Source: a virus
Taxonomy: Duplodnaviria > Caudoviricetes
IMG/VR virus record: IMGVR_UViG_3300037524_000450
Span: 1 to 64,000 of that record
DNA length: 64,000 nucleotides
Strand: one strand, 5' to 3'
Within the stretch, counting starts at the first letter, position 1; every line of letters starts with the position of its first letter. Made by a program: the position numbers and the translations under genes. Below the pieces are notes generated by a model. It was not told the origin of the DNA and did no database searches. It worked only from the letters and a program-made list of their open reading frames with translations. Shown in pieces: positions 1 to 64,000 of this stretch.

Positions 1-117
1 TTTGAGACTATGGAGAAGGAAATCGCCAAGCGGTTTAGCCAAGTCCACCCTACAGATAATCAGCCATACACAGATGACCCTAGCTTGCCCAGAACAGTAA
101 AGAATGATGAGAAGTAG
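1..117 (+). CDS. C-terminal 38 aa of an upstream gene, probably the portal protein (partial)
   Basis: Open frame 1 from the window edge to TAG at 115-117 (FETMEKEIAKRF...NDEK*). Portal identity inferred only from position before the MuF-like and gp68-like genes. Confidence 0.4.
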   Translation, partial: FETMEKEIAKRFSQVHPTDNQPYTDDPSLPRTVKNDEK

Positions 118-865
118 GGGTTTATTGCGGTCCAAGAAAAACATTGGAGGGCATCTTGCCGTTAAAACCCCGTGGAAGCATCACGGGGTTTTGCCTAGTA
201 TCAAAGCGATATTAAAGCCGGGTAAGGCGCAAACCCTCCATGACGTAGGGCAGCGCTTTGTCTACCCGAAATTCGCAGCATTAGAGACTCAATTTCGTAA
301 GGATTTAGACAGCGTTTATAACACCCCAAAGTCGGGGAAAGTTATGAAGAAAATCTTCAGGGACGCCTACACCAAAGCATTCCAACTAGGGAAGTTAGCA
401 GCTTCTGGGGGTGTAGGAACCATGCTCCCTAGGATTGATAATATTGACAAAGCTTGGATAGAAAAGTTCATAGACAAAGAGTTTACTTTGTGGAAAAGAT
501 TCCTCGGAGATGTACAGAACAAACGAGGAAAAATGGACTATGATAAGCGTAAGGAAATGTACGTCCGTGCCCTTAACTCCATGTATAACGGCGCTCGGGT
601 TATTGCCTGCCCCCCTATGACTCTGTTTTACTGGGAGACTAGTTTGGCGGAGCATTGCCCGCACTGCCTGTACTTACAGAGTAAGAGTCCTTTTATAAAA
701 GAGAATATCCCTACTCTTCCAGCCAGCGGAGATACCAAGTGCCGGAGTAACTGTCGGTGTCATCTACGGATGGTCCAGATTCCTGTGTGGAAGTATATGA
801 AAATAAAGCAGACAGCTCCTAGTAGGGAAGAGCTGCTAAGAGGCATGAATGCGGTTGCAAAGTAG
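104..865 (+). CDS. Head morphogenesis protein, Mu gpF / SPP1 gp7-like
   Basis: C-terminal HCPHCLYL...GDTKCRSNCRCHL Cys pattern typical of MuF minor head proteins; located just after the probable portal. Confidence 0.75.
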   Translation: MMRSRGLLRSKKNIGGHLAVKTPWKHHGVLPSIKAILKPGKAQTLHDVGQRFVYPKFAALETQFRKDLDSVYNTPKSGKVMKKIFRDAYTKAFQLGKLAASGGVGTMLPRIDNIDKAWIEKFIDKEFTLWKRFLGDVQNKRGKMDYDKRKEMYVRALNSMYNGARVIACPPMTLFYWETSLAEHCPHCLYLQSKSPFIKENIPTLPASGDTKCRSNCRCHLRMVQIPVWKYMKIKQTAPSREELLRGMNAVAK

Positions 866-897
866 CTGATCGTATTCATTATATGATGGAGGTTATA

Positions 898-1308
898 ATG
901 ACGCTAAGGGATCGTTTGGACAACTTTATAGAAGACGCAATAGCCGAGTCGTACCCTCCTGCCGTTGCCGCTACAGTTCTTTGCTGTGAGGATTGCACGC
1001 TTAATGACGAGCTTCTACTTGACATGATTAAGCAAGAGCTTCTTGAATCCAAAAGGACTTTTAGAAAACTCCCCGGTGGTGGGAAAATGTTGGTTAGAAG
1101 AACAGGCCCGATAAGCATAAGGCGAAGAATGGCAGCTAAAAAAGCAGCTAGAAAAGGACGCGCAGCTAGGCTACGGGCAGCTCGTAATCCTCGTTCTAAG
1201 ATGAAGAGGAAGCGTACGATGGCAGCGAGAAAGCGGCTACTTGGTAACAGGAGAAAATCTTCTAGACGCCCAAGAATTCGTTTCAGGCCCCGTAGACGTA
1301 GGCGGTAA
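898..1308 (+). CDS. Prohead core protein, T4 gp68-like, with Arg-rich protamine-like tail
   Basis: GGAGG at 888-892 favours ATG 898. Acidic N-half, then RRRMAAKKAARK...KRKRTMAARKRLLG resembling the basic gp68 C-terminus; ends RRPRIRFRPRRRRR. Confidence 0.6.
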   Translation: MTLRDRLDNFIEDAIAESYPPAVAATVLCCEDCTLNDELLLDMIKQELLESKRTFRKLPGGGKMLVRRTGPISIRRRMAAKKAARKGRAARLRAARNPRSKMKRKRTMAARKRLLGNRRKSSRRPRIRFRPRRRRR

Positions 1309-1310
1309 TA

Positions 1311-4300
1311 ATGATTAAGCATCATAGATATGGTACAGGATATCTTATTGAGGGTACTACTCCTAACGTAGCCCTAGATATCGGTAAGGATATTCCGGCT
1401 GACTGGCCTAGTATTGGGGATCTTCCTGTCCCTAATTTTGGTTCTAACTACCCTTTAAACTTTTTGTCTAAACTGATCTTAGAGGCATTGGAACAGATTT
1501 CGCTTCCTTTGTATATTGTTTCTGCCCCAGATCCTAATACTCCATCGGGGATAATGCATATATTAAAACACCCCCGGAGTTTCTTAGAGTTTAAGAAAGC
1601 TGTAGTAGAGGCGCTTAAAGAAAGCTATTTACCCCGGTCTTTTAAGGTTTATCTTTCTGGCCCTGATGATTTATCTGTGCATAGTCTAATTGACTACGCT
1701 TATGACCAGTTAACTGAACTTGCTAACAAAAAGATTAATCCTGCACAAGTAACGCAAAAAGTTAAGGAATTTGCTAGAACGCTTAAAAACAACAAAATTG
1801 TGTCTACCTTACACATTAATATTACTCCAGAATACGATAGTAGACATATAACCCATACTAGATTCTCGTTTGGTGTCCCTGGTTGGAATGTAATGGGCCA
1901 TGCGTATAGGAACCCAGGGGCATTTATCCCTGGTAATGCTCTACGTGAGCTTGACAGCGCAATGGGGAATATTAAATTCCATCGTTTGACTATTACGACA
2001 CAGTTAACCACACTGTACTACCACACCCTATGGAAGCAGTTTAATGACATCGTGGTCGATAACAGCCAGGGTATGGTCCGTGTGCTGGAAAAGGAAATAA
2101 ACTCTGACGAAGTACGCTCGGCGTATGCTAAAGAGATGGGGGCAGATCCTCCAAGAGTACTTTCTCCAGATGACCCAGAAAGTGTAAAAGTTGGTTCAGG
2201 TCCAACGCTCAGTACAGCAACCCGGATGGCTTTTTCTGGCGGAAAACTTGTGCCTTTGAGCCAGAAGGTTGGGGGGTTCGCTGTAACTTCTGCATCTATC
2301 CGTTCTTCTGGCCAAGATACTGCTGGAGTTATTGTAAGCGCAGATCCGAATGAAAGACGCTGGATGGATGCTCAGGGCAGGATGAAGGTTGTAGACGCAC
2401 TACCCGACCAACCGGGATCTTGGATTCCTGTTGACAAAATTAAACCGCTTTTTTCTAATCCAAAATATGACATATACTTTGCCATATACTATGACCACCC
2501 ATTACTCCGTCCGAGCAGCTCAGGGCAACCTTATTGGTACAGTAATTTAAGCCATTTTTATAATGCTGGAAAGACTTATGGGCAGCTTACAGATGACACG
2601 CCCCCATTGTACATAAGAATTGTTAAAAAATATGGTTCACATTCAGGAACCCCGGTGGGAAGAACTTACCGGCAATCTGGAAAGGAAGTTGGCAAACATA
2701 TTCCAGCCGTTCTTAGAACTACTCGTCATGCTAATTTAACGATTAGTCGTGCTGAACTAGATAGTGACAAAAGTACCGATGGGCAAGAAGCGAGTGAAAA
2801 GCTTCGTGAAATAGCAGAGCGTTTCCGTAATAATGTTGACTCTGGCAAAAGGGATTATAGAGAAATACTTAGAAGAAAAGTAGGAGATAAGTTTAACCCA
2901 GACAGGGTAGACGCTGAAGGTAATGTCACACACCGGCAAGCTAACATACCTGATAACCCGATTAAAAAGCACCCAGAGGGGACTACAGAGGAAGACTGGC
3001 TGGCTTATGTTAATTGGATTAGACAAGAGGGAGAGAAGAAACTCGGGCTTAAATTCAAATCTGGTAGAGAACAGTGGATAAAAGATCATGGTCCACTTAA
3101 GTACCAGAGATCTGCTGCACTTATCAGAGCAGCACAGAATGTTAGGTTAAATAGAGAGTTATCTGGTAAACGGGATGATAAAGGGAACCCTACTGAACCC
3201 TTTGCTGTCTATTTTGTAGAGTTTCTAATGGGTCACCAGACACATGCTGGGAGCATGTACGAGACGTATGCTATCCCCATAAACGTTGTTAGAGCAGGGG
3301 AAGATATGGACCCCCGGCTAACTATTAAGCGGGTTAAGGAAGAGGATCTTAAAGAGCAATTAAGCCAATTTCCGGGGATATCAAAGGTTGACTGGACCTA
3401 TGTCAACGCTAGAGAAAATCGTGGGTTCCCCTATGCTTTTATTACTCGTCTTTCTATAATAAACGACAGTGAAAAAGACCGAATGAATGCTATTTTTAAG
3501 CATTCATCTTCGCCTAAAATTGAAAGAGCTAATGATGGTTATTTTGTTGATGGGGTACTTTGGAAAGCTTATCAGATGCTAACTGCTATGCCCCCTAGAC
3601 TAGCCCAAGAGAAGTTTGGTATGATTGGTAGCAGTTCCTACTCGTCATTATTGAAAGACGACCCCAAGGTTCTTACCCGTATTCGTAGGGGTTTGACTGG
3701 GCCACGTATGCACCTTAATGATTTCGGGCTTAGCCCAGTTAGAACTAAGCTGGAGTTTACAGGGAACCCATTAGAAAGGACTAAGCAGGAAACAATTGAC
3801 CCCAATTTTGGTGTTACTCACACTCCATTAAGCGATGCTTATTTTAGAAGTAATATTGGGCAAACGTGGCGGCCAAAGCTCGAATCTAAGTTATTAGACG
3901 ATGTTAAAAGCTTTTCTCGTGCTTATGTTGTAGGAATTGAAAGAGCTAATTCCTATGAAGATAACAAAGATAATTGGGAAAGATATTTAGCCCAGGCAAA
4001 AGAGAAAGCTGCCCAAATAGAAACTGCTATTAAAATGGATATTAAAGACGAACTTGTAACTACTTTAAAGAGGTCAAACTTTGACCCTGCTGTTGGAAGA
4101 AGTTTGGACCTCTACATTAAGTACGCAGAAAGGGCAATTGATACACCAAATGGCGCGGTTACTATTAAAGTCCCAGAGCTTGTGGAGAGATTAGGCTTGG
4201 TTAAGTATACGGCTGCAGTTCATACTTTAGCCGGAAGAAGCGACCTATACTCTGTAAAAGCGCCTTCGGAAGATATTGCTAAACATCTATTTGTTTTAAA

Positions 4301-4580
4301 ACTTCTACGTCGGTCTACTAAAAATGCCTTACTGGGCAACTTGATGGCTATAACAACAAGAACAGACCCGAAGCACCCGAAAGCGGCTAAGTTAATCGCA
4401 GATGTTAATGCTCAACATTTAGCCCAATGGGCTGCAAATAATTTTAATTGTATTGAAGATCATGACCCTAAAGGAAATAAGTTCCAAATACCCAAGGGGA
4501 AAGATCTTCCGTTTGACCGGAGACTTCGAGCAGCCCCGCATGGAGAATTTCTTAGACTTAATATGTTAAGGACAGACTAA
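1311..4580 (+). CDS. Large hypothetical protein (1089 aa), probable internal head/ejected protein
   Basis: Long ORF between head genes; YLIE/G near the N-terminus fits a prohead protease site; no recognisable domain. Confidence 0.6.
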   Translation: MIKHHRYGTGYLIEGTTPNVALDIGKDIPADWPSIGDLPVPNFGSNYPLNFLSKLILEALEQISLPLYIVSAPDPNTPSGIMHILKHPRSFLEFKKAVVEALKESYLPRSFKVYLSGPDDLSVHSLIDYAYDQLTELANKKINPAQVTQKVKEFARTLKNNKIVSTLHINITPEYDSRHITHTRFSFGVPGWNVMGHAYRNPGAFIPGNALRELDSAMGNIKFHRLTITTQLTTLYYHTLWKQFNDIVVDNSQGMVRVLEKEINSDEVRSAYAKEMGADPPRVLSPDDPESVKVGSGPTLSTATRMAFSGGKLVPLSQKVGGFAVTSASIRSSGQDTAGVIVSADPNERRWMDAQGRMKVVDALPDQPGSWIPVDKIKPLFSNPKYDIYFAIYYDHPLLRPSSSGQPYWYSNLSHFYNAGKTYGQLTDDTPPLYIRIVKKYGSHSGTPVGRTYRQSGKEVGKHIPAVLRTTRHANLTISRAELDSDKSTDGQEASEKLREIAERFRNNVDSGKRDYREILRRKVGDKFNPDRVDAEGNVTHRQANIPDNPIKKHPEGTTEEDWLAYVNWIRQEGEKKLGLKFKSGREQWIKDHGPLKYQRSAALIRAAQNVRLNRELSGKRDDKGNPTEPFAVYFVEFLMGHQTHAGSMYETYAIPINVVRAGEDMDPRLTIKRVKEEDLKEQLSQFPGISKVDWTYVNARENRGFPYAFITRLSIINDSEKDRMNAIFKHSSSPKIERANDGYFVDGVLWKAYQMLTAMPPRLAQEKFGMIGSSSYSSLLKDDPKVLTRIRRGLTGPRMHLNDFGLSPVRTKLEFTGNPLERTKQETIDPNFGVTHTPLSDAYFRSNIGQTWRPKLESKLLDDVKSFSRAYVVGIERANSYEDNKDNWERYLAQAKEKAAQIETAIKMDIKDELVTTLKRSNFDPAVGRSLDLYIKYAERAIDTPNGAVTIKVPELVERLGLVKYTAAVHTLAGRSDLYSVKAPSEDIAKHLFVLKLLRRSTKNALLGNLMAITTRTDPKHPKAAKLIADVNAQHLAQWAANNFNCIEDHDPKGNKFQIPKGKDLPFDRRLRAAPHGEFLRLNMLRTD

Positions 4581-5767
4581 TGGGGATTATAACTGTTGAG
4601 AGACATGTATTTTACGCAGAGGCTGTAGAATATAACTCTCCTGGTAACCCAGATTTTAGCCGTATGCACTTACGAGTGCGTAATATCCGTGTGCCTTGGA
4701 GCCACGGAGAGGCCCGGACCATAGGATATCTAGATGAGCTTCAGTTTGGTGGCACGATAGAGAAAGTTCCAATTGCTACAGCAGGTATTACAAAACGGTT
4801 TTTCATGGGGGAAGGTTTCAACCACCCAAAACTTATTGTTACTGCCGTTGGTATCCAAGACCTCCATGACAAACAGGAAATGGGAAAACTTTTAGTAACC
4901 CGGTATAAGGCGCGTCTTAATCAACACAATTTCCCTGAAAGAGTAGTTCCTCGGGTTATAGAGAGTGTTTGGGACAAACTCCCCGATGACGAAAAAGCAG
5001 CCTTTGCCCGCCCTGCTTCGGGGTCTAGGCTTGTAAGACCATCTACTGCGAATAAGCCTGTTTCTTACCTCCATAAGTTTGAATTTGGTCCTGTGGTGCC
5101 TGGTGAGGTATGGCTACTCGTAGACCCCACATACCCAGAAAAAAGGGGAGTAACTTACGAAACGGCTGTTGACCTAGCTAAAGAGCATCTAGGACGACCA
5201 GTTGAAACTACCTTGTTTCAACATATGGACAAAAATGCGAAAGTGTTTAATACCGAAGGGGTTATAATCCTTGGGATAGCCTATAGGCTACAATATTGGA
5301 GACAGCGGCTTCCCAAAGAACCGGTTCAGTGGTTGGACAGCGTACAGCGCAGGGTTAGAGAATATCTTAGACACGCTCTACATGCTAATAAGCCATTCCA
5401 ACCCCAGGCAAAATTCAGAACACTTGAATTCTGGTACGCGATGGGAGACTTTTCACTACCAATAAAAAGTGTTCGGGATGCCTCGTCTACTTTTCGAGGT
5501 ATCCATCATCCTACTTTTAAACCGGGGAGAGGATTTGTTACGGCTGCTCATACAGACGAGACAGCTTTGAGGCCGTTGTTCGTAGTTAATGCTAGGGATA
5601 GGGAAGAAGCTGTTAAAAAAGCTGAAGAGCTACTCTGGAAAAATATTAATGACCCAGCTAAGGCTGTTCGTTGGGGGGAATTGTCCAATAAATGGTACGC
5701 TGCTGGTCAGCTAATGGTGCCCCGGTCGGGTATTGCAGTATTTAATCCCAGGGCACAACGGCAATAA
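4580..5767 (+). CDS. Hypothetical protein (395 aa), probable internal head protein
   Basis: TAATG stop/start overlap with the previous gene; basic composition; FYAE/A near the N-terminus. Confidence 0.6.
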   Translation: MGIITVERHVFYAEAVEYNSPGNPDFSRMHLRVRNIRVPWSHGEARTIGYLDELQFGGTIEKVPIATAGITKRFFMGEGFNHPKLIVTAVGIQDLHDKQEMGKLLVTRYKARLNQHNFPERVVPRVIESVWDKLPDDEKAAFARPASGSRLVRPSTANKPVSYLHKFEFGPVVPGEVWLLVDPTYPEKRGVTYETAVDLAKEHLGRPVETTLFQHMDKNAKVFNTEGVIILGIAYRLQYWRQRLPKEPVQWLDSVQRRVREYLRHALHANKPFQPQAKFRTLEFWYAMGDFSLPIKSVRDASSTFRGIHHPTFKPGRGFVTAAHTDETALRPLFVVNARDREEAVKKAEELLWKNINDPAKAVRWGELSNKWYAAGQLMVPRSGIAVFNPRAQRQ

Positions 5768-5823
5768 ATGCAAAAATAAGAGATATGTTTTGTTTATTAT
5801 GTGTGTTAGTTTAGGAGGCTATA

Positions 5824-6192
5824 ATGAATCGACCGATTGACACCCTATTTTATCATTGGGTTGTGACTGAAGACGACAAGAACATTCCTACAGTTTTTGA
5901 AGATATCTCAGAACTCCCCGACGAAACCAAGATTGATGCAGTTCTTACAACTTATGCCGAGTGTGTGGGCCAGATGATTGAGGCTGAGATTTTTAGCCGT
6001 ATGGTCGTAGATTCGAAGATTGCTCAAATACAGGAAGATGACGAGCTTGCTGATGAGGACATGGATCTCGTGGCGCAGGCCATTGACGAAGACGAAGACG
6101 TTATTGCGGCGGCGGAGAATGCCGAGGAAGCTAAGCGTGCGCTTAACTTGCTCCACTCTAGTATTGTAAAAGTCTTTGCGCGTGAGGTATAA
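5824..6192 (+). CDS. Acidic hypothetical protein (122 aa)
   Basis: AGGAGG SD upstream; D/E-rich helical sequence. Confidence 0.7.
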   Translation: MNRPIDTLFYHWVVTEDDKNIPTVFEDISELPDETKIDAVLTTYAECVGQMIEAEIFSRMVVDSKIAQIQEDDELADEDMDLVAQAIDEDEDVIAAAENAEEAKRALNLLHSSIVKVFAREV

Positions 6193-6193
6193 C

Positions 6194-6667
6194 ATGGGAC
6201 GCCCGCTTTCAAACCCGACGCAGATTGCTCGTTCAGAAGCAGTAGCAAGAGCTTTGGACGCCCTATTGTATGGGGATGACGAGCCAGAGCGGGACACGAC
6301 AGCACAGGGCTGGAACAGACTTCATTACGAGGAAGGAAGAGATGCTATGAAAATGTGGTATGAAGATTTACAGGACATTGATGCGGTTATTTCGGAGAAC
6401 GTAGAGGTTCCCCTAAGCCAGCTACCAACATCGAACTTGGTAGAGAAGATTAGCAGTGCTGTGGAAGCCGTCAGCACATGGTACGCGGCCCCGGTGCCGG
6501 TGTTCCAGAAGCGGCTACTCCACATCCACTTCAACGAGTTGGCTGAGGTGGAAGGTGATCTGCGTAGCGGTAAAATCAACGCGGCTGAGGCCGAGGCGAG
6601 GTTTAACGTTATCATGTCAGATCTCTCTGAAATCGAGAACTTCTCTAAGTTTTTCCTTTGGGGGTAA
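6194..6667 (+). CDS. Acidic helical hypothetical protein (157 aa)
   Basis: GAGGT SD at 6184-6188 places the start at ATG 6194, not 6176. Confidence 0.65.
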   Translation: MGRPLSNPTQIARSEAVARALDALLYGDDEPERDTTAQGWNRLHYEEGRDAMKMWYEDLQDIDAVISENVEVPLSQLPTSNLVEKISSAVEAVSTWYAAPVPVFQKRLLHIHFNELAEVEGDLRSGKINAAEAEARFNVIMSDLSEIENFSKFFLWG

Positions 6668-6670
6668 CCT

Positions 6671-7048
6671 ATGGCGACCCTATCCTTTGAAGGGTCAGTC
6701 TACTTCTCTACGGCAGTGGACCGTAGAGAATTAGTAGTTATTGCCCCTTCGTATACTGTAGAAGCGACTATGAACCGGATTCAGACTTCTATTCCGACAG
6801 GCGAGACTCATGAAATTAATTTCACAGACTTGCCTGGGAATAAGGCAACGGGTATCCTTTTGTCTGTGTCTGAAGGTGATGTTGATCTAGTTATTACGGA
6901 TGATGACTCAGTGGCTGCAACATTTAACCTAACTACATCTAGCATGTTCATTATTATGAACTCCCTTATCACTGACATAGTGCTAACGGCCAATGAAGAT
7001 TCTGTATACGACATGATCGTAACAGGTGTTACACCTGCGGGAGATTAA
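6671..7048 (+). CDS. Small beta-rich hypothetical protein (125 aa), possible capsid decoration protein
   Basis: Tightly packed ORF with alternating hydrophobic Thr/Val/Ile beta-strand pattern; function inferred. Confidence 0.55.
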   Translation: MATLSFEGSVYFSTAVDRRELVVIAPSYTVEATMNRIQTSIPTGETHEINFTDLPGNKATGILLSVSEGDVDLVITDDDSVAATFNLTTSSMFIIMNSLITDIVLTANEDSVYDMIVTGVTPAGD

Positions 7049-7051
7049 TGA

Positions 7052-9433
7052 ATGCCTGCTCCTCCTAATGAAACCCCACTGGGGATGTTCTACGGTGATT
7101 CGGGGGGTCCAGCGGCGACCCCCCCGACCGCATCTACGAGTAAGAACTGCCCATTTCTAGACCCAGAGGAGAATGCTTTTTGCACCCTGGATGGCGCTCT
7201 ATGCCCCTTTGTAGGCTTCTCTTACTCCAAGTGCAAGAAGTATATCAACAACCTGTCCAAAGGGCTGTCAGGGCAGAATATGGTCAATTTTACCCCTACG
7301 GGTAAACCGCCCCGGCTAGAGTCCCTAACCGAAGCTAAAAAAAAAGTAAATAACGACATAGACGCAGCTAATAATGCATTTGCAGCTACCCTTAGGGATA
7401 AAGCTGATGCAGGAGTGGCTGATATGTTTGGCTTTACTGGTGGCGATATACCAAGTACTGAGGCACCCCCACCACCTAAGCCACCAAACCCCCCTAAGCG
7501 GAAAAACATAGGGAATAAAACTTCTGCTAAATATAAAGGAAGGGGGCAAGCAACAAAGGAAGTTGCCTCGCCACCACCACCGGAAGCTCCTGCTCCACCA
7601 CCGCCAGCTCCGAAAAAGGGGCAAGTAGTAGGTAAAACAAAGCGTAAGAAGGCAGATAAGAAAGATATTGCTTTAAGTGGTGCTTCGCCTAGTGCTATAG
7701 AGCTAATGAGTGAGTTTGTGCGTAAAGCGGGGCTTGCCAAAAAGTCTAGAAAGCAACAGGAAGAATTTTTTGCTGATCCTGAAAACGTTGCTATTTTTGC
7801 TCAGGCAGCCCAGTCTACTTTAAAGATAGCTAAAAAGGAAAAGGAAACCGATTTAGCAAACCAACAGAGAAGCCGTGAGACGGCAATTAAAATTGTTGGT
7901 GCTTTTCTTATCCAAGACGCAAATATGGATCGGTATACTGCGTATACCGCTGCTGAAGATATTGTTAACCAAGTCTTTATCCGGGCTGGGGAAGATTTGG
8001 AGTTCAACCCCAAAGAGAGAGAAAGACAAAAACAAAACCGAGAAAAAGCTGCTGACGCGGCGGCTAAGTTATTTACGGACAATATCCATGGGGATAAGCC
8101 AACCGGGAAAGGTACTGCAGGGGCGGCGGGCGCAACGGATGCAGCAACCGAAAAGAAAGTTGCTGCTCCAACAGGCTCTTTCGCTGACGCCTGGAAGAAC
8201 TATAAGTACAAGGTAGGGGATGAGCCAGATCATGAAGCCCCCAAAGCAAAAGCTGCCCCTAAGGGCAAGACTAAGTCTTTTGCTGACGCCTGGAAGAAAT
8301 ACAAGTACAAGGTAGGGGATGAACCAGAGCATGAAGCTCCTACTCCAGATGCTCCTGCTGCTCCTGTTCATCGTACTCCGACTGGTCCTGGGGCACAGCA
8401 GTCTACTTCGTACATGAACGAAGCACAGTTCCGAGAGTTTGTAGAGGAGCTTCGTGCTCTGTCAAAAGAAGACCAGGAAGCTATTTTTGCTGGTTGGGTT
8501 CACGAAGGTAAGTCGGTTAGTGGGGCTATTGATGCCCTTGAGCAACAAGCATCTAAATATGCCAAACAAAAGGCATATAAGCGTATAGCTGACTTGTATT
8601 CAACCTTTCACTCCCGGTTTAAGGGTGTGGATAAGATAAAAGCTAATAAGATATTATTCCAAAAGGAATGGGATCAAAATCTTGAGCGGTTAGAGAAGCT
8701 CCCGCTTGGTGACCGCCATGCTTTGGACATGTACAAACGTTTAACTAACACAGATACCGAGGCAGCGCGTGCTTCCTTAGCAGGTAAAGTTAACAAGGTT
8801 ATGGACCGTTTGTATGACCTTGAGATGAAAACCATCAAAGTAGGGGACCATGACGTACAGACATTTGCACGTAAGTTAGCTGTCCCCACGTTTAATAAGA
8901 CTGACTATGAAATGATGCGGGCAAGTGAACAGCTTGGCTTGTATGCAATTCATAAGACACACCAGTATGGTAAGAATTATGGTAAGTGGAACACCTGGAA
9001 CTTGTTTGCCAGATCAGTGCTTGTTCCCCTTGTCTTAGCTTTCACACCATTCAAAGATCTTATCCGGCCTATTATGCAGATGTGGCCGCAAGCTCTGTTT
9101 GACCAGTTTTATCATTCATATATTGCCAAGCCTTTGCCAAAGCTTAAGGCTGGAGGAGAAGCGGATAATCGTTCAGTTATGCGTTTGTCTAGAGATGATA
9201 AATTCTTGGCCAGCCAAAAGATGGCTAATCCAACTACGCAGGAGAGACTCATGAAAGGGTGGGATAAGGATATGGTTCTCCCCCCGGATGAAGCAATTTT
9301 GCACAAAAGGTGGTATCCTACTACCAAGCAGAGTTGGGGTAAAACAAGACACGGTGTTTTGCTCGACCGGTATGAAAAGACAAAGGGTAACTTACTTCCA
9401 AAAGCAACTAAGCGAAGTTTTTTGAGGAAATAA
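7052..9433 (+). CDS. Lys/Ala/Pro-rich hypothetical protein (793 aa) with N-terminal 4-Cys cluster, probable internal head protein
   Basis: CPF-x8-C-x6-C-x9-C near the N-terminus, LESLTE/AKKK protease-like site, poly-Pro linkers, internal 22-aa duplication. Confidence 0.6.
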   Translation: MPAPPNETPLGMFYGDSGGPAATPPTASTSKNCPFLDPEENAFCTLDGALCPFVGFSYSKCKKYINNLSKGLSGQNMVNFTPTGKPPRLESLTEAKKKVNNDIDAANNAFAATLRDKADAGVADMFGFTGGDIPSTEAPPPPKPPNPPKRKNIGNKTSAKYKGRGQATKEVASPPPPEAPAPPPPAPKKGQVVGKTKRKKADKKDIALSGASPSAIELMSEFVRKAGLAKKSRKQQEEFFADPENVAIFAQAAQSTLKIAKKEKETDLANQQRSRETAIKIVGAFLIQDANMDRYTAYTAAEDIVNQVFIRAGEDLEFNPKERERQKQNREKAADAAAKLFTDNIHGDKPTGKGTAGAAGATDAATEKKVAAPTGSFADAWKNYKYKVGDEPDHEAPKAKAAPKGKTKSFADAWKKYKYKVGDEPEHEAPTPDAPAAPVHRTPTGPGAQQSTSYMNEAQFREFVEELRALSKEDQEAIFAGWVHEGKSVSGAIDALEQQASKYAKQKAYKRIADLYSTFHSRFKGVDKIKANKILFQKEWDQNLERLEKLPLGDRHALDMYKRLTNTDTEAARASLAGKVNKVMDRLYDLEMKTIKVGDHDVQTFARKLAVPTFNKTDYEMMRASEQLGLYAIHKTHQYGKNYGKWNTWNLFARSVLVPLVLAFTPFKDLIRPIMQMWPQALFDQFYHSYIAKPLPKLKAGGEADNRSVMRLSRDDKFLASQKMANPTTQERLMKGWDKDMVLPPDEAILHKRWYPTTKQSWGKTRHGVLLDRYEKTKGNLLPKATKRSFLRK
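8177..8341 (+). repeat. Two ~66 bp direct repeats, 99 bp apart, encoding SFADAWKxYKYKVGDEPxHEAP
   Basis: Copies at 8177-8242 and 8276-8341 with a few mostly synonymous differences. Confidence 0.9.
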
Positions 9434-9434
9434 T

Positions 9435-10895
9435 ATGACGATTAAAGCACGGAAAGTTGTATCCCAAGGGAAACCAGTAGGGGGATTGATCAGGGCTGAC
9501 TTTGATGGTGGCGAGTCTTTCTCTCTGCATGGTTACTGGATGCATCCAAGCCGTCGAGCGAATGTCGAAGTTCCTATTTTTCAACATGAGTTTTACCCTA
9601 AACTAGACCATACCGAATTGGATATCAAGCAGAATGTTACTTACCGGGAAGTTGTAGTCCCCTCCATAGCCGAGCTTCATCAAGCAGGTATTGAGGTTGA
9701 CAAGGCTATTTTTGTGGCTGAGGTTTCAATCCACCCGAGGTATATAAAGAATAGTAACTTCTTTCGGGGAGAGTTCCCTGCGAGTGTTAAAGCACTAGCC
9801 AAACAGAACGGGATTGTTTTCGTTTTTCCTGCTTGTGATATGCCCCTGGCTAAGTTAAAGAGAAAGCAGGTTTTAAACTACTATAGGGCTTCATTCAGCC
9901 CCCTTTATATTAAGGGAAGACATTATACGTCCGGTCGGATGAACTTCTTTTTTGTGGCTCCGCTACACGCAACATTATCTCTACGTAAAACACTGAATCT
10001 AGAGGACAAAGAAAAGAAAGATAACTTGACTGAAGGTTGGGGGCGAGACCCCCTTAGCTCTTTAAGAACCCGTCAGGTAAACCAACAAGTCGCTAAGCAG
10101 GTTCAAAAAGAGATTCATGACTTGGTACTCCCGTTAGTTTCGTCTAAGATGGACATCCCTTTAAACTCAGCGGAAGGACGACGGCTCACACAAATGATGG
10201 ATGACCCTCGTCTTGCTCATGAACTGGTCCAGGCTACAGAAAGAAAGCCTAACCGGTTTGACGCTGTTAAACGTTGGGTTTCAGAGTCCTTCTGGCCTAG
10301 ACTAAAGTACACCATAACCAGCGAGACCAGCCAAGCGTTTGACGACGCTGCTAGGTACGCGGTTAGGCTAGCATTATCAGTAGCTTTTGACCGTGCTTTG
10401 GACAAGATGAAAGCTGTCCCGGAGCCGGGATCTTCAGCGCAGAAGGTTCCTGGTTGGAGAATGTCTCTAGGTAACACGGCAAAGCGGTTTAACTATGACA
10501 TGTCTGGGAACTCCGGTTCTCTTGGATTGGGGTATGTTGGGTATAAGAGTCCCATTAAAGAAAAGCAGCTTAACAGTCCTGCTATGCAGGATAAGCTTGA
10601 AACCCTGGCTTACCACGCAGTCCACGAATTAGAACATATTTTGCCTATTGCCGAAGCGGTTAGAAGCGTCGGTAATACGATGTTGGCTAACCTGTTAAAA
10701 ATAGTTATAACTGCCGATGATAGAGTAATTGTGTCACTTGACGACCATAAGATCGAGCAACTTAAACAACATAACCAATTAGCGGCATTAGGGGAGTTTC
10801 AAGACCCCCATAAGCTTAACACCCTTAAGTTTTATGTGAATCAGCTCAATAACAGACTAACTCTCATATACCATGAGATGACGATGATGGGGTAA
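9435..10895 (+). CDS. Hypothetical protein (486 aa) with HExxH motif
   Basis: Long ORF; YHAVHELEHIL at 10623-10637; internal LTE/G site. Confidence 0.6.
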   Translation: MTIKARKVVSQGKPVGGLIRADFDGGESFSLHGYWMHPSRRANVEVPIFQHEFYPKLDHTELDIKQNVTYREVVVPSIAELHQAGIEVDKAIFVAEVSIHPRYIKNSNFFRGEFPASVKALAKQNGIVFVFPACDMPLAKLKRKQVLNYYRASFSPLYIKGRHYTSGRMNFFFVAPLHATLSLRKTLNLEDKEKKDNLTEGWGRDPLSSLRTRQVNQQVAKQVQKEIHDLVLPLVSSKMDIPLNSAEGRRLTQMMDDPRLAHELVQATERKPNRFDAVKRWVSESFWPRLKYTITSETSQAFDDAARYAVRLALSVAFDRALDKMKAVPEPGSSAQKVPGWRMSLGNTAKRFNYDMSGNSGSLGLGYVGYKSPIKEKQLNSPAMQDKLETLAYHAVHELEHILPIAEAVRSVGNTMLANLLKIVITADDRVIVSLDDHKIEQLKQHNQLAALGEFQDPHKLNTLKFYVNQLNNRLTLIYHEMTMMG

Positions 10896-10896
10896 T

Positions 10897-11580
10897 ATGA
10901 ACCCAGCACAGGAACGGGCTATCCAACAAGTGGACGAGGGCATAAGTTTGTTAGCTAGAAGACTTATGGTTGAATACGATCTGTCTGAAGATGAAGCGCT
11001 CGCCTTGTTGTACCAAGAAGATAAGCTCGTAGATATGATTCAAGAAGAAAAACTTGAAGAGATTTTCTCAAATACTAAAGTCCGAGTAGTAGACTCCCCT
11101 AAAAATCCAAAAGAGTACTACCCAGGACACCATGCTTTTATACCCCCGTTAACCACAACGGATACATTTAACGCTCATATGGCACAGGCTTTGTCCCCCT
11201 ATGTTTTAGCAATTGCAAAAAAGATTGCGAAAGATAGGGATGTAGAAGCCCCAAACGAGCAAGAAATTATTAAGGTATTAAACCAAACCGATTGGGCAAA
11301 AGCGGCATACGAAGCTAAGAAGATGCCCAGTAAGCCCTCATTCCCTCGTCTTAGAGCTTTTTTAAGTAAGTACATCGGTAAGCCCATTCAAAAAACTTTT
11401 GATAAGATACCTATTGATGCAGTATTAGCTATGGCTGCTTCTGGGACTATGATGTGGCTTATTTGGACTACTTTTAAAAATCATGTCGAACAGGTTGGTA
11501 GCCCACCAGGAGATTTACTTCTTGCCTACGGCGATTATAAACAGCGCAAGATTCTAAAAAAGTTGAACAAAGGGCTGTAG
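10897..11580 (+). CDS. Hypothetical protein (227 aa) with acidic N-terminus and one C-terminal hydrophobic helix
   Basis: Acidic first ~55 aa ending KLEE, basic middle, AVLAMAASGTMMWLIWTTF hydrophobic stretch. Confidence 0.65.
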   Translation: MNPAQERAIQQVDEGISLLARRLMVEYDLSEDEALALLYQEDKLVDMIQEEKLEEIFSNTKVRVVDSPKNPKEYYPGHHAFIPPLTTTDTFNAHMAQALSPYVLAIAKKIAKDRDVEAPNEQEIIKVLNQTDWAKAAYEAKKMPSKPSFPRLRAFLSKYIGKPIQKTFDKIPIDAVLAMAASGTMMWLIWTTFKNHVEQVGSPPGDLLLAYGDYKQRKILKKLNKGL

Positions 11581-11583
11581 TTC

Positions 11584-11982
11584 ATGGGCGTTAAACGTCA
11601 GTGGCGACTCATGAAAATTGCAGAACTTCCTCTAGCCGAGGAAGTTAAAAAAGATATTATCGACAAGATAATACGCCAACGAGACGCCAAACTCACCTTA
11701 TACTGCTGGGAAAACAAAAATAATGTAGCGCCCGAAGCATTTTTTTCTAAGCAGGATGCTGTAAAAAATTGGTATGTGAAAAATCGTCTTTGGGAGCAGG
11801 AAAGTATCCCCAAAGGCGTTTTGCTTTATGAGTGGAACGTATCTCTGAAAACCATAGTAGATATGCTTAAAGATAACAAACTGTGTAACATGCCCATCTC
11901 TGAAGAGCACACTATTGAAGTGGCTCTTTCCCTCCAAAAACTGCACGAAGAGATTAAACAAACCGTGCAAAAGCAGGCATAA
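11584..11982 (+). CDS. Hypothetical protein (132 aa)
   Basis: Fills the operon gap on the + strand; no motif recognised. Confidence 0.6.
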   Translation: MGVKRQWRLMKIAELPLAEEVKKDIIDKIIRQRDAKLTLYCWENKNNVAPEAFFSKQDAVKNWYVKNRLWEQESIPKGVLLYEWNVSLKTIVDMLKDNKLCNMPISEEHTIEVALSLQKLHEEIKQTVQKQA

Positions 11983-12061
11983 GTCCCCCCTATATACCTC
12001 CTTATTCTTAATTATTTGATTGGGAACTGGTGCAAACCAGAAAGTTTTATGGAGGTAAAAC

Positions 12062-12334
12062 ATGACATATCCGAATATGGATCTTCAGAGCCTGTCGCGT
12101 GCCACTGACCTTCGTGTAGGCACCGATCAGGCGGAGCGCACTCTCCAGTTAGCGTTCCAACAGCTTTGGGGTGGCTTACAGTCGCTCAATTACATTGACG
12201 ACATGGGGCTTTACCCTGAGCAGGTTGTAAACGCTGGCGACGAGTCTTCGTTTGATACCGCTCTGGATAATCTCATTACTGACCTTGTTGCGGCGATGGT
12301 TCACTTTAACGAAATTTGGGCGATGGTTCCGTAA
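12062..12334 (+). CDS. Small hypothetical protein (90 aa), probably an abundant virion protein
   Basis: Strong GGAGGT SD at 12051-12056; codon style resembles the major capsid gene. Confidence 0.7.
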   Translation: MTYPNMDLQSLSRATDLRVGTDQAERTLQLAFQQLWGGLQSLNYIDDMGLYPEQVVNAGDESSFDTALDNLITDLVAAMVHFNEIWAMVP

Positions 12335-12337
12335 CAC

Positions 12338-12694
12338 ATGGGCCGTAGAACTATTCCCGTCGAGATCATCCCAGGGGTTTCCAAGACCCGGTTTTATCTG
12401 GATCTTATGGACCCCTTGGCCCTTGGGGGGACTAGCTTCGACATTCATGTGGCTCACCATGCAAATGGTGATCTTAATGACCATGCTCAATGGTACAACA
12501 TTTATGAAAGACCAGATGAGCATATTTTGAAGCTTCTACAAGAAGAGCTTCATATCAACAACGATGATTGGAAGGTTGTAGACCACATGCTTGGAAGTTT
12601 CCGTTGGGTGTTGTTCGTACACACCGATCCTTCCGAAATCAAAGTTGACGAAGAAGCGATGCGTAAGGGCGAATGGACCACGACCTATTTCTAG
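12338..12694 (+). CDS. Hypothetical protein (118 aa)
   Basis: Packed ORF directly upstream of the protease gene. Confidence 0.65.
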   Translation: MGRRTIPVEIIPGVSKTRFYLDLMDPLALGGTSFDIHVAHHANGDLNDHAQWYNIYERPDEHILKLLQEELHINNDDWKVVDHMLGSFRWVLFVHTDPSEIKVDEEAMRKGEWTTTYF

Positions 12695-12704
12695 GAGATC
12701 ACTG

Positions 12705-14222
12705 ATGACTACCGAACTAATCGAAGTTATGCCCTTTGAGTACCAGATCATAGAATCTGCGAATGGGCGTTTTCGTGTTGAAGGAGTTTTTCAGCGGTCT
12801 GACATCGAAAATGCCAACAAGCGAGTTTATCCACGTACAATTTGGGAAAAAGAGCTAAAGGAACCCCGCGTACGGGAAGTTCTTGAAAGTCGGGCGATGT
12901 TCGGTGAACTCGATCACCCGTCCGACGGTAAGACTTCTTTAAAGCGGGTTTCACATTTAATAACCGGTCTTAACTTGCAGGAAGATGGTACTGTCACTGG
13001 CTCTGCCGAGATTCTACCTACACCGAACGGCCAAATTTTGAAGGCGCTATTTGAATCAGGCGCACAAGTTGGCATCAGTTCCCGTGGTTCGGGTAGCGTG
13101 AGTAACGGCGTTGTACAGGAAGACTTCAAACTGTCAACTTTTGACTTCGTCGCCCGCCCCTCTACTCCTGGGGCGGTTCCTAAGCCGGTTGGGGAAACTC
13201 AACGCAGCCGGTCTAGATTCTTCGAAGACGACGAGGCTAAGGATGAGCTTGTCACCGTTAACGACGATGAGTTCAACTCTTTCCTCAAGTCCCTAGAAGA
13301 CATAGACCTGTCGGTTTTGGAGACAGATAATAATGACCTCAATGCTCTGGCGCATGACATTATAACAGTGCATAACTTTGTAATGGAAAACGAAATGACG
13401 CCGGAAACGATCAATGAAGTGAGTGGTTATCTCGTTTCTTTAGGCACTGACTTAGGTAGAATGGCTGTTGATCATCCCGAACAGAGAACGATCATTGCAG
13501 ATCTACTAGAGAAGGTAGAACAAACACGCGGGGCAATCATTTCTAAGCCCCATAACCAAGTAACCGAGGAGGAAAATATGGACAAGCTTGAATTCATTAA
13601 GGCTCGTCTAAACGAATCGGCTGAGGATGAAGAGATGGTACTGCAGGAGACTGCGGCAAATCTTTACGATGAGCTGAATTCGCTTAGTGACGAGGAGCTT
13701 GTGACTATTGCCCAGCAGGTCGATAGTGACAGGCTTCGTGAGCACCTTGAGACCTTAAGCGATGACGAACTTATCGAAGCTGGAATCGAAACAGGCGTTC
13801 TTACCGAAGAGCTTGACGAAGCCGATGACGATGAGGAAGTTACCGTGCAGGATCTTTTGGATTATGTAGAGCATCTTGAAGGACAACTCCAGGAAGCCGA
13901 AGAGATCGTTGGTGAACTCGTTGGCCGTCTGGAAGAGTCTGGGGATGCTGACACTGCTCTGCTGAAGTATGAGGCCGCTCTTGAGATCATTCAGGAAACA
14001 GTTGGTCGCTTCCAATTGCTGCAAGAAGCCGTTGGTGGTGAGGATAGAGCTAACCAGCTCATGGAATCCTATGTTGCCAAGCTAGAAGCCGAAAATGACA
14101 CCGAGAGTAATGATATTAACGTAGTTGAAGGCGTTCTCAATGAGGACGGTTCGGCTGGTAACAAGATGAGCGAGTATCTCCGGTTAACCGAAGGTGCCCT
14201 AACCCGTCTTGGTGCTCGCTAA
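12705..14222 (+). CDS. Prohead protease (T4 gp21-like) fused to an acidic scaffold-like domain (505 aa)
   Basis: Motifs GVFQRSDIENANKRVYP, GELDHP, VSHLIT, VGISSRGSG, FDFVARPS. AGGAG SD at 12693-12697 sets the start at 12705 (track start 12591 is too early). Confidence 0.92.
   Translation: MTTELIEVMPFEYQIIESANGRFRVEGVFQRSDIENANKRVYPRTIWEKELKEPRVREVLESRAMFGELDHPSDGKTSLKRVSHLITGLNLQEDGTVTGSAEILPTPNGQILKALFESGAQVGISSRGSGSVSNGVVQEDFKLSTFDFVARPSTPGAVPKPVGETQRSRSRFFEDDEAKDELVTVNDDEFNSFLKSLEDIDLSVLETDNNDLNALAHDIITVHNFVMENEMTPETINEVSGYLVSLGTDLGRMAVDHPEQRTIIADLLEKVEQTRGAIISKPHNQVTEEENMDKLEFIKARLNESAEDEEMVLQETAANLYDELNSLSDEELVTIAQQVDSDRLREHLETLSDDELIEAGIETGVLTEELDEADDDEEVTVQDLLDYVEHLEGQLQEAEEIVGELVGRLEESGDADTALLKYEAALEIIQETVGRFQLLQEAVGGEDRANQLMESYVAKLEAENDTESNDINVVEGVLNEDGSAGNKMSEYLRLTEGALTRLGAR
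13578..14222 (+). CDS. Nested in-frame scaffold protein (214 aa) from an internal start in the protease gene
   Basis: GAGGAGG at 13566-13572, 5 nt before an in-frame ATG; product is very acidic and coiled-coil-like. Confidence 0.6.
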   Translation: MDKLEFIKARLNESAEDEEMVLQETAANLYDELNSLSDEELVTIAQQVDSDRLREHLETLSDDELIEAGIETGVLTEELDEADDDEEVTVQDLLDYVEHLEGQLQEAEEIVGELVGRLEESGDADTALLKYEAALEIIQETVGRFQLLQEAVGGEDRANQLMESYVAKLEAENDTESNDINVVEGVLNEDGSAGNKMSEYLRLTEGALTRLGAR

Positions 14223-14251
14223 GAATATAGGTATATAAGGAGGATCATACT

Positions 14252-15646
14252 ATGCTTGCTCATGAAATTACCAATAGGGGTAATAAGGGACGGGAGCTAG
14301 CTGAGGGTCCGTGGCGTCCACTTGTCGAAAGCATTGAGGACCAAGGAACCCGAGAGCTTACTGCGGTGCTACTGGAGAACGAGCGTCAGTTCATTTCCAA
14401 CATGGAAGAGGACGTTAAGATCCAGAGTATCGGCTCGTTTGAGAAGTTCATCTTCCCAATCGTACGTGCGGTATTCCCCAACCTGATCGCTAAGGATATC
14501 GTATCGGTTCAGCCGATGGCAGGACCGACTTCGCTGGTGTTCTACCTGGATGCCGTGTATGGCTCCACAAAGGGCAGTGTAACTGCTGGTGACACAATGT
14601 TCAGTGCTCGTAAGGGCCACCTTGCCGATGACCAGTACTCGTCAGAGTTGGTTTCCGGTGAGACTCTAGTTACAGCCGCCAATGCTGGTGGCCAGACAGT
14701 TATCCCGGCTTCGACTTTGGATCTCGGTAGCGCACGTCCGGGTACCGTTGTTATCAGTGGTATTACTACTGGTACCGACGCGGCGTGGTCAGCCAGAGAC
14801 AATGGCGTTGGCACCTTCGTAATGATTTCGGGCAACACTTTCTCTGCTGCTCCGACTGTTGACTACGCAACCGGTGTTGTTAGCACCTTCACCCTGGGTA
14901 CTGCTCAGAAGGCTGCTACCGCTGTTATGGTTACTTACTATTACAACTCGGAAGGTTCTCCGAACATCCCGATTGTGGACTTCAATCTGTCCAGTGTGCC
15001 GGTTAGCGCTACTCCGCACAAGTTGCGTGCGCGTTGGTCGGTAGAAGCTTCAACCAACCTGAAGGCCCTCCATGGTATGGATGCTGAGTCAGAGTTGGTT
15101 GCTCTTCTTGCTGAGAAGATTCGGTGGGACATTGACCGCAGAATCATCAGCGACCTGTTCACTATCGCTTCGGCGGGTTCCGTTTCGTGGAACAAGCCCG
15201 CTCCGGCTGCCGTGTCGTACAACGATCACAAGCAGACCTTCATTGACGCGCTCATTGAGGCCAGCAACCTGATCTTCCGTGCAACCCGGCGTGGTACTGG
15301 TAACTTCGTGGTCTGCGGGACCAACGTTGCCAACGTTATTGAGTCTCTCTACGGCTTCCGTCCGCAGGCGGTTGCTGGCAACGGTGTCGTATTCATCGGT
15401 ACTCTTCAGGGTCGCTGGTCGATCTACAAAGACCCGTACATGGATTCGGATACGTTCCTGGTTGGCTGGAAGGGTAACAGCTTCCTTGAGGCCGGTTACG
15501 TGTTTGCTCCGTACGTGCCTTTGTATACCACTCCGACTTACGTGCTGGATGACATGTTGAACCGCAAGGGGATGATGTCCCAGTACGGTGTGAAGGCCAT
15601 TAACGGTGACTTCTACGCTACTGGTACTGTTACTTACTCCGTGTAA
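14252..15646 (+). CDS. Major capsid protein, T4 gp23-like (464 aa)
   Basis: PIVRAVFPNLIAKDIVSVQPMAGPTSLVFY, KLRARWSVEASTNLKALHGMDAESEL, GYVFAPYVPL; AAGGAGG SD. Confidence 0.96.
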   Translation: MLAHEITNRGNKGRELAEGPWRPLVESIEDQGTRELTAVLLENERQFISNMEEDVKIQSIGSFEKFIFPIVRAVFPNLIAKDIVSVQPMAGPTSLVFYLDAVYGSTKGSVTAGDTMFSARKGHLADDQYSSELVSGETLVTAANAGGQTVIPASTLDLGSARPGTVVISGITTGTDAAWSARDNGVGTFVMISGNTFSAAPTVDYATGVVSTFTLGTAQKAATAVMVTYYYNSEGSPNIPIVDFNLSSVPVSATPHKLRARWSVEASTNLKALHGMDAESELVALLAEKIRWDIDRRIISDLFTIASAGSVSWNKPAPAAVSYNDHKQTFIDALIEASNLIFRATRRGTGNFVVCGTNVANVIESLYGFRPQAVAGNGVVFIGTLQGRWSIYKDPYMDSDTFLVGWKGNSFLEAGYVFAPYVPLYTTPTYVLDDMLNRKGMMSQYGVKAINGDFYATGTVTYSV

Positions 15647-15670
15647 ACGTTGTAAGCCCTATTAACTAAC

Positions 15671-15708
15671 AGCCCCCTAAGGACTTTTCTTAGGGGGCTT
15701 GTCTTTAT
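15671..15708 (+). terminator. Intrinsic terminator after the major capsid gene
   Basis: AGCCCCCTAAG (15671-15681) / CTTAGGGGGCT (15689-15699) perfect stem followed by a T-rich tract. Confidence 0.8.
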
Positions 15709-15727
15709 TATATGTTTGGAGGACACA

Positions 15728-16429
15728 ATGAGCGGTAAGAAGAAATACGTTTATTTTGGTAAACGCCCCACTAATGTTTGTTACAATGGTGTCTCTTTTC
15801 CCCTGATGCCCGGTGATGTCATCGAGTGTCAACCAGATTTCGCTGCAACTTTCTTCAAGGCTGGTGAGTACAAGGAAACCGTTGGTACAACTAAGGATAA
15901 GCAAGCGCCTAAGTATAGTTTAGGGCGTACTCCTCTTGTTCTACGTAGAGACCCCACAGGCGGTCTCCCTACGACAGCTACGGTTGGAGTTAAGAAGACT
16001 GTTAAGTTGGACCAGGAAGTTCCTCCGATTAACCCCTATGATCTTACTATAGATAAAGGACTTAAGAAGGAAATTTCAACTTTTGAGAATATTTCTGTTG
16101 CCGCTGAAGTAAAGGAAATGGAAAAGACCCTAGAGTTGGATGCCCCCTTTGTTGACTCAGCAAGTGTTGAAGAGTTTGACAACCCGAACCCCCCAGTAGA
16201 TGTTCTTGAAACTGTCGAGGTTTCCTCTGTGCAGGTTAATATCCCCGGTAGGGCTGCCCTGCGTAAGATGACCAAGGGGGACGTGTTCAACCAAGTACAA
16301 GTGGTGGTTGCAGAAGGAGCTGCACTCAAGCCTGAAATGCTTGATGTTTTCACTCCTTTCACAGCAGAGAGCACCCGTGGCCCGATGTTTGAGGCCCTTT
16401 GGAAGTATTACGGTTACGATGGAGAATAG
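15728..16429 (+). CDS. Hypothetical head/neck accessory protein (233 aa)
   Basis: GGAGG SD before ATG 15728; short N-terminal beta domain, acidic linker, small C-terminal helical element (ALRKMTKGDV). Confidence 0.65.
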   Translation: MSGKKKYVYFGKRPTNVCYNGVSFPLMPGDVIECQPDFAATFFKAGEYKETVGTTKDKQAPKYSLGRTPLVLRRDPTGGLPTTATVGVKKTVKLDQEVPPINPYDLTIDKGLKKEISTFENISVAAEVKEMEKTLELDAPFVDSASVEEFDNPNPPVDVLETVEVSSVQVNIPGRAALRKMTKGDVFNQVQVVVAEGAALKPEMLDVFTPFTAESTRGPMFEALWKYYGYDGE

Positions 16430-16432
16430 TAA

Positions 16433-17155
16433 ATGCCTGAGAACTCATCTTTCACTGAGCAGTATATCCGGGATTGGGTGTTGAAAGCCCTGGGGTCTCC
16501 GACTATCCAAGTAGAGCTTGAAGAAACTCAGATTGACCAGAAGATCCAGGATGTGTTGGAGCTTTTTCAAAAGTACAAGCCTAAGGAGTATTTCGTAGCG
16601 CAGGAATACGCCCGAGGGTACCACTATATAACGGCTCCAACTGATGCTATCGGTGTACTAGATGTAGAGTTTGTCCGGTCAGATTACTTATCATACGAGA
16701 ATGTGGAGGGGGCATTGTTATATGACCCCTTCTACTTCTTATCAGCCGGTGGTATCACTGGTATGGACGTAACTACGTATGACCTCGTGCGGCATTGGAT
16801 CGAGGTAATCAGCCGGGAGTTCGGTTCTGAAGAAGGCTGCATCTTTCTTGACGACGGGAACCTGTTCATTCAGGTTCCCGGTAACTTTAAGGTCACAATC
16901 AAGTGGGCCATGCCCTGGAATAGCTTGGCGGATTGCCATAGGCCATACCAGCATTTGTTCTTAAACCTCGTCCTAGCGAAGTGTAAGCAGATTCTGGGGC
17001 ATATTAGAGGTAAGTTCGCCCAAGGCGTCCCTGGGGCCGGTGGTATGGTGCAGCTTGATGGGGAATACATGAAACAAAGCGGCAAAGAAGAGGAAGCACA
17101 GTTAACAGAAGAGCTGAAGCGTATCAGCCCACATTTTATACCGTCATTGGGGTAA
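16433..17155 (+). CDS. Neck / head-completion protein, T4 gp13-like
   Basis: WVLKALGSPTIQVELEETQIDQKIQDVLELF N-terminus and KCKQILGHIRGKF...GGMVQLDG C-terminus; position after the capsid gene. Confidence 0.85.
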   Translation: MPENSSFTEQYIRDWVLKALGSPTIQVELEETQIDQKIQDVLELFQKYKPKEYFVAQEYARGYHYITAPTDAIGVLDVEFVRSDYLSYENVEGALLYDPFYFLSAGGITGMDVTTYDLVRHWIEVISREFGSEEGCIFLDDGNLFIQVPGNFKVTIKWAMPWNSLADCHRPYQHLFLNLVLAKCKQILGHIRGKFAQGVPGAGGMVQLDGEYMKQSGKEEEAQLTEELKRISPHFIPSLG

Positions 17156-17158
17156 GGT

Positions 17159-17665
17159 ATGCCACTATTCGCTGCAGAAAAAGACCGCAAGCTCATGGAG
17201 CAGTTCAACAAGGAAATGTACCAACTGTACATGCATAAGATAGCGGTCTACAAACTCAATTTTAGGACAGATACGGTGGACTATATCTACCACGAGGATG
17301 TCAATAGAGATATCCCTGCTACTCCGTCATACTATGTGGAAGCTTTTGTAAACGTTGCAGACAATGGACTTGCTGCCCTTTACAAGCAAGGTCAACAGCT
17401 TGACCGTCAGCTTTGGTTATACTTCAGCCGTAAGGGGTTGGAGGATACCTTACTTGGGTTAGGCTTAGACAAGTACGGAGATGTCCCTACAGACGGGGAT
17501 GTGGTCAAGATACAAGACCTTTATTGGACGGTTGTTACTGTTGACCCAGAGGGTTACCACATGAATGACAGCCGGTTCCCTTTTGACTACCAGTGTAACA
17601 TCATTCCTTGGATTCGTACTTCGATACCGAAGGGAGAGACCAAAAAAGAGTTCAAGAGGTATTAA
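17159..17665 (+). CDS. Neck / head-closure protein, T4 gp14-like
   Basis: Follows the gp13-like gene; YIYHED, PTDGDVVKI patterns. Confidence 0.7.
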   Translation: MPLFAAEKDRKLMEQFNKEMYQLYMHKIAVYKLNFRTDTVDYIYHEDVNRDIPATPSYYVEAFVNVADNGLAALYKQGQQLDRQLWLYFSRKGLEDTLLGLGLDKYGDVPTDGDVVKIQDLYWTVVTVDPEGYHMNDSRFPFDYQCNIIPWIRTSIPKGETKKEFKRY

Positions 17666-18222
17666 TGGCTTACAGAATTGGGTTTATGCCTAGATTTCGC
17701 CGGTTTATAAAGATGGCGATGAAAAAAGTAAGGGTTGCTCTAGAGTCAGACGAGCGTCCTTCTTTGGCCGTAAGCCCGCAGCTTATTCTTGACCCGTCTA
17801 AAATGGGTCTTGCTGGTTTGGGAAAAGATATGGCCGAAGAGTTTGCTGATGACTTAAAAGCCCTTATAACTCGACAACTTATAGCGTGGGTACCTCTTAG
17901 CCCTGGGTACACTAAGCGTAAGAGAATGCTTGGGTTAGACCCAAGAATTTTAATTGCTACCGGACGGTATGTAAGCTCAATACAACCAATCGCTCAAAAA
18001 GATGGTTCGTGGATTGTAAGTGTTCCAGACACACCACTTAGGGCGGGCAGTAAGTACACATTAAAAGACCTGGCTCGTTGGTTGGAGTATGGAACACGTA
18101 ATATGCCTGCTCGTCCACATTGGCGACCGGCCCGTAATCTATGGCGTACCAAAATAGTACAGATGAAGGAAAAACTTAAGTTCAACATGGTACAAGAGTT
18201 AAGAAGACAAGGATATAGATAA
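17665..18222 (+). CDS. Tail completion protein, HK97 gp10 / Mu gpG-like
   Basis: LARWLEYGTRNMPARPHWRPA motif; TAATG overlap sets the start at 17665. Confidence 0.75.
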   Translation: MAYRIGFMPRFRRFIKMAMKKVRVALESDERPSLAVSPQLILDPSKMGLAGLGKDMAEEFADDLKALITRQLIAWVPLSPGYTKRKRMLGLDPRILIATGRYVSSIQPIAQKDGSWIVSVPDTPLRAGSKYTLKDLARWLEYGTRNMPARPHWRPARNLWRTKIVQMKEKLKFNMVQELRRQGYR

Positions 18223-19052
18223 TGGGACACTCAAGATCTGACAAATTCAATATCACACAGGCTGTTTTCCGCGAAAGAGTGGAGAACTATGATGTGATAC
18301 GGCGTCAAGATCATGCCATTATGAATTACTTTAAGTTTTGGATGCCTTATGAAGACCTGGAGACTGGTCGGTTGATGGAAAAGCTTGTCCCCATGGTCTT
18401 TGCTACGCCTAGACGAGAATTTACTGAGAATGACTTTAACGAAACAGATGAGACTACTTACACGGCGACGGAGTGGGAAGGGACTTTCGAGCCTACTTCT
18501 CATGAACGAATCGTGTACCCCTCTATTGCGGTAACTCGTTTAGATGCTTCATTTGACCAAGTTAGATTTACTTATGCCCCTTGGCGGAAATTAATATACT
18601 CGTCGGACTTAAACCTCGTCTTAGAGTCGAACTTTCCGCTCCCATATAACTTCACCTACCAGTTTGATTTTTGGGTAGAAGAGCAGGCACACCTTAACTC
18701 TTTCATGGAGCAGTGGGCACGTAAGTTTGCTCGGCCTACGTGGTGGGTTGACGTGGAGTATCCTCCCCCCTGGGGCACACAGTCTATCCACATGCAGTCC
18801 ACTGGGGCGTTTGCTAATGCGTCTACTCTAGAGGGTGGAGAGCAGAACCGGGAACTTCGGGGGGTTGCTTCAGTCAACGTATTCGGCTGGATTCCCCTCC
18901 CGACTCGTTGGGTTCGTACGGTGCAGAAAATCACTATTGATCTTATCGAACAGAGTTCTGAAGAAATTCTCGAAACGTATGAAACTGAGTGGGCGAGTAA
19001 GGCTGATTTCTGGGAGACCGGAGACCAGGAACAGGTGTTGGTATGGAAGTAA
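18222..19052 (+). CDS. Tail terminator / sheath stabiliser, T4 gp15-like
   Basis: VPMVFATP, YPSIAVTRLDASFD, PLPYNFTYQFDFW; position before the sheath gene. Confidence 0.75.
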   Translation: MGHSRSDKFNITQAVFRERVENYDVIRRQDHAIMNYFKFWMPYEDLETGRLMEKLVPMVFATPRREFTENDFNETDETTYTATEWEGTFEPTSHERIVYPSIAVTRLDASFDQVRFTYAPWRKLIYSSDLNLVLESNFPLPYNFTYQFDFWVEEQAHLNSFMEQWARKFARPTWWVDVEYPPPWGTQSIHMQSTGAFANASTLEGGEQNRELRGVASVNVFGWIPLPTRWVRTVQKITIDLIEQSSEEILETYETEWASKADFWETGDQEQVLVWK

Positions 19053-19564
19053 AAGACTTGATTGGTAAGAAGACTCCTAGTTTAGCTACAATTGCTAAAA
19101 AGCATAATAAGCCTTTGTCTTTTTTAAACCGGCAGCTTGCTATGGGGGCTAAGATTGAACGGGAACATGTTAAGAAGAATTCCCAAGCAAGGGAAATTTC
19201 TCGTGACCACTTAGCTGAAATCCCAGACTACTACACTCGGCTCAAGAAGATGGAACGTGAAGCTAAAAACGAGGCATACGATGACCCCCTAGAGGCCATG
19301 CACAGGACTACCAGGGAAAGAATTCTTCAAGGGGCCAAAGAAGGTAAGTATTGGTTGTTGAGATCGGAGGATACTGTGCTGTCAGCAGAGGAAAGACGCC
19401 GTTTAATAGAACAGATCATGGAAACTGTAACTACAGCAAACATTGGTGGTTATAACAAGCCCCTAGGAATTGACCCAAGAGACCCTACGATGGGGGGTAG
19501 AAACAAGTTTACCAAACGAGGTATCTGGTTCGCAGTCAACCAGCTCTTAGGCCATTCTGGCTAA
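19043..19564 (+). CDS. DUF5661-like domain protein
   Basis: MGAKIEREH...ISRDHLAEIPDYYTRLKKME matches the recurrent phage DUF5661 pattern as I recall it. Confidence 0.7.
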   Translation: MEVKDLIGKKTPSLATIAKKHNKPLSFLNRQLAMGAKIEREHVKKNSQAREISRDHLAEIPDYYTRLKKMEREAKNEAYDDPLEAMHRTTRERILQGAKEGKYWLLRSEDTVLSAEERRRLIEQIMETVTTANIGGYNKPLGIDPRDPTMGGRNKFTKRGIWFAVNQLLGHSG

Positions 19565-19603
19565 GACGTATGCTTTATTATACGATTATTGGAGGATTTG
19601 CTG

Positions 19604-19990
19604 ATGGCGCGTTGTAAACTAGTTGGCCTAAAAAAGCGCATTTCCTCGGCTCTTATCATGAGTCCTGAGGGTAAGCTTGAGCAGCACCGCTTCCAAAAGG
19701 GGAAAGAACTAGAGCTGGATAGTAGCCAGCTTACTTTTCACGTTCAGCGGTTGATTAACCAAAAAGTTGTCAAGCTTGTGATGCTTGAAGAAAATATGGA
19801 GATTCCAGTAGTTTTAGAGGAAAAACCTCTCGAAGTAGATAACGAGGAGTTCTTTATTACTACAGGAGTCAATACTTTTGAAACTGATAAGGACTTGGAC
19901 GAGGCAGCCCCCAAAAAGAGACGGGGTCGCAAGAAGAAGGTAGAAGATACCGAAGTTATTGACTTGGATGAGGATGAGAGCACTTTATAA
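19604..19990 (+). CDS. Hypothetical protein (128 aa) with acidic/basic disordered tail
   Basis: GGAGG SD at 19591-19595; directly upstream of the sheath gene. Confidence 0.65.
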   Translation: MARCKLVGLKKRISSALIMSPEGKLEQHRFQKGKELELDSSQLTFHVQRLINQKVVKLVMLEENMEIPVVLEEKPLEVDNEEFFITTGVNTFETDKDLDEAAPKKRRGRKKKVEDTEVIDLDEDESTL

Positions 19991-20007
19991 GATTTTAGGA
20001 GGAAAAG

Positions 20008-21822
20008 ATGCCAGCATATGTATCTCCGGGTGTTTATACTAGAGAAATTGACCTATCACTTTATGTCCCCTCGTTGTCAACGACAATCGTGGGTATGGTT
20101 GGTGTTACCTCAAAGGGTCCGACACAAACTAGGACGTATATCAGTAACCAGCAACAGTTCATCGACACGTTTGGTGAGCCGGATGACACGATTGGTTTTG
20201 AGTCTTACGCGGCGTTGCAGTACTTGCGTCGGGGCCGTCAGCTTTGGTTCGTTCGTGTAGTTGGCGCAGCCGCTGCCGAAGCCGAAGCTACTTTCTATAC
20301 CGAGACCGATGTAACTGCTGGTCACCCAGCACCTACCCCAGCGTTTGACAGTCTTGAAGACGAATTCACTTTTGCTGCTTTAAGCCTTGGGGACAATGGT
20401 ATTGTTCCTGGTTCAGTAATCCTTACTATTACCAAGGCTGATGACACCACTGAAGTATTTACTGATGATGGTGAGGGTGTTCTTGATGGTGCTGTTGATG
20501 GTGTTGGTACTATTGACTACGTAACTGGTGTCATGACTATTGATTGTGGTGCTAAGGTTCCTAAGACGGGTTCTCAAGCTTCAGTTAACTACTCCTACTA
20601 CGTAGACGCTTTTGTAGCAACTGCCCTCTCCGAAGGTGAGTGGGGGAACAACATTTCTATACTGGTTGAAGACGGTACCAATGCCGGTACTTTCAAGCTG
20701 AGCGTGTACTACGACGGTGTTCGCCAGGAGCGTTATGACAACTTGGTTCTCGACGATACCTCTGACTACTATATCGAGACTAAGCTCAATGACGTGTCCG
20801 ACTACGTGACTATTGCGGTAGACGGGGGCATGACCGGAACAGAGGAACCCTCTTTCTTGACTACAGCTACCTCCCTTGCCGGTGGAGATTCTGACGCCAG
20901 CAACGTAGCTGCTGCTGATATCGTTGGTGAGGCATGGGACAACGTTCTTCTACAGCCTACTGGCTTGCAGCTTTTTGCCTCTGCTTGGTCTACAGACATT
21001 AACCTCCTGGTAGCCCCAGGTTGGTATGATGCTGCTGTCTCGCAGGCTCTTATTGAGATCTGTGAAACTCGGGCCGATTGTATGGCAATTCTTGACCCGC
21101 CTGAGGATCTAAACGCACAAGAGGTTGTAGATTGGCACAATGGCGAAGGCACTTTCAACGACCACGCTGCGTACAATAGCTCTTACGCTGCTACGTACTA
21201 CCCGTGGATTAAGGTGTACGACGCTTATAACGCGCAGTATGTATTCACTCCGCCGTCGGGTCACGTTCTAGCTGTGTACGCTTACACAGACTACAACGCG
21301 GAAACTTGGTTCGCTCCTGCTGGTCTACAGCGCGGGCGAGTGATCTCCGGTACTGATACCGCTTATGACATTACTCCTGGTGAGATGGATCTTCTCTACG
21401 GTGATGGTAATGCGGTCAACCCGATTGTTAATTTCCCACAACTAGGTATCGTGGTTTGGGGTCAGCGGACCCTACAGCGGTCTCCGACAGCCCTTGATAG
21501 GGTTAACGTTCGTCGGTTGCTCCTGTACCTCCGGAAGACCATTTCGACAGCGGCTTCTTACTTGGTGTTCGAGCCTAACGACGAGAAGACCTGGAAGCTG
21601 TTTGGCCACTTGGTTATCCCGTACCTTAACGACGTACGTCAACGGCGTGGTCTATATGACTTCCGCGTAAAGTGTGACGAAACAACCAACACACCTACAG
21701 TTATTGACCGTAACGAGCTGCATGCTCAAATTCTCTTGAAGCCGGTCAAAGCTGCTGAGTTCATCCAGATTGACTTCGTGTTAACTTCAACGGGTGCGAA
21801 CTTTGACGAGGTCTTGTACTAA
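20008..21822 (+). CDS. Tail sheath protein, T4 gp18-like (604 aa)
   Basis: YVSPGVYTREIDLS start; WFAPAGLQRG, VNPIV, WGQRTL, DRVNVRRLLLYL, VFEPNDEKTW. Confidence 0.96.
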   Translation: MPAYVSPGVYTREIDLSLYVPSLSTTIVGMVGVTSKGPTQTRTYISNQQQFIDTFGEPDDTIGFESYAALQYLRRGRQLWFVRVVGAAAAEAEATFYTETDVTAGHPAPTPAFDSLEDEFTFAALSLGDNGIVPGSVILTITKADDTTEVFTDDGEGVLDGAVDGVGTIDYVTGVMTIDCGAKVPKTGSQASVNYSYYVDAFVATALSEGEWGNNISILVEDGTNAGTFKLSVYYDGVRQERYDNLVLDDTSDYYIETKLNDVSDYVTIAVDGGMTGTEEPSFLTTATSLAGGDSDASNVAAADIVGEAWDNVLLQPTGLQLFASAWSTDINLLVAPGWYDAAVSQALIEICETRADCMAILDPPEDLNAQEVVDWHNGEGTFNDHAAYNSSYAATYYPWIKVYDAYNAQYVFTPPSGHVLAVYAYTDYNAETWFAPAGLQRGRVISGTDTAYDITPGEMDLLYGDGNAVNPIVNFPQLGIVVWGQRTLQRSPTALDRVNVRRLLLYLRKTISTAASYLVFEPNDEKTWKLFGHLVIPYLNDVRQRRGLYDFRVKCDETTNTPTVIDRNELHAQILLKPVKAAEFIQIDFVLTSTGANFDEVLY

Positions 21823-22400
21823 TGCCCTCTTTTGGTCTACTTCCTGCTCATCGCAGCATTATTAGTGCTGGTGGAGCGGTACCGCTCCACCAGCAGGTTC
21901 TTTCCCGTGCCAGTAACTTTTTGCGTACTGCCAAGAGAGATCTTAAAGGGCAGTACAAGATGCACAAGTTACGGACAAATTCTAAGCTTGTCAAGAGGCA
22001 CGCTTCAGCTAATTTACTAGCAAATGGGGTTCAGGCTATTAAAGACTCTGGCGTACCGATAGGCATTCAAGCTCAAGGGCTAGGTAACAAAGCTGCCCAA
22101 GCAGCAGAAAGAACGAAAGCAAAATTAGACCGATACAAGCACCTTGAAAGACAGTACGCCAAATCCAATGCAATGCTTATTGGCGGTACCGTTCTAGGTA
22201 CTGCAATCGCAGCCAAAGGTGTTCACACCTATCGTAAGTGGAGAAAGAAAGCTAAGGAAAAGACGCAATATCGGGGCTACGATGTATACCCCGAGCATAA
22301 CTATGCTGCTGTAGCCCAGCAGCCGTATAATCAGCCGTATTACAACGAAGAGATAATTGAACATATTCGTGAATTCAAGCGCAGTCAGTATTTATTCTAA
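21822..22400 (+). CDS. Basic hypothetical protein (192 aa) with one hydrophobic helix, between sheath and tube
   Basis: TAATG overlap; AMLIGGTVLGTAIAA followed by RKWRKKAKEK. Confidence 0.6.
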   Translation: MPSFGLLPAHRSIISAGGAVPLHQQVLSRASNFLRTAKRDLKGQYKMHKLRTNSKLVKRHASANLLANGVQAIKDSGVPIGIQAQGLGNKAAQAAERTKAKLDRYKHLERQYAKSNAMLIGGTVLGTAIAAKGVHTYRKWRKKAKEKTQYRGYDVYPEHNYAAVAQQPYNQPYYNEEIIEHIREFKRSQYLF

Positions 22401-22423
22401 GGACATGATTAGGAGGATTTACC

Positions 22424-22960
22424 ATGCCATTTTGGGAACCAGTTGGATCTGATTTTATCGGGGCAAAGCATATTGCTGCTCCAGGTGGTGGTTTTGAACC
22501 TCAGCGTGGCCATAACTTCGAGCTATTGATTTTGGTTCCTAGTGGGGATGCTGAAGTTCTTCTAAAGTCGGTTGAGACCTCTTTGGGTATCAGCCACAAC
22601 AGCGAACCGTTGCCTCTGCCCTACATGAACGAAACGGTGTACATTGCTGGCCGTCCGCTTTATGCCCCTGGACCGGTTGTATATCGTGACTTCATCAAAG
22701 AGGGAACATACCAGTTGCTTGAGTCTTGGTACAACCTAGTTTACAACCCGCGAACTTCTGAAATTGGGTACGCCACCGACTACAAGTCTATGGGTACTCT
22801 TAGCATGTATGACGTTAAAGGCCAGTTTGAGCGGTCTTGGGATCTAGTTGGTATCTGGCCCCAAGATATTTCTCAGGAAGCCCCGTCCCACGTTAATGGC
22901 GACATTATGCGGGTGAACGTTACATTCCAGTTTGACAAAGCGGTACCAAACTTTATTTAG
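22424..22960 (+). CDS. Tail tube protein, T4 gp19-like
   Basis: LPYMNETVYIAGR, WYNLVYNP, YATDYKSMGTL, WDLVGIWP, VTFQFD; AGGAGG SD. Confidence 0.88.
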   Translation: MPFWEPVGSDFIGAKHIAAPGGGFEPQRGHNFELLILVPSGDAEVLLKSVETSLGISHNSEPLPLPYMNETVYIAGRPLYAPGPVVYRDFIKEGTYQLLESWYNLVYNPRTSEIGYATDYKSMGTLSMYDVKGQFERSWDLVGIWPQDISQEAPSHVNGDIMRVNVTFQFDKAVPNFI

Positions 22961-23001
22961 TACTCAGTTGTTAATAAGAACATTCTATATTATAAGAACT
23001 T

Positions 23002-23044
23002 TTAGCCTGCCGTATTCTTTTTATAAGAGGCAGGCTATATTTTT
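23002..23044 (+). terminator. Probable intrinsic terminator after the tube gene
   Basis: TAGCCTGCC (23002-23010) / GGCAGGCTA (23029-23037) stem followed by TATTTTT. Confidence 0.65.
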
Positions 23045-23081
23045 AAAGGCCGATAATTAAAGTATCAATTTGGAGGATACA

Positions 23082-23912
23082 ATGGGTGAATTCGATTTCT
23101 TGGAACCAATTCCTAAAACTAGTGTGACAGTTAAACTTCCGTCTAGAGGCGTGCTCTACCCTAAAGAGCACCCGGCTAGTTCTGGGAAGTTGACATTAAC
23201 CCCAATGACAATGTTGGAAGAATCATTGTTAATGTCCGACGGCGGGTTGGACTCTGCAATTGATAAGATTTTGAGACGTTGCGTAGTCGAAAATGTAGAT
23301 GTTAATACCCTTATTGGGTCAGACAAGTTTTTTTTGTTTATCATGCTTAGAGCAATTACTTATGGCTCTGAGTACTCATTTACTTGGACGTGTACAAAAG
23401 AAAAGAATGGCAAGCCATGTACTTATAGAAATACCACAAAAGTTTCTATCCCTGACGGGTTTAAAGTTAAGTATTTGGCTGACGATGATAAGGAGCCATT
23501 TGAATTTGTACTCCCAGATTGCAAAAAGACTATCTCTTTCAAGCTCCTGCGTGGAACAGACGAGCCTAGAATTGAAGCGTACGCCAAAGAGATTGAGTAC
23601 CAAAAAAATGAGGGCATTGACCGTGTAAACACCACGCTTGCTTTCAGGCTTATCTGCCATATTGTTGCTGTTGATGGCAAGCTAGTCAAGGGTGCTCCTC
23701 AGGATAAGCTGATGGCCTTTGTTAATTCTTGGACAGCCAAGGACCGTCAGGCTCTCCAGCAAAAGATTAATTTCTATACTCCTGGTATCGACACAAGCCT
23801 TAAGGTTTCCTGTGAGAAGTGTGGTGAAACACACGAAATGGAGATGCCTTACACCGTAAACTTTTTTCGCGCAGTCGATGATTCCGGAGTTGAAAACCCA
23901 AAGGCAGATTAA
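23082..23912 (+). CDS. Tail assembly chaperone / baseplate hub assembly protein, T4 gp26-like
   Basis: VKLPSRGVLYP, LTPMTMLEESLL, WTC...C and CEKCG Cys pairs, VNFF; position between tube and tape measure. Confidence 0.75.
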   Translation: MGEFDFLEPIPKTSVTVKLPSRGVLYPKEHPASSGKLTLTPMTMLEESLLMSDGGLDSAIDKILRRCVVENVDVNTLIGSDKFFLFIMLRAITYGSEYSFTWTCTKEKNGKPCTYRNTTKVSIPDGFKVKYLADDDKEPFEFVLPDCKKTISFKLLRGTDEPRIEAYAKEIEYQKNEGIDRVNTTLAFRLICHIVAVDGKLVKGAPQDKLMAFVNSWTAKDRQALQQKINFYTPGIDTSLKVSCEKCGETHEMEMPYTVNFFRAVDDSGVENPKAD

Positions 23913-24099
23913 GTTTGATCTGATGTACTACCTGCATATGCGGTATGAGGAAATAATGACTATGGAGCTTTCAGAACTTTTGTGGTACTACAAAAAGCTC
24001 AAGGAAGTTAAAGATTCTGAATTTGAGTTTGAAAAAATAAAATTGGAGCTTAATTTAGCAGCAGCAGGGGTTAAGAACGCGAATAAGATATTTAAATAA
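23878..24099 (+). CDS. Second tail-chaperone ORF (gpT-like), possibly reached by frameshifting
   Basis: FDLMYYLHMRYEEIMTMELSELLWYYKKL pattern; no SD before its ATGs; its frame opens right at the T6 run 23862-23867. Confidence 0.6.
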   Translation: MIPELKTQRQIKFDLMYYLHMRYEEIMTMELSELLWYYKKLKEVKDSEFEFEKIKLELNLAAAGVKNANKIFK

Positions 24100-24110
24100 G
24101 GGTATAACAC

Positions 24111-26927
24111 ATGAGTAGTTTAGACCAATCACTGTCATTAAAAGCCCAGCTTAGGGATGAAGTTAGCCCAGCACTTGAAAAAATTAATAGAAGTGCTAAG
24201 ACAACACAGGGTGCTTTAGAAGAACTGGGTAATGATGCTAAGAAAGCCGGAGAAGTTCTCGGGGCTGCTGGTGAAAGTATGGCCGGGGCCAATAAAAGGG
24301 CTGCCGAAAAAGTTCAAGAAGATCTCAAGAAAACAGGGGGTGTTTTCAAAGAGCTAGGCCAAGAGGCTCAGCAGTCTGCTAAACAGGTAGGGGAAGCTCT
24401 TGATGGTGCTTTCAGGTCTAGTAAACAAGCTCGGTCAGTAGACGAATTAGACGAAGAACTTGAAGGGTTAAACAGAACACTCAAAGGGATGGCTTCTACT
24501 AATCGGCCTATGGCTGGTAGAGCAAGAAACGTCCGAGCTATTGGTCAAGATACTATTAATAAGAAAGTTATCCCGGCGTTCCAAGAGTTACACAGCACCC
24601 TAGAAGAACTTCCTGATACTTTGACCGGAGTTAATGCTGGAGTACGTAGCCAGATTTCTTTGTCTGACAAAATGTCTAGTGCCTTGGACGGAGTTAACCG
24701 TAGAATTTCAGGGCTAGGAAAAGTTTTTGACAAGCTTAAAGCTACGTTTATAGACGTTGCAGGCGCTGTCACAAGTAGCTGGTTTGCTGTGCAAGGCGCA
24801 AAAGTTAGAGAAGCGCAGGTAACGGCTGGGAGACAAAGAGGAAGAAAAAGCTTTGCCGCTATGGAAAAGCTGACCCCAGATATTCAACGAGCAGCTATGG
24901 CTCCTGATGATGTTTGGGGGCCAGCGTACGAAAAACTCTTAGACACTAGTTCACTAGCCTTAGAAGAGTTCCCTCGAATGATTGACCAGATGACGCAGCT
25001 TTCTAAGGCAACTGGTCTATCTACAGATGCTTTTGCAGAACTCTTTGTCCAGATGACTGAACTCTCCGGGTTAACTGGGGACGAGTGGCTCGATGTTACA
25101 GAGAAGATAAACTTTTTTGCCTCTTCTAGCCGTGCCAGTATTACAGATCTTCATGGTGTTATATCCAGTGCTACAGAAGAAATGATTGGGTTTAGCCGAG
25201 AAGCTAGAAAAGCCTACGCTGAGAGTAGTATGGCGGCTGCTGCTCAAACTGCTAATGCTGGTTTAGGTGCAGGGGCAGCCCAAGATTACTTTACAAAAGC
25301 CCTTACTGATATTGAATTTAGAACACGACTACAGGGGCTAACTTCTAGGTATGGAACCGGCCAAGATCTCGGAGAACTTATAGCTGGTGGGAAAATTGGA
25401 GATTTTAACGCAGAAGTAGCCACTGCCATGGCTAAGTTTACCCGGCAAGAGTATACTGACCGGGGTCTAAACCCTATGTCCGACCCGGAAAGAAGGGGAT
25501 TTTCTGCTGTAGCTGCTGGGCTTTCTCCAGAAGAAGGTCTTCGATATGCCAATCGTTTAACTGAACTTGAAAAGCAGGGTAGAGACTATTTTGCCGAACT
25601 TGCTAGACTTGTAGCAGAAAGCAAAGAGACAGATATTGCGGGTCTAACTGGGGATATTCGTGGTACAGCCGCTGAAAAATTACAGCAGTTGACTGCCGCA
25701 GCTAATTCAGCCGGTATGGATATTGGTGTTCACACGGTTAAAGCTATTGAACAAGGTATGGACCCGCTTATAGCTGCGACCTTTAACATGTCAAACAAGC
25801 TAGACGAAATGCCTGAAATGGCGAAAAAAGGAATTGCCTTTTTTAGCATTGGGCTTAACTTAATGTCTGCTCTTAAAAACTTCATTCCTGGTTTAGCCGG
25901 TGCTTTAGAAGGGCCGCTAGAGACACTAGCTGGGGCTACAATTGCGGGCATAACAGCTAAGAATGTTTTGGAGGGGGGAGATGTCAAAGCACAAGCGGCT
26001 GCTTTAGCCCCCGGTATGCCTGAGCTACAAGCTGAGATTGAAAAGCAGCTTTATAACAAGCTACAAGATTATGATGCTGGGAATATTGTTGGGGATAGTC
26101 GTAAACACTACGAGATACCCGTAGTGCCCACACCCAGGGATCTAACTCCAGCAGATTATGAACCCAATAAGGAAAGGTTTAAACGAGAAGTGGTTGGGGC
26201 TGTGTCAGAAGGGTATCAAGTATTACAAAACCCAGAAAAAAGCGCAGTAGACAGAATGGAAACATCTGTCAAACTTGTTCAACAAGCCATTAATACCACA
26301 CAACAACAGGGTTCTCTAGGTGCGAGTGAAACAGCATTAAAGGCAGCATATTTTCAAGATAACAGAGACAAAATGTTAGAGTATGGGTCTAAGGCTTTTA
26401 AGGACGTTTGGATAGAAGATATAAAAAGTATACCAACTATGATAGCAACCGGGACGAGATCAGCAGCAGCGGCAGAAGCCCATGTAAGATACGATGCTAT
26501 AGAGAAGTTGTTGAAGGCTTCCCCAGAAGAAATGATGACCATGGGAGACCAGCTATCGCTTATTGTTTCTGATGCACAGGCAAAATTAAGCCCAGAGGTG
26601 CAAAAGCAGTACGGAGAAGCAATAAGAAATAACCTTATTGCTCTGGATGAAGTTACAGACCAATTACAGGCTACTTTGACTAAAGAAGATTTAAACGATC
26701 CTAAAGTTCAAGAGCTACAAAGACAGTACAATGATCTTATGAGTAGGCTAATTACATCTGTAGAAACGGTTGGTAAGGAAACGCTCACAAAAACAGATTT
26801 GATAAACCTTGTAACTGAACTTAGAAAAAGCCCCTTACCTCCACCAACATCGCAAAGGACAAATGAGGGCGTTGACCATACAGACCCAGCAACAGAAAGA
26901 CATACAACACGTAGCCACGGGAGATAA
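24111..26927 (+). CDS. Tape measure protein (938 aa)
   Basis: Long Ala/Glu/Lys helical ORF after the chaperones; N-terminal LKAQLRDEVSPALEKI; central hydrophobic segment. Confidence 0.8.
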   Translation: MSSLDQSLSLKAQLRDEVSPALEKINRSAKTTQGALEELGNDAKKAGEVLGAAGESMAGANKRAAEKVQEDLKKTGGVFKELGQEAQQSAKQVGEALDGAFRSSKQARSVDELDEELEGLNRTLKGMASTNRPMAGRARNVRAIGQDTINKKVIPAFQELHSTLEELPDTLTGVNAGVRSQISLSDKMSSALDGVNRRISGLGKVFDKLKATFIDVAGAVTSSWFAVQGAKVREAQVTAGRQRGRKSFAAMEKLTPDIQRAAMAPDDVWGPAYEKLLDTSSLALEEFPRMIDQMTQLSKATGLSTDAFAELFVQMTELSGLTGDEWLDVTEKINFFASSSRASITDLHGVISSATEEMIGFSREARKAYAESSMAAAAQTANAGLGAGAAQDYFTKALTDIEFRTRLQGLTSRYGTGQDLGELIAGGKIGDFNAEVATAMAKFTRQEYTDRGLNPMSDPERRGFSAVAAGLSPEEGLRYANRLTELEKQGRDYFAELARLVAESKETDIAGLTGDIRGTAAEKLQQLTAAANSAGMDIGVHTVKAIEQGMDPLIAATFNMSNKLDEMPEMAKKGIAFFSIGLNLMSALKNFIPGLAGALEGPLETLAGATIAGITAKNVLEGGDVKAQAAALAPGMPELQAEIEKQLYNKLQDYDAGNIVGDSRKHYEIPVVPTPRDLTPADYEPNKERFKREVVGAVSEGYQVLQNPEKSAVDRMETSVKLVQQAINTTQQQGSLGASETALKAAYFQDNRDKMLEYGSKAFKDVWIEDIKSIPTMIATGTRSAAAAEAHVRYDAIEKLLKASPEEMMTMGDQLSLIVSDAQAKLSPEVQKQYGEAIRNNLIALDEVTDQLQATLTKEDLNDPKVQELQRQYNDLMSRLITSVETVGKETLTKTDLINLVTELRKSPLPPPTSQRTNEGVDHTDPATERHTTRSHGR

Positions 26928-26936
26928 GTATAAATT

Positions 26937-27557
26937 ATGGCATACTCAGGGGACAAAGACATTGCAAAAGTTTTATCGCCAGAAGCTTTCTGCTATATTA
27001 TAGACCGCAAAGATAGCAGCAGGCTTGAATTTCAACTTATGCCTGATGTTATTTCAGAGTCTAAGTCAGCGCAGTACAACGAGATTCCTATCATTGGTCG
27101 TAGCTTACCTCACCTGGGTTATGCCGCGTCTAGTTCTAGATCTATCGCGCTTACTCTAAGCTTTGTAGCTTTAAACAGCCCTAACTCTGGTGGAAAATAC
27201 ACCACGGATTGGGTTAGAGATAGAGTTCGTTGGTTGGAGTCTAAAGTTTACCCTGAGTACTTGGACGGGTTTACTTTCCCTCCTAGAATGCTAAACATTG
27301 GTATTGGCTCTGTAATAGGCATGCAGTGTGTTATGACTTCGTGTACAACTTCTTGGCTTGGTCCTTGGGATGTAGAGGGCGATTTAGCTAGGCCGTTTAG
27401 AGCGAATGTAGATTGTGCTTTTCAAGAAGCTGGCAAAAATGACGACGATATGGAACACCCCCATGGGTTTGACCATGCCATTTCGGGCAGAAACCAATGG
27501 GTTGAAGTTGGGGGGTCTACGGCAAATATGTACGTAGAAATTCCTCTGTCTATTTAG
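26937..27557 (+). CDS. Baseplate tube-initiator protein (gp48/gp54 or P2 gpU-like)
   Basis: LEFQLMPDVISESKSAQYNEIPIIGRS...SRSIALTLSF; follows the tape measure gene. Confidence 0.75.
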   Translation: MAYSGDKDIAKVLSPEAFCYIIDRKDSSRLEFQLMPDVISESKSAQYNEIPIIGRSLPHLGYAASSSRSIALTLSFVALNSPNSGGKYTTDWVRDRVRWLESKVYPEYLDGFTFPPRMLNIGIGSVIGMQCVMTSCTTSWLGPWDVEGDLARPFRANVDCAFQEAGKNDDDMEHPHGFDHAISGRNQWVEVGGSTANMYVEIPLSI

Positions 27558-27565
27558 GAGAAGTC

Positions 27566-27922
27566 ATGGCGACAAAAACATTATTAACCCCACTTGAATC
27601 TGGTATCCCAAGAAAAGGAAAAGACATGCCATCTAGGCATCGTACTTCCTTTAAATACCAGGATGAAAATGGCCGATATTTCTTTGGGAGTTTCCCTGTC
27701 ATAGACCTTCCACTACACCAAACAGACCAATTCTATGTTTTGGAAGCAGAAGATGTAGGCAGACCAGACTTAATTGCTTATAAGTTTTATAAGACGCCAA
27801 GTTTGTACTGGGTAATTCTTTGGGTTAACAATATTATTGATCCTTTTGAAGATATGTATCCTGGTATGCTTTTACGGTTACCCTCAACTGTTAGATTAAC
27901 TGAGTATAATATCAAAGGTTAA
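27566..27922 (+). CDS. LysM-like baseplate wedge protein (gp53 / P2 gpX-like)
   Basis: GRPDLIAYKFYKTPSLYWVILWVNNIIDPF...GMLLRLP. Confidence 0.85.
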   Translation: MATKTLLTPLESGIPRKGKDMPSRHRTSFKYQDENGRYFFGSFPVIDLPLHQTDQFYVLEAEDVGRPDLIAYKFYKTPSLYWVILWVNNIIDPFEDMYPGMLLRLPSTVRLTEYNIKG

Positions 27923-27927
27923 GCGAT

Positions 27928-29520
27928 ATGCCTTATTCTAAACGCCCTGAAATGTACCAAACATACATCCCTTTTGTAGAGATGTATATTAGAGGTATTG
28001 ACATTCTGCGCTCTCCTTCTGGGAAGCCTCGCAGTTTAATTTCTTTCTCGCATGATATCTATGCGGGTGCTGGTGGGTTTTGGACATTAGAAATTTTTGA
28101 CCCAGAATATGTTTCTGTGGAAGAACTTATGGTGTCCACACTTAACTACGCGGTTACCAAACCAGAAGATTCAGGCTATGGTTCTGACGAAGGTGGAGGT
28201 ACTGACGAAGAAGCGGTTAACGTATCGACTGCTCATTTCCGTTATGGGTATCTTGGTCATAACCAGCAAGAACGAGTAGTAAGTACTTCTCCTAATGGAG
28301 AAGAGTTTTTTTATGGCATGGTTCATTCTTATATCCCAACGTATGAAACTAATGGTACGAGATTAGTTATCCGTGGGGATTCTTCTGGTTCGATGTGGAG
28401 AAGGCACCCTAAAATCGAGGGAGTTTTTACAGGATTAAGTGTGTACCAAGTAATCGAAAAAATTTGTGAAGAACGTAAATGGACATTAGTCCCGTTAGGT
28501 ATGGGGGCTAATCCAGAATCCTCTTTGCCATTACAGAAACGACCAGAAGATTTTAAGAAGACAGATGCTTCATACGATACGACAGAAGAAGAATACCCGT
28601 CATTCACCATTAGAGAAGGGGAAGACCACGTACAATTCATTAATCGTTTGTGTTTAGAAGCACGCCCTAATGATTCTAAGTATGACGTTTTTATGTGCCG
28701 ACTAGAGTATAGAACGCTTAATGAAAAGCCTGAAACTAAACCTACGGGGTATTTGTATTTTGGCCCGGTTGACCATGTTACTCAAGAACCGGTTCGACAA
28801 TATATATACATGCGAGACCCTCGGTCAGACATAATCCAGTTTAGTAATAACGCTCAAGTTTGGGCTGCCCAAAGTACTGGGGCAGCAGGGGTTGTGTGTA
28901 CCTCTGAAGATGCTAAACTAGGCGATATACAAATGCGATATCTAGACGATATAAACCGTTATATGTATTATGATCGTGAGTCTCGGCCCCCTGTAACGTT
29001 TACTTCTTCTATGTTAGAAGATGTTGCTTACCCAGAAGGAGAGGTGGGTATTGAAGGGGCTGACGAAAAGAATGAAGGTGGTGGGTCAGACCCAAATCGG
29101 TTAAGTGTTAAAACAATGGCAAAAATGTCAGCTCCTGGGGCAGAACTACCTATTGCTACGGTTGATCGTCGTCAAGCTGACAGAGAAGCTATGCAGTATT
29201 GGCTTACGATGCAAAACTGGGTAACAAAAGGGAACTTACAAATCATTGGTGACCCTTCCCCAGAAATAGCCCCTGGTAACCTTATTACTGTTCTTGTGCT
29301 AGTCCCGCAAGGAGACCCGGAAGCGCAGAAATTAGCTTTTCATTGGACTTCGTCTGTGTGGCTAATTATTGGTGTTAACCACGAAATTCGTCCTGGGGAA
29401 ATGATAACGAACCTAGAACTAACCCGAACTGGACTTTCAAAGGGTGGTGCTACAACCAAGGCTGCATACAGAGCATTCCACAAAGCTTTAACTCCTGGGC
29501 AGTTGGAGAGGACAAGCTAA
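27928..29520 (+). CDS. Baseplate hub protein (gp27 / Mu gp44 / P2 gpD-like, 530 aa)
   Basis: Position between LysM and spike genes; C-terminal GNLQIIGDPSPEIAPG...WLIIGVNHEI...TNLELTR. Confidence 0.75.
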   Translation: MPYSKRPEMYQTYIPFVEMYIRGIDILRSPSGKPRSLISFSHDIYAGAGGFWTLEIFDPEYVSVEELMVSTLNYAVTKPEDSGYGSDEGGGTDEEAVNVSTAHFRYGYLGHNQQERVVSTSPNGEEFFYGMVHSYIPTYETNGTRLVIRGDSSGSMWRRHPKIEGVFTGLSVYQVIEKICEERKWTLVPLGMGANPESSLPLQKRPEDFKKTDASYDTTEEEYPSFTIREGEDHVQFINRLCLEARPNDSKYDVFMCRLEYRTLNEKPETKPTGYLYFGPVDHVTQEPVRQYIYMRDPRSDIIQFSNNAQVWAAQSTGAAGVVCTSEDAKLGDIQMRYLDDINRYMYYDRESRPPVTFTSSMLEDVAYPEGEVGIEGADEKNEGGGSDPNRLSVKTMAKMSAPGAELPIATVDRRQADREAMQYWLTMQNWVTKGNLQIIGDPSPEIAPGNLITVLVLVPQGDPEAQKLAFHWTSSVWLIIGVNHEIRPGEMITNLELTRTGLSKGGATTKAAYRAFHKALTPGQLERTS

Positions 29521-30896
29521 TGGCTGATATAAGACAAACCCCTGGTGACTTAGCCGTAGATTGGCGGCATGGTGAAGGTGTTCATCGCAGGGATAAACTC
29601 CAAATTATGCGAGGAGTTGTTGAGTACAACAGAGATCCAGACCACAGGGGACGGGTTATTGTCCGTGTTGCCGATGACGGCCTTGAGATGCATCCAATTC
29701 AGAAGAACACTGCGTTACAACCAACCTTCGGTTTACCGTGGGCGTCTCCTCTTTTTGGGTACGGCTCTGGTTCAGGGTTTGGTGCGTACACTGTTCCGCC
29801 TGTTGGTTCGCGTGTTTTTGTCATGTTTGAAAAAGGCCACCCAGACCAACGTTTGTACTTTGGTGGCTGGTCAGCTAATAGTCCTCGTCAAAAACGATAT
29901 GGAGTAACAAAGACGACACTAACACCCCCGACAAAAAAATCAACAATAGAACCCGGATTCAATGCAGAAGGCAACAAAGGGGGAGATTTTAAGTATCCTC
30001 CAAAGCCAACTCCTTACCAGGGCTACTGGATGGAAGAGCAGGGGCCTGAGAGGCCCCTAGAACTCGCGGAGATGATAGACCATACTCCGGACAGCCAGAT
30101 GTACTTCAAAACGCTCAAGGGGGCTTCTCTGCTCGTTAAAGAGCGGGATGAAGCCGAGGAGATGGTTCTTACAGATCGTTTGGGTGCTGAATTACGTTTT
30201 GAATCCAACACGCCTATTGTCGAGAACGGTGTGCTGCGGCGGAATCGTGTATCCAGCACGCAGCACGAGGCTATGAGCCTGGATAATCTAGCGCACTTTA
30301 AACATAGCGTTTCTTTGACTACAGCTAATCATGCCGGTCTCGAAATCGTGGCAACTACGAATGACGATGATTCTATCCTGCTCCAGACTCACCCGAAGGA
30401 GAATAGCCGAGGGTTGAGCCTTGGCGGTGGTGGTGGTTGAGGCGCTGGCCGGTTCGCAGGTCGCGGGCCTGGAAATTCTGTAAGTGAGGATCAAGAGGGC
30501 ATCATAAAGAATATCGAGCTTAAGAAAAGCCGTATGGCGCTCGATTTGGACCCTGGAGAACAACGTATCCGTCTCGTTTACAGAAATGACAACGAGAACT
30601 TGGGTGTCATAGACTTTGACATCATTAGTAAGCGACTGGAGATTAAAGGCTTAGATGATATTGACGTTGTCTCTGACGCTGACATCAGTCTTCAAGCTCC
30701 TAGGATCAGCTTACTTGGCGATGTAGAGATCAATGGAGAAATACGTCATTGGGGTGGCAAGAAGCTCACCTTTATGGACAACGACATGGAGCCATATGGG
30801 ACACAGACACGTAATTACTGGCCCTATGATAAGCCTATCGCTCCTTACCAGATTGGTAATGGGGGAAGCTACGTGGAGCCGAGGGAGTATAAGTAA
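29520..30896 (+). CDS. Baseplate central spike (gp5/VgrG OB-fold plus beta-helix), 458 aa with in-frame TGA at codon 307 (candidate selenocysteine)
   Basis: OB-fold motifs GVVEYNRDPDHRGRVIVRV, LPWASP, VPPVGSRVFVMFEKGHPD. Track ORFs 29520-30440 and 30534-30896 share a frame with only the TGA 30438-30440 between them; the second has no SD. Confidence 0.7.
30449..30472 (+). promoter_or_regulatory. Candidate bacterial SECIS element
   Basis: GGUUCGC-AGGUC-GCGGGCC 7-bp hairpin (30451-30469), extendable by 2 bp; the loop starts 17 nt after the UGA, as in the E. coli fdhF SECIS (GGUUGC-AGGUCU-GCACC). Confidence 0.6.
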
Positions 30897-33800
30897 TGGC
30901 TGAAGTTCAAGGAGATATCCTAGCTTTATACAAATACTACAGACTTTCAGACTATGAGAGTACTTGTTTAACTTTAAAGAATAAGATTCTTATAGAGTCT
31001 GCCATATGGTTTGAAGGCTATATGGATTTCTCCTTTAAGTGTTGCCGCTTTGAAAAGCCCATATACTGGGGCGTAGAGGGGGCACGACTTGAGGGGGATA
31101 CTAGAGGCACAGACGAGAACGATGACACGTTCCCTATTTATGGGTCCAACGGGTTAAACTTTGACACCTGTACGTTTACGCCTGATGCTCCAGTAACTAT
31201 AGAGGCAAACTGCGTTGCTCTTTTTATAAATTGTGTTTTTGAGGGAGACCAAGTTTTTACTATTGGGAACAATACTCGTGTAGAATTTATAGACTGTACA
31301 TTTAATTTGTGGCGTTTCGATATCACGGATTATTGTGACGTTCGTTTCCGTCGGTGTACTTGGACCTCTCCTCGTTACCATGCGACTATTGCTAATGGCT
31401 GCCAATGTACATACCATGATTGTGAATACAACATTGCTCAAACGTACGTGATGAACATTAGCCAAGATAGTAAAGTTATTATGACTGGGCATACGCCTGT
31501 AGACATTACTTCAGGTATTACAATGTTCATAGTGTCGGATAAATCTTCTTTGGATATGTATAATTTTGGTACACTAAGCACACCAGAATCTTGTTTAGAT
31601 ATTGATGACTCTAAGTATAAAGGTCGCAAAATAAAATTGATGTCTGCGGTTAAGGACACAGTTGTCGCAAATAATAAGGCTGAAGTATTTTTGAAAGAAG
31701 TTGACGAAATTATTTCAGTTTTAACTGCCCTAAAGTTTACAGATTCTCTTCTTCGTATGGAAGTAAATCAACTTACACAAGGAATAATTCATGGAATTGA
31801 GGCTTTTGACCAAAGTGAAATTATTGTTAAAGACTTTGACAAAATAATTGGAATAAACTTGGACGCGATTTGGGGGAGCGAGTCCAATTTTAGAGTGTTT
31901 GATGGTAACATCATTATGAACGAATCAGAAGCAGCCGGGATTTATTTAACCGGGGTTAGTAAATCTATATTTAAGAATATTTCAGGAAAGATTCAGGGCA
32001 TGTTTTATGGTATTAACATAAACGATCAAGCTGAAATATCCATTGATACTTGCCCTCTAATTTATGGCGTTATTTATTATGGTATTTTTTATAATAATCC
32101 TAAAATTGAATGCATAAATGTGGACACAATTAAGGGATTAATCCATGGTATTCATGGAGTAGACGGTACCCTTAGAATAAGAAACACCAGTATTGAGATC
32201 TATGGTGAAACTGAACATGGGATGGACATAACAACCACCCTGTATGAGTTTAAGGACATTGACTTTATTCACGGGCTGCTTAAAGGGGCGATCCTTACAA
32301 ACTGTAAGGGAGTCCTTAAAGATGTTAGAGAAATCCAAGGAGAAACAGAAGAGGGTTTAGTTCTTCTGGGCATGTCAGGCCCAACAGAATGGATCACCGT
32401 CCAGAAAATTTGGTCCCCTGTTATGCAGGGGCTTATCTTTACGGGAGACGCAGCGCAGAGTCGGTTTAGCGGTATCGAAGAAATTTACTCTCTAACATTA
32501 GAGGGAGTTATCTGGACACAATCTGGTGGTGTAGCGGTATTTAGCCACTTTGGCCATATCTACTCTATACCCGAGTCCGGGCTGGAAGTACATATTTCTG
32601 AAGGTGCCATTTTAGAAATGGATATTGGGGACAAGATCACTTCAGAAGAAAAACATGCTATTGAAGGTGACAACGCAGGTATTTTGGTCTTTACTAATAT
32701 TGACGAGATCAGTAGCCAAAATGGGGATATTGTAAAACTTACCGGATCTGGAGAAGACTCCAGCACCAAGTTTAAGACTATTCAGTTAATGAAAACAGAC
32801 CAAGCTCCTGACGATGCTATTAAAATTGCAGGCAATGGTGTTGTTGTATTACAGGATATCCCAGAAATAACTGTTAAAGAGGCTGCTGAATATGTTGTCA
32901 AGCTTAGTTCTTTGAACCCTGGTTATGGGAATATTAAAGTACTAGACTGCAAGTCTATAACTGCTGAAAAAGCAAAGGGCGGCTTAAAGGTTTCAGATGC
33001 ACTTATAACAGATGTTGTTGGTATAGACGAACCATGTGAGATTAAGTTAGAAGAAGCTGAAATAGCTGTTTTTGACGCATCTAGCACTAAACTATATTTT
33101 AGAAACTACTCTGAGATTTCTGCCACAGATGGAGAGGCAGATGGGGTTAAGCTTGATGACCTTAGTTTTTCTGGAAGTGAGATGGAGCTTTATAACATAG
33201 AGCTTATTAAAGCTAAGGGGCATGGTATTAATATCACTTCTTCGGGGAAAATTAGCCTAGTAGAAATTAAAGAAGTGGATGTGTCTGAGGGTGAAAAAGA
33301 CGCCTTGCACTACGAGGGGGAAGGGCACTTATACCTTCAGGGGCAGACTGTTCCAGTAAAACTAAGCGCAAAAGATGTTAGTAAAAATGCTATTTACGTG
33401 TTGGGCACTAGTATAGCCCAGGCAGAATTTGTTAATGTAGAGACACAAGCAGATAAAGGAAAGAGTATTTTTGAAAAAAGCGATCTTCTCCTTGTTCGTA
33501 ATAAGTTAAAAGGCGATGTATCGTTTACAGATTGTGTTGCTAGAAGTGTTCAAAATGTTTTCTCTCGGAGTATTGAACACGTAACAGCAAAGGTGGATTA
33601 TTATAACAGTGATATTACACTAGCTGTTGACCCTGGTGAAGAAACAGATTTTGTTGTTGACCCAGAAAGTGCTGTGTACTTATTTAGGTCAGATATAACA
33701 GGGACAGGAAAAGTAAGTTCTGATGGTGTCATACATGGGGATATAAATGAGTTTGCTGTCCCAACAGTAGAAGGCACAACAGGTGTTTGGTTGTTAAATG

Positions 33801-34930
33801 TGTGTTCCCTCGATTCTACTGTTGATATTTCAAATAGCGCGGCTATTTTTAATTTATGCACAAGTGCTCAAGCTACTTCTTTGTCAGCTAGTGCTGTTAT
33901 TGGTAATTTATGTACTTTTGAAGATGCCCTTGATATTCTTTCTGGCGGTTGTTCAGTAATGAATTTAGTCGAAGTTACTGGTAAATTAACTGCTGCAGGA
34001 GGCAACATTTTAAACGGGTGTAATACTGGGTCATTGGACGGTTCTCTTGCAGTTATTGCTAATGGCCTATTCTGCCACCAAACAACAGACCTTGCAGGTT
34101 CTACTGCCGCTATTTTAAACAAGTTTGAGACAGATGGCCCATTAGATGTGTCTTCAAAAAGTGCTTTAATCATTAACCAGGGTAAAATGGATAATACTAC
34201 TACATTAGCCGAGAATGTTGCTTTCATTGGTAACCAAATTGACAATGGCTTAACTAGTTTTGCTGTTGGTAGCTCTTCTGGCGTGTTTTTAAACGAAGGG
34301 ACTTTGGGGCCTGCTACAATTGCGGCTGAATCTGGTGTTGTGCTCAACTCTGTTGTGCTCGCAAATAATTTAACTGTGGCAGAGGATACAGGTATTATAT
34401 TTAATCATGTTGGTGGGGCGGCAGATGACCCTGACTACACTTTTGGAGAAAACAGCGGGATTTTAGCTAATTGGTTGCAGGGAAACAGTGTTACGCTTTC
34501 TGGCGGAGGATTTTTAGGACATACAGGGTTAGTTTCTGCTTATATGCAGCTTGAAGAGGATTTTACTCTAGCTACAGATACAGCCGCTATTATGGCTTCT
34601 CAAGTCGTGCGCGGTATTTGTACCTTACCTGAAAAAGCTAATATTATTGGTTGTGGTGTATTTTATACTGACACAGGGTATGAAAGTCCTACTGGAGCGG
34701 GGCACGCTATTCTTTTGCACGATTACCAAATGGGCGATTCGTCTAATCATGTCCTTGGCTTTAAGACAGGTATTGTTATTCGTGGCACAAACGATACTTC
34801 CCAGGTACTAATCAAAACTCCACACACCTCGGCTCAATGGGGTGATGGCACCTCTAGAGAAAATGTTCGTGTACGTGCAGACGAAGGAGTTATTCAACTT
34901 AACACAGTGTTAAATGATTACACATTTTAA
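30896..34930 (+). CDS. Large right-handed beta-helix tail protein (1344 aa)
   Basis: Continuous ~22-26 aa repeats (e.g. NCVF, DCTF, GIHGVDG, GNLCTF); acidic; coupled to the spike gene by TAATG. Confidence 0.7.
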   Translation: MAEVQGDILALYKYYRLSDYESTCLTLKNKILIESAIWFEGYMDFSFKCCRFEKPIYWGVEGARLEGDTRGTDENDDTFPIYGSNGLNFDTCTFTPDAPVTIEANCVALFINCVFEGDQVFTIGNNTRVEFIDCTFNLWRFDITDYCDVRFRRCTWTSPRYHATIANGCQCTYHDCEYNIAQTYVMNISQDSKVIMTGHTPVDITSGITMFIVSDKSSLDMYNFGTLSTPESCLDIDDSKYKGRKIKLMSAVKDTVVANNKAEVFLKEVDEIISVLTALKFTDSLLRMEVNQLTQGIIHGIEAFDQSEIIVKDFDKIIGINLDAIWGSESNFRVFDGNIIMNESEAAGIYLTGVSKSIFKNISGKIQGMFYGININDQAEISIDTCPLIYGVIYYGIFYNNPKIECINVDTIKGLIHGIHGVDGTLRIRNTSIEIYGETEHGMDITTTLYEFKDIDFIHGLLKGAILTNCKGVLKDVREIQGETEEGLVLLGMSGPTEWITVQKIWSPVMQGLIFTGDAAQSRFSGIEEIYSLTLEGVIWTQSGGVAVFSHFGHIYSIPESGLEVHISEGAILEMDIGDKITSEEKHAIEGDNAGILVFTNIDEISSQNGDIVKLTGSGEDSSTKFKTIQLMKTDQAPDDAIKIAGNGVVVLQDIPEITVKEAAEYVVKLSSLNPGYGNIKVLDCKSITAEKAKGGLKVSDALITDVVGIDEPCEIKLEEAEIAVFDASSTKLYFRNYSEISATDGEADGVKLDDLSFSGSEMELYNIELIKAKGHGINITSSGKISLVEIKEVDVSEGEKDALHYEGEGHLYLQGQTVPVKLSAKDVSKNAIYVLGTSIAQAEFVNVETQADKGKSIFEKSDLLLVRNKLKGDVSFTDCVARSVQNVFSRSIEHVTAKVDYYNSDITLAVDPGEETDFVVDPESAVYLFRSDITGTGKVSSDGVIHGDINEFAVPTVEGTTGVWLLNVCSLDSTVDISNSAAIFNLCTSAQATSLSASAVIGNLCTFEDALDILSGGCSVMNLVEVTGKLTAAGGNILNGCNTGSLDGSLAVIANGLFCHQTTDLAGSTAAILNKFETDGPLDVSSKSALIINQGKMDNTTTLAENVAFIGNQIDNGLTSFAVGSSSGVFLNEGTLGPATIAAESGVVLNSVVLANNLTVAEDTGIIFNHVGGAADDPDYTFGENSGILANWLQGNSVTLSGGGFLGHTGLVSAYMQLEEDFTLATDTAAIMASQVVRGICTLPEKANIIGCGVFYTDTGYESPTGAGHAILLHDYQMGDSSNHVLGFKTGIVIRGTNDTSQVLIKTPHTSAQWGDGTSRENVRVRADEGVIQLNTVLNDYTF

Positions 34931-34940
34931 AGGAACTTAA

Positions 34941-35633
34941 ATGTACTCAATGCAATTGCCTAATTTAAATGTGCCCGTCTTTGTACCAAGAATGGCACGA
35001 GTCAATAATCTGAAGAGAGTAAACGAGCTTACGGTGGACGTAACCCCGTTACTCAGGGTTGAAGGGACGAGACAGTTTATGTACGCCCCAGACAAAGAAC
35101 CAAACCAATTAGCTTCTGCGATATGGTTATCCGGCGTTATAAACTTGGTACATTTAAAAAAAGATATGCGTTTCCTGGGCGATACGGAAACGACTTTTAT
35201 AAATATGATACCTCCCGAAACGGATGTAACGTCAATTTACGCCTTGGTGAAAGCCTTAGATGCTGTAGGAAGGGAACATAAGCTCCGCTTTTCACTTTCC
35301 AAGCTTAACAAATGGACCGATTTGTTACTCGCTATTATGGAAGGCTACACGGTTATAGTTGGCGGGACAGAGTACGAGAGCTTCAAGGAAGCAGAATTAA
35401 CAGGGATTGTCCCGATGCCAAAGCCGGGTGAGGCTTTATTAAATGGTCATGTATTTAATGTCATAGCCTTTGACCAAAACAAGGATATGGCGCTCGCAAT
35501 AGGGAACCGGGGGATGAAGGCAGGTAAGCGCGGACAGTTCCAATACAGAGGCTCTTATCTTCGTAATCTCAGTATATGTCGTGACTTTTTCGTAGTTATG
35601 CCGAGGGTTGACCATGCCAGTGATACCAGATGA
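34941..35633 (+). CDS. Papain-like (C1A) fold protein, apparently catalytically inactive
   Basis: GYTVIVGGTEYESF, GIVPMPKPGEALLNGHVF, GNRG..AG.RGQF match the bacterial C1A C-half; the QLGSC motif appears as QLASA. Confidence 0.65.
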   Translation: MYSMQLPNLNVPVFVPRMARVNNLKRVNELTVDVTPLLRVEGTRQFMYAPDKEPNQLASAIWLSGVINLVHLKKDMRFLGDTETTFINMIPPETDVTSIYALVKALDAVGREHKLRFSLSKLNKWTDLLLAIMEGYTVIVGGTEYESFKEAELTGIVPMPKPGEALLNGHVFNVIAFDQNKDMALAIGNRGMKAGKRGQFQYRGSYLRNLSICRDFFVVMPRVDHASDTR

Positions 35634-36138
35634 AGAACAGTTGATCGTTCAAAATACAGTAGCCACTAATCTCCTAGAGATTATTGGTACTGGTATTGAC
35701 TTTCCTTTTCGGTATGTCTCCGGTAACACTGTCGGGAAGATTATTGAGTCCAATGCTGGTGAGCGGATTAAAGATTCGATGCACCTAATTTTAAGCACCC
35801 GGATTGGCGAGAGAATGTTCAACCCTGAGTTTGGTAGTCGGCTCCCCGAGCTGGTGTTCGAACCTAACGATGATATTCTTAAAAGCTTACTCAGAATCTA
35901 CACGGTAGAAGCCCTACGACGCTGGGAAAAGCGCATTGATATCGTGAATGTCGTTATGATAGATAACTATAACGACGACAGAAGCATGGTCGGGATTTAT
36001 ATTGAATATGTGATCAGAAACTCACATATTAAAGGGAGTTACGTTTATCCCTTTGTCCGAGAGGGTATGCCAACATCAGACCTTTATACTGGGTCTGAAC
36101 AGAGGCGCATGACCACAGCGGGGCAGGTAGTACTATAA
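35614..36138 (+). CDS. Baseplate wedge subunit, gp25 / P2 gpW-like
   Basis: GTGIDFPF, IKDSMHLILSTRIGERMFNPEFGSRL, ALRRWEKRI; GAGGG SD sets the start at 35614. Confidence 0.92.
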   Translation: MPVIPDEEQLIVQNTVATNLLEIIGTGIDFPFRYVSGNTVGKIIESNAGERIKDSMHLILSTRIGERMFNPEFGSRLPELVFEPNDDILKSLLRIYTVEALRRWEKRIDIVNVVMIDNYNDDRSMVGIYIEYVIRNSHIKGSYVYPFVREGMPTSDLYTGSEQRRMTTAGQVVL

Positions 36139-36150
36139 GGATGGACTGAT

Positions 36151-37704
36151 ATGGCTGTTGTTAAGTATAAGCCAGACTACTTTTTAAAGGATTACGCCAC
36201 AATCCGAGAAGAGATGATCTCTCGGCTGCCTATCATTTCTGAAGGTAAGCTGACGGACCTTAACGAGTCATCTATCTCTGTAACACTTGTGGAAGTATTC
36301 GCCGCCATAGCAGACATGCTGGCTTTCTACCTTGACTCCTCTGCCCTGGAAGCTTTCTTACCAACCGTTCGGCAACCAGAAAACGTTCACAGGCTTGCCA
36401 AGCTGATCGGTTATCGTATCCGGGGAGTTACCTCTGCTCAGGGTAAGGTACAGTTTACTCTTGGTGTGGCGATGAATGACGAGGTTTTTATTCCGAAGGG
36501 AACTCGGCTTGCCACTATTACGGGTGGTGGGATTAATGACAAAGGGTTGTTCATAACAACTGAAAATGCTGTTATCCCCATTGGCCAAACAGAGAGTGAG
36601 CTGGTAACTGCAATTCAAGGCACGCCGTACACAGAGACTTTCGTAGGTACTGGCGCTTCAAACCAGTCCGCCCAATTAGCACAGCAAAGTATTGATATTT
36701 CTACACTTAGAGTTACTTCTGGTAACGTTCTTTGGACACAGGTAGACTCCTTTCTGTACAGTCAAGTAGAGGATAGACACTACTACGTAGAAGAAGATTA
36801 CCTGGGTGTTATACGTATCTACTTTGGCGATGGGAAGTATGGGAAGGTTCCTGCTGTCGGAGAGACAGTTTCGGTAGAGTATCTTAGATCGTCTGGCGCA
36901 GACGGTAATGTGGGTGCGGGGTCAATCTCACTTATCCTAACCACGATCTCAACACTTGCAGGAGCTGTTGTTAATGCTATCACTGTTACTAACCCGGACT
37001 CTACGGCGGGTGGTAGTAGTAAGCAGTCTTTAGAACAGGTTAAAACGAACGCCCCTGGTTCTTTGTCTGCTCTTTACCGTCCGATGACCAAGTATGACTA
37101 TAATGCTCTGCTTCTTCGCCTTGGTGGTATTCAGCATGTTAACGTTTGGGGCGAGCAGGAAGAAAACCCCCCGTCTTATGAAAATATGAACTGGGCGAAT
37201 GTTTGTTTAGTCCCCGTTAATGGTGGGTTACCTTCACAAAACTTAAAAGAAATTGTTAAGGAATATCTACTCGATTATCAACCAATTACTGTTCGGGTTA
37301 GGTTCATTGACCCAGAGTATATTTATGTGAATGTCTCCTTGGATGTATACATAACACCCGGATATTCTCTAAAGGATACTCGTATTAAGATTGCAGATGA
37401 TATTAAAGAATTTTTTGAGTTGGAAAACGTAAAATTTGGACAGGATATCCGGGTGTCTAGGTTTTACAAAATTGCTATGGATTATGACGAAGTAAACCAC
37501 GTCTTTGTCGATGATCTTGTGACCTATGACCCGGACGCGGATGAAGAAACTACTGTAGGGCAACAACTTGTATTGCAGAAGTGGCAGATTCCGGTTTTAA
37601 ATGACCTCGAAGTTACTGTATACGAAGCTACAGAGCTTCCAATACCAGACCTATACCCAGACGAAACTTTGGATGAAAGTACTCTCTGGGATTATGACGG
37701 ATAG
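36151..37704 (+). CDS. Baseplate wedge protein, gp6 / P2 gpJ-like (517 aa)
   Basis: KDYATIREEMI, AKLIGYRI, IYFGDGKYGKVP, YLRSSGADGNVGAGSI, AGGSSKQSLEQVK. Confidence 0.92.
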   Translation: MAVVKYKPDYFLKDYATIREEMISRLPIISEGKLTDLNESSISVTLVEVFAAIADMLAFYLDSSALEAFLPTVRQPENVHRLAKLIGYRIRGVTSAQGKVQFTLGVAMNDEVFIPKGTRLATITGGGINDKGLFITTENAVIPIGQTESELVTAIQGTPYTETFVGTGASNQSAQLAQQSIDISTLRVTSGNVLWTQVDSFLYSQVEDRHYYVEEDYLGVIRIYFGDGKYGKVPAVGETVSVEYLRSSGADGNVGAGSISLILTTISTLAGAVVNAITVTNPDSTAGGSSKQSLEQVKTNAPGSLSALYRPMTKYDYNALLLRLGGIQHVNVWGEQEENPPSYENMNWANVCLVPVNGGLPSQNLKEIVKEYLLDYQPITVRVRFIDPEYIYVNVSLDVYITPGYSLKDTRIKIADDIKEFFELENVKFGQDIRVSRFYKIAMDYDEVNHVFVDDLVTYDPDADEETTVGQQLVLQKWQIPVLNDLEVTVYEATELPIPDLYPDETLDESTLWDYDG

Positions 37705-37713
37705 GAGTAAATA

Positions 37714-38967
37714 ATGGCAACAGCAGGCTTTCCTATTATTGGTTCACCCACTGTTTGGGGTAACTGGAATTCATTCGGTTCTAGTGCCTGGAATATGTGG
37801 TTTATGGCTCCATATGGCTCCTGGATGTACTGTGGCTTTGTAAAGAGCAATACAGAGTACTTCCGAAAAGTCTATATCGGGACCGATGACGCAGACTATG
37901 AGATAAATACTTGGGAGTTTGATGCAGGAACTACCCCAGATGATGTTTTCATATACGAACAAAATGAGGGCTACCCAAATGGTTCTATGGGTATGGGGTG
38001 TATAAGAGGGGCTACCCCGACACTGTATCTCGCAGGAAGATCATCTGCCGCTCCTAATGTAGACGACGCCATTATTCACCGCTTCCTGGTAAACTCCAGC
38101 TTTGCCCAAACCGGGGCTGGCTTAATCCCTAGAAACGCTGGGGATACTGCTGCCCTTAGTGTTAACCATATCTGCGGCATTGAAGTAGACCAGGGGAATG
38201 CTGTTTACATAGTTACCAATAATAATGATGGTAACGAGTTTAGACTTTACCGCTATGCTTATACTTGGGCGGGGAATCTTGTCCCAACGCATAACGAAGC
38301 GCTTTCCCCGGCTTATCTTTTTAATAACGCTTCTGCCCGGATTAGGGGAATTGCCCTAGGTTCCGATGGTAATGTTCTAATCTTTGCAAACACAGGGCTT
38401 AGTGCTACAGAGTGTAAGGTATTCAAATTTGACAAAGATGATTTATCCTACTTGGGGTTCGCTAGTTGGTCACCCAATATTTCTACCTCTACTTGGGCAT
38501 ATCTGGTTGCTAACGGCGAAGTCTTCATGTACTTCCAGGGCTTAGATAGTACTAGTAGTTTGGACCAAAGAACGGCCATTTATTATGACCGGGCAACTGG
38601 AATTCCAGACCAAACTAAGAGTAACTTTATCATTAATGATAACTTGACTACCTTTGCAAGCGACGAAGCTATTGAACTCACATACGTTGCTAAAGATGCT
38701 TTTAATATTGCAGTCACTGGGGCCAATGCTAAATTCTACATTGATGGCGAAGACCCCGACGACGAAGAAAGCTGGACAGACCGCGTAGGAGGAATTCAAG
38801 CCAGTTCTGGTGCTCCTTTTTTTGACGCTGATGGTGTACCCGAAGCTACATCTGCTATTGTTGCTACGGATGGGAGTGGAATTGCTACAGCGTACTACAA
38901 ACCTATGAGAAGTGGCACGGGAACCGAACGTGACACGATTAACGTTATTTGTCCGGCAGATAACTAA
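37714..38967 (+). CDS. Baseplate-associated protein (417 aa), probable beta-propeller plus C-terminal Ig-like domain
   Basis: Blade-like repeats (ICGIEVDQGNAVYIV, IRGIALGSDGNVLIF); ATDGSGIATAYY C-terminus. Confidence 0.55.
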   Translation: MATAGFPIIGSPTVWGNWNSFGSSAWNMWFMAPYGSWMYCGFVKSNTEYFRKVYIGTDDADYEINTWEFDAGTTPDDVFIYEQNEGYPNGSMGMGCIRGATPTLYLAGRSSAAPNVDDAIIHRFLVNSSFAQTGAGLIPRNAGDTAALSVNHICGIEVDQGNAVYIVTNNNDGNEFRLYRYAYTWAGNLVPTHNEALSPAYLFNNASARIRGIALGSDGNVLIFANTGLSATECKVFKFDKDDLSYLGFASWSPNISTSTWAYLVANGEVFMYFQGLDSTSSLDQRTAIYYDRATGIPDQTKSNFIINDNLTTFASDEAIELTYVAKDAFNIAVTGANAKFYIDGEDPDDEESWTDRVGGIQASSGAPFFDADGVPEATSAIVATDGSGIATAYYKPMRSGTGTERDTINVICPADN

Positions 38968-41387
38968 TGGCTTGGTGGGAACCCCTTCCGGTTGCTCCTG
39001 CTCACGAAGCTTCTCTGGTTATCTATGTAATAGAACCAGAGGTTAGTGAGAACGCCTTTGTTTACGTTGTAGAACCAACGTTAAACTCGGCTTACGTGGC
39101 TGTTGTTCCCATTTTTGAAGCTGCTCGGGATCAAGCCTCCATTACGATTGAGAAGATTACTCAGACATACTTCAGGGATAATATCAAACGCTTTATCCCC
39201 TATGAGTATTGGCGGATGGATGCTAAGCGTATTGACGAGGGTGGGGGTGAAGGTAACCTCGAAAACTTCATGGAGGTTTTCGCTATAACCCTTGACGAGA
39301 TAAAACAGGCTATAGACGAGTTTACGCTACTTTTTGACATAGACCACTGTGACCCTCGGTACCTCCGTACAATTGCAGAGATGATTAACTACCCCTTAGA
39401 GGGAGCGGACAACACAGCCGAACAACGTAAGCAGCTTAAGTCTGCTATCGAATGGTACAAGAGCAAGGGTAGCAAACGTGCTTTCGTTGCAATACTTTAC
39501 GCTTTTGGATACTACGCGGAGATCATTCCTCTTTGGACACAGAACACAGAGGATAACCCTTATGAAGTATTCACCGAAACTATCCCTGGGGTAGCTGCTG
39601 GTAATGACCCACCGAATGACTACCCGCTCCTTATAGAGAATGGTGGTACTTGGTTCCGTAGCCCGCATTTTGGAATTAGGCTTAAGGCTATTGTTGGGGA
39701 TAACCACCTTGACATAGACTGGGGGTCTATGACCGAAGGGGAGATTCCAATTACTGACGAGGTTGCAACCAGTAGCCCAGACGGGAGCGTAACCTCTTTT
39801 GTAGGAACATTAGCTTATTATCCATTACTTGCTGGCTCTGTAGACGTTGACACATATGTACATGGTGCCCCGACTACGGATATTGTAGATGATGGTGTTG
39901 GTGGCTTAGTAGGAACCAGTCTTACAGCTAAAATAGTAGACAGCACACCAGACGGGGTTATAACTTCTTTTGGAACCGATGTAGCAGGCACAACCATAGA
40001 TTTTGCAAGTGACCCTAGCTCAGTCATGGCTAAGGCACAGCTTGAAGATGGAACTTTTGCCATTGTTACAGATGATGGCCTGGGTGTCTTTACAGACGTG
40101 CCTAACGGAATCTCTGGGACCGTTGATTATGCTACTGGCGAGTGGCACTTAGACTTTGCCGGGTCTGTACCTAAAGTTGACACCGACATTGAGTTTGTGT
40201 ACACAACCGTTGTTACTGGGACTATTGACTATGACACAGGGGATTGGACATTAGAGTTTGCTACCCCACCGTCATATAATGCTGATATTATCTTTAGTTA
40301 CACTTATGATTGGGAAAATCTTGTACTTTCTGTCGGGTACCACAAAGCATTTTACACAGCCCTTGATGCTCTGATAAAGGCTGGGGCTTCGCTCAAGTAT
40401 CATTTTACCAACGAAGAATTCTGGTACATGTGGCGGCGCATAGAATTTCTACGCCCAGTATTCACAGTTCTTGACTGGATCGAGCACGGCTTAGAGATGT
40501 ACGAATGGTTTAGTGGCCCAACATTGGACGAACCAGTCATGACGGTTAATCCTACCAGAAATGATAAGGGCTGGTACCTTGGTTATTGTGACCTGGACGA
40601 TATTCAGTACACCCGGTTAGATATTAGGTTACTTGGACCCGATTATCTTTCGTTAACGTCGCCTTTAGGACCGGGTGCTCCTGCAACAGTAACTATTACG
40701 GATGAGGTAGCTGAGAGTGTTTCTTCGGTCATTACTCATATTAGTGGTATTTTAGCTAATCAGTGGATCTACACCGGGGTTGAGTTTACTGTCACTATTG
40801 GAGCAGCCCCATATACTGTTCTGGACAACGGAGAAGGCGTATTAGTTGGTGAAGACGCTACAGTATACGGGACCATAGATTACATTACTGGAGCGTGGGA
40901 ACTAATTTTTGAAGGTGTAAACCCAGATAACCCGTCGGATATCCTCGTAGATTATGTGTATACCACGGAAGTTCCGCCGTGTGATCGTTCTGGTGTTTTC
41001 CCTCGGGGGTCTACAGCACTGCCCTTCCCGCATCTAAGAGACCCACAAGAGGGGTACTGCCACCCACCAGAAGAGCTGTTTATCGACTGGTACTGGTTGC
41101 CGGAAGAAGAGTATCAGCTACCCCTTTTACGGAATGGTATGAACCTTTACCCTGCTGCTGGACCAGTAGTTTACATTGACCATGCAGATTTCCCGTCTAG
41201 GGGGTTTGCCAACTCATTAGGGGCTGCAGGGCATGCTAATACCTTTACTAGAGAATTTGGTTATTCTACCCGTCCTCTTTCTTTATTAAGAGTACAGGCT
41301 AACCCAGACCCTGAAGATGAGAACTGGGAAAACCAAAATGTTGAGTGGGAAAATTGGACTGGTCCTTGGGAGAACATAGGAGACTAA
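38967..41387 (+). CDS. Baseplate wedge protein, P2 gpI / gp7-like, with inserted beta modules (806 aa)
   Basis: LFDIDHCDPRYLRTIAEMINY...QRKQLKSAIEWYKSKGSKRAF; three DDGxG...GTIDYxTG modules. Confidence 0.8.
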   Translation: MAWWEPLPVAPAHEASLVIYVIEPEVSENAFVYVVEPTLNSAYVAVVPIFEAARDQASITIEKITQTYFRDNIKRFIPYEYWRMDAKRIDEGGGEGNLENFMEVFAITLDEIKQAIDEFTLLFDIDHCDPRYLRTIAEMINYPLEGADNTAEQRKQLKSAIEWYKSKGSKRAFVAILYAFGYYAEIIPLWTQNTEDNPYEVFTETIPGVAAGNDPPNDYPLLIENGGTWFRSPHFGIRLKAIVGDNHLDIDWGSMTEGEIPITDEVATSSPDGSVTSFVGTLAYYPLLAGSVDVDTYVHGAPTTDIVDDGVGGLVGTSLTAKIVDSTPDGVITSFGTDVAGTTIDFASDPSSVMAKAQLEDGTFAIVTDDGLGVFTDVPNGISGTVDYATGEWHLDFAGSVPKVDTDIEFVYTTVVTGTIDYDTGDWTLEFATPPSYNADIIFSYTYDWENLVLSVGYHKAFYTALDALIKAGASLKYHFTNEEFWYMWRRIEFLRPVFTVLDWIEHGLEMYEWFSGPTLDEPVMTVNPTRNDKGWYLGYCDLDDIQYTRLDIRLLGPDYLSLTSPLGPGAPATVTITDEVAESVSSVITHISGILANQWIYTGVEFTVTIGAAPYTVLDNGEGVLVGEDATVYGTIDYITGAWELIFEGVNPDNPSDILVDYVYTTEVPPCDRSGVFPRGSTALPFPHLRDPQEGYCHPPEELFIDWYWLPEEEYQLPLLRNGMNLYPAAGPVVYIDHADFPSRGFANSLGAAGHANTFTREFGYSTRPLSLLRVQANPDPEDENWENQNVEWENWTGPWENIGD
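39954..39988 (+). repeat. 35 bp exact direct repeat, copy 1 (copy 2 at 43209-43243)
   Basis: GGGGTTATAACTTCTTTTGGAACCGATGTAGCAGG identical in the wedge and fibre genes. Confidence 0.95.
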
Positions 41388-41390
41388 GAT

Positions 41391-43727
41391 ATGGCATTTA
41401 CTGGAAATGACCCAAAAGATACCTACTTGGGTATTTTGACTCTCGGGGACGATGGGGGTGCGCCACCCACATCTAATACGCTCCACCCCACTACGTTGCA
41501 GGCAGTTTTAGACGCAGCGGGTAATGCTTCTTTACTCGAACTCAGCCAAGATAAGGCGGCTTTTACTGGGATTATGGAAGCTTCCGCTACTGGGATAGTA
41601 ATGGAGACGGGTATACCCCTGGAGTCTGATAGTCTAGTAACTGATTCTCTCCTTTCTCAGTCGGACAACGCGGTTGGTGTACTCTTTACTGCGGGTGACC
41701 CGGAAGGCTCGCTAGCGGCTTCTGTAGGCTCTGTGGCCCTTCGTACTGACGGCACTGCTGGTGCTACCATGTATGTCAAGGAAAGCGGTGTAGGGGACAC
41801 TGGGTGGACCCCTATTGACGTGGTTACTACCTTCCTCGGTTTGTCTGACACCCCGGCGGTATACTCGGCAGAGAAGTGGGTCAGGGTCAACGCTGGTGGA
41901 ACGGCTCTTGAACTAGTAGACCCACCAACGGTAGCCCTTGGTAATTTCTATGAATTAAATGATGCACCACCAAGTTACGTGGGCTTTGGTGGGTACGTGG
42001 TAGCTGTAAACCTAGCAGAGACAGGACTTACATTTACCAATCAAGCTGTTGGTGCTTTTACGGACCTGAGCGATACTCCTGCTGCCCTTATAGCCAGTAA
42101 GTATTTACAAGTCAACGCTTTAGGTACTGCTCTTGAGTTTGTAGACAATACATCCGCTTCAGCATTTGTGGGTATGCCTGACACGCCAGCAGACTACACA
42201 GGTATGGCTGGTGCTCTTGTAGCAGTTAATGCTACTGAAGACGCTGTAGAATTTATAGCCGAGGGTGGTGCCTGGGGAGATATTTTATTTTTTGACGGTG
42301 CTACTTGGACTATTCTTAACGCAGGATCTGACGGGCAAGCACTTGTTACTCATGCAAATACCGGTAACCCAACTTGGGAAGATCTTGGGGCTTTTCTCAA
42401 TCTCAGTGATACTCCAGTCGCGTATACGAATATGGAAGGTGCTATTGTCGCGGTTAATGCTGCAGCAGATGCTCTCGAATTTATAGGTGATGGTGCTACC
42501 TGGGGGGATATTCTTTTCTTTGATGGCACCAACTGGGTTACTCTTGCTGCTGGTACAGAAGGACAAGTTTTAGTTACACACGAAAACACTGGTAACCCAA
42601 CTTGGGAAGATACTGTTGCTGGGGCAACTTTTGTTGGGCTAGCTGATACACCAAACGATTATATTGGCATGGCTGGGGCGATTATTTGCCCTGACTATAG
42701 TGAAACAGAATTACAGTTTAATGCTTATTCGTCACCTGGCCCAGATACTATTGTTTTAGGCATATTGCCATATTTAACTTATGACTCTGATAATGGGGTT
42801 GTAAGTTACACCTATGCTGACCCCCCACCATATGACGCAGGGAAAGAGGCAGCCGGGGAGTTTCCGGTACTCATGGCTACTTCTTTGAACAATGCTGGAC
42901 CACCTCTAGAATATGGTGGTGTCCCTGGTTGGACATATATTTCAGATATGTTTAGTGGGTTCAACACATTTGTTGGGCTAACTGATGGCCCCATGAACTA
43001 TGGTTCAGACGGTTATGTTCTTACAACTGACGGGGATGACACACTATCCTGGGCTGCTGTTGGGGATCTTGGTGGACATCCTGCACAACCCCCGCAGTAT
43101 GATTTGGTAGACGAAGAGTTTGAAGTACTTGTTTTTGGCTCTTTATCTGTTACGTTAGCTTCGTCTAGGGCAACTACTACTGCTGCAGTTGTTGACGATA
43201 CGCCAGATGGGGTTATAACTTCTTTTGGAACCGATGTAGCAGGTACCCAATTGGGTGCCCCAGTAGAGGTGGGTTCTGTAGCTTTTACAGCTATTGTTAG
43301 CGCCTCTAACGTAGTGGTTACAGACCAGGGGGATGGAACGCTCAGTGGCCCTAATGCAACGGGTACTATAAGCTATGGTAACGGCGAATGGCATATTGAT
43401 TTTACTGGTACCCCCCCAGATGACACTACGGATATCACTGTAGACTTTGCATCGTACACAGGATCTGCAAAAGTTCGTATATCCGCATATGACTGTATTC
43501 GGTCAATACACGGTGGGGTTGGCCCCTTCGAATATGCTATTGTAGAGGTGGCTGGAGACCCGACGGGGTTATATGAAGTAAATTCTAGGGATGCATATCT
43601 TGAATTCGACTGTGCTGACGTAGGAGGAGCGATCATACTGGATGTTTATGTGAAGGACGCCTATGGTAATGCTACCTATAGCCAAAGTACTGTGACCCCA
43701 GGAGACCTTTTGTCCAAGTGTCCATAA
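41391..43727 (+). CDS. Tail fibre protein (778 aa)
   Basis: About seven F-x-x-L-x-D-T-P-x-x-Y...V-x-V-N...L-E-F repeats and two WGDILFFDG...GNPTWED units. Confidence 0.8.
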   Translation: MAFTGNDPKDTYLGILTLGDDGGAPPTSNTLHPTTLQAVLDAAGNASLLELSQDKAAFTGIMEASATGIVMETGIPLESDSLVTDSLLSQSDNAVGVLFTAGDPEGSLAASVGSVALRTDGTAGATMYVKESGVGDTGWTPIDVVTTFLGLSDTPAVYSAEKWVRVNAGGTALELVDPPTVALGNFYELNDAPPSYVGFGGYVVAVNLAETGLTFTNQAVGAFTDLSDTPAALIASKYLQVNALGTALEFVDNTSASAFVGMPDTPADYTGMAGALVAVNATEDAVEFIAEGGAWGDILFFDGATWTILNAGSDGQALVTHANTGNPTWEDLGAFLNLSDTPVAYTNMEGAIVAVNAAADALEFIGDGATWGDILFFDGTNWVTLAAGTEGQVLVTHENTGNPTWEDTVAGATFVGLADTPNDYIGMAGAIICPDYSETELQFNAYSSPGPDTIVLGILPYLTYDSDNGVVSYTYADPPPYDAGKEAAGEFPVLMATSLNNAGPPLEYGGVPGWTYISDMFSGFNTFVGLTDGPMNYGSDGYVLTTDGDDTLSWAAVGDLGGHPAQPPQYDLVDEEFEVLVFGSLSVTLASSRATTTAAVVDDTPDGVITSFGTDVAGTQLGAPVEVGSVAFTAIVSASNVVVTDQGDGTLSGPNATGTISYGNGEWHIDFTGTPPDDTTDITVDFASYTGSAKVRISAYDCIRSIHGGVGPFEYAIVEVAGDPTGLYEVNSRDAYLEFDCADVGGAIILDVYVKDAYGNATYSQSTVTPGDLLSKCP
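42160..42615 (+). repeat. Tandem 228 bp (76 aa) coding repeat in the fibre shaft
   Basis: The WGDILFFDG codons recur at 42273 and 42501. Confidence 0.8.
43209..43243 (+). repeat. 35 bp exact direct repeat, copy 2 (copy 1 at 39954-39988)
   Basis: Identical to copy 1, 3255 bp downstream. Confidence 0.95.
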
Positions 43728-43743
43728 TTTTTTGGAGGATTAG

Positions 43744-44298
43744 ATGGATTTTATTGAAGCGATTAAAGTTCCGGAAGGCATCTTCCAGCTCCGTTCTTAT
43801 GATGTAAGAACGGGGCAACTTATTGATTTTGTTGAGGGCACTAACATCGTGGTTAACTACGGTCGAGAAGCCCTTGCCCGCCTTCTGGGTGCTCATGACC
43901 CTGGTGTCGATCCTCCAGATGGTGTCTACACTGGCGTTATCAGTTGGCACGTAGACAAGATGAAGTTTGGCAACGGGGGGCATAATCCTCTGGATGTCAC
44001 AGAGATGCTTGCCGTGTCTGTTGCTGATACCGACCTGTATGCGGCAAATCCTCTGCAGATTTTTGAGGCGGATACTACGGTTAGCTGGCCTTCTTTCGGT
44101 TCACGTAAAGTTACCTTTACGGCGACGATGGAGGCGGCTGAGGGTAATAGCCCGACAGACCTTATTGACCCATATGAATATTCCGAGGCTGGTTTGTACT
44201 ACAGCGAAGGTACTATGATGTTCGCGCATAAGGCTTTTGGTTATGTGGTAAAGAATAGCACGATTAGATTGGTTGCCACATGGACTTTCACCTTCTAG
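43744..44298 (+). CDS. Tail fibre attachment / collar protein (P2 gpH N-terminal, DUF3751-like)
   Basis: NIVVNYGREALARLL, MKFGNGG, YSEAGLY, MFAHKAF...KNSTIRLVATWTFTF. Confidence 0.75.
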   Translation: MDFIEAIKVPEGIFQLRSYDVRTGQLIDFVEGTNIVVNYGREALARLLGAHDPGVDPPDGVYTGVISWHVDKMKFGNGGHNPLDVTEMLAVSVADTDLYAANPLQIFEADTTVSWPSFGSRKVTFTATMEAAEGNSPTDLIDPYEYSEAGLYYSEGTMMFAHKAFGYVVKNSTIRLVATWTFTF

Positions 44299-46637
44299 AA
44301 GCCAAAAAGCCACGTTCTATACTTAAGCAACAGCTTAAGGGTGAGTTTGTGGGACAAGACCCAGAAAATGTTCCTGGGCAACGTGTGTCTCAGCATTGGG
44401 CGCGGCGTGCTGTTCGTATTATGCAGGATTTGGGGCTTGGTAAACCTAAGGGGGAAACTCGGTATGACCCGTATGCGTCATACCGTAGGCAAATATTTGA
44501 AATCTTGAACCAAATGGAACAGAAAAATGGTGAAGGTTTCATGAATGCCCTGAACGACCAACAGCTCAAAACGTCTATTCGTACTTTAGCTAAGAACATA
44601 TCTTTATCCCGCGACATACCAAGCAAAGACCCAAAGTTATCAAGTGTTATTACTGGTAACTATGGTGGAGTTTTAACGCACCGGGCTGGCTATGTAGACA
44701 TTGATGGTAACACAGTTGTAGACATGCCAACTTCGGCTAGACACGTAGCTCGGGCTACGGAGCTTGATAAACCTCAGCACATGGGGATGCAAGATTTACA
44801 GGGTAGCAAGAACCCCGTACTTAAAGATATTCACCATGTGTTGTCCCAAGATAAGTTTGATATAAACCGGGATAAGGCGGTTGTTTTTTCTATTGACAAC
44901 AAGCCGTTCTATTTTCTAGGGCATGTAACCAAAACCGTTAAAATTGGAGCAGCCCCAGAAAAGTATGCTTATAACCTGCTTATCCCTAGGGCCATGTACA
45001 ACAGAGCTGCGATGAACAAGCTTGGTGACATGGTAGCTAAAGAAATTGAAGTTAAACATACAGAAGACTACGGCTGGTTGACCAAGTGGCACAGGCTTTG
45101 GAAGACCCCAGACCTAGCTAAGCTCCAAGATGGCAATAAAGAAATTGTTATCAAGGGTAAGGTTTTTGACGATGTTGTACTACAAGCACAAAAATTAGCT
45201 TGGGAAAAAAGCAAGCGTTTCTTTGCTGCCCAAAAGGCGTACCTCTCCTTTTTCAAGAAACTAAAACATCTTTCAGACAAAGAAAGAGAAGAGGGCCGTA
45301 ATTACTTAGAGCAAGAAATAAAGAAAATGGGCGAGGAGTTCAGTTGGTACCTCTGGCTGTTGGCAAACGAGTACCAATTTGGTATCCAAGTCCCAGAGCG
45401 TAGGACACTTAATTTAAACTTACCTACCACTCAAAATACTACAGCGACTGAAATTAAACATTCTACTATCCAACCAGTTGGTAGGGAAGATACCCCTAGT
45501 TGGAACTTAAGCTCTCTTACTGGGTTAGGGTTCGCTGTGCCAAGGTTGGACAAGTTTGAAAAGCAGTTACAGGCGTCAAACTATAACCTTGGATACCAGG
45601 GGAACAAGGCGACCACGCACTTGTGGATGCCCCTGGTTGACTTGGAACGAGAGGGCCGGTTACATGGTGTGAAGTTCCACCCTACTAATATCTCGGACTA
45701 CTTAAGGGCGAGTAAAAGAAAGTCCGAGACTGAATATATTGTAGGTACAGAAGGTGGGGAGATCTCGGTTAAAAAGAAGCTGCCCTTCCCCCAGTTTAAT
45801 ATAACCATCGGGGGCAAAGAATACGCTCTAGTCCCAGCAGTAGAGTATTTAAGGCACTTTGACTCTCCTGCTCATGGTGGGGATAGACTCATCCACGGTA
45901 AGGGTGTCATCCCTGCCAAGCTTCCTGTGCGGTCTTGGGTAGACATAAAGTCCGTTAACCCCGCACCAGGAATTCAGCGGGTTGTTTCCAAGGGGACATA
46001 TATACATGACCCGGAGACTATAAGGGCTAATAGGCCAGATCCTAAAGAAGTTATGGCTAGACTAGGTGTAGATAGAGAACGCATAGAAAGACAAAAAGCA
46101 CGAGCTAAAGAAATTGAAGCTCGTAAGAATCTAGTCTATGTAGAACCAGGGCAGAAAAAGTTTACTGGGTTCTCGCATTGGGGAACTCGTATACCCATCG
46201 ACCGAGGGGTTTCTAAGGGCTTCCGAGTAAGAGCACAACAAAACCGGGCGTTTAGAACCCATACATTTGAGAAAACATTACCGGCGGGGAATACGGCCTC
46301 GGTGACTACTAAGATCATAGATGTCAGACGGCCTACTCCGCAAGTTAACTTACTGTCCAAAAAGGGTATTTTTGACTGGCGGTCTAAAGCTGCGATAATG
46401 ATTACTCAGCTAGGCATCAAAGATTTTGAAAGAAAAAAGGAAATCATCGAGAAAATGCGTGACCCGGAGAACAAGATATTTTTCTTGAAAACTTCTAGAG
46501 CGGCTGTTCCAAAAGAAGAGCAAGAAAGAATTAAGAAATACTTAGCAGACAGAGAAGCCCTGCTAAGTAAGTTAGGCAGAGATCAACTTCGCGCTGAAGT
46601 TATCACTGCTGCTAAAGAAAAGGGCTTTATTAAATAG
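44280..46637 (+). CDS. Basic hypothetical protein (785 aa), probable internal head protein
   Basis: Starts MDFHLLE/AKK; Lys/Arg-rich in contrast to the acidic neighbouring fibre proteins. Confidence 0.55.
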   Translation: MDFHLLEAKKPRSILKQQLKGEFVGQDPENVPGQRVSQHWARRAVRIMQDLGLGKPKGETRYDPYASYRRQIFEILNQMEQKNGEGFMNALNDQQLKTSIRTLAKNISLSRDIPSKDPKLSSVITGNYGGVLTHRAGYVDIDGNTVVDMPTSARHVARATELDKPQHMGMQDLQGSKNPVLKDIHHVLSQDKFDINRDKAVVFSIDNKPFYFLGHVTKTVKIGAAPEKYAYNLLIPRAMYNRAAMNKLGDMVAKEIEVKHTEDYGWLTKWHRLWKTPDLAKLQDGNKEIVIKGKVFDDVVLQAQKLAWEKSKRFFAAQKAYLSFFKKLKHLSDKEREEGRNYLEQEIKKMGEEFSWYLWLLANEYQFGIQVPERRTLNLNLPTTQNTTATEIKHSTIQPVGREDTPSWNLSSLTGLGFAVPRLDKFEKQLQASNYNLGYQGNKATTHLWMPLVDLEREGRLHGVKFHPTNISDYLRASKRKSETEYIVGTEGGEISVKKKLPFPQFNITIGGKEYALVPAVEYLRHFDSPAHGGDRLIHGKGVIPAKLPVRSWVDIKSVNPAPGIQRVVSKGTYIHDPETIRANRPDPKEVMARLGVDRERIERQKARAKEIEARKNLVYVEPGQKKFTGFSHWGTRIPIDRGVSKGFRVRAQQNRAFRTHTFEKTLPAGNTASVTTKIIDVRRPTPQVNLLSKKGIFDWRSKAAIMITQLGIKDFERKKEIIEKMRDPENKIFFLKTSRAAVPKEEQERIKKYLADREALLSKLGRDQLRAEVITAAKEKGFIK

Positions 46638-46703
46638 TATAAGAACCTAAAAGAGCTTTATTGTTATTGACGGGGTATATCCCCGGTGCAATGGGAGAAA
46701 TAC

Positions 46704-49700
46704 ATGGCTATTTTCAAACCAGTAATCTCGATAATCGGGTATGGGCCTGGAGACGGGCTTGAACTTTTTGAAGCTACCGATATTTATCGTTGGGACGTGG
46801 ATAACCGTCCCCTAGAGAATCTTGCTGATAATGACGTTGCTATCAAAGATGCCGTAGACGCACTTGTAGACGAAATTGAAGACGCCTATGATGGCAAGCT
46901 TTGGCCAACTGGTGTAGACAATACGTTTACTACCCTGGATAACCGGCTTGATAACATGGACGTATTCCTTCAAGAGCTTTTCGAAGTTCGCAATGTCCAG
47001 TACTCTAGTTTCGTTCAGACGGCTACCTTCTTAAGAGAACGGTACACCAGTGGTTTTCTTAATGGCCCGTTCCCGGATACGTTTGTCCGGTCGAACTTCG
47101 CCATGGAAAACAACGAAGCCATGCCTTCTCCTTTTGGTGGTTTCTACGTTCCTGAAACATCAGAATCTATTGAAGACCAGAACCAACCAGACCAAGATGT
47201 AAAGAACATGGTAGCTATGGAAACTCGTATTGAGCAAGATGGAGTAGCATGGACAGCTACCAAAAAGCCTATCTATGTTCATGTCAACGGCTTTATTGTC
47301 CCAATGCTCAACTGTCATGGGGGTACAAGAGAAACAGACCAAAGCATAGACGACCACCGGGCACATGGGATTTATGGCCCAGTGACTATTGGGTTCCCAG
47401 AAGCCCCCGCGACAGGACACCGCTTTGACTTTGCCTTCCTAGAAGTTTGGCTCCAAGAAGTTTCACAAACTGGTGGTACTTTCTACCCTTATGGTTCTCG
47501 GGATTACTCAAACTGGTCTGGTCGTGTACAACTAGGTGTTGGAGATGCGCTGGAAGATAATTTCTTAGGCCAAGTAGCTCACCGCGACCTTGTGACTTAT
47601 GACGAAACAAACTGGGGGTTTAGTGTATTTGTCCGCGCAGATTTAACTGACATAGACTGGGATACTGAAACTCCTGTTTGTGCTGATAATGGTGCCGGTG
47701 CTCTTGTTGGGGCTACCTGTAATGGTACTATTGACTATGACACTGGTGAATGGGAGATAACTTTTGACGGGGGTAGTGAACCTGGGGTTGGGGAACTTAT
47801 TGTAGCTGTTTACCGGTACAATGGTGTAGCAGACCCTGACACTGAAACAGTTAGAGGAACCATCAGCTTCCTACCCAATGGTAACTACCTCCAGGTACAA
47901 CACAAAATTCGTGTAATTCCTGGTGTTGACTATGAACAGTACCCGTTCTGGTTCAATGACCCAGCAGTAGAAGCTCGGGCAGGCAATGATATGCCTGTTA
48001 CTAACTATGTGTATCATAACGCTTTAAATGACATTCATGATGGTTCTCTTTGGAGAGCTGGAGATGGGGACTCTGCTTCAAAGGCAGACCTTGGTACTTT
48101 TGATGGTTATGTATACGCTGTCCCTCTCTGTGCTTGGTCACGGTATAATCGTGCGCCTTGGACCACAATTAACCAAAATGGCGGTGTAGACCGACTTGAC
48201 GGTCACCAGTATGGTGTTTGTGAGGATGCCCAGTTCTTGGACCTTCGCCCCGTGGTATTGGCTGAGCGGTATGACATGCGGGCTGCTGCTGAAAATACCC
48301 TTGACCGTATCATCCGTGGGGCACACCACTCTATTTTTGGTGAAGCACAAACAGACTACGAAGATACTAATGACTGGACAGGCCAAGATATTTGGGGCAC
48401 AGAAGTTCCTGAACTGTGGCGTATTCATCCTCGTGTTGGTCTAGCTGCTGACCCGGATATTAATATAGTTCGGGATATTGGGCTGTCTATTTCAACAGAT
48501 CCATTAAGTGTTGATTACCCAGCTCCTGTTGCTCATCATGATGGTGTTCGCCAAGTATACTCACCACAAGAAGAAGTCCAACAGGTTCCAATCTACATCG
48601 AAGATGTAGACAACTCGGATACTTGTACTCCTGCCATTGTTGTGACTTATGACCACTTGACAAAGGTTATTACCTTGTCCACAACAGATAATACTTTGTC
48701 TGGTTACTCAACTATAGCTGGTCAAGGTGTTATTATCAATGACAGTTATCCTAGGTTGTATTGGAGAACTACAAGACAACCGGTTAAACTTTCTTCTTTG
48801 TGGAGTGGCTTAGGAACTAACACAGCTACTGCCACGATTGATGACTCAGCCGCTACTTTCGTTTCTAGCGGTACTATTGACGGCTTTGTTGACCTTCTTT
48901 ACCCCGAGTGTACGGCAATTGCTCGTCCGGTAAAAGAGATTGATGCCGTTCAGTTCTACGATGGTATTGCAAACTACAATACTATTATCGCGGGTAATGA
49001 AGATGGCTCTGCGGATGACCCTGATATTGTTGCCTGGAAGCTTAACTTGACTAGCCCGTTAGAGCCAGGGTTCCAGCTTCCTAATGGTATTTGTGTTGAC
49101 CCGACAAACACGTATATCTACGTGTGTGATAGTGCTAACAACCGGGTTGTTAAGCTTCTTGCTTCAGACATGACACATGTTGCTCAGTGGCCAACCTTAG
49201 CTAACTACCCGGTAGATTTTAGTGGTTTCACTGCCGCTACAGATTTACGGTACCCTGTAGACGTAGCTTGTGATGCGGCAGGTAATGTCTATATTGCAGA
49301 TCGAGAAGATCACCGAGTTGTCAAGGTTAACGGGGACTTAGACACGTATATTGGGTGTTTTGGGAACTCTGGAACTGCAACTAATGACCCAACAAGCACA
49401 ACAGAGCTTAATTCTCCTGAAGGAGTTACTGTTGACAGCTCGGGTAACCTGTTTATTTCTGACACCGGATTGTACCGACTTGTAAAGGTTACCGCAGCGG
49501 CTCTTATCCCTGCTGGTAACATTGGTTATGTGGCGCATATTGGTAATGGTTTTTCAGGTGTTGGTATTGACCAGTTTATCCAACCAATGGGTCTTGATAT
49601 TGGTGCCATTGGCTTAGACGATTATGTTTATGTCGCTGACAAGAACCGAGTTGTACAGGTTGATGCTACTAGCATGGAGGTCACTAACATCCTCGGTGCT

Positions 49701-51812
49701 AGAAATACAAGCAACGTTCAGAAATTCTATCGGCATATGTATGCCACATTCTACGGGTTCCAAGAAGATTCCGTAACCGGTGAAAAGTACGCGGTACAAC
49801 ATGACCGTAGAATGCTTTATAAGTTTGATGCCTACTGGAATCTCATTGCTACCTTCGGTGTAGACGGTGTGGCTGGGTGGGATGACCCAGGCTGGGATGT
49901 GGATGTTACAAACCAAACACACCTTCAGTTCCCTGGTGATTTGATTCTTGACGAGGATGCTAATCTCCTTTATCTAGCAGTAAGTTCTCACGAACAAAAC
50001 GACACAGGGGCTATTTACATCTTTAATACTGACCTTGAAATTCAAGCAATTTACAAGACTCCTTTTGGAGCTAATGGTGGACCTAAAGGATTAGCCCTCT
50101 ACCCTGCTGCTGATACTACCGCTAGGTTGTATGTAAACGCTGGTCCTAGAATTGTAAAAATTTCTCTTCCGGCGGCTGGTGGTCGGGCTAACACGGCTGG
50201 ATGGGCTGTTGTATGGACCCTTACTAACTCAACTGTTGGGTTTACTCTAGGTGACCAGTTTAGACAACCGTACGACCTTGAGTTAAATACCTCAGGTGAC
50301 GAGTTGTACGTCTCTGACATTATGCGTGGTGAAGTAGTTCAGCTTAACCCAGTTCCAAATCCACCAACCATCATTGACAGGTGTACTGTTGGTTCGGTAT
50401 GGCCCCCTCCAGATAATGTTGGGGCACCCCTTGGTATCTCTCTTGCCCACGATGAACAGTACTTGTACGTTTGTGGTCATGGGGATGCAAACTGGGTAGG
50501 AAACGAAACTGTCCCCCATATCCGGGTCATTGACACAACAAGCATGACTATTGTGGAGCGCTTAATTGACAGTAGTAACTGGGCACCCGGAGATCACCCT
50601 GTAAACATTCGATTTGACATGAATGGCGACATCTATTTGATGATGTCTAGAAGCCTACTTGTCTATGAAGCAGACGTTACAGGATTCCAGTACACAGGTA
50701 CTGCCCCAGGCGAGCTGTCCAACTTCTTGTACAATACTTATTCTCTCCCGGTAACGATTGATTTGACCCTTCCTATCCCGTGGGTTAACTGCCGAGCAGT
50801 TCATACAAAGAATAACATTCTGTATGTGGCAGACCCCTTTGCCAACTCTGTAACTTCAGTACACATGGACAGCTTACTTGTTCTTGGGACAGCAAGCAGT
50901 CCTGCTATGGTTAACCGGGGTAAGGCATCCACTGCAGGCCCTGCTGGCGTGGCTGTCATTGGAAACCGGCTATACTTAGCCGATACGTTTAATAACCGGC
51001 TGCTGAGTTCACACACCTGTTGCCCCATCGTAGAGCGGGGGACTGGACGAATTCAGTACTTGATTACTCCAGAAGAAGCCGCTTACACTACCTTCCAGGT
51101 TAGATATACTCCGTACCAAGGTATATGGCAGAGGTTAGCCGGTGGTGGTGTTTATGGGCGACATTTTGTTACAGATAATAATCAAATGTATGTCACAACA
51201 TTGGGTAGGGGAACGCCTACTTATATTGACCCTGGTAGTGGTGTTACTCACTACTCCAACATGTTAAGTCATCTTCCTTGCCCGGTTGATGTACCTTACA
51301 AAGCAATTGAGGGTTTACCCGGTTGCCGTATTACTAATGAATACTTGATTGCTCCGGAAAACCTTCCATTGGCACTAGGGACTGTTGGTCCTTACCTACA
51401 GCTTCCTGTGTTAAACCGTTACCCAGCAAGTGCCCAAGAAATGAATCCTTGGTACTCGTCTGGTTCTAGGTTTGACTTTAACCGCTTCTTCTTCAATCAA
51501 GGAGCAGGGCCTGGGAATGCGGTTGATGCAAGTGGTACGCCTATTGAAGTGTATAACTTATTCACGCCTCGGGGTTTCTTTGCCAATGGCTTCACCCCTG
51601 GTTTTGACGTGTTAACTACTTTCCCGCTTCAGTCTCCTTGTATTCCTAGGATTCTGTTCTCAACTATGGTAATTGAGATTGAAGGAGAAGGCTACTTACT
51701 TATCTATACTAATTATCGTTCTGTGCCTGGTAATGTACTTAACAACGGTACTCAGATAACAGCAGACGTGTTCAAATTGTACGGTAACCCTGGGATTAAA
51801 ACGAGGTACTAA
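46704..51812 (+). CDS. Very large tail/baseplate appendage protein (1702 aa) with NHL-repeat beta-propellers
   Basis: GGGAG SD sets the start at 46704; about 11 NHL-like repeats at 49070-51005 (FQLPNGICVD, LRYPVDVACD, LNSPEGVTVD, GPAGVAVIG). Confidence 0.75.
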   Translation: MAIFKPVISIIGYGPGDGLELFEATDIYRWDVDNRPLENLADNDVAIKDAVDALVDEIEDAYDGKLWPTGVDNTFTTLDNRLDNMDVFLQELFEVRNVQYSSFVQTATFLRERYTSGFLNGPFPDTFVRSNFAMENNEAMPSPFGGFYVPETSESIEDQNQPDQDVKNMVAMETRIEQDGVAWTATKKPIYVHVNGFIVPMLNCHGGTRETDQSIDDHRAHGIYGPVTIGFPEAPATGHRFDFAFLEVWLQEVSQTGGTFYPYGSRDYSNWSGRVQLGVGDALEDNFLGQVAHRDLVTYDETNWGFSVFVRADLTDIDWDTETPVCADNGAGALVGATCNGTIDYDTGEWEITFDGGSEPGVGELIVAVYRYNGVADPDTETVRGTISFLPNGNYLQVQHKIRVIPGVDYEQYPFWFNDPAVEARAGNDMPVTNYVYHNALNDIHDGSLWRAGDGDSASKADLGTFDGYVYAVPLCAWSRYNRAPWTTINQNGGVDRLDGHQYGVCEDAQFLDLRPVVLAERYDMRAAAENTLDRIIRGAHHSIFGEAQTDYEDTNDWTGQDIWGTEVPELWRIHPRVGLAADPDINIVRDIGLSISTDPLSVDYPAPVAHHDGVRQVYSPQEEVQQVPIYIEDVDNSDTCTPAIVVTYDHLTKVITLSTTDNTLSGYSTIAGQGVIINDSYPRLYWRTTRQPVKLSSLWSGLGTNTATATIDDSAATFVSSGTIDGFVDLLYPECTAIARPVKEIDAVQFYDGIANYNTIIAGNEDGSADDPDIVAWKLNLTSPLEPGFQLPNGICVDPTNTYIYVCDSANNRVVKLLASDMTHVAQWPTLANYPVDFSGFTAATDLRYPVDVACDAAGNVYIADREDHRVVKVNGDLDTYIGCFGNSGTATNDPTSTTELNSPEGVTVDSSGNLFISDTGLYRLVKVTAAALIPAGNIGYVAHIGNGFSGVGIDQFIQPMGLDIGAIGLDDYVYVADKNRVVQVDATSMEVTNILGARNTSNVQKFYRHMYATFYGFQEDSVTGEKYAVQHDRRMLYKFDAYWNLIATFGVDGVAGWDDPGWDVDVTNQTHLQFPGDLILDEDANLLYLAVSSHEQNDTGAIYIFNTDLEIQAIYKTPFGANGGPKGLALYPAADTTARLYVNAGPRIVKISLPAAGGRANTAGWAVVWTLTNSTVGFTLGDQFRQPYDLELNTSGDELYVSDIMRGEVVQLNPVPNPPTIIDRCTVGSVWPPPDNVGAPLGISLAHDEQYLYVCGHGDANWVGNETVPHIRVIDTTSMTIVERLIDSSNWAPGDHPVNIRFDMNGDIYLMMSRSLLVYEADVTGFQYTGTAPGELSNFLYNTYSLPVTIDLTLPIPWVNCRAVHTKNNILYVADPFANSVTSVHMDSLLVLGTASSPAMVNRGKASTAGPAGVAVIGNRLYLADTFNNRLLSSHTCCPIVERGTGRIQYLITPEEAAYTTFQVRYTPYQGIWQRLAGGGVYGRHFVTDNNQMYVTTLGRGTPTYIDPGSGVTHYSNMLSHLPCPVDVPYKAIEGLPGCRITNEYLIAPENLPLALGTVGPYLQLPVLNRYPASAQEMNPWYSSGSRFDFNRFFFNQGAGPGNAVDASGTPIEVYNLFTPRGFFANGFTPGFDVLTTFPLQSPCIPRILFSTMVIEIEGEGYLLIYTNYRSVPGNVLNNGTQITADVFKLYGNPGIKTRY

Positions 51813-51813
51813 T

Positions 51814-52689
51814 ATGCCCTATGCCATTTTTTCTAAAAGAACAAAAGTTGTAAATCGAATTGTAGATGATCTCTCAAGTCTTTTGCCTAGTGAGTCTATG
51901 ATTGAAGTAGACGCTGGGATTAGATACCCCAGAGGTTATAAAAGTATTGTAGAAGGCCAAAAGGTTAATACCTTTGGTTTCCCCATGTTTTTAACTTCAG
52001 ACGGTACTCCTACAATTAGCCCGCAGTATATTGACTACGATCCGGTTACAGGACGCCCCTATGCTGTTACTAACAAGCCCATATACGAACAACCTACTGT
52101 TCCTGGTGGAGAAAGAAAAACCATCTGGAATGATATTTCTATTATTGCTCACCCTTTTGTTTGGAATGCTTATGAAGTTGCTGCGCTTAAGTACGAATCT
52201 ATTTTAGCCCGCAACTACCCATTCCAAGTTGCTATTGGTGAAGAGTTCATTACAGATGAACATATTAATACTGGTGCATCAGATAATTATGTGCTGAGCG
52301 AAGGTAAGTGCTATATCGCTCCGGGTGGTGTCCTCCAAACAGATGAATTTCAGTTCTTTGTTAACACCCAAGGTTTAATTGCTCCTCTTGGAGTTTCAGA
52401 TGATGATAATAGACAATATGTTTTTGACACCTATTTTCTAGATATGGAGCCAGACCCACCGTTTGGTGTGAAAGTAGAATGGACTGCTCGTTCTTGGGAC
52501 ACGGGTAATTTACTGGGTACATGGCACCCAGCAACAACAAATGACCAGACACCAACTACAGAAGTGGGTGCCTCTACTTCTACTGTTTGTATGGGTATTA
52601 TCTTACGAGTAACTAACCAGACAGCAGATTTGTATGCTTTAGAAAATTACTTGTTGATGCTTCGTATTCGTAAGCTCCCAACCTATTAA
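51814..52689 (+). CDS. Hypothetical tail-associated protein (291 aa)
   Basis: Packed ORF after the NHL protein; beta-rich. Confidence 0.65.
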   Translation: MPYAIFSKRTKVVNRIVDDLSSLLPSESMIEVDAGIRYPRGYKSIVEGQKVNTFGFPMFLTSDGTPTISPQYIDYDPVTGRPYAVTNKPIYEQPTVPGGERKTIWNDISIIAHPFVWNAYEVAALKYESILARNYPFQVAIGEEFITDEHINTGASDNYVLSEGKCYIAPGGVLQTDEFQFFVNTQGLIAPLGVSDDDNRQYVFDTYFLDMEPDPPFGVKVEWTARSWDTGNLLGTWHPATTNDQTPTTEVGASTSTVCMGIILRVTNQTADLYALENYLLMLRIRKLPTY

Positions 52690-52699
52690 GGAGATTGTT

Positions 52700-53086
52700 A
52701 TGGCTTTCTTTGCTTCTATTGACGATTTACCCGGTGCTAGAACTAGTTGGAAAGATAAACCCCCAACAGATCCTGAGCCACCTGTGGTTATTCCTGACCC
52801 TCCTCGACAAAAACCACGAGGGATTGCTATTGACTGGCGTTGTGAGATAAAAGATAAAATCCTTGTTACAGATGAAAATAAGGTTCCTCTTCTTTGGACT
52901 TGTGATGCTGCTTTAAGATCCGATGGTAAACACCATCTTCTTGGTAGCCAGGTTCTTACCTATGCCGAGTACATTAGCAAGCCTGTCTCAGTGGCTATTG
53001 ACAATGTATCCGTGCCAATAAAACCTGTTTACGACAACAAGCAGGCTAAGGCTTATGTGGTTGAAAACTATAAGGATAACCCATAA
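52700..53086 (+). CDS. Hypothetical protein (128 aa)
   Basis: AAGGAG SD; packed in the operon. Confidence 0.65.
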   Translation: MAFFASIDDLPGARTSWKDKPPTDPEPPVVIPDPPRQKPRGIAIDWRCEIKDKILVTDENKVPLLWTCDAALRSDGKHHLLGSQVLTYAEYISKPVSVAIDNVSVPIKPVYDNKQAKAYVVENYKDNP

Positions 53087-53253
53087 TGGATAACGCCAGA
53101 GAACTAGTTCTCGAAGATGTAATGAACCGTCTAGTCGAAGAGCGGGGAACTGAAATCCTCGCTCTCGACTGGAGTATTTTGGATATGTTAGTTACGGAAC
53201 GAATTAACGATGATAAACATACGACAGTTATAACGCCGGATAAGTCACGATAA
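53086..53253 (+). CDS. Small hypothetical protein (55 aa), not in the ORF track
   Basis: TAATG overlap; open frame MDNARELVLEDVMNRL...DKSR* fills the gap before the endolysin. Confidence 0.55.
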   Translation: MDNARELVLEDVMNRLVEERGTEILALDWSILDMLVTERINDDKHTTVITPDKSR

Positions 53254-53286
53254 TTATATGCTATATAATTTGTATAAGGAGTTTCA

Positions 53287-53820
53287 ATGCCTAGATGGAC
53301 TCACGTAATCATTCACCACTCCTTCACTGGAGACACACTTTTACCCGATATTATCGCCATTAGGAAGTTCCACACGAGTTATCGTGACGGTGGTAATATC
53401 ATCACGCCCGAGGAGTATACAGAAAAAAAGGCTTTAAACGCCCCAGGATTGGTCGCTCCTTGGAAGGATATAGGATATCACTGGTTGATCGAAAACCTGT
53501 CAGACGGGCGTCCATGGCTAATACAGGGCAGGTCCATGATGATGCACGGGGCACACTGTGTTGAACAGGGGATGAACCGAAGGGGTATTGGGTTGTGCCT
53601 TGTGGGTAACTTCGATGCTGCCCCACCCTCTGAAGCTATGTTCGAGAAGGCTGCAGACACCGTTGCTTGGCTCTGTAGGATGTACCATATCGACTTAGCT
53701 AACGTTCAGGGGCATCGAGAGTACGCCTCGTATAAGAGTTGTCCTGGTACTAAGTTTGATATGGACTACTTTAAGGAACGTGTGGTAGACTATTTAGCTG
53801 TGTGGGCACCTAATGGATAA
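53287..53820 (+). CDS. Endolysin, N-acetylmuramoyl-L-alanine amidase (Amidase_2, T7 lysozyme-like)
   Basis: IIHHS, IGYHWLI, GAHC, GIGLCLVGNFD, GHRE...KSCPG zinc/catalytic motifs; AAGGAG SD. Confidence 0.93.
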   Translation: MPRWTHVIIHHSFTGDTLLPDIIAIRKFHTSYRDGGNIITPEEYTEKKALNAPGLVAPWKDIGYHWLIENLSDGRPWLIQGRSMMMHGAHCVEQGMNRRGIGLCLVGNFDAAPPSEAMFEKAADTVAWLCRMYHIDLANVQGHREYASYKSCPGTKFDMDYFKERVVDYLAVWAPNG

Positions 53821-53823
53821 TGT

Positions 53824-54123
53824 ATGGAAATTTTTACCACCCTGCTTGCTTTCGCCTCCGAGATAAGTATCCGGCATGTGCTGGTGTTAAATCTTATCGG
53901 GTGGATGGTTAAGTGTTTTTTACAACACCGGGGGTGGGATAATTGGACCGATGTTATCCCATTTATTCTTGCAACAGTAGGGATTGCTCTTGCCCATTTT
54001 GACATGGGCACCTATCAAGTTAACTTTATTATTCACGGGTTAGCTAATGCAGGTATGGCTTGGCTACTTCATAAGGTAGTTAAAGAAACCAAGAAGACGG
54101 TTGAAACATACCGCAGTAAATAA
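53824..54123 (+). CDS. Holin (multi-TM)
   Basis: Directly after the endolysin; hydrophobic LVLNLIGWMV, IPFILATVGIALA, IIHGLANAGMAWLL; basic C-terminus. Confidence 0.75.
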   Translation: MEIFTTLLAFASEISIRHVLVLNLIGWMVKCFLQHRGWDNWTDVIPFILATVGIALAHFDMGTYQVNFIIHGLANAGMAWLLHKVVKETKKTVETYRSK

Positions 54124-54124
54124 T

Positions 54125-54610
54125 ATGGCTACGATTGGTATCACTCGTTTCGAGTTCCTGAAAATGCTACCCGGACTGCGTAAGCGTTTGAAAAGATCGT
54201 TGTCATGTGGTAATCTAGATGTGGTTGAGGGATTAATAACTGTTGGTTGGTTATGTGGTAACTTTTCGAGGGCGGCAGATGACCAATATGAGATAATGTT
54301 TCGAACCATAGAACAGTCGTTCTATAAGACCGCAGAGATACTAGCCAAGGAGGAAAAAATGGCAAAGATCGAGTTGGGTATTACAGTTGGTGAGATCATG
54401 AGTATGCTTCCGGAAGTTATTGCTGAGGGGTGGAAATCTTACTCGGACGACAAGAAGATTACAGTTGACGAGGCGCTCCTGCTTGTTGCTACAATTCTTC
54501 GTGAGATGGCCGAGGCTGCTGATGACCCGAAGGTTGGCGATTTCTTCGTAGCGCAGGCTGAGGCTATGGAGGCGCTTGCTCCGTTCTTCGTCGAAGAGGA
54601 ACCCGTGTAA
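54125..54610 (+). CDS. Two-domain hypothetical protein (161 aa) built from paralogous halves; internal start at 54359
   Basis: Halves share GIT..E...MLP, (L/I)-x-V-x-E-x-L and AADD; AAGGAGG at 54347-54353 precedes in-frame ATG 54359. Confidence 0.65.
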   Translation: MATIGITRFEFLKMLPGLRKRLKRSLSCGNLDVVEGLITVGWLCGNFSRAADDQYEIMFRTIEQSFYKTAEILAKEEKMAKIELGITVGEIMSMLPEVIAEGWKSYSDDKKITVDEALLLVATILREMAEAADDPKVGDFFVAQAEAMEALAPFFVEEEPV

Positions 54611-54647
54611 TTTAGCCAAAAGCTAAGTTATTATAAACAAAAACGTT

Positions 54648-54677
54648 GGATGACCCTGGGGTTTCTCAGGGTCATCC
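54648..54677. terminator. Strong hairpin downstream of the lysis genes (terminator or processing site)
   Basis: GGATGACCCTG / CAGGGTCATCC 11-bp perfect stem; only a weak U-tract. Confidence 0.55.
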
Positions 54678-54747
54678 CTTATAAGATGATATACTAATTA
54701 ATAGAAAGGACAGAAAATGTCAGAAGTTTCACCTTATAGGAGGGTAC

Positions 54748-55959
54748 ATGAGTAAGCCCAGACAACAAATAATACACACGGTAGATGAGCAAGGGTGTAT
54801 TCATGTATCCACCACCCCGTTCTTGACTGGTAACATAGAAAGTTTCTATATTGACAGCGAAGGTATCCGGCACATTGGCTTCTCTACCGAGGAAAATGTA
54901 AGAGCCGCGTTCAATATCCCAGATGACTACGAAACAGTAGACTTCAAACCAAACTCCTGGATACAGCAGGATTCTAACGGCCCCTTTGTTGCCCACCAGA
55001 TTCGGGCAAACTTCTCCCCTCCCAAACCGGGTCAAGTTGTTATGGAGAGTCTTTTAAAAGAAATTAAAAGTAACTCTCCTAAGGTGCCTAATAGGTTTGT
55101 CAACATTAACCGTAAGAAGAACAAGCGCATGTTAGAGATCTCAGTGATGGACCCTCACTTCGGGATGCAGTGTTTTGCTCCTGGGGCAGACCATCCTTAT
55201 GATCTTAGTCTAGCCCACCAGCTCTACGCCTGGGCTATCTCGGAGCTTAGCTCTCTGGGGATGGCTTATGGTGACGTGACAGAGATCCTGTTTCCCATTG
55301 GTAATGACTTCCTCCATGCAGAGCCTATGGCTTTGTCAAAGGGTATTGGTCATGCCACTGCTGGGGGCACGGTTCAACCGGAGATGGTGGCATGGCACCA
55401 CGCTTACATAGAGGGAGAAAAGATTCTACGGGAAGCGATTACTTTCTTGAGTGAGCTTGCTCCTGTACACGTCGTTGTGATTCCTGGTAATCATGATCGT
55501 TATTCAGCGTTTACGCTTGGTAGGGTCATGAATGCCTACTTCCACAATGATGCAAACGTCACAGTTGAATGCGACACCTCCCCCTACAAGTTCAAGCGGT
55601 TTGGTGTTAACCTGATTGGGTTTGAACATGGACACAGTGTTGCTCCCATTCGTCTAGCTGCTCTTATGGCGAATGAGAGACCCCAGGACTGGGCCGAGAC
55701 GAGCTACCGAGAGTGGCATCTTGGGGACCAGCACAGGAAGGGCGTTTCAAAGCCTTCCACCTTTGAAGAGCAGGGCGTCAGTGTTGAATACCTGCCCTCG
55801 TTGGTAGCACCTAACGAGTGGCATCGAATCAAATCCTTTAACTGGCAGAAGCGTGGAGCTATGGCTTGGGTGTGGGACTACCACTATGGTCCTACTGCGA
55901 GACTCCAAGTCAACCTTAATAGCTACACAGGTAAGCCTTACGTTGGTCCTGTAGAGTAA
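54748..55959 (+). CDS. Calcineurin-like metallophosphoesterase (403 aa)
   Basis: DPHFG, GNDFLH, IPGNHD, FEHGH, HLGDQH metal-binding motifs; AGGAGG SD. Confidence 0.88.
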   Translation: MSKPRQQIIHTVDEQGCIHVSTTPFLTGNIESFYIDSEGIRHIGFSTEENVRAAFNIPDDYETVDFKPNSWIQQDSNGPFVAHQIRANFSPPKPGQVVMESLLKEIKSNSPKVPNRFVNINRKKNKRMLEISVMDPHFGMQCFAPGADHPYDLSLAHQLYAWAISELSSLGMAYGDVTEILFPIGNDFLHAEPMALSKGIGHATAGGTVQPEMVAWHHAYIEGEKILREAITFLSELAPVHVVVIPGNHDRYSAFTLGRVMNAYFHNDANVTVECDTSPYKFKRFGVNLIGFEHGHSVAPIRLAALMANERPQDWAETSYREWHLGDQHRKGVSKPSTFEEQGVSVEYLPSLVAPNEWHRIKSFNWQKRGAMAWVWDYHYGPTARLQVNLNSYTGKPYVGPVE

Positions 55960-55970
55960 TTGGAGGTATT

Positions 55971-56270
55971 ATGCCGATTCCAGCGTTTAGTGTGTTAGCA
56001 TTCGTTTGGCAGTATGTTATCCCGATCATTAAGGACATTGCTCAGGTCTTAGCCAAGGGTACATACTCCTATGTCAAAGGTCGCGTCGATGATCTAGATG
56101 TGCTGGCAATGAAGGGGATTGAGAAGCGTACGCGAGTATTTGAAGACGCTTCAGAATTTCTCAAGCAAAAAGGCGTTGATACCAGTCTTTATTCATCTGC
56201 CGCGATTTATTTATTGATAGAGATTGCTGTTGTCAATCTCAAGAAGCAGCAAAAGAAGCTTGTGAAGTAG
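55971..56270 (+). CDS. Second holin-like protein (LL-H-like, one N-terminal TM)
   Basis: N-terminal hydrophobic segment, then GIEKRTRVF...FLKQKG...LLIEIAV resembling LL-H type holins. Confidence 0.55.
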   Translation: MPIPAFSVLAFVWQYVIPIIKDIAQVLAKGTYSYVKGRVDDLDVLAMKGIEKRTRVFEDASEFLKQKGVDTSLYSSAAIYLLIEIAVVNLKKQQKKLVK

Positions 56271-56282
56271 TTTGGAGGCTTA

Positions 56283-56585
56283 ATGAATACTACTGATCTT
56301 AAGAATGAGGTGTACCGTAATCTGTCCAAGTCGTTTAGTCCAGCGTTGACCAAGGAAGAGATTTCTACCATTGTTGACACTGTTATTGATGCCATGTCTC
56401 TTGGACTCACAACTAATGACGAAGAAGGCGAGAACAAGGTCGTACTACGAGGATTTGGTACCCTTAAGGTGGTGAACCGTAAGGGCCGTACCTACAGCGT
56501 TCGCGGTAAGCAAGTTACCGTTGGCGACCGCAAGACGGTCGTATTTAAGCCAGGAACCGATCTGGCCAAGTCTATTTCTGAATAA
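56283..56585 (+). CDS. hup: HU/IHF-family DNA-binding protein
   Basis: MNTTDL, VVLRGFGTLKVVNRKGR, RKTVVFKPGTDL. Confidence 0.93.
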   Translation: MNTTDLKNEVYRNLSKSFSPALTKEEISTIVDTVIDAMSLGLTTNDEEGENKVVLRGFGTLKVVNRKGRTYSVRGKQVTVGDRKTVVFKPGTDLAKSISE

Positions 56586-56631
56586 AGGTGGTATTGGCTT
56601 TCTCCCTCCCCTAAGCCAAAAAAACTGCCGT

Positions 56632-56657
56632 AAGCCCTCTTTTTAGAGGGCTTTTTT
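56632..56657 (+). terminator. Intrinsic terminator after HU
   Basis: AAGCCCTCT-TTTT-AGAGGGCTT followed by TTTT. Confidence 0.85.
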
Positions 56658-56678
56658 ATTTATTGTCTAGGAGTTGCT

Positions 56679-57077
56679 ATGTCATATTTTAGGCATTGGA
56701 AATCAACGCATAACGAGCGTAAGCAAGTTGAAAAGGCAAAGGAACAAGGGGCACATGTACGTCGTAAGCGGGGTTTAAGACGCTTGCCTGACGATTATGA
56801 TGACAAGGCTTCCTCTAACTACGATGACCGTAACTGGAAAACCCAGTCTAAGCGGCGTAAGCAGTTTAGAGAGGGGATTATTGAAGCCATTGTTGCTGAG
56901 GAAATGCGGCGTACTAGCGACGATATTATGTCTACCCGAGCTATGGTGTGGGCTGTATTAGACAAACCGAATTGGTTAGAAAAAAATATCAAGGATAAAA
57001 AGAAGCGGCATGAGTTATTTATGGCGTCTCTATCCAACGCCGAGAAGAGACTAGCAAAGTTACGACAGACTAGTTGA
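56679..57077 (+). CDS. Basic hypothetical protein (132 aa)
   Basis: AGGAG SD; N-half YFRH...RRKR..RRLPDDYDD...RNWK...KQF resembles a small basic family I recall from phages; ends in TGA overlapping the next -35 box. Confidence 0.7.
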   Translation: MSYFRHWKSTHNERKQVEKAKEQGAHVRRKRGLRRLPDDYDDKASSNYDDRNWKTQSKRRKQFREGIIEAIVAEEMRRTSDDIMSTRAMVWAVLDKPNWLEKNIKDKKKRHELFMASLSNAEKRLAKLRQTS

Positions 57078-57102
57078 CAACACATAGCACAAGATGTATA
57101 CT
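57074..57102 (+). promoter_or_regulatory. Sigma70/sigmaA-type promoter P1
   Basis: TTGACA (57074-57079), 17 nt, TATACT (57097-57102). Confidence 0.85.
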
Positions 57103-57108
57103 ATTAAT

Positions 57109-57222
57109 GTGAGTTGGGCGACTCACAAGGTTCGCAAAGGCTGGTAACGCAATGTTATCAGCACCCTCCTGAGAGACGGTGGCCTGGGCTTTCCTCCTTT
57201 CCCCCAGGCCACCAATTTTTTT
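57109..57222 (+). ncRNA. Candidate ~110 nt small RNA with three hairpins and anti-SD sequences
   Basis: Bounded by P1 and a terminator; hairpins GTGAGT/ACTCAC, GCTGGTAAC/GTTATCAGC, GGTGGCCTGGG/CCCAGGCCACC; no SD-led ORF inside. Confidence 0.6.
57178..57222 (+). terminator. Intrinsic terminator closing the candidate sRNA
   Basis: 11-bp perfect stem (57178-57188 / 57203-57213) then AATTTTTTT. Confidence 0.75.
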
Positions 57223-57225
57223 GTC

Positions 57226-57254
57226 TTGACAAACCACCCAAGGGAGATTATACT
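57226..57254 (+). promoter_or_regulatory. Sigma70/sigmaA-type promoter P2 (leaderless mRNA)
   Basis: TTGACA (57226-57231), 17 nt, TATACT (57249-57254); predicted +1 coincides with ATG 57261. Confidence 0.85.
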
Positions 57255-57260
57255 GATAAT

Positions 57261-57866
57261 ATGGACAAGAAATACTTTCGTACTGAAACCGGTAAGCTTG
57301 CTTCTAAACCACTGTTGGACCCGCCAAAGCATGTTGGGTACACTTCAGACACAGTCGTGAAGATTGAGTTTGGAATCTCCAAGTGTAGATTCGTCACTCC
57401 GTATCCTAAGGCTTTGGATAACGCTCTCTCTGCCCCACACCCAGGGTATGTGTTCACTCCCTCTTTCAAGGCAGGACACTGGGATGGAATGCACCACTTC
57501 ATTACTCGGGTTGGGTATTTTCCCACAGGGCTTTTACCTGTAGTAATTCACATCTTAAAAACGGGAAATAACCCGTTAATTGACGAGGATAAAGACGGGT
57601 ATAAAGTGTTGAAAAATCCCGTTAAAAGTGTGGAGGTAATCCCACTGAAAGAAGCGGAGAAATTCTACTACCCAGGGCTGGAGAATTATTACGAAAATCG
57701 GTTCTCTCTCTTGGAGAACCTGACCCCCGAAACAGGGGAATTTACCTTCCCTAAAGAGTTGCTAAAGGAGTGGTTAAAAGTGAAGAATTCCAACCCCTTG
57801 ACCCCTCAAGTTTTAGGTTTGGCCGCTTCTCTTCACGAGAACTCTAAAAATGACCCTCCTCTATAA
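57261..57866 (+). CDS. Stand-alone N-terminal domain of a UvsW-like SF2 helicase (201 aa)
   Basis: PGYVFTPSFKAGHWDGMHHF...YFPTGLL pattern typical of UvsW-like N-termini; no Walker motifs. The track start 57114 runs through a terminator and is unlikely. Confidence 0.65.
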   Translation: MDKKYFRTETGKLASKPLLDPPKHVGYTSDTVVKIEFGISKCRFVTPYPKALDNALSAPHPGYVFTPSFKAGHWDGMHHFITRVGYFPTGLLPVVIHILKTGNNPLIDEDKDGYKVLKNPVKSVEVIPLKEAEKFYYPGLENYYENRFSLLENLTPETGEFTFPKELLKEWLKVKNSNPLTPQVLGLAASLHENSKNDPPL

Positions 57867-58028
57867 TAACACTAAACTTCGCGTGCGCCACGCGCACGCG
57901 AGCGCAGAGATAGGAGGTATTACCGTAAGGTAATACCGAGTATCTTGAGCAGGGGTAAAGTAAAGGGATAGGGTAGGACATTCTACTGATATAGTAAACG
58001 TCCTTAGGGGAAGGGGAACCCATAGGGG

Positions 58029-58057
58029 TTGACAAATCCACCAGCAGGGTGTACATT
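58029..58057 (+). promoter_or_regulatory. Sigma70/sigmaA-type promoter P3
   Basis: TTGACA (58029-58034), 17 nt, TACATT (58052-58057). Confidence 0.8.
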
Positions 58058-58073
58058 GAGTTTTGGAGGGTCC

Positions 58074-59369
58074 ATGAGTCTAGCCCAGCTCAAGGTTTCA
58101 AGTTGGCAGCAAATAGCTGATTTCTTTCCAGGTTTGAATCTTTTGGCCGAACTTGAAAACAAAAACCAAATCGAATTCCGTTCCTACCAAGCCCTTGCAG
58201 TTCTCAGCACAATTTTTTCAGGTTACCGTGGAGTTATTCGTTCTGCCACAGGAAGTGGTAAAACTTTAATTTCTGCAGCAATCTGTGGTTCTCTTCTCCC
58301 AAAGAAATCTTTGGTGATGATTCACGGAAAAGAATTAGTCGCACAAACTTACAAAGCTTTTTGTACTTTTCTCGGAAAAGAAAACGTTGGAATCATTTCT
58401 TCGGAAGATTTTGAACCAGGAAATGTAACTGTTGCTTCCATTGACACCTTCAGTTTTTATCTCGGAGATGTTCCTCGTAAACGTACTGGTGTTCCAGTCA
58501 TGGACCCAAAGAAGTTTGAATCTCTCCAGGAACAATTCAAAGCTATTCTCGAAAGTGGTGTAGACATGCTTGTTTTTGATGAAGTACACCACGGTTCAGC
58601 AGAAACTTGGCAGGACGTTGGGAAGACAACGAAAGCTTATTACCGGGTGGGTTTGAGTGGGACTCCGTTGAAGCATGATGAGCTTTCAGACATGCTCATG
58701 ATGTCCCTGGTGGGACCAGTTATTTTTGATCTTAATGCCCCTTGGCTCCAGAAAGAGGGATACCTTGCTCAAGCAGAACTGGAGATCAGATACCTAGATT
58801 TCACTACACCAAAAACCAGAACATACAATTGGCAGGATGCACGTAAACATCTTTTAGTTGAAAATACTGAAAGAACAGTTACTATCGCAAAAGATATCGT
58901 AGAAGCAATTCAAAACAAAGATACTCGGCTTTTAGTTTTAACAGGAAATTCTGTAGAGCTTGCAGAATCACTTTACGAAGAAGTTGAAGCTCTTTGTTAC
59001 CCACTCGTGAAGAAGCTGGGTTTCAAACCTTACACGATGGTAAACGGGACTATGGCAAGCCGTAAGGTTTCAAAAGCATTTAATGATCTTCGTAAAGGAA
59101 ATGTTCGTTGTGTAATCACTACAAAGCTGGCAGACGAAGGCATCGACGTTCCAGACATCAACCTCCTCTACCTCGTCGGCGGGGGTAAGGCATACGTTTC
59201 AACCGTACAGCGTATTGGGCGTGGTCTCCGAGTCAAGAGTGACAACGACCACCTTCTTGTGGTAGACTATTTCACTCGGGGTAACAAGTACCTCGAAAAG
59301 CATGACCGCGCCCGGTTGAAGACCTACGAAAACGAAGAGTTTTTCAGGGAGATAACCATCCATGAGTAA
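58074..59369 (+). CDS. Superfamily 2 helicase core (UvsW-like, 431 aa)
   Basis: FRSYQ, SATGSGKT, FDEVHH, GLSGTP, DEGIDVPDI, QRIGRGLR; GGAGG SD sets the start at 58074. Confidence 0.92.
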   Translation: MSLAQLKVSSWQQIADFFPGLNLLAELENKNQIEFRSYQALAVLSTIFSGYRGVIRSATGSGKTLISAAICGSLLPKKSLVMIHGKELVAQTYKAFCTFLGKENVGIISSEDFEPGNVTVASIDTFSFYLGDVPRKRTGVPVMDPKKFESLQEQFKAILESGVDMLVFDEVHHGSAETWQDVGKTTKAYYRVGLSGTPLKHDELSDMLMMSLVGPVIFDLNAPWLQKEGYLAQAELEIRYLDFTTPKTRTYNWQDARKHLLVENTERTVTIAKDIVEAIQNKDTRLLVLTGNSVELAESLYEEVEALCYPLVKKLGFKPYTMVNGTMASRKVSKAFNDLRKGNVRCVITTKLADEGIDVPDINLLYLVGGGKAYVSTVQRIGRGLRVKSDNDHLLVVDYFTRGNKYLEKHDRARLKTYENEEFFREITIHE

Positions 59370-60105
59370 TATGCTCTTTAATTATGATCCTCCCGACTAT
59401 ACCGTGGGGGATGATGATTACAACGAGTGTAGGAACCTGGATGAAGTAAGGGCGCTCAGGCTCACAAAGACCTATGCTGACTTCGTTCGCCAGCGGTATC
59501 GGGGTGACGTTGAATTCAAATTCCGTAATTTCAAGCCCGACAAGAAGGGCAAGTCTTTCAGAACAATGCCCCTGTACAAAAACCTTAGAACCTATGTCTT
59601 GGACAAGTTGCCCGAGGGTAAGGAAGCATACTTTATCGCTTTCGTGTTCGAGAGTTGGGACAAGCGTAGAAATAATATCGGAAGGTTGGAACGAGCAGGT
59701 TTTAATATAACGGGTGTTGCTTACCCCTCGTGGAAGTACATCATCGACAACCACGAAGAGCTTATTCAAAACTTCTTGAACAACAAGAATTACGCCCCTA
59801 AAGAGTTTATCCCTAAGGATGACTTCATTGCCAACTACAGCGAGGCCATAGAAGCTCGCATGTTGCGCTGGTGTGACAAGTATGGTAAAACACCAAGAGA
59901 GTACTGGCTCACGGGGAAGAACCTCTTCCCCCCGTTCTTGAGTTCTAAGGAATTCCCTTACGCCTGTAAGCACAAGGACGGTCTTGAGACTTATGCTAAG
60001 GACATCAAGAAGCAATTTGACATCACCCTGGAGGAGTTGAAAGAGTTTATTGAAGCACTCGAAGAAGCTGAGAGAGAACAGATAGACGCCCAGCTAAAAA
60101 GATAA
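59362..60105 (+). CDS. Hypothetical replication-region protein (247 aa)
   Basis: Overlaps the helicase stop, GGGAG SD, precedes the DnaB-like gene; no motif recognised. Confidence 0.7.
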   Translation: MSNMLFNYDPPDYTVGDDDYNECRNLDEVRALRLTKTYADFVRQRYRGDVEFKFRNFKPDKKGKSFRTMPLYKNLRTYVLDKLPEGKEAYFIAFVFESWDKRRNNIGRLERAGFNITGVAYPSWKYIIDNHEELIQNFLNNKNYAPKEFIPKDDFIANYSEAIEARMLRWCDKYGKTPREYWLTGKNLFPPFLSSKEFPYACKHKDGLETYAKDIKKQFDITLEELKEFIEALEEAEREQIDAQLKR

Positions 60106-60146
60106 TACTCAGGAGTATAATACTTTGCCGTAGAAAAGGAGATTCC

Positions 60147-61559
60147 GTGGCAAGCAATTTGGAAACCTTCTCGACCGAGTTCAAGCGTGATTGTCTAGCG
60201 TTCTTCTTGAATGACAGCCTCGCAGCCAAGACTGCGTTGACTCACCTACCCGATGACTTCTTTGACTTTGACCCGGAGTATGCCATCATCTTCAGGGCGT
60301 TCAAGGAGTTCCTTGAGAAGTACCAAGATCGCCCATCTAGAAATGCCCTTATCGACTACATTACCGATTGGTGTGTCAAGACTAAGCTTGACGCCCAGAA
60401 GACGCAGACTGTTCTTAACGTTCTCGACGTGACCTGGAAGTGGGATGAGTATAACCCGGCATATGTCCGGGATAAGCTTTACGATGCCATTAAGGCACAC
60501 GAAGTGTTCAAGGTGGCCCGTCAAATTGACAGCTTCATCGACAAGGGTAACTACGATGATCTGGTCCAGGCAATGGCCAAGGCTCGTAGCTGCGTGGACG
60601 AGGAAGACCCCGTTATCGAGTACTGGGAAGATACCAACGAGCGCATGACCCGTATTGCCAAGCGACAGTTGAGAGTCATTCCTACTGGTATGGCCCCTGT
60701 TGACAACCTGCTGAGTGGTGGTCTTGTCCGGGGTGGCATTGGAATGATCCTGGGCGGCTCAGGAAGGGGCAAGACAGCGATCCTAGGCCAGCTCGCGCTC
60801 AAGGCTTCCCTCCAAGGTTTCACGGCAGCCTACGTCACCCTGGAGGCTGGTGCGGACGAAATCATGAGAAGGTGTGACGCTCACAACTCCGGAGTTGTTC
60901 TCAAAGACATCGCTCTGTCCAAGATCAAGAAGAAGCTGGCCACCAAGCTGTTTGATCTGTACACGCAGAGTAAGACAACCCCTGGTCCTCTGTACGTCCA
61001 GTATTATCCTACCAAGACGATAGGTGTTTCCCAGATTGACGAGTTCGTGTCCCACATCAGGGAGGTCCGTGGACACTCCATTGACCTCTTGGTGGTGGAC
61101 TACTTTGATCTGCTTAAGATGGCGGGTAACTACACCAAGAAGTACGAGGCGCTCGAAGAGAACATCGAGATTCTCCGAGGTGTCGCAGGCAAGTATGACT
61201 TGGCCCTCTGGACAGCTTCCCAGGTCAATCGGAGCGGGCTGGACAAGGAAGTCGTGGACATGGATGACATCGCCAGTGGCTTCGGTAAGGTCTTCCCCCT
61301 TGACCTGCTTATCAGTATCTCCCAGACCAAGCAGGAGAGAGCCAAGAACGTTCTCAGGTTCCACTTCGCCAAGAACCGGCAAGGTCCGGGTGGAGCCATC
61401 GTGTACGTGGAGCCGGATTTCGAGCGTATGCAGTTTACGGCGCTTACGGATGAGGAAGCCGAGCAGAAGGGCCTTTACGACAAGAAAGCAAAAGCCTCAA
61501 AAATGGGGCAGAAACAGCTCCTAGGTCCGACTACGAGCTTTGGCACCCAGGGGCCTTAG
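60147..61559 (+). CDS. dnaB: Replicative DNA helicase, DnaB / T4 gp41-like
   Basis: GGSGRGKT Walker A, YVTLE, LLVVDYFDLL, WTASQVNR, AKNRQG; AAGGAG SD and GTG start. Confidence 0.93.
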   Translation: MASNLETFSTEFKRDCLAFFLNDSLAAKTALTHLPDDFFDFDPEYAIIFRAFKEFLEKYQDRPSRNALIDYITDWCVKTKLDAQKTQTVLNVLDVTWKWDEYNPAYVRDKLYDAIKAHEVFKVARQIDSFIDKGNYDDLVQAMAKARSCVDEEDPVIEYWEDTNERMTRIAKRQLRVIPTGMAPVDNLLSGGLVRGGIGMILGGSGRGKTAILGQLALKASLQGFTAAYVTLEAGADEIMRRCDAHNSGVVLKDIALSKIKKKLATKLFDLYTQSKTTPGPLYVQYYPTKTIGVSQIDEFVSHIREVRGHSIDLLVVDYFDLLKMAGNYTKKYEALEENIEILRGVAGKYDLALWTASQVNRSGLDKEVVDMDDIASGFGKVFPLDLLISISQTKQERAKNVLRFHFAKNRQGPGGAIVYVEPDFERMQFTALTDEEAEQKGLYDKKAKASKMGQKQLLGPTTSFGTQGP

Positions 61560-62585
61560 GTGGCACGGGCAACGAATCCTGAGCAGCTTGTAGCCCTACT
61601 GGACAGGGTCTGGCCAGAACACCCTGTGGAGAAGCAGGGTGAAGAGCATATGGTGAGCTGCCCCTTTTGCGACTCCAGTAAAAATAAGTGTGCCGTAAAC
61701 CCTAAGAAGGGCGTATTCCAGTGCTGGGTGTGTGGGGAGCGTGGGCCAACACTCAAGCTCCTCATGCACCTGTTTGATTTGAGGCTCATCGAGCAGACAG
61801 ACATTGACGCTGTGCGTTCCGGGTCAAGTTTAATTAATTTAAGCTCAGTTATCCAGGAGTATAAGTCCAAGAAGAAAAAAGAAAATTTTTTGTGGAATGA
61901 ACAGATTCCTTGTGTCTTCCCTCCCAAGACATACCCCATATCTGAGTTTCGTGCTCACAACACGTTGGAGGGAAAGCTCCACAGGGCAGTTACCAAGTAT
62001 CTGAAAGGTAGGGGAATGAGTGAGGAGGATATCGCGCTGTACCGGCTCCATTTCTGTATAGCGGTGGATTCCCCTTACTATGCTCATATCTTCTTCCCGG
62101 CGCTTGGGGAGTTTGGGAAGCAGCTCGTGTTCTGGACCACGAGGTCCATTATCCCCAATGCCAACCCCAAGAGCCTGCACTCTAGCAGGAAGTATTCTCG
62201 TTTCTCCGCCAAGCAGATCATGTTCAACCAGCACCTTATAAGCTCCCCTATGGCTATCTGTGAAGGCCCCTTCGACGCTTTCTCCATTATGAAGGTAACG
62301 GGTATCCCTGCAGTTCCCCTGCTGGGGAAGCAGCTTCATGAGTTTCACAGAAATTACATCGAGAGTGTGGGTGTAAAAGAGGTGTACTTGTGCCTTGATC
62401 CGGATGCCAAAGAAGAGCAGGAGAAAGCTGCCAGGGCATTCGTAAGGCAGGGTATAACGCCTTACTTGGTGGAGTTCGAAGAGGGGGATGCCAACTCTAT
62501 CGCCCCAGAAAAATTATACGCAGCCTTTCAGGAAGCTGCGTATAAGAAGAGTAACATAGTTACTGATTGGTGTAAGACTGTTTAG
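61560..62585 (+). CDS. dnaG: DNA primase (zinc finger plus TOPRIM)
   Basis: CPFC...FQCWVC zinc finger; ICEGPFDA, CLDPDA, GDAN TOPRIM motifs. Confidence 0.9.
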   Translation: MARATNPEQLVALLDRVWPEHPVEKQGEEHMVSCPFCDSSKNKCAVNPKKGVFQCWVCGERGPTLKLLMHLFDLRLIEQTDIDAVRSGSSLINLSSVIQEYKSKKKKENFLWNEQIPCVFPPKTYPISEFRAHNTLEGKLHRAVTKYLKGRGMSEEDIALYRLHFCIAVDSPYYAHIFFPALGEFGKQLVFWTTRSIIPNANPKSLHSSRKYSRFSAKQIMFNQHLISSPMAICEGPFDAFSIMKVTGIPAVPLLGKQLHEFHRNYIESVGVKEVYLCLDPDAKEEQEKAARAFVRQGITPYLVEFEEGDANSIAPEKLYAAFQEAAYKKSNIVTDWCKTV

Positions 62586-63829
62586 AACCTTCTCCGAGAA
62601 CGTAATTCTTCTTTGTCTTGTTTGTACTGTAGTCTGTCCATAGCGTCGTTGTAGGCTTCCCGGTGACGGTCTGCTTTCCGTTGAAGATACTTCTTGTTCC
62701 CGGTTACAACGTCTTTGACTTTTTTAGCCCCATACAGAGCGGCTGCTGTGTAGAGTAATTTTTTACCAGTATGCCCACTAGCTGCCCACTTGGCCCAGTG
62801 TCCTACCCCTTTGGCTGCTCCCTTTACAGTCCCTTTTACTGCTTTGCCAACACCCGCTTCAATGTTAGAACCTATCTGGCTTAGGTTGTTTTGTAGCGAG
62901 GTTTCAGTAATGTGTGCGGCTCTACTTCTTAGCATTTCTTTAACCGCCCCAGGAATTGGGTCATCAGTTGCCCGTTTTCTTGGGGAGTTAAAGTGCCGAG
63001 GGGAACGTCTTACCTTTCCTTGGGTAGCCGAAATCCATTGATTTCGTTGATACTGGTTTACATCTTTCATTTGTTTATAGGGGTTTAACTCAAACCCAGA
63101 TAAAGCTCCTGCTCCAATAGACTCAGCCACTGGGCGTTTTGCACCAATATTACCAAGTCTGTTTCCTATAGATTGCCCAATTCCTCCTGCTACTCCAACG
63201 GCAGCCGTTTTACCTAATAGTGCAGCCGCCTTCTTTCTTGCAAAGCTTCCCGGTGCTCCGACAGCCCCACGGTACATGGTACCAAAGAAACCTTCGTACA
63301 TGTTGTTAATAGTATCGTCTAGGCTTTCTCCGGAGAACGCCCGCTTGATTTTAGTCCCAGCATAACTTAATCCACCGTCAATAACGGCTTGTTTAGCCAT
63401 GCTGCCTGCATGCTTTTTGACAACACCCATAGCAAGGCGACCAATACCACCAAGAACAGCACGCGCTCCAATAGCTCCAGCAGCGGCTACTGGAGCAATT
63501 TCATAAATGTTGTCAATGATGTCTTCTAGACTTTCTGACTTTTTCATAAAGCCTTCTTTTGCTCCCTTGACAGCATTTTTTAAATCTTGTGTGGCTTGCC
63601 GACGATATGTTTCGCCTCCGCGACCTTCCATACCAACAGCTTTAACTCTTCGCTTGGCAGCATCCCAAGCAGCCGTTGCATGGGGTTTAACATTTTTCCA
63701 AGTATTGCTCGCACTCTTTTTGAGTGTTTTCCAGGCGTGTTCTGCTTGTGGTTTAAAATTTTTCCAAGCAGCATGAATATCAAATTCATAGATGTTGTCT
63801 ACAGTTTCCATAAGTCGGTCACTAACCAT
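62582..63829 (-). CDS. Putative polyprotein (415 aa) of cationic amphipathic peptides separated by acidic spacers
   Basis: AAAGGAAG SD before the ATG at 63829 (minus); repeated E-S-L-x-D-x-I-x-N-x-Y-E spacers; only clearly real minus-strand gene, convergent with primase (4 bp overlap). Confidence 0.75.
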   Translation of the reverse strand: MVSDRLMETVDNIYEFDIHAAWKNFKPQAEHAWKTLKKSASNTWKNVKPHATAAWDAAKRRVKAVGMEGRGGETYRRQATQDLKNAVKGAKEGFMKKSESLEDIIDNIYEIAPVAAAGAIGARAVLGGIGRLAMGVVKKHAGSMAKQAVIDGGLSYAGTKIKRAFSGESLDDTINNMYEGFFGTMYRGAVGAPGSFARKKAAALLGKTAAVGVAGGIGQSIGNRLGNIGAKRPVAESIGAGALSGFELNPYKQMKDVNQYQRNQWISATQGKVRRSPRHFNSPRKRATDDPIPGAVKEMLRSRAAHITETSLQNNLSQIGSNIEAGVGKAVKGTVKGAAKGVGHWAKWAASGHTGKKLLYTAAALYGAKKVKDVVTGNKKYLQRKADRHREAYNDAMDRLQYKQDKEELRSRRRF

Positions 63830-64000
63830 GATGTCTTCCTTTCGGGTGTTTGTCTTAGTTGCAGTATTGAGTTTGAACTTACTTTGGTCTATAGACATAC
63901 CTACTCTATTTACTGCTTCCGGGTCCATATGCTTAGATACTGCAATCTGAGCATTATATAGTTGGGGGCCTTGTTGTTTTTTAGCAACCGAACTTTTAGG

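Follow-up and report, generated by a model that had tools for sequence, protein, structure and literature searches.

An in-frame UGA and fdhF-like hairpin in the central-spike gene of an uncultured myophage: a candidate site of selenocysteine insertion

We analysed a 64,000-nucleotide stretch of viral DNA (the window) and found that its gene at 29520-30896 (+ strand), the gp5/VgrG-like central-spike gene of a large, uncultured wetland myophage of the T4 superfamily, is interrupted by an in-frame TGA at 30438-30440. Comparison of four diverged lineages indicates that this UGA and the fdhF-like hairpin that follows it are conserved and under selection, and that the downstream half of the gene, for which no separate start is conserved, is translated in frame 0. 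Because the UGA and the hairpin have been kept in all four lineages, completion of the spike by programmed recoding of the UGA is the most likely reading of these sequences, and the recoding probably inserts selenocysteine (Sec).

The spike gene and its in-frame UGA

The upstream part of the gene (codons 1-306; 29520..30437) carries an OB-fold domain at residues 31-116, which is recognised by Pfam PF04717 Phage_base_V (E 6.3e-7, 30.1 bits, cut-off 23.8), and it also matches the PHROG 430 baseplate hub family (E 4.8e-13). Foldseek returned weak matches to the spike, all of them central spikes, with E-values of at least 1e-3. The downstream part (30441..30896; 151 codons plus TAA) comprises the rest of a linker and a beta-rich C-terminal domain and shares homology with the C-terminal third of continuous relatives (alignments A1/A4). 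In an AF2 monomer model that was weak overall, residues 337-410 were beta-rich with pLDDT values of 73-85. Trimerisation of central spikes is textbook knowledge, and the C-terminal part gave a weak match to the beta-helical trimerisation family PF21930 (19.3 bits, below the cut-off of 27). A DNA search of deposited phages with the spike region gave no match, and protein matches were distant and restricted to the N-terminal part.

The genomic setting is that of a contractile-tail baseplate module, with CIS_tube, gp53-like, gp25-like, gp6-like wedge and sheath genes nearby. The end of the spike gene is coupled via TAATG to an ORF of 1344 aa (30896..34930, + strand), which probably extends the spike; the same arrangement recurs in L002/L004-type contigs. 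The viral fragment as a whole is 82.8 kb long, about 38 % of the genome, and the nearest cultured relatives of the phage (35-37 % capsid identity) infect Bacillota.

The initial annotation had described a spike ORF that stops at a TGA with an open frame beyond it. Indeed, the TGA is codon 307 counted from 29520 and is followed by 151 codons up to the TAA at 30894-30896. A base-call check, which that annotation had proposed, was provided by a contig from an independent DNA run (X3, covering 29571-30566) and one from an RNA library (X4, covering 30356-30506), both of which matched the window without a single difference, indel or joint. Roughly 10 contigs, drawn from several studies, carried the same TGA, and since all of these sources agree, it is no error. 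The RNA-library contigs, which have low depth and may include DNA, likewise showed neither joints nor differences indicative of splicing or editing of the region.

The UGA occupies the same codon in four lineages, namely that of the window, L001, L002/L004/L005(=L003) and L006, whose C-terminal parts are 63-88 % identical. Its immediate surroundings are equally constant: GGU-GGU-GGU-UGA and GGU-UGA-GGY are invariant in 4/4 lineages. A nonsense mutation or a sequencing error, both of which had been listed as alternatives, are excluded because the TGA recurs across independent runs and the four diverged lineages. Gene callers stop the spike at this codon, giving products of 305-308 aa in the relatives. 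As every database copy is truncated in this way, recoded phage structural genes would be systematically mis-annotated.

The candidate Sec codon lies within a lineage-specific in-frame insertion of 33 codons, RGLSLGGGGG-UGA-GAGRFAGRGPGNSVSEDQEGII (30408..30506, + strand), which was delimited by protein alignment A1, GC content and the AF2 model and is common to the window, L001, L002-L005 and L006. Approximately 35 homologues of 420-445 aa run continuously across this point without the insertion (alignment A1). The core of the insertion has 70 % GC and its flanks 44-48 %, and residues 291-337 had AF2 pLDDT values of 33-45. It is predicted to form a disordered Gly-rich linker between two beta-rich domains, with no recognisable redox or metal site. 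No Cys homologue was found at the UGA position, as the roughly 35 homologues miss the whole insertion; the Sec/Cys pair, the usual certificate of a selenoprotein, is therefore absent because the UGA sits in a clade-specific insertion. The comparison of homologues suggested by the initial annotation thus turned out both ways: the UGA and the hairpin were kept in four lineages, but neither TGC/TGT nor any relative with a sense codon was found at this position.

We also searched with degenerate DNA patterns in which the UGA slot was left free. These gave 0 matches in a viral contig set and, in a metagenome scan, a single contig identical to the L002 lineage. Five matches in GTDB were chance similarities to Gly-rich or high-GC DNA without a TGA, and therefore provided no prophage and no lead to a host. 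Separately, a foreign GC-rich contig was seen to resemble 30432-30472.

A SECIS-type hairpin behind the UGA

A hairpin directly 3' of the UGA had been proposed from the window alone, and we found it as described. The element, GGUUCGC-AGGUC-GCGGGCC (30451-30469, + strand), has a 7-bp stem formed by 30451-30457 and 30463-30469 and a loop, AGGUC, at 30458-30462, with a UGA-to-loop distance of 17 nt. The GGUC apex (30459-30462) falls at +22 to +25 counted from the U of the UGA. The asserted likeness to fdhF held against the real E. coli K-12 gene, which reads UGA CAC GGC CCA UCG GUU GCA GGU CUG: GCA GGU are codons +6/+7, and G22 G23 U24 C25 lie at the hairpin apex, the same as in the window. These four nucleotides cap the hairpin invariantly in 4/4 lineages.

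Pairing in the stem was retained in 27 of 28 cells among the four distinct sequences. The changes include one G-C to C-G double change, which costs an Ala to Pro replacement, and one U.G to U-A change between lineages. The stem covariation score was reached by 134 of 500 shuffles (n = 4 distinct sequences), so that covariation alone is not significant, because there are only four distinct sequences. The folding energy compared with shuffles is ordinary for the GC content (z -0.6 to -1.4). In the four lineages, 10-13 nt separate the UGA from the start of the hairpin. A lower stem is present in L006, the other lineages being without it. An Rfam search matched nothing relevant; to our knowledge, Rfam has no bacterial SECIS family.

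Constraints have been formulated for bacterial SECIS elements, namely an apical loop of 3-9 nt with G in the first two loop positions, an upper stem of 4-16 bp, a UGA-loop spacing of 16-37 nt and an MFE <= -7.5 kcal/mol (PMC13188914). In the bSECIS screen that the initial annotation had recommended, all four elements passed, with loops of 3-5 nt, stems of 5-8 bp, spacings of 17-18 nt and energies of -7.7 to -11.1 kcal/mol. Across the contig, 33 of the 2534 TGA triplets (1.3 %) pass the same constraints, and only the one at 30438 is flanked on either side by a long open frame on the coding strand. Another passing TGA, at 13201 on the - strand, was discarded as it lies antisense to the head protease gene.

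In the three closer lineages, synonymous sites are frozen from codon -7 to codon +12 (Fisher p = 0.008 to 0.0003). By this measure, the constraint is of the kind that an RNA signal inside an ORF would impose.

Such a signal might act without SelB. The stop could be passed by near-cognate read-through, or by a hop of peptidyl-tRNA-Gly from GGU over the UGA to GGY, with the poly-Gly and the hairpin slowing termination; the outcome would be a selenium-free full-length spike and an excess of the short form. The conserved UGA and the frame-0 translation downstream of it fit this explanation equally well, matched Gly codons flank the stop in GGU-UGA-GGY in all four lineages, and in a flexible linker with no Cys homologue any residue would do. 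However, it leaves unexplained why the GGUC apex stays invariant at exactly the fdhF distance amid change in the stem. A hairpin 10-13 nt past the A-site codon also has the geometry of a SECIS; frameshift stimulators are spaced at 5-9 nt, and Sec insertion is the only case known to us of bacterial UGA read-through stimulated by a structure. On balance, we regard SelB-independent recoding as unlikely.

Translation beyond the UGA

In the 31 codons from the UGA to the first canonical start, variable sites are distributed 10/11/24 over the three codon positions (P = 0.0045). The same stretch is free of indels, and its frame 0 has no stops, the other frames having 1-2 each. All four lineages have exactly 151 codons after the UGA. 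Between the window and L001, the C-terminal part shows 27 synonymous and 8 non-synonymous differences, a ratio which indicates that it is under purifying selection.

These patterns bear on whether the interruption could be an artefact or a sign of decay, be it an error of sequencing or assembly, a nonsense mutation that arose recently in a dying gene, or a pair of compensating frameshifts through the +1 frame. The last of these had been raised on the ground that the +1 frame over the UGA is protein-like, and it does read VVVVEALAGSQVAGLEIL up to a stop. Nevertheless, compensating frameshifts are excluded: the substitutions are synonymous in frame 0 but non-synonymous in +1, and the +1 frame ends at differing places across the lineages. 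Together with the recurrence of the TGA in independent runs and diverged lineages, and with the selection acting on the C-terminal part, this makes artefact or decay the least credible of the explanations considered, and we attach next to no weight to it.

A different possibility is that translation stops at the UGA and that a weak or non-canonical start further downstream serves for separate synthesis of the C-terminal domain, the two chains then associating and the hairpin serving mRNA stability or pausing. As the initial annotation had stated, the downstream part lacks an SD; none precedes the first downstream ATG, at 30534. Every lineage does have some in-frame ATG or TTG 27-37 codons past the UGA, and the predicted beginning of the structured C-terminal domain, about residue 337, is close to codon 339, an ATG in the window. 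Moreover, T4 gp5 tolerates a break in the corresponding linker, where a proteolytic cut yields gp5* and gp5C. Against this, the candidate starts lie at differing codons across lineages (codon 339 is GTA in L002 and L006), and no start codon or SD after the UGA is conserved across the four lineages. The candidates are also 80-110 nt from the stop, which is too far for ordinary coupling, and the stretch before them bears the signature of frame-0 coding, with no indels or stops and with the family-wide KNxEL motif. Finally, a split gene offers no reason for an invariant GGUC loop at +22 to +25. We therefore consider a split gene improbable.

The use of stop codons elsewhere in the phage addresses whether UGA is simply a sense codon. 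Among 56 + strand genes, 41 end in TAA, 12 in TAG and 3 in TGA. The statement in the initial annotation that nearly every other gene ends in TAA or TAG is thus correct for the late genes, but not for the - strand ORFs beyond the window, of which about half end in TGA; TGA is a common ordinary stop in the early genes of this phage. Pfam found no matches for 10 of the - strand early ORFs and so gave no confirmation that they are genes. An 801-codon stop-to-stop frame on the - strand (about 79.4-81.8 kb) that contains an in-frame TGA was set aside, being of low complexity and not gene-like.

The spike would also be read through if the host or phage translated every UGA as Gly (code 25) or Trp (code 4), or if a phage suppressor tRNA were encoded in the 62 % of the genome that is unsequenced. 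The position of the UGA within a run of Gly codons (GGGGG-UGA-GAG) would suit code 25, TGA stops are rare in late genes (3/56), and with a genome that is only about 38 % complete a suppressor tRNA could have escaped notice. However, late genes totalling approximately 60 kb contain a single in-frame TGA, TGA is absent from the 946 Gly codons that were counted, and reassignment sits badly with the frequent TGA stops on the - strand. Global reassignment was accordingly rejected, as long ORFs are intact under table 11 with one in-frame TGA and many early ORFs ending in TGA; it would, in addition, need no conserved hairpin. Searches of the 82.8-kb fragment found no tRNA of any kind; nor did they find tRNA-Sec, selB or other sel genes. 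An alternative code or suppressor tRNA is thus a very unlikely explanation.

A model of selenocysteine insertion and its relation to known systems

The results above suggest a model in which the UGA is decoded as Sec. In one clade, a 33-codon GC-rich insertion has entered the linker that joins the N-terminal hub domains to the C-terminal beta domain, bringing with it the UGA and, 10-13 nt later, a short GGUC-capped hairpin that most likely acts as a bacterial-type SECIS. SelB-GTP-Sec-tRNA(Sec) of the host, the presumed decoder, would bind the hairpin at the mRNA entrance and compete with RF2 at the UGA, where the invariant poly-Gly ahead of the codon may slow release. Insertion of Sec at position 307 would let the ribosome continue to a full-length spike subunit of 458 aa; termination by RF2 would give a product of 306 aa without the C-terminal domain. 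In our judgement, this specific scheme, with SelB/SECIS-directed Sec at residue 307 and a terminated short form, stands evenly balanced between being right and being wrong.

An extended version of the model is more tentative, and we lean slightly against it. The insertion might be a mobile UGA-SECIS cassette in the spike linker, such that full-length spike and infectious particles would be made only in a selenium-replete, Sec-competent host and the efficiency of insertion would set the ratio of short to long forms; three Sec residues around the three-fold axis could be a metal or redox site. Any role of Sec itself, or of the short/long ratio, would be of this conditional kind. The further ideas that Sec cross-links the spike trimer and that the gene is a selenium-gated assembly switch are speculation.

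Established cases of Sec insertion are cellular oxidoreductases and, among animal viruses, a few genes for glutathione peroxidases. Our full-text literature search found no paper describing UGA recoding with a SECIS in the production of a phage particle protein. If the model is correct, phages exploit the SelB system of their hosts for a structural gene, and a UGA-SECIS unit can arise through insertion at a position not occupied by Cys, which bears on the origin of new selenoproteins. Infectivity could then hinge on the selenium supply and on the Sec trait of the host, a new determinant of host range or conditional assembly. Even if SelB is not the decoder, conserved programmed UGA recoding in the spike gene of a dsDNA phage would be a new case of recoding.

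The closest parallel is with bacterial selenoprotein genes whose in-ORF SECIS is read by SelB, E. coli fdhF being the prototype, which share with the phage gene the in-frame UGA, a hairpin at once inside the ORF and a GGUC apex at the identical distance; as in bacterial SECIS genes generally, the downstream codons appear constrained by RNA structure. In contrast to those genes, which encode oxidoreductases, the phage gene encodes a virion structural protein, and its UGA lies in an insertion that is Gly-rich and predicted to be disordered, for which there are no homologues containing Cys. The phage stem also differs from that of fdhF in having tandem U.G pairs in place of the bulged U, and in that its lower stem is not conserved.

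Two recoding systems of phages offer partial parallels. In the RNA phage Q-beta, read-through of the coat-gene UGA by tRNA-Trp, for which no dedicated hairpin is needed, yields A1, a minor but essential virion protein. Here too the gene is structural, and leakage at its UGA would yield two products with a common N-terminus, the short one major and the long one minor, but the present phage is a dsDNA myophage with a conserved SECIS-like hairpin after the UGA. Bypassing in T4 gene 60, and short hops of the same type, resemble our case in the Gly take-off codon at the stop, the matched Gly codon downstream (GGU again at +7) and the nearby hairpin. However, the hairpin of gene 60 includes the take-off codon and the gap of 50 nt is untranslated, whereas the hairpin described here lies downstream and, in frame 0, the only changes in the codons that follow the UGA are synonymous.

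Finally, the protein itself is comparable with the spikes T4 gp5, T6SS VgrG and P2 gpV, with which it shares an OB-fold Phage_base_V domain, a beta-rich C-terminal part and a position in the baseplate module. Unlike these, it has no lysozyme domain and is followed by a coupled ORF of 1344 aa. The interruption falls in the interdomain linker, which is where T4 gp5 is cut, but in the phage described here that linker carries a UGA and a hairpin rather than a cleavage site.

An interrupted spike gene in a T4-superfamily myophage

The spike ORF starts at 29520 on the plus strand and meets a TGA at 30438-30440 (codon 307), beyond which the frame is unchanged and open for a further 151 codons, to a TAA at 30894-30896. 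Directly downstream of the TGA lies the hairpin GGUUCGC-AGGUC-GCGGGCC (30451-30469, plus strand), so that the sequence agrees in all three features with the initial annotation. The spike TAA overlaps the ATG of a 1344-aa plus-strand ORF (30896-34930) in a TAATG coupling; this ORF has no Pfam match, and the coupling recurs in contigs of the L002/L004 type, relatives in which the large ORF has 1336 aa. The base call at the TGA is sound, since a contig from an independent DNA run (X3) has no differences from the window over 29571-30566, and one from a metatranscriptome (X4) has no differences, indels or joints over 30356-30506. Together with the presence of the same TGA in relatives, these contigs exclude splicing as well as the sequencing error and nonsense mutation that had been listed as alternatives. 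Metagenomes from wetland, sediment and soil contain the window's DNA.

Pfam assigns residues 31-116, above its cut-off, to the Phage_base_V OB domain found in gp5/VgrG/gpV spikes; they also match PHROG 430 (baseplate hub). After the TGA there is a weak match to a beta-helical trimerisation domain. The neighbouring genes encode a CIS tube protein, gp53-, gp25- and gp6-like wedge proteins, a sheath and a gp23-like capsid protein. The source is a large T4-superfamily myophage, represented by an 82.8-kb viral fragment (estimated completeness 38 %) that opens with the 64-kb window; its closest cultured relatives infect Bacillota (capsid identity 35-37 %). An AF2 monomer model (pLDDT 58) has beta-rich regions at 190-290 and 337-410 with a disordered joiner at 291-337, and its Foldseek matches, though weak, are all central spikes. 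Cys is absent from the whole 458-aa read-through product (29520-30896), and a family-wide GWC motif is PWA in the window's spike; the spikes of the relatives L001 and L002 do contain Cys, at other sites.

The 56 plus-strand genes end in TAA (41), TAG (12) or TGA (3). Stop-codon use differs sharply between modules: TGA ends about 14 of the 27 minus-strand ORFs of at least 100 aa in the 64-82.8 kb part of the contig, as against 3/56 plus-strand late genes. The minus-strand genes are predicted ORFs, and the 10 from this region that were searched have no Pfam match.

Conserved UGA and frame-0 translation downstream

A search of 5.8 billion proteins returned about 35 homologues, each 420-445 aa long and continuous across both halves (identity 40-60 %). 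Compared with these, the window has an insertion, in frame and about 33 codons long, which holds the UGA (RGLSLGGGGG-UGA-GAGRFAGRGPGNSVSEDQEGII), with a core of 70 % GC between flanks of 44-48 % GC. The two closest matches (81 % and 76 %) end at 305 and 308 aa, with the common ending ...NSRGLSLGGGGG. Relatives were obtained as DNA from Logan (L001), ENA (L002, L004) and JGI (L003, identical to L005); the lineage comprising L002, L004 and L003 recurs in at least eight contigs, and a fourth, more distant lineage (L006) was traced via a separately called C-terminal ORF (63 % identity). All relatives fetched have TGA at the identical codon, followed by exactly 151 codons.

In runs X1 and X3, another, GC-rich organism contributes a contig of about 510 nt that agrees with the window at 36 of 41 positions (30432-30472) and has flanks unrelated to the phage. 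Translated in the +1 frame of the phage, or antisense to it, the contig resembles an ordinary high-GC protein; judged by composition, it is not a selenoprotein gene in frame 0, because GC3 in that frame is only about 42 %. The contig may have donated the insert, or the match may be due to chance (rough chance expectation 1e-3 to 1e-2).

Over the 31 codons from the UGA to the first canonical start, variable sites are distributed 10/11/24 by codon position (P = 0.0045), and frame 0 is stop-free in every lineage, with one or two stops in each of the other frames and no indels. Read in frame 0, substitutions within the hairpin region are synonymous; read in the +1 frame, they alter the amino acid. 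This excludes the compensating frameshifts that the initial annotation had entertained. The three closer lineages show frozen synonymous sites from codon -7 to codon +12 (Fisher p = 0.008-0.0003), and purifying selection acts on the C-terminal part. A split gene proper, whose C-terminal domain has its own start, is unlikely: it does not account for the coding signature that precedes the candidate starts, and no initiation signal is conserved. The ATG at 30534 in the window is GTA in L002 and L006; among the lineages compared, candidate starts downstream of the UGA fall at different codons and none is preceded by an SD. Comparative sequence evidence thus shows that the UGA is conserved, that a SECIS-type hairpin follows it and that the sequence downstream is translated in frame 0.

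A hairpin at the fdhF distance

The sequence GGU GGU GGU UGA GGY is invariant in all four lineages, as is the hairpin apex, G22 G23 U24 C25 counted from the U of the UGA. The stem varies, from GGUUCGC/GCGGGCC in the window to UUCCCC/GGGGA in L006, and includes two changes: one G-C to C-G double change, which replaces Ala by Pro, and a single U.G to U-A change. Pairing in a common register is kept in 27 of 28 cells; with only four distinct sequences, this covariation alone is not statistically significant. Read-through independent of SelB, or a hop across the UGA between its matched flanking Gly codons, appears improbable, as it would not explain an invariant GGUC apex at the fdhF distance amid a changing stem.

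The likeness to fdhF, the E. coli formate dehydrogenase H gene, was confirmed: the K-12 gene reads UGA CAC GGC CCA UCG GUU GCA GGU CUG..., placing its GGUC tetraloop at positions 22-25, as in the phage. In L006 (76-111), GGUGCU right after the UGA can pair with AGCACC beyond the hairpin, giving a lower stem and internal loop like those of the complete fdhF SECIS, a pairing that is not possible in the other three lineages. The bacterial SECIS model specifies a loop of 3-9 nt whose first two positions contain G, then G or U, an upper stem of 4-16 bp, a UGA spacing of 16-37 nt and an MFE <= -7.5 kcal/mol (PMC13188914). All four phage elements fall within these limits in a no-bulge implementation that is stricter than the published model: fdhF itself is rejected by this implementation owing to its bulge. 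Only 33 of the contig's 2534 TGA triplets pass, and among them only the spike UGA is flanked on both sides by long open frames on the coding strand. An Rfam search returned nothing relevant.

Outside the window, at 75436 (plus strand) of the whole contig, lies the sole other TGA with a GGUC tetraloop at +22 to +25 and a stem of 5 bp or more (UGAGUCGUUGAGUGCGUAGUUGGUCAACUAU). Because its open frames are short and the early genes run on the other strand, it probably belongs to the intergenic hairpins.

Decoding of the UGA and comparison with bacterial SECIS elements

A code in which TGA is sense is excluded: about 60 kb of late genes contain one in-frame TGA, none of 946 Gly codons counted is TGA, and TGA ends about half of the minus-strand ORFs. 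SelB/SECIS-directed insertion of Sec accounts for all features. We nevertheless consider it an evenly balanced proposition, because there is no Cys homologue, and the Sec machinery would be that of a presumed host. None of the roughly 35 continuous homologues, which lack the insertion, has Cys at the UGA position, because the UGA lies in a clade-specific insertion inside a disordered Gly-rich linker. The 82.8-kb fragment (about 38 % complete) contains no tRNA, tRNA-Sec or selB.

Under Sec insertion, the ribosome would pause with the UGA in the A site and a nascent end of Gly-Gly-Gly, after which peptide release is slow. SelB-GTP-Sec-tRNA(Sec) would sit on the GGUC loop, immediately outside the mRNA entrance, and compete with RF2; insertion would produce a 458-aa spike subunit carrying Sec307, and termination a 306-aa product lacking the C-terminal domain. 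Sec insertion in E. coli has an efficiency of only a few per cent, which would suit a protein of which each virion needs three copies. A chemical role for Sec307 is speculative.

Full-text literature searches found neither a phage structural selenoprotein nor UGA recoding in a baseplate gene. The phage spike has no homologue with Cys aligned to the UGA; for this reason, and with the Sec machinery of the host presumed, we describe a SECIS-type recoding signal and not a proven selenoprotein gene. As read from its sequence, the phage element formally resembles the bacterial in-ORF SECIS and is predicted to work like it.
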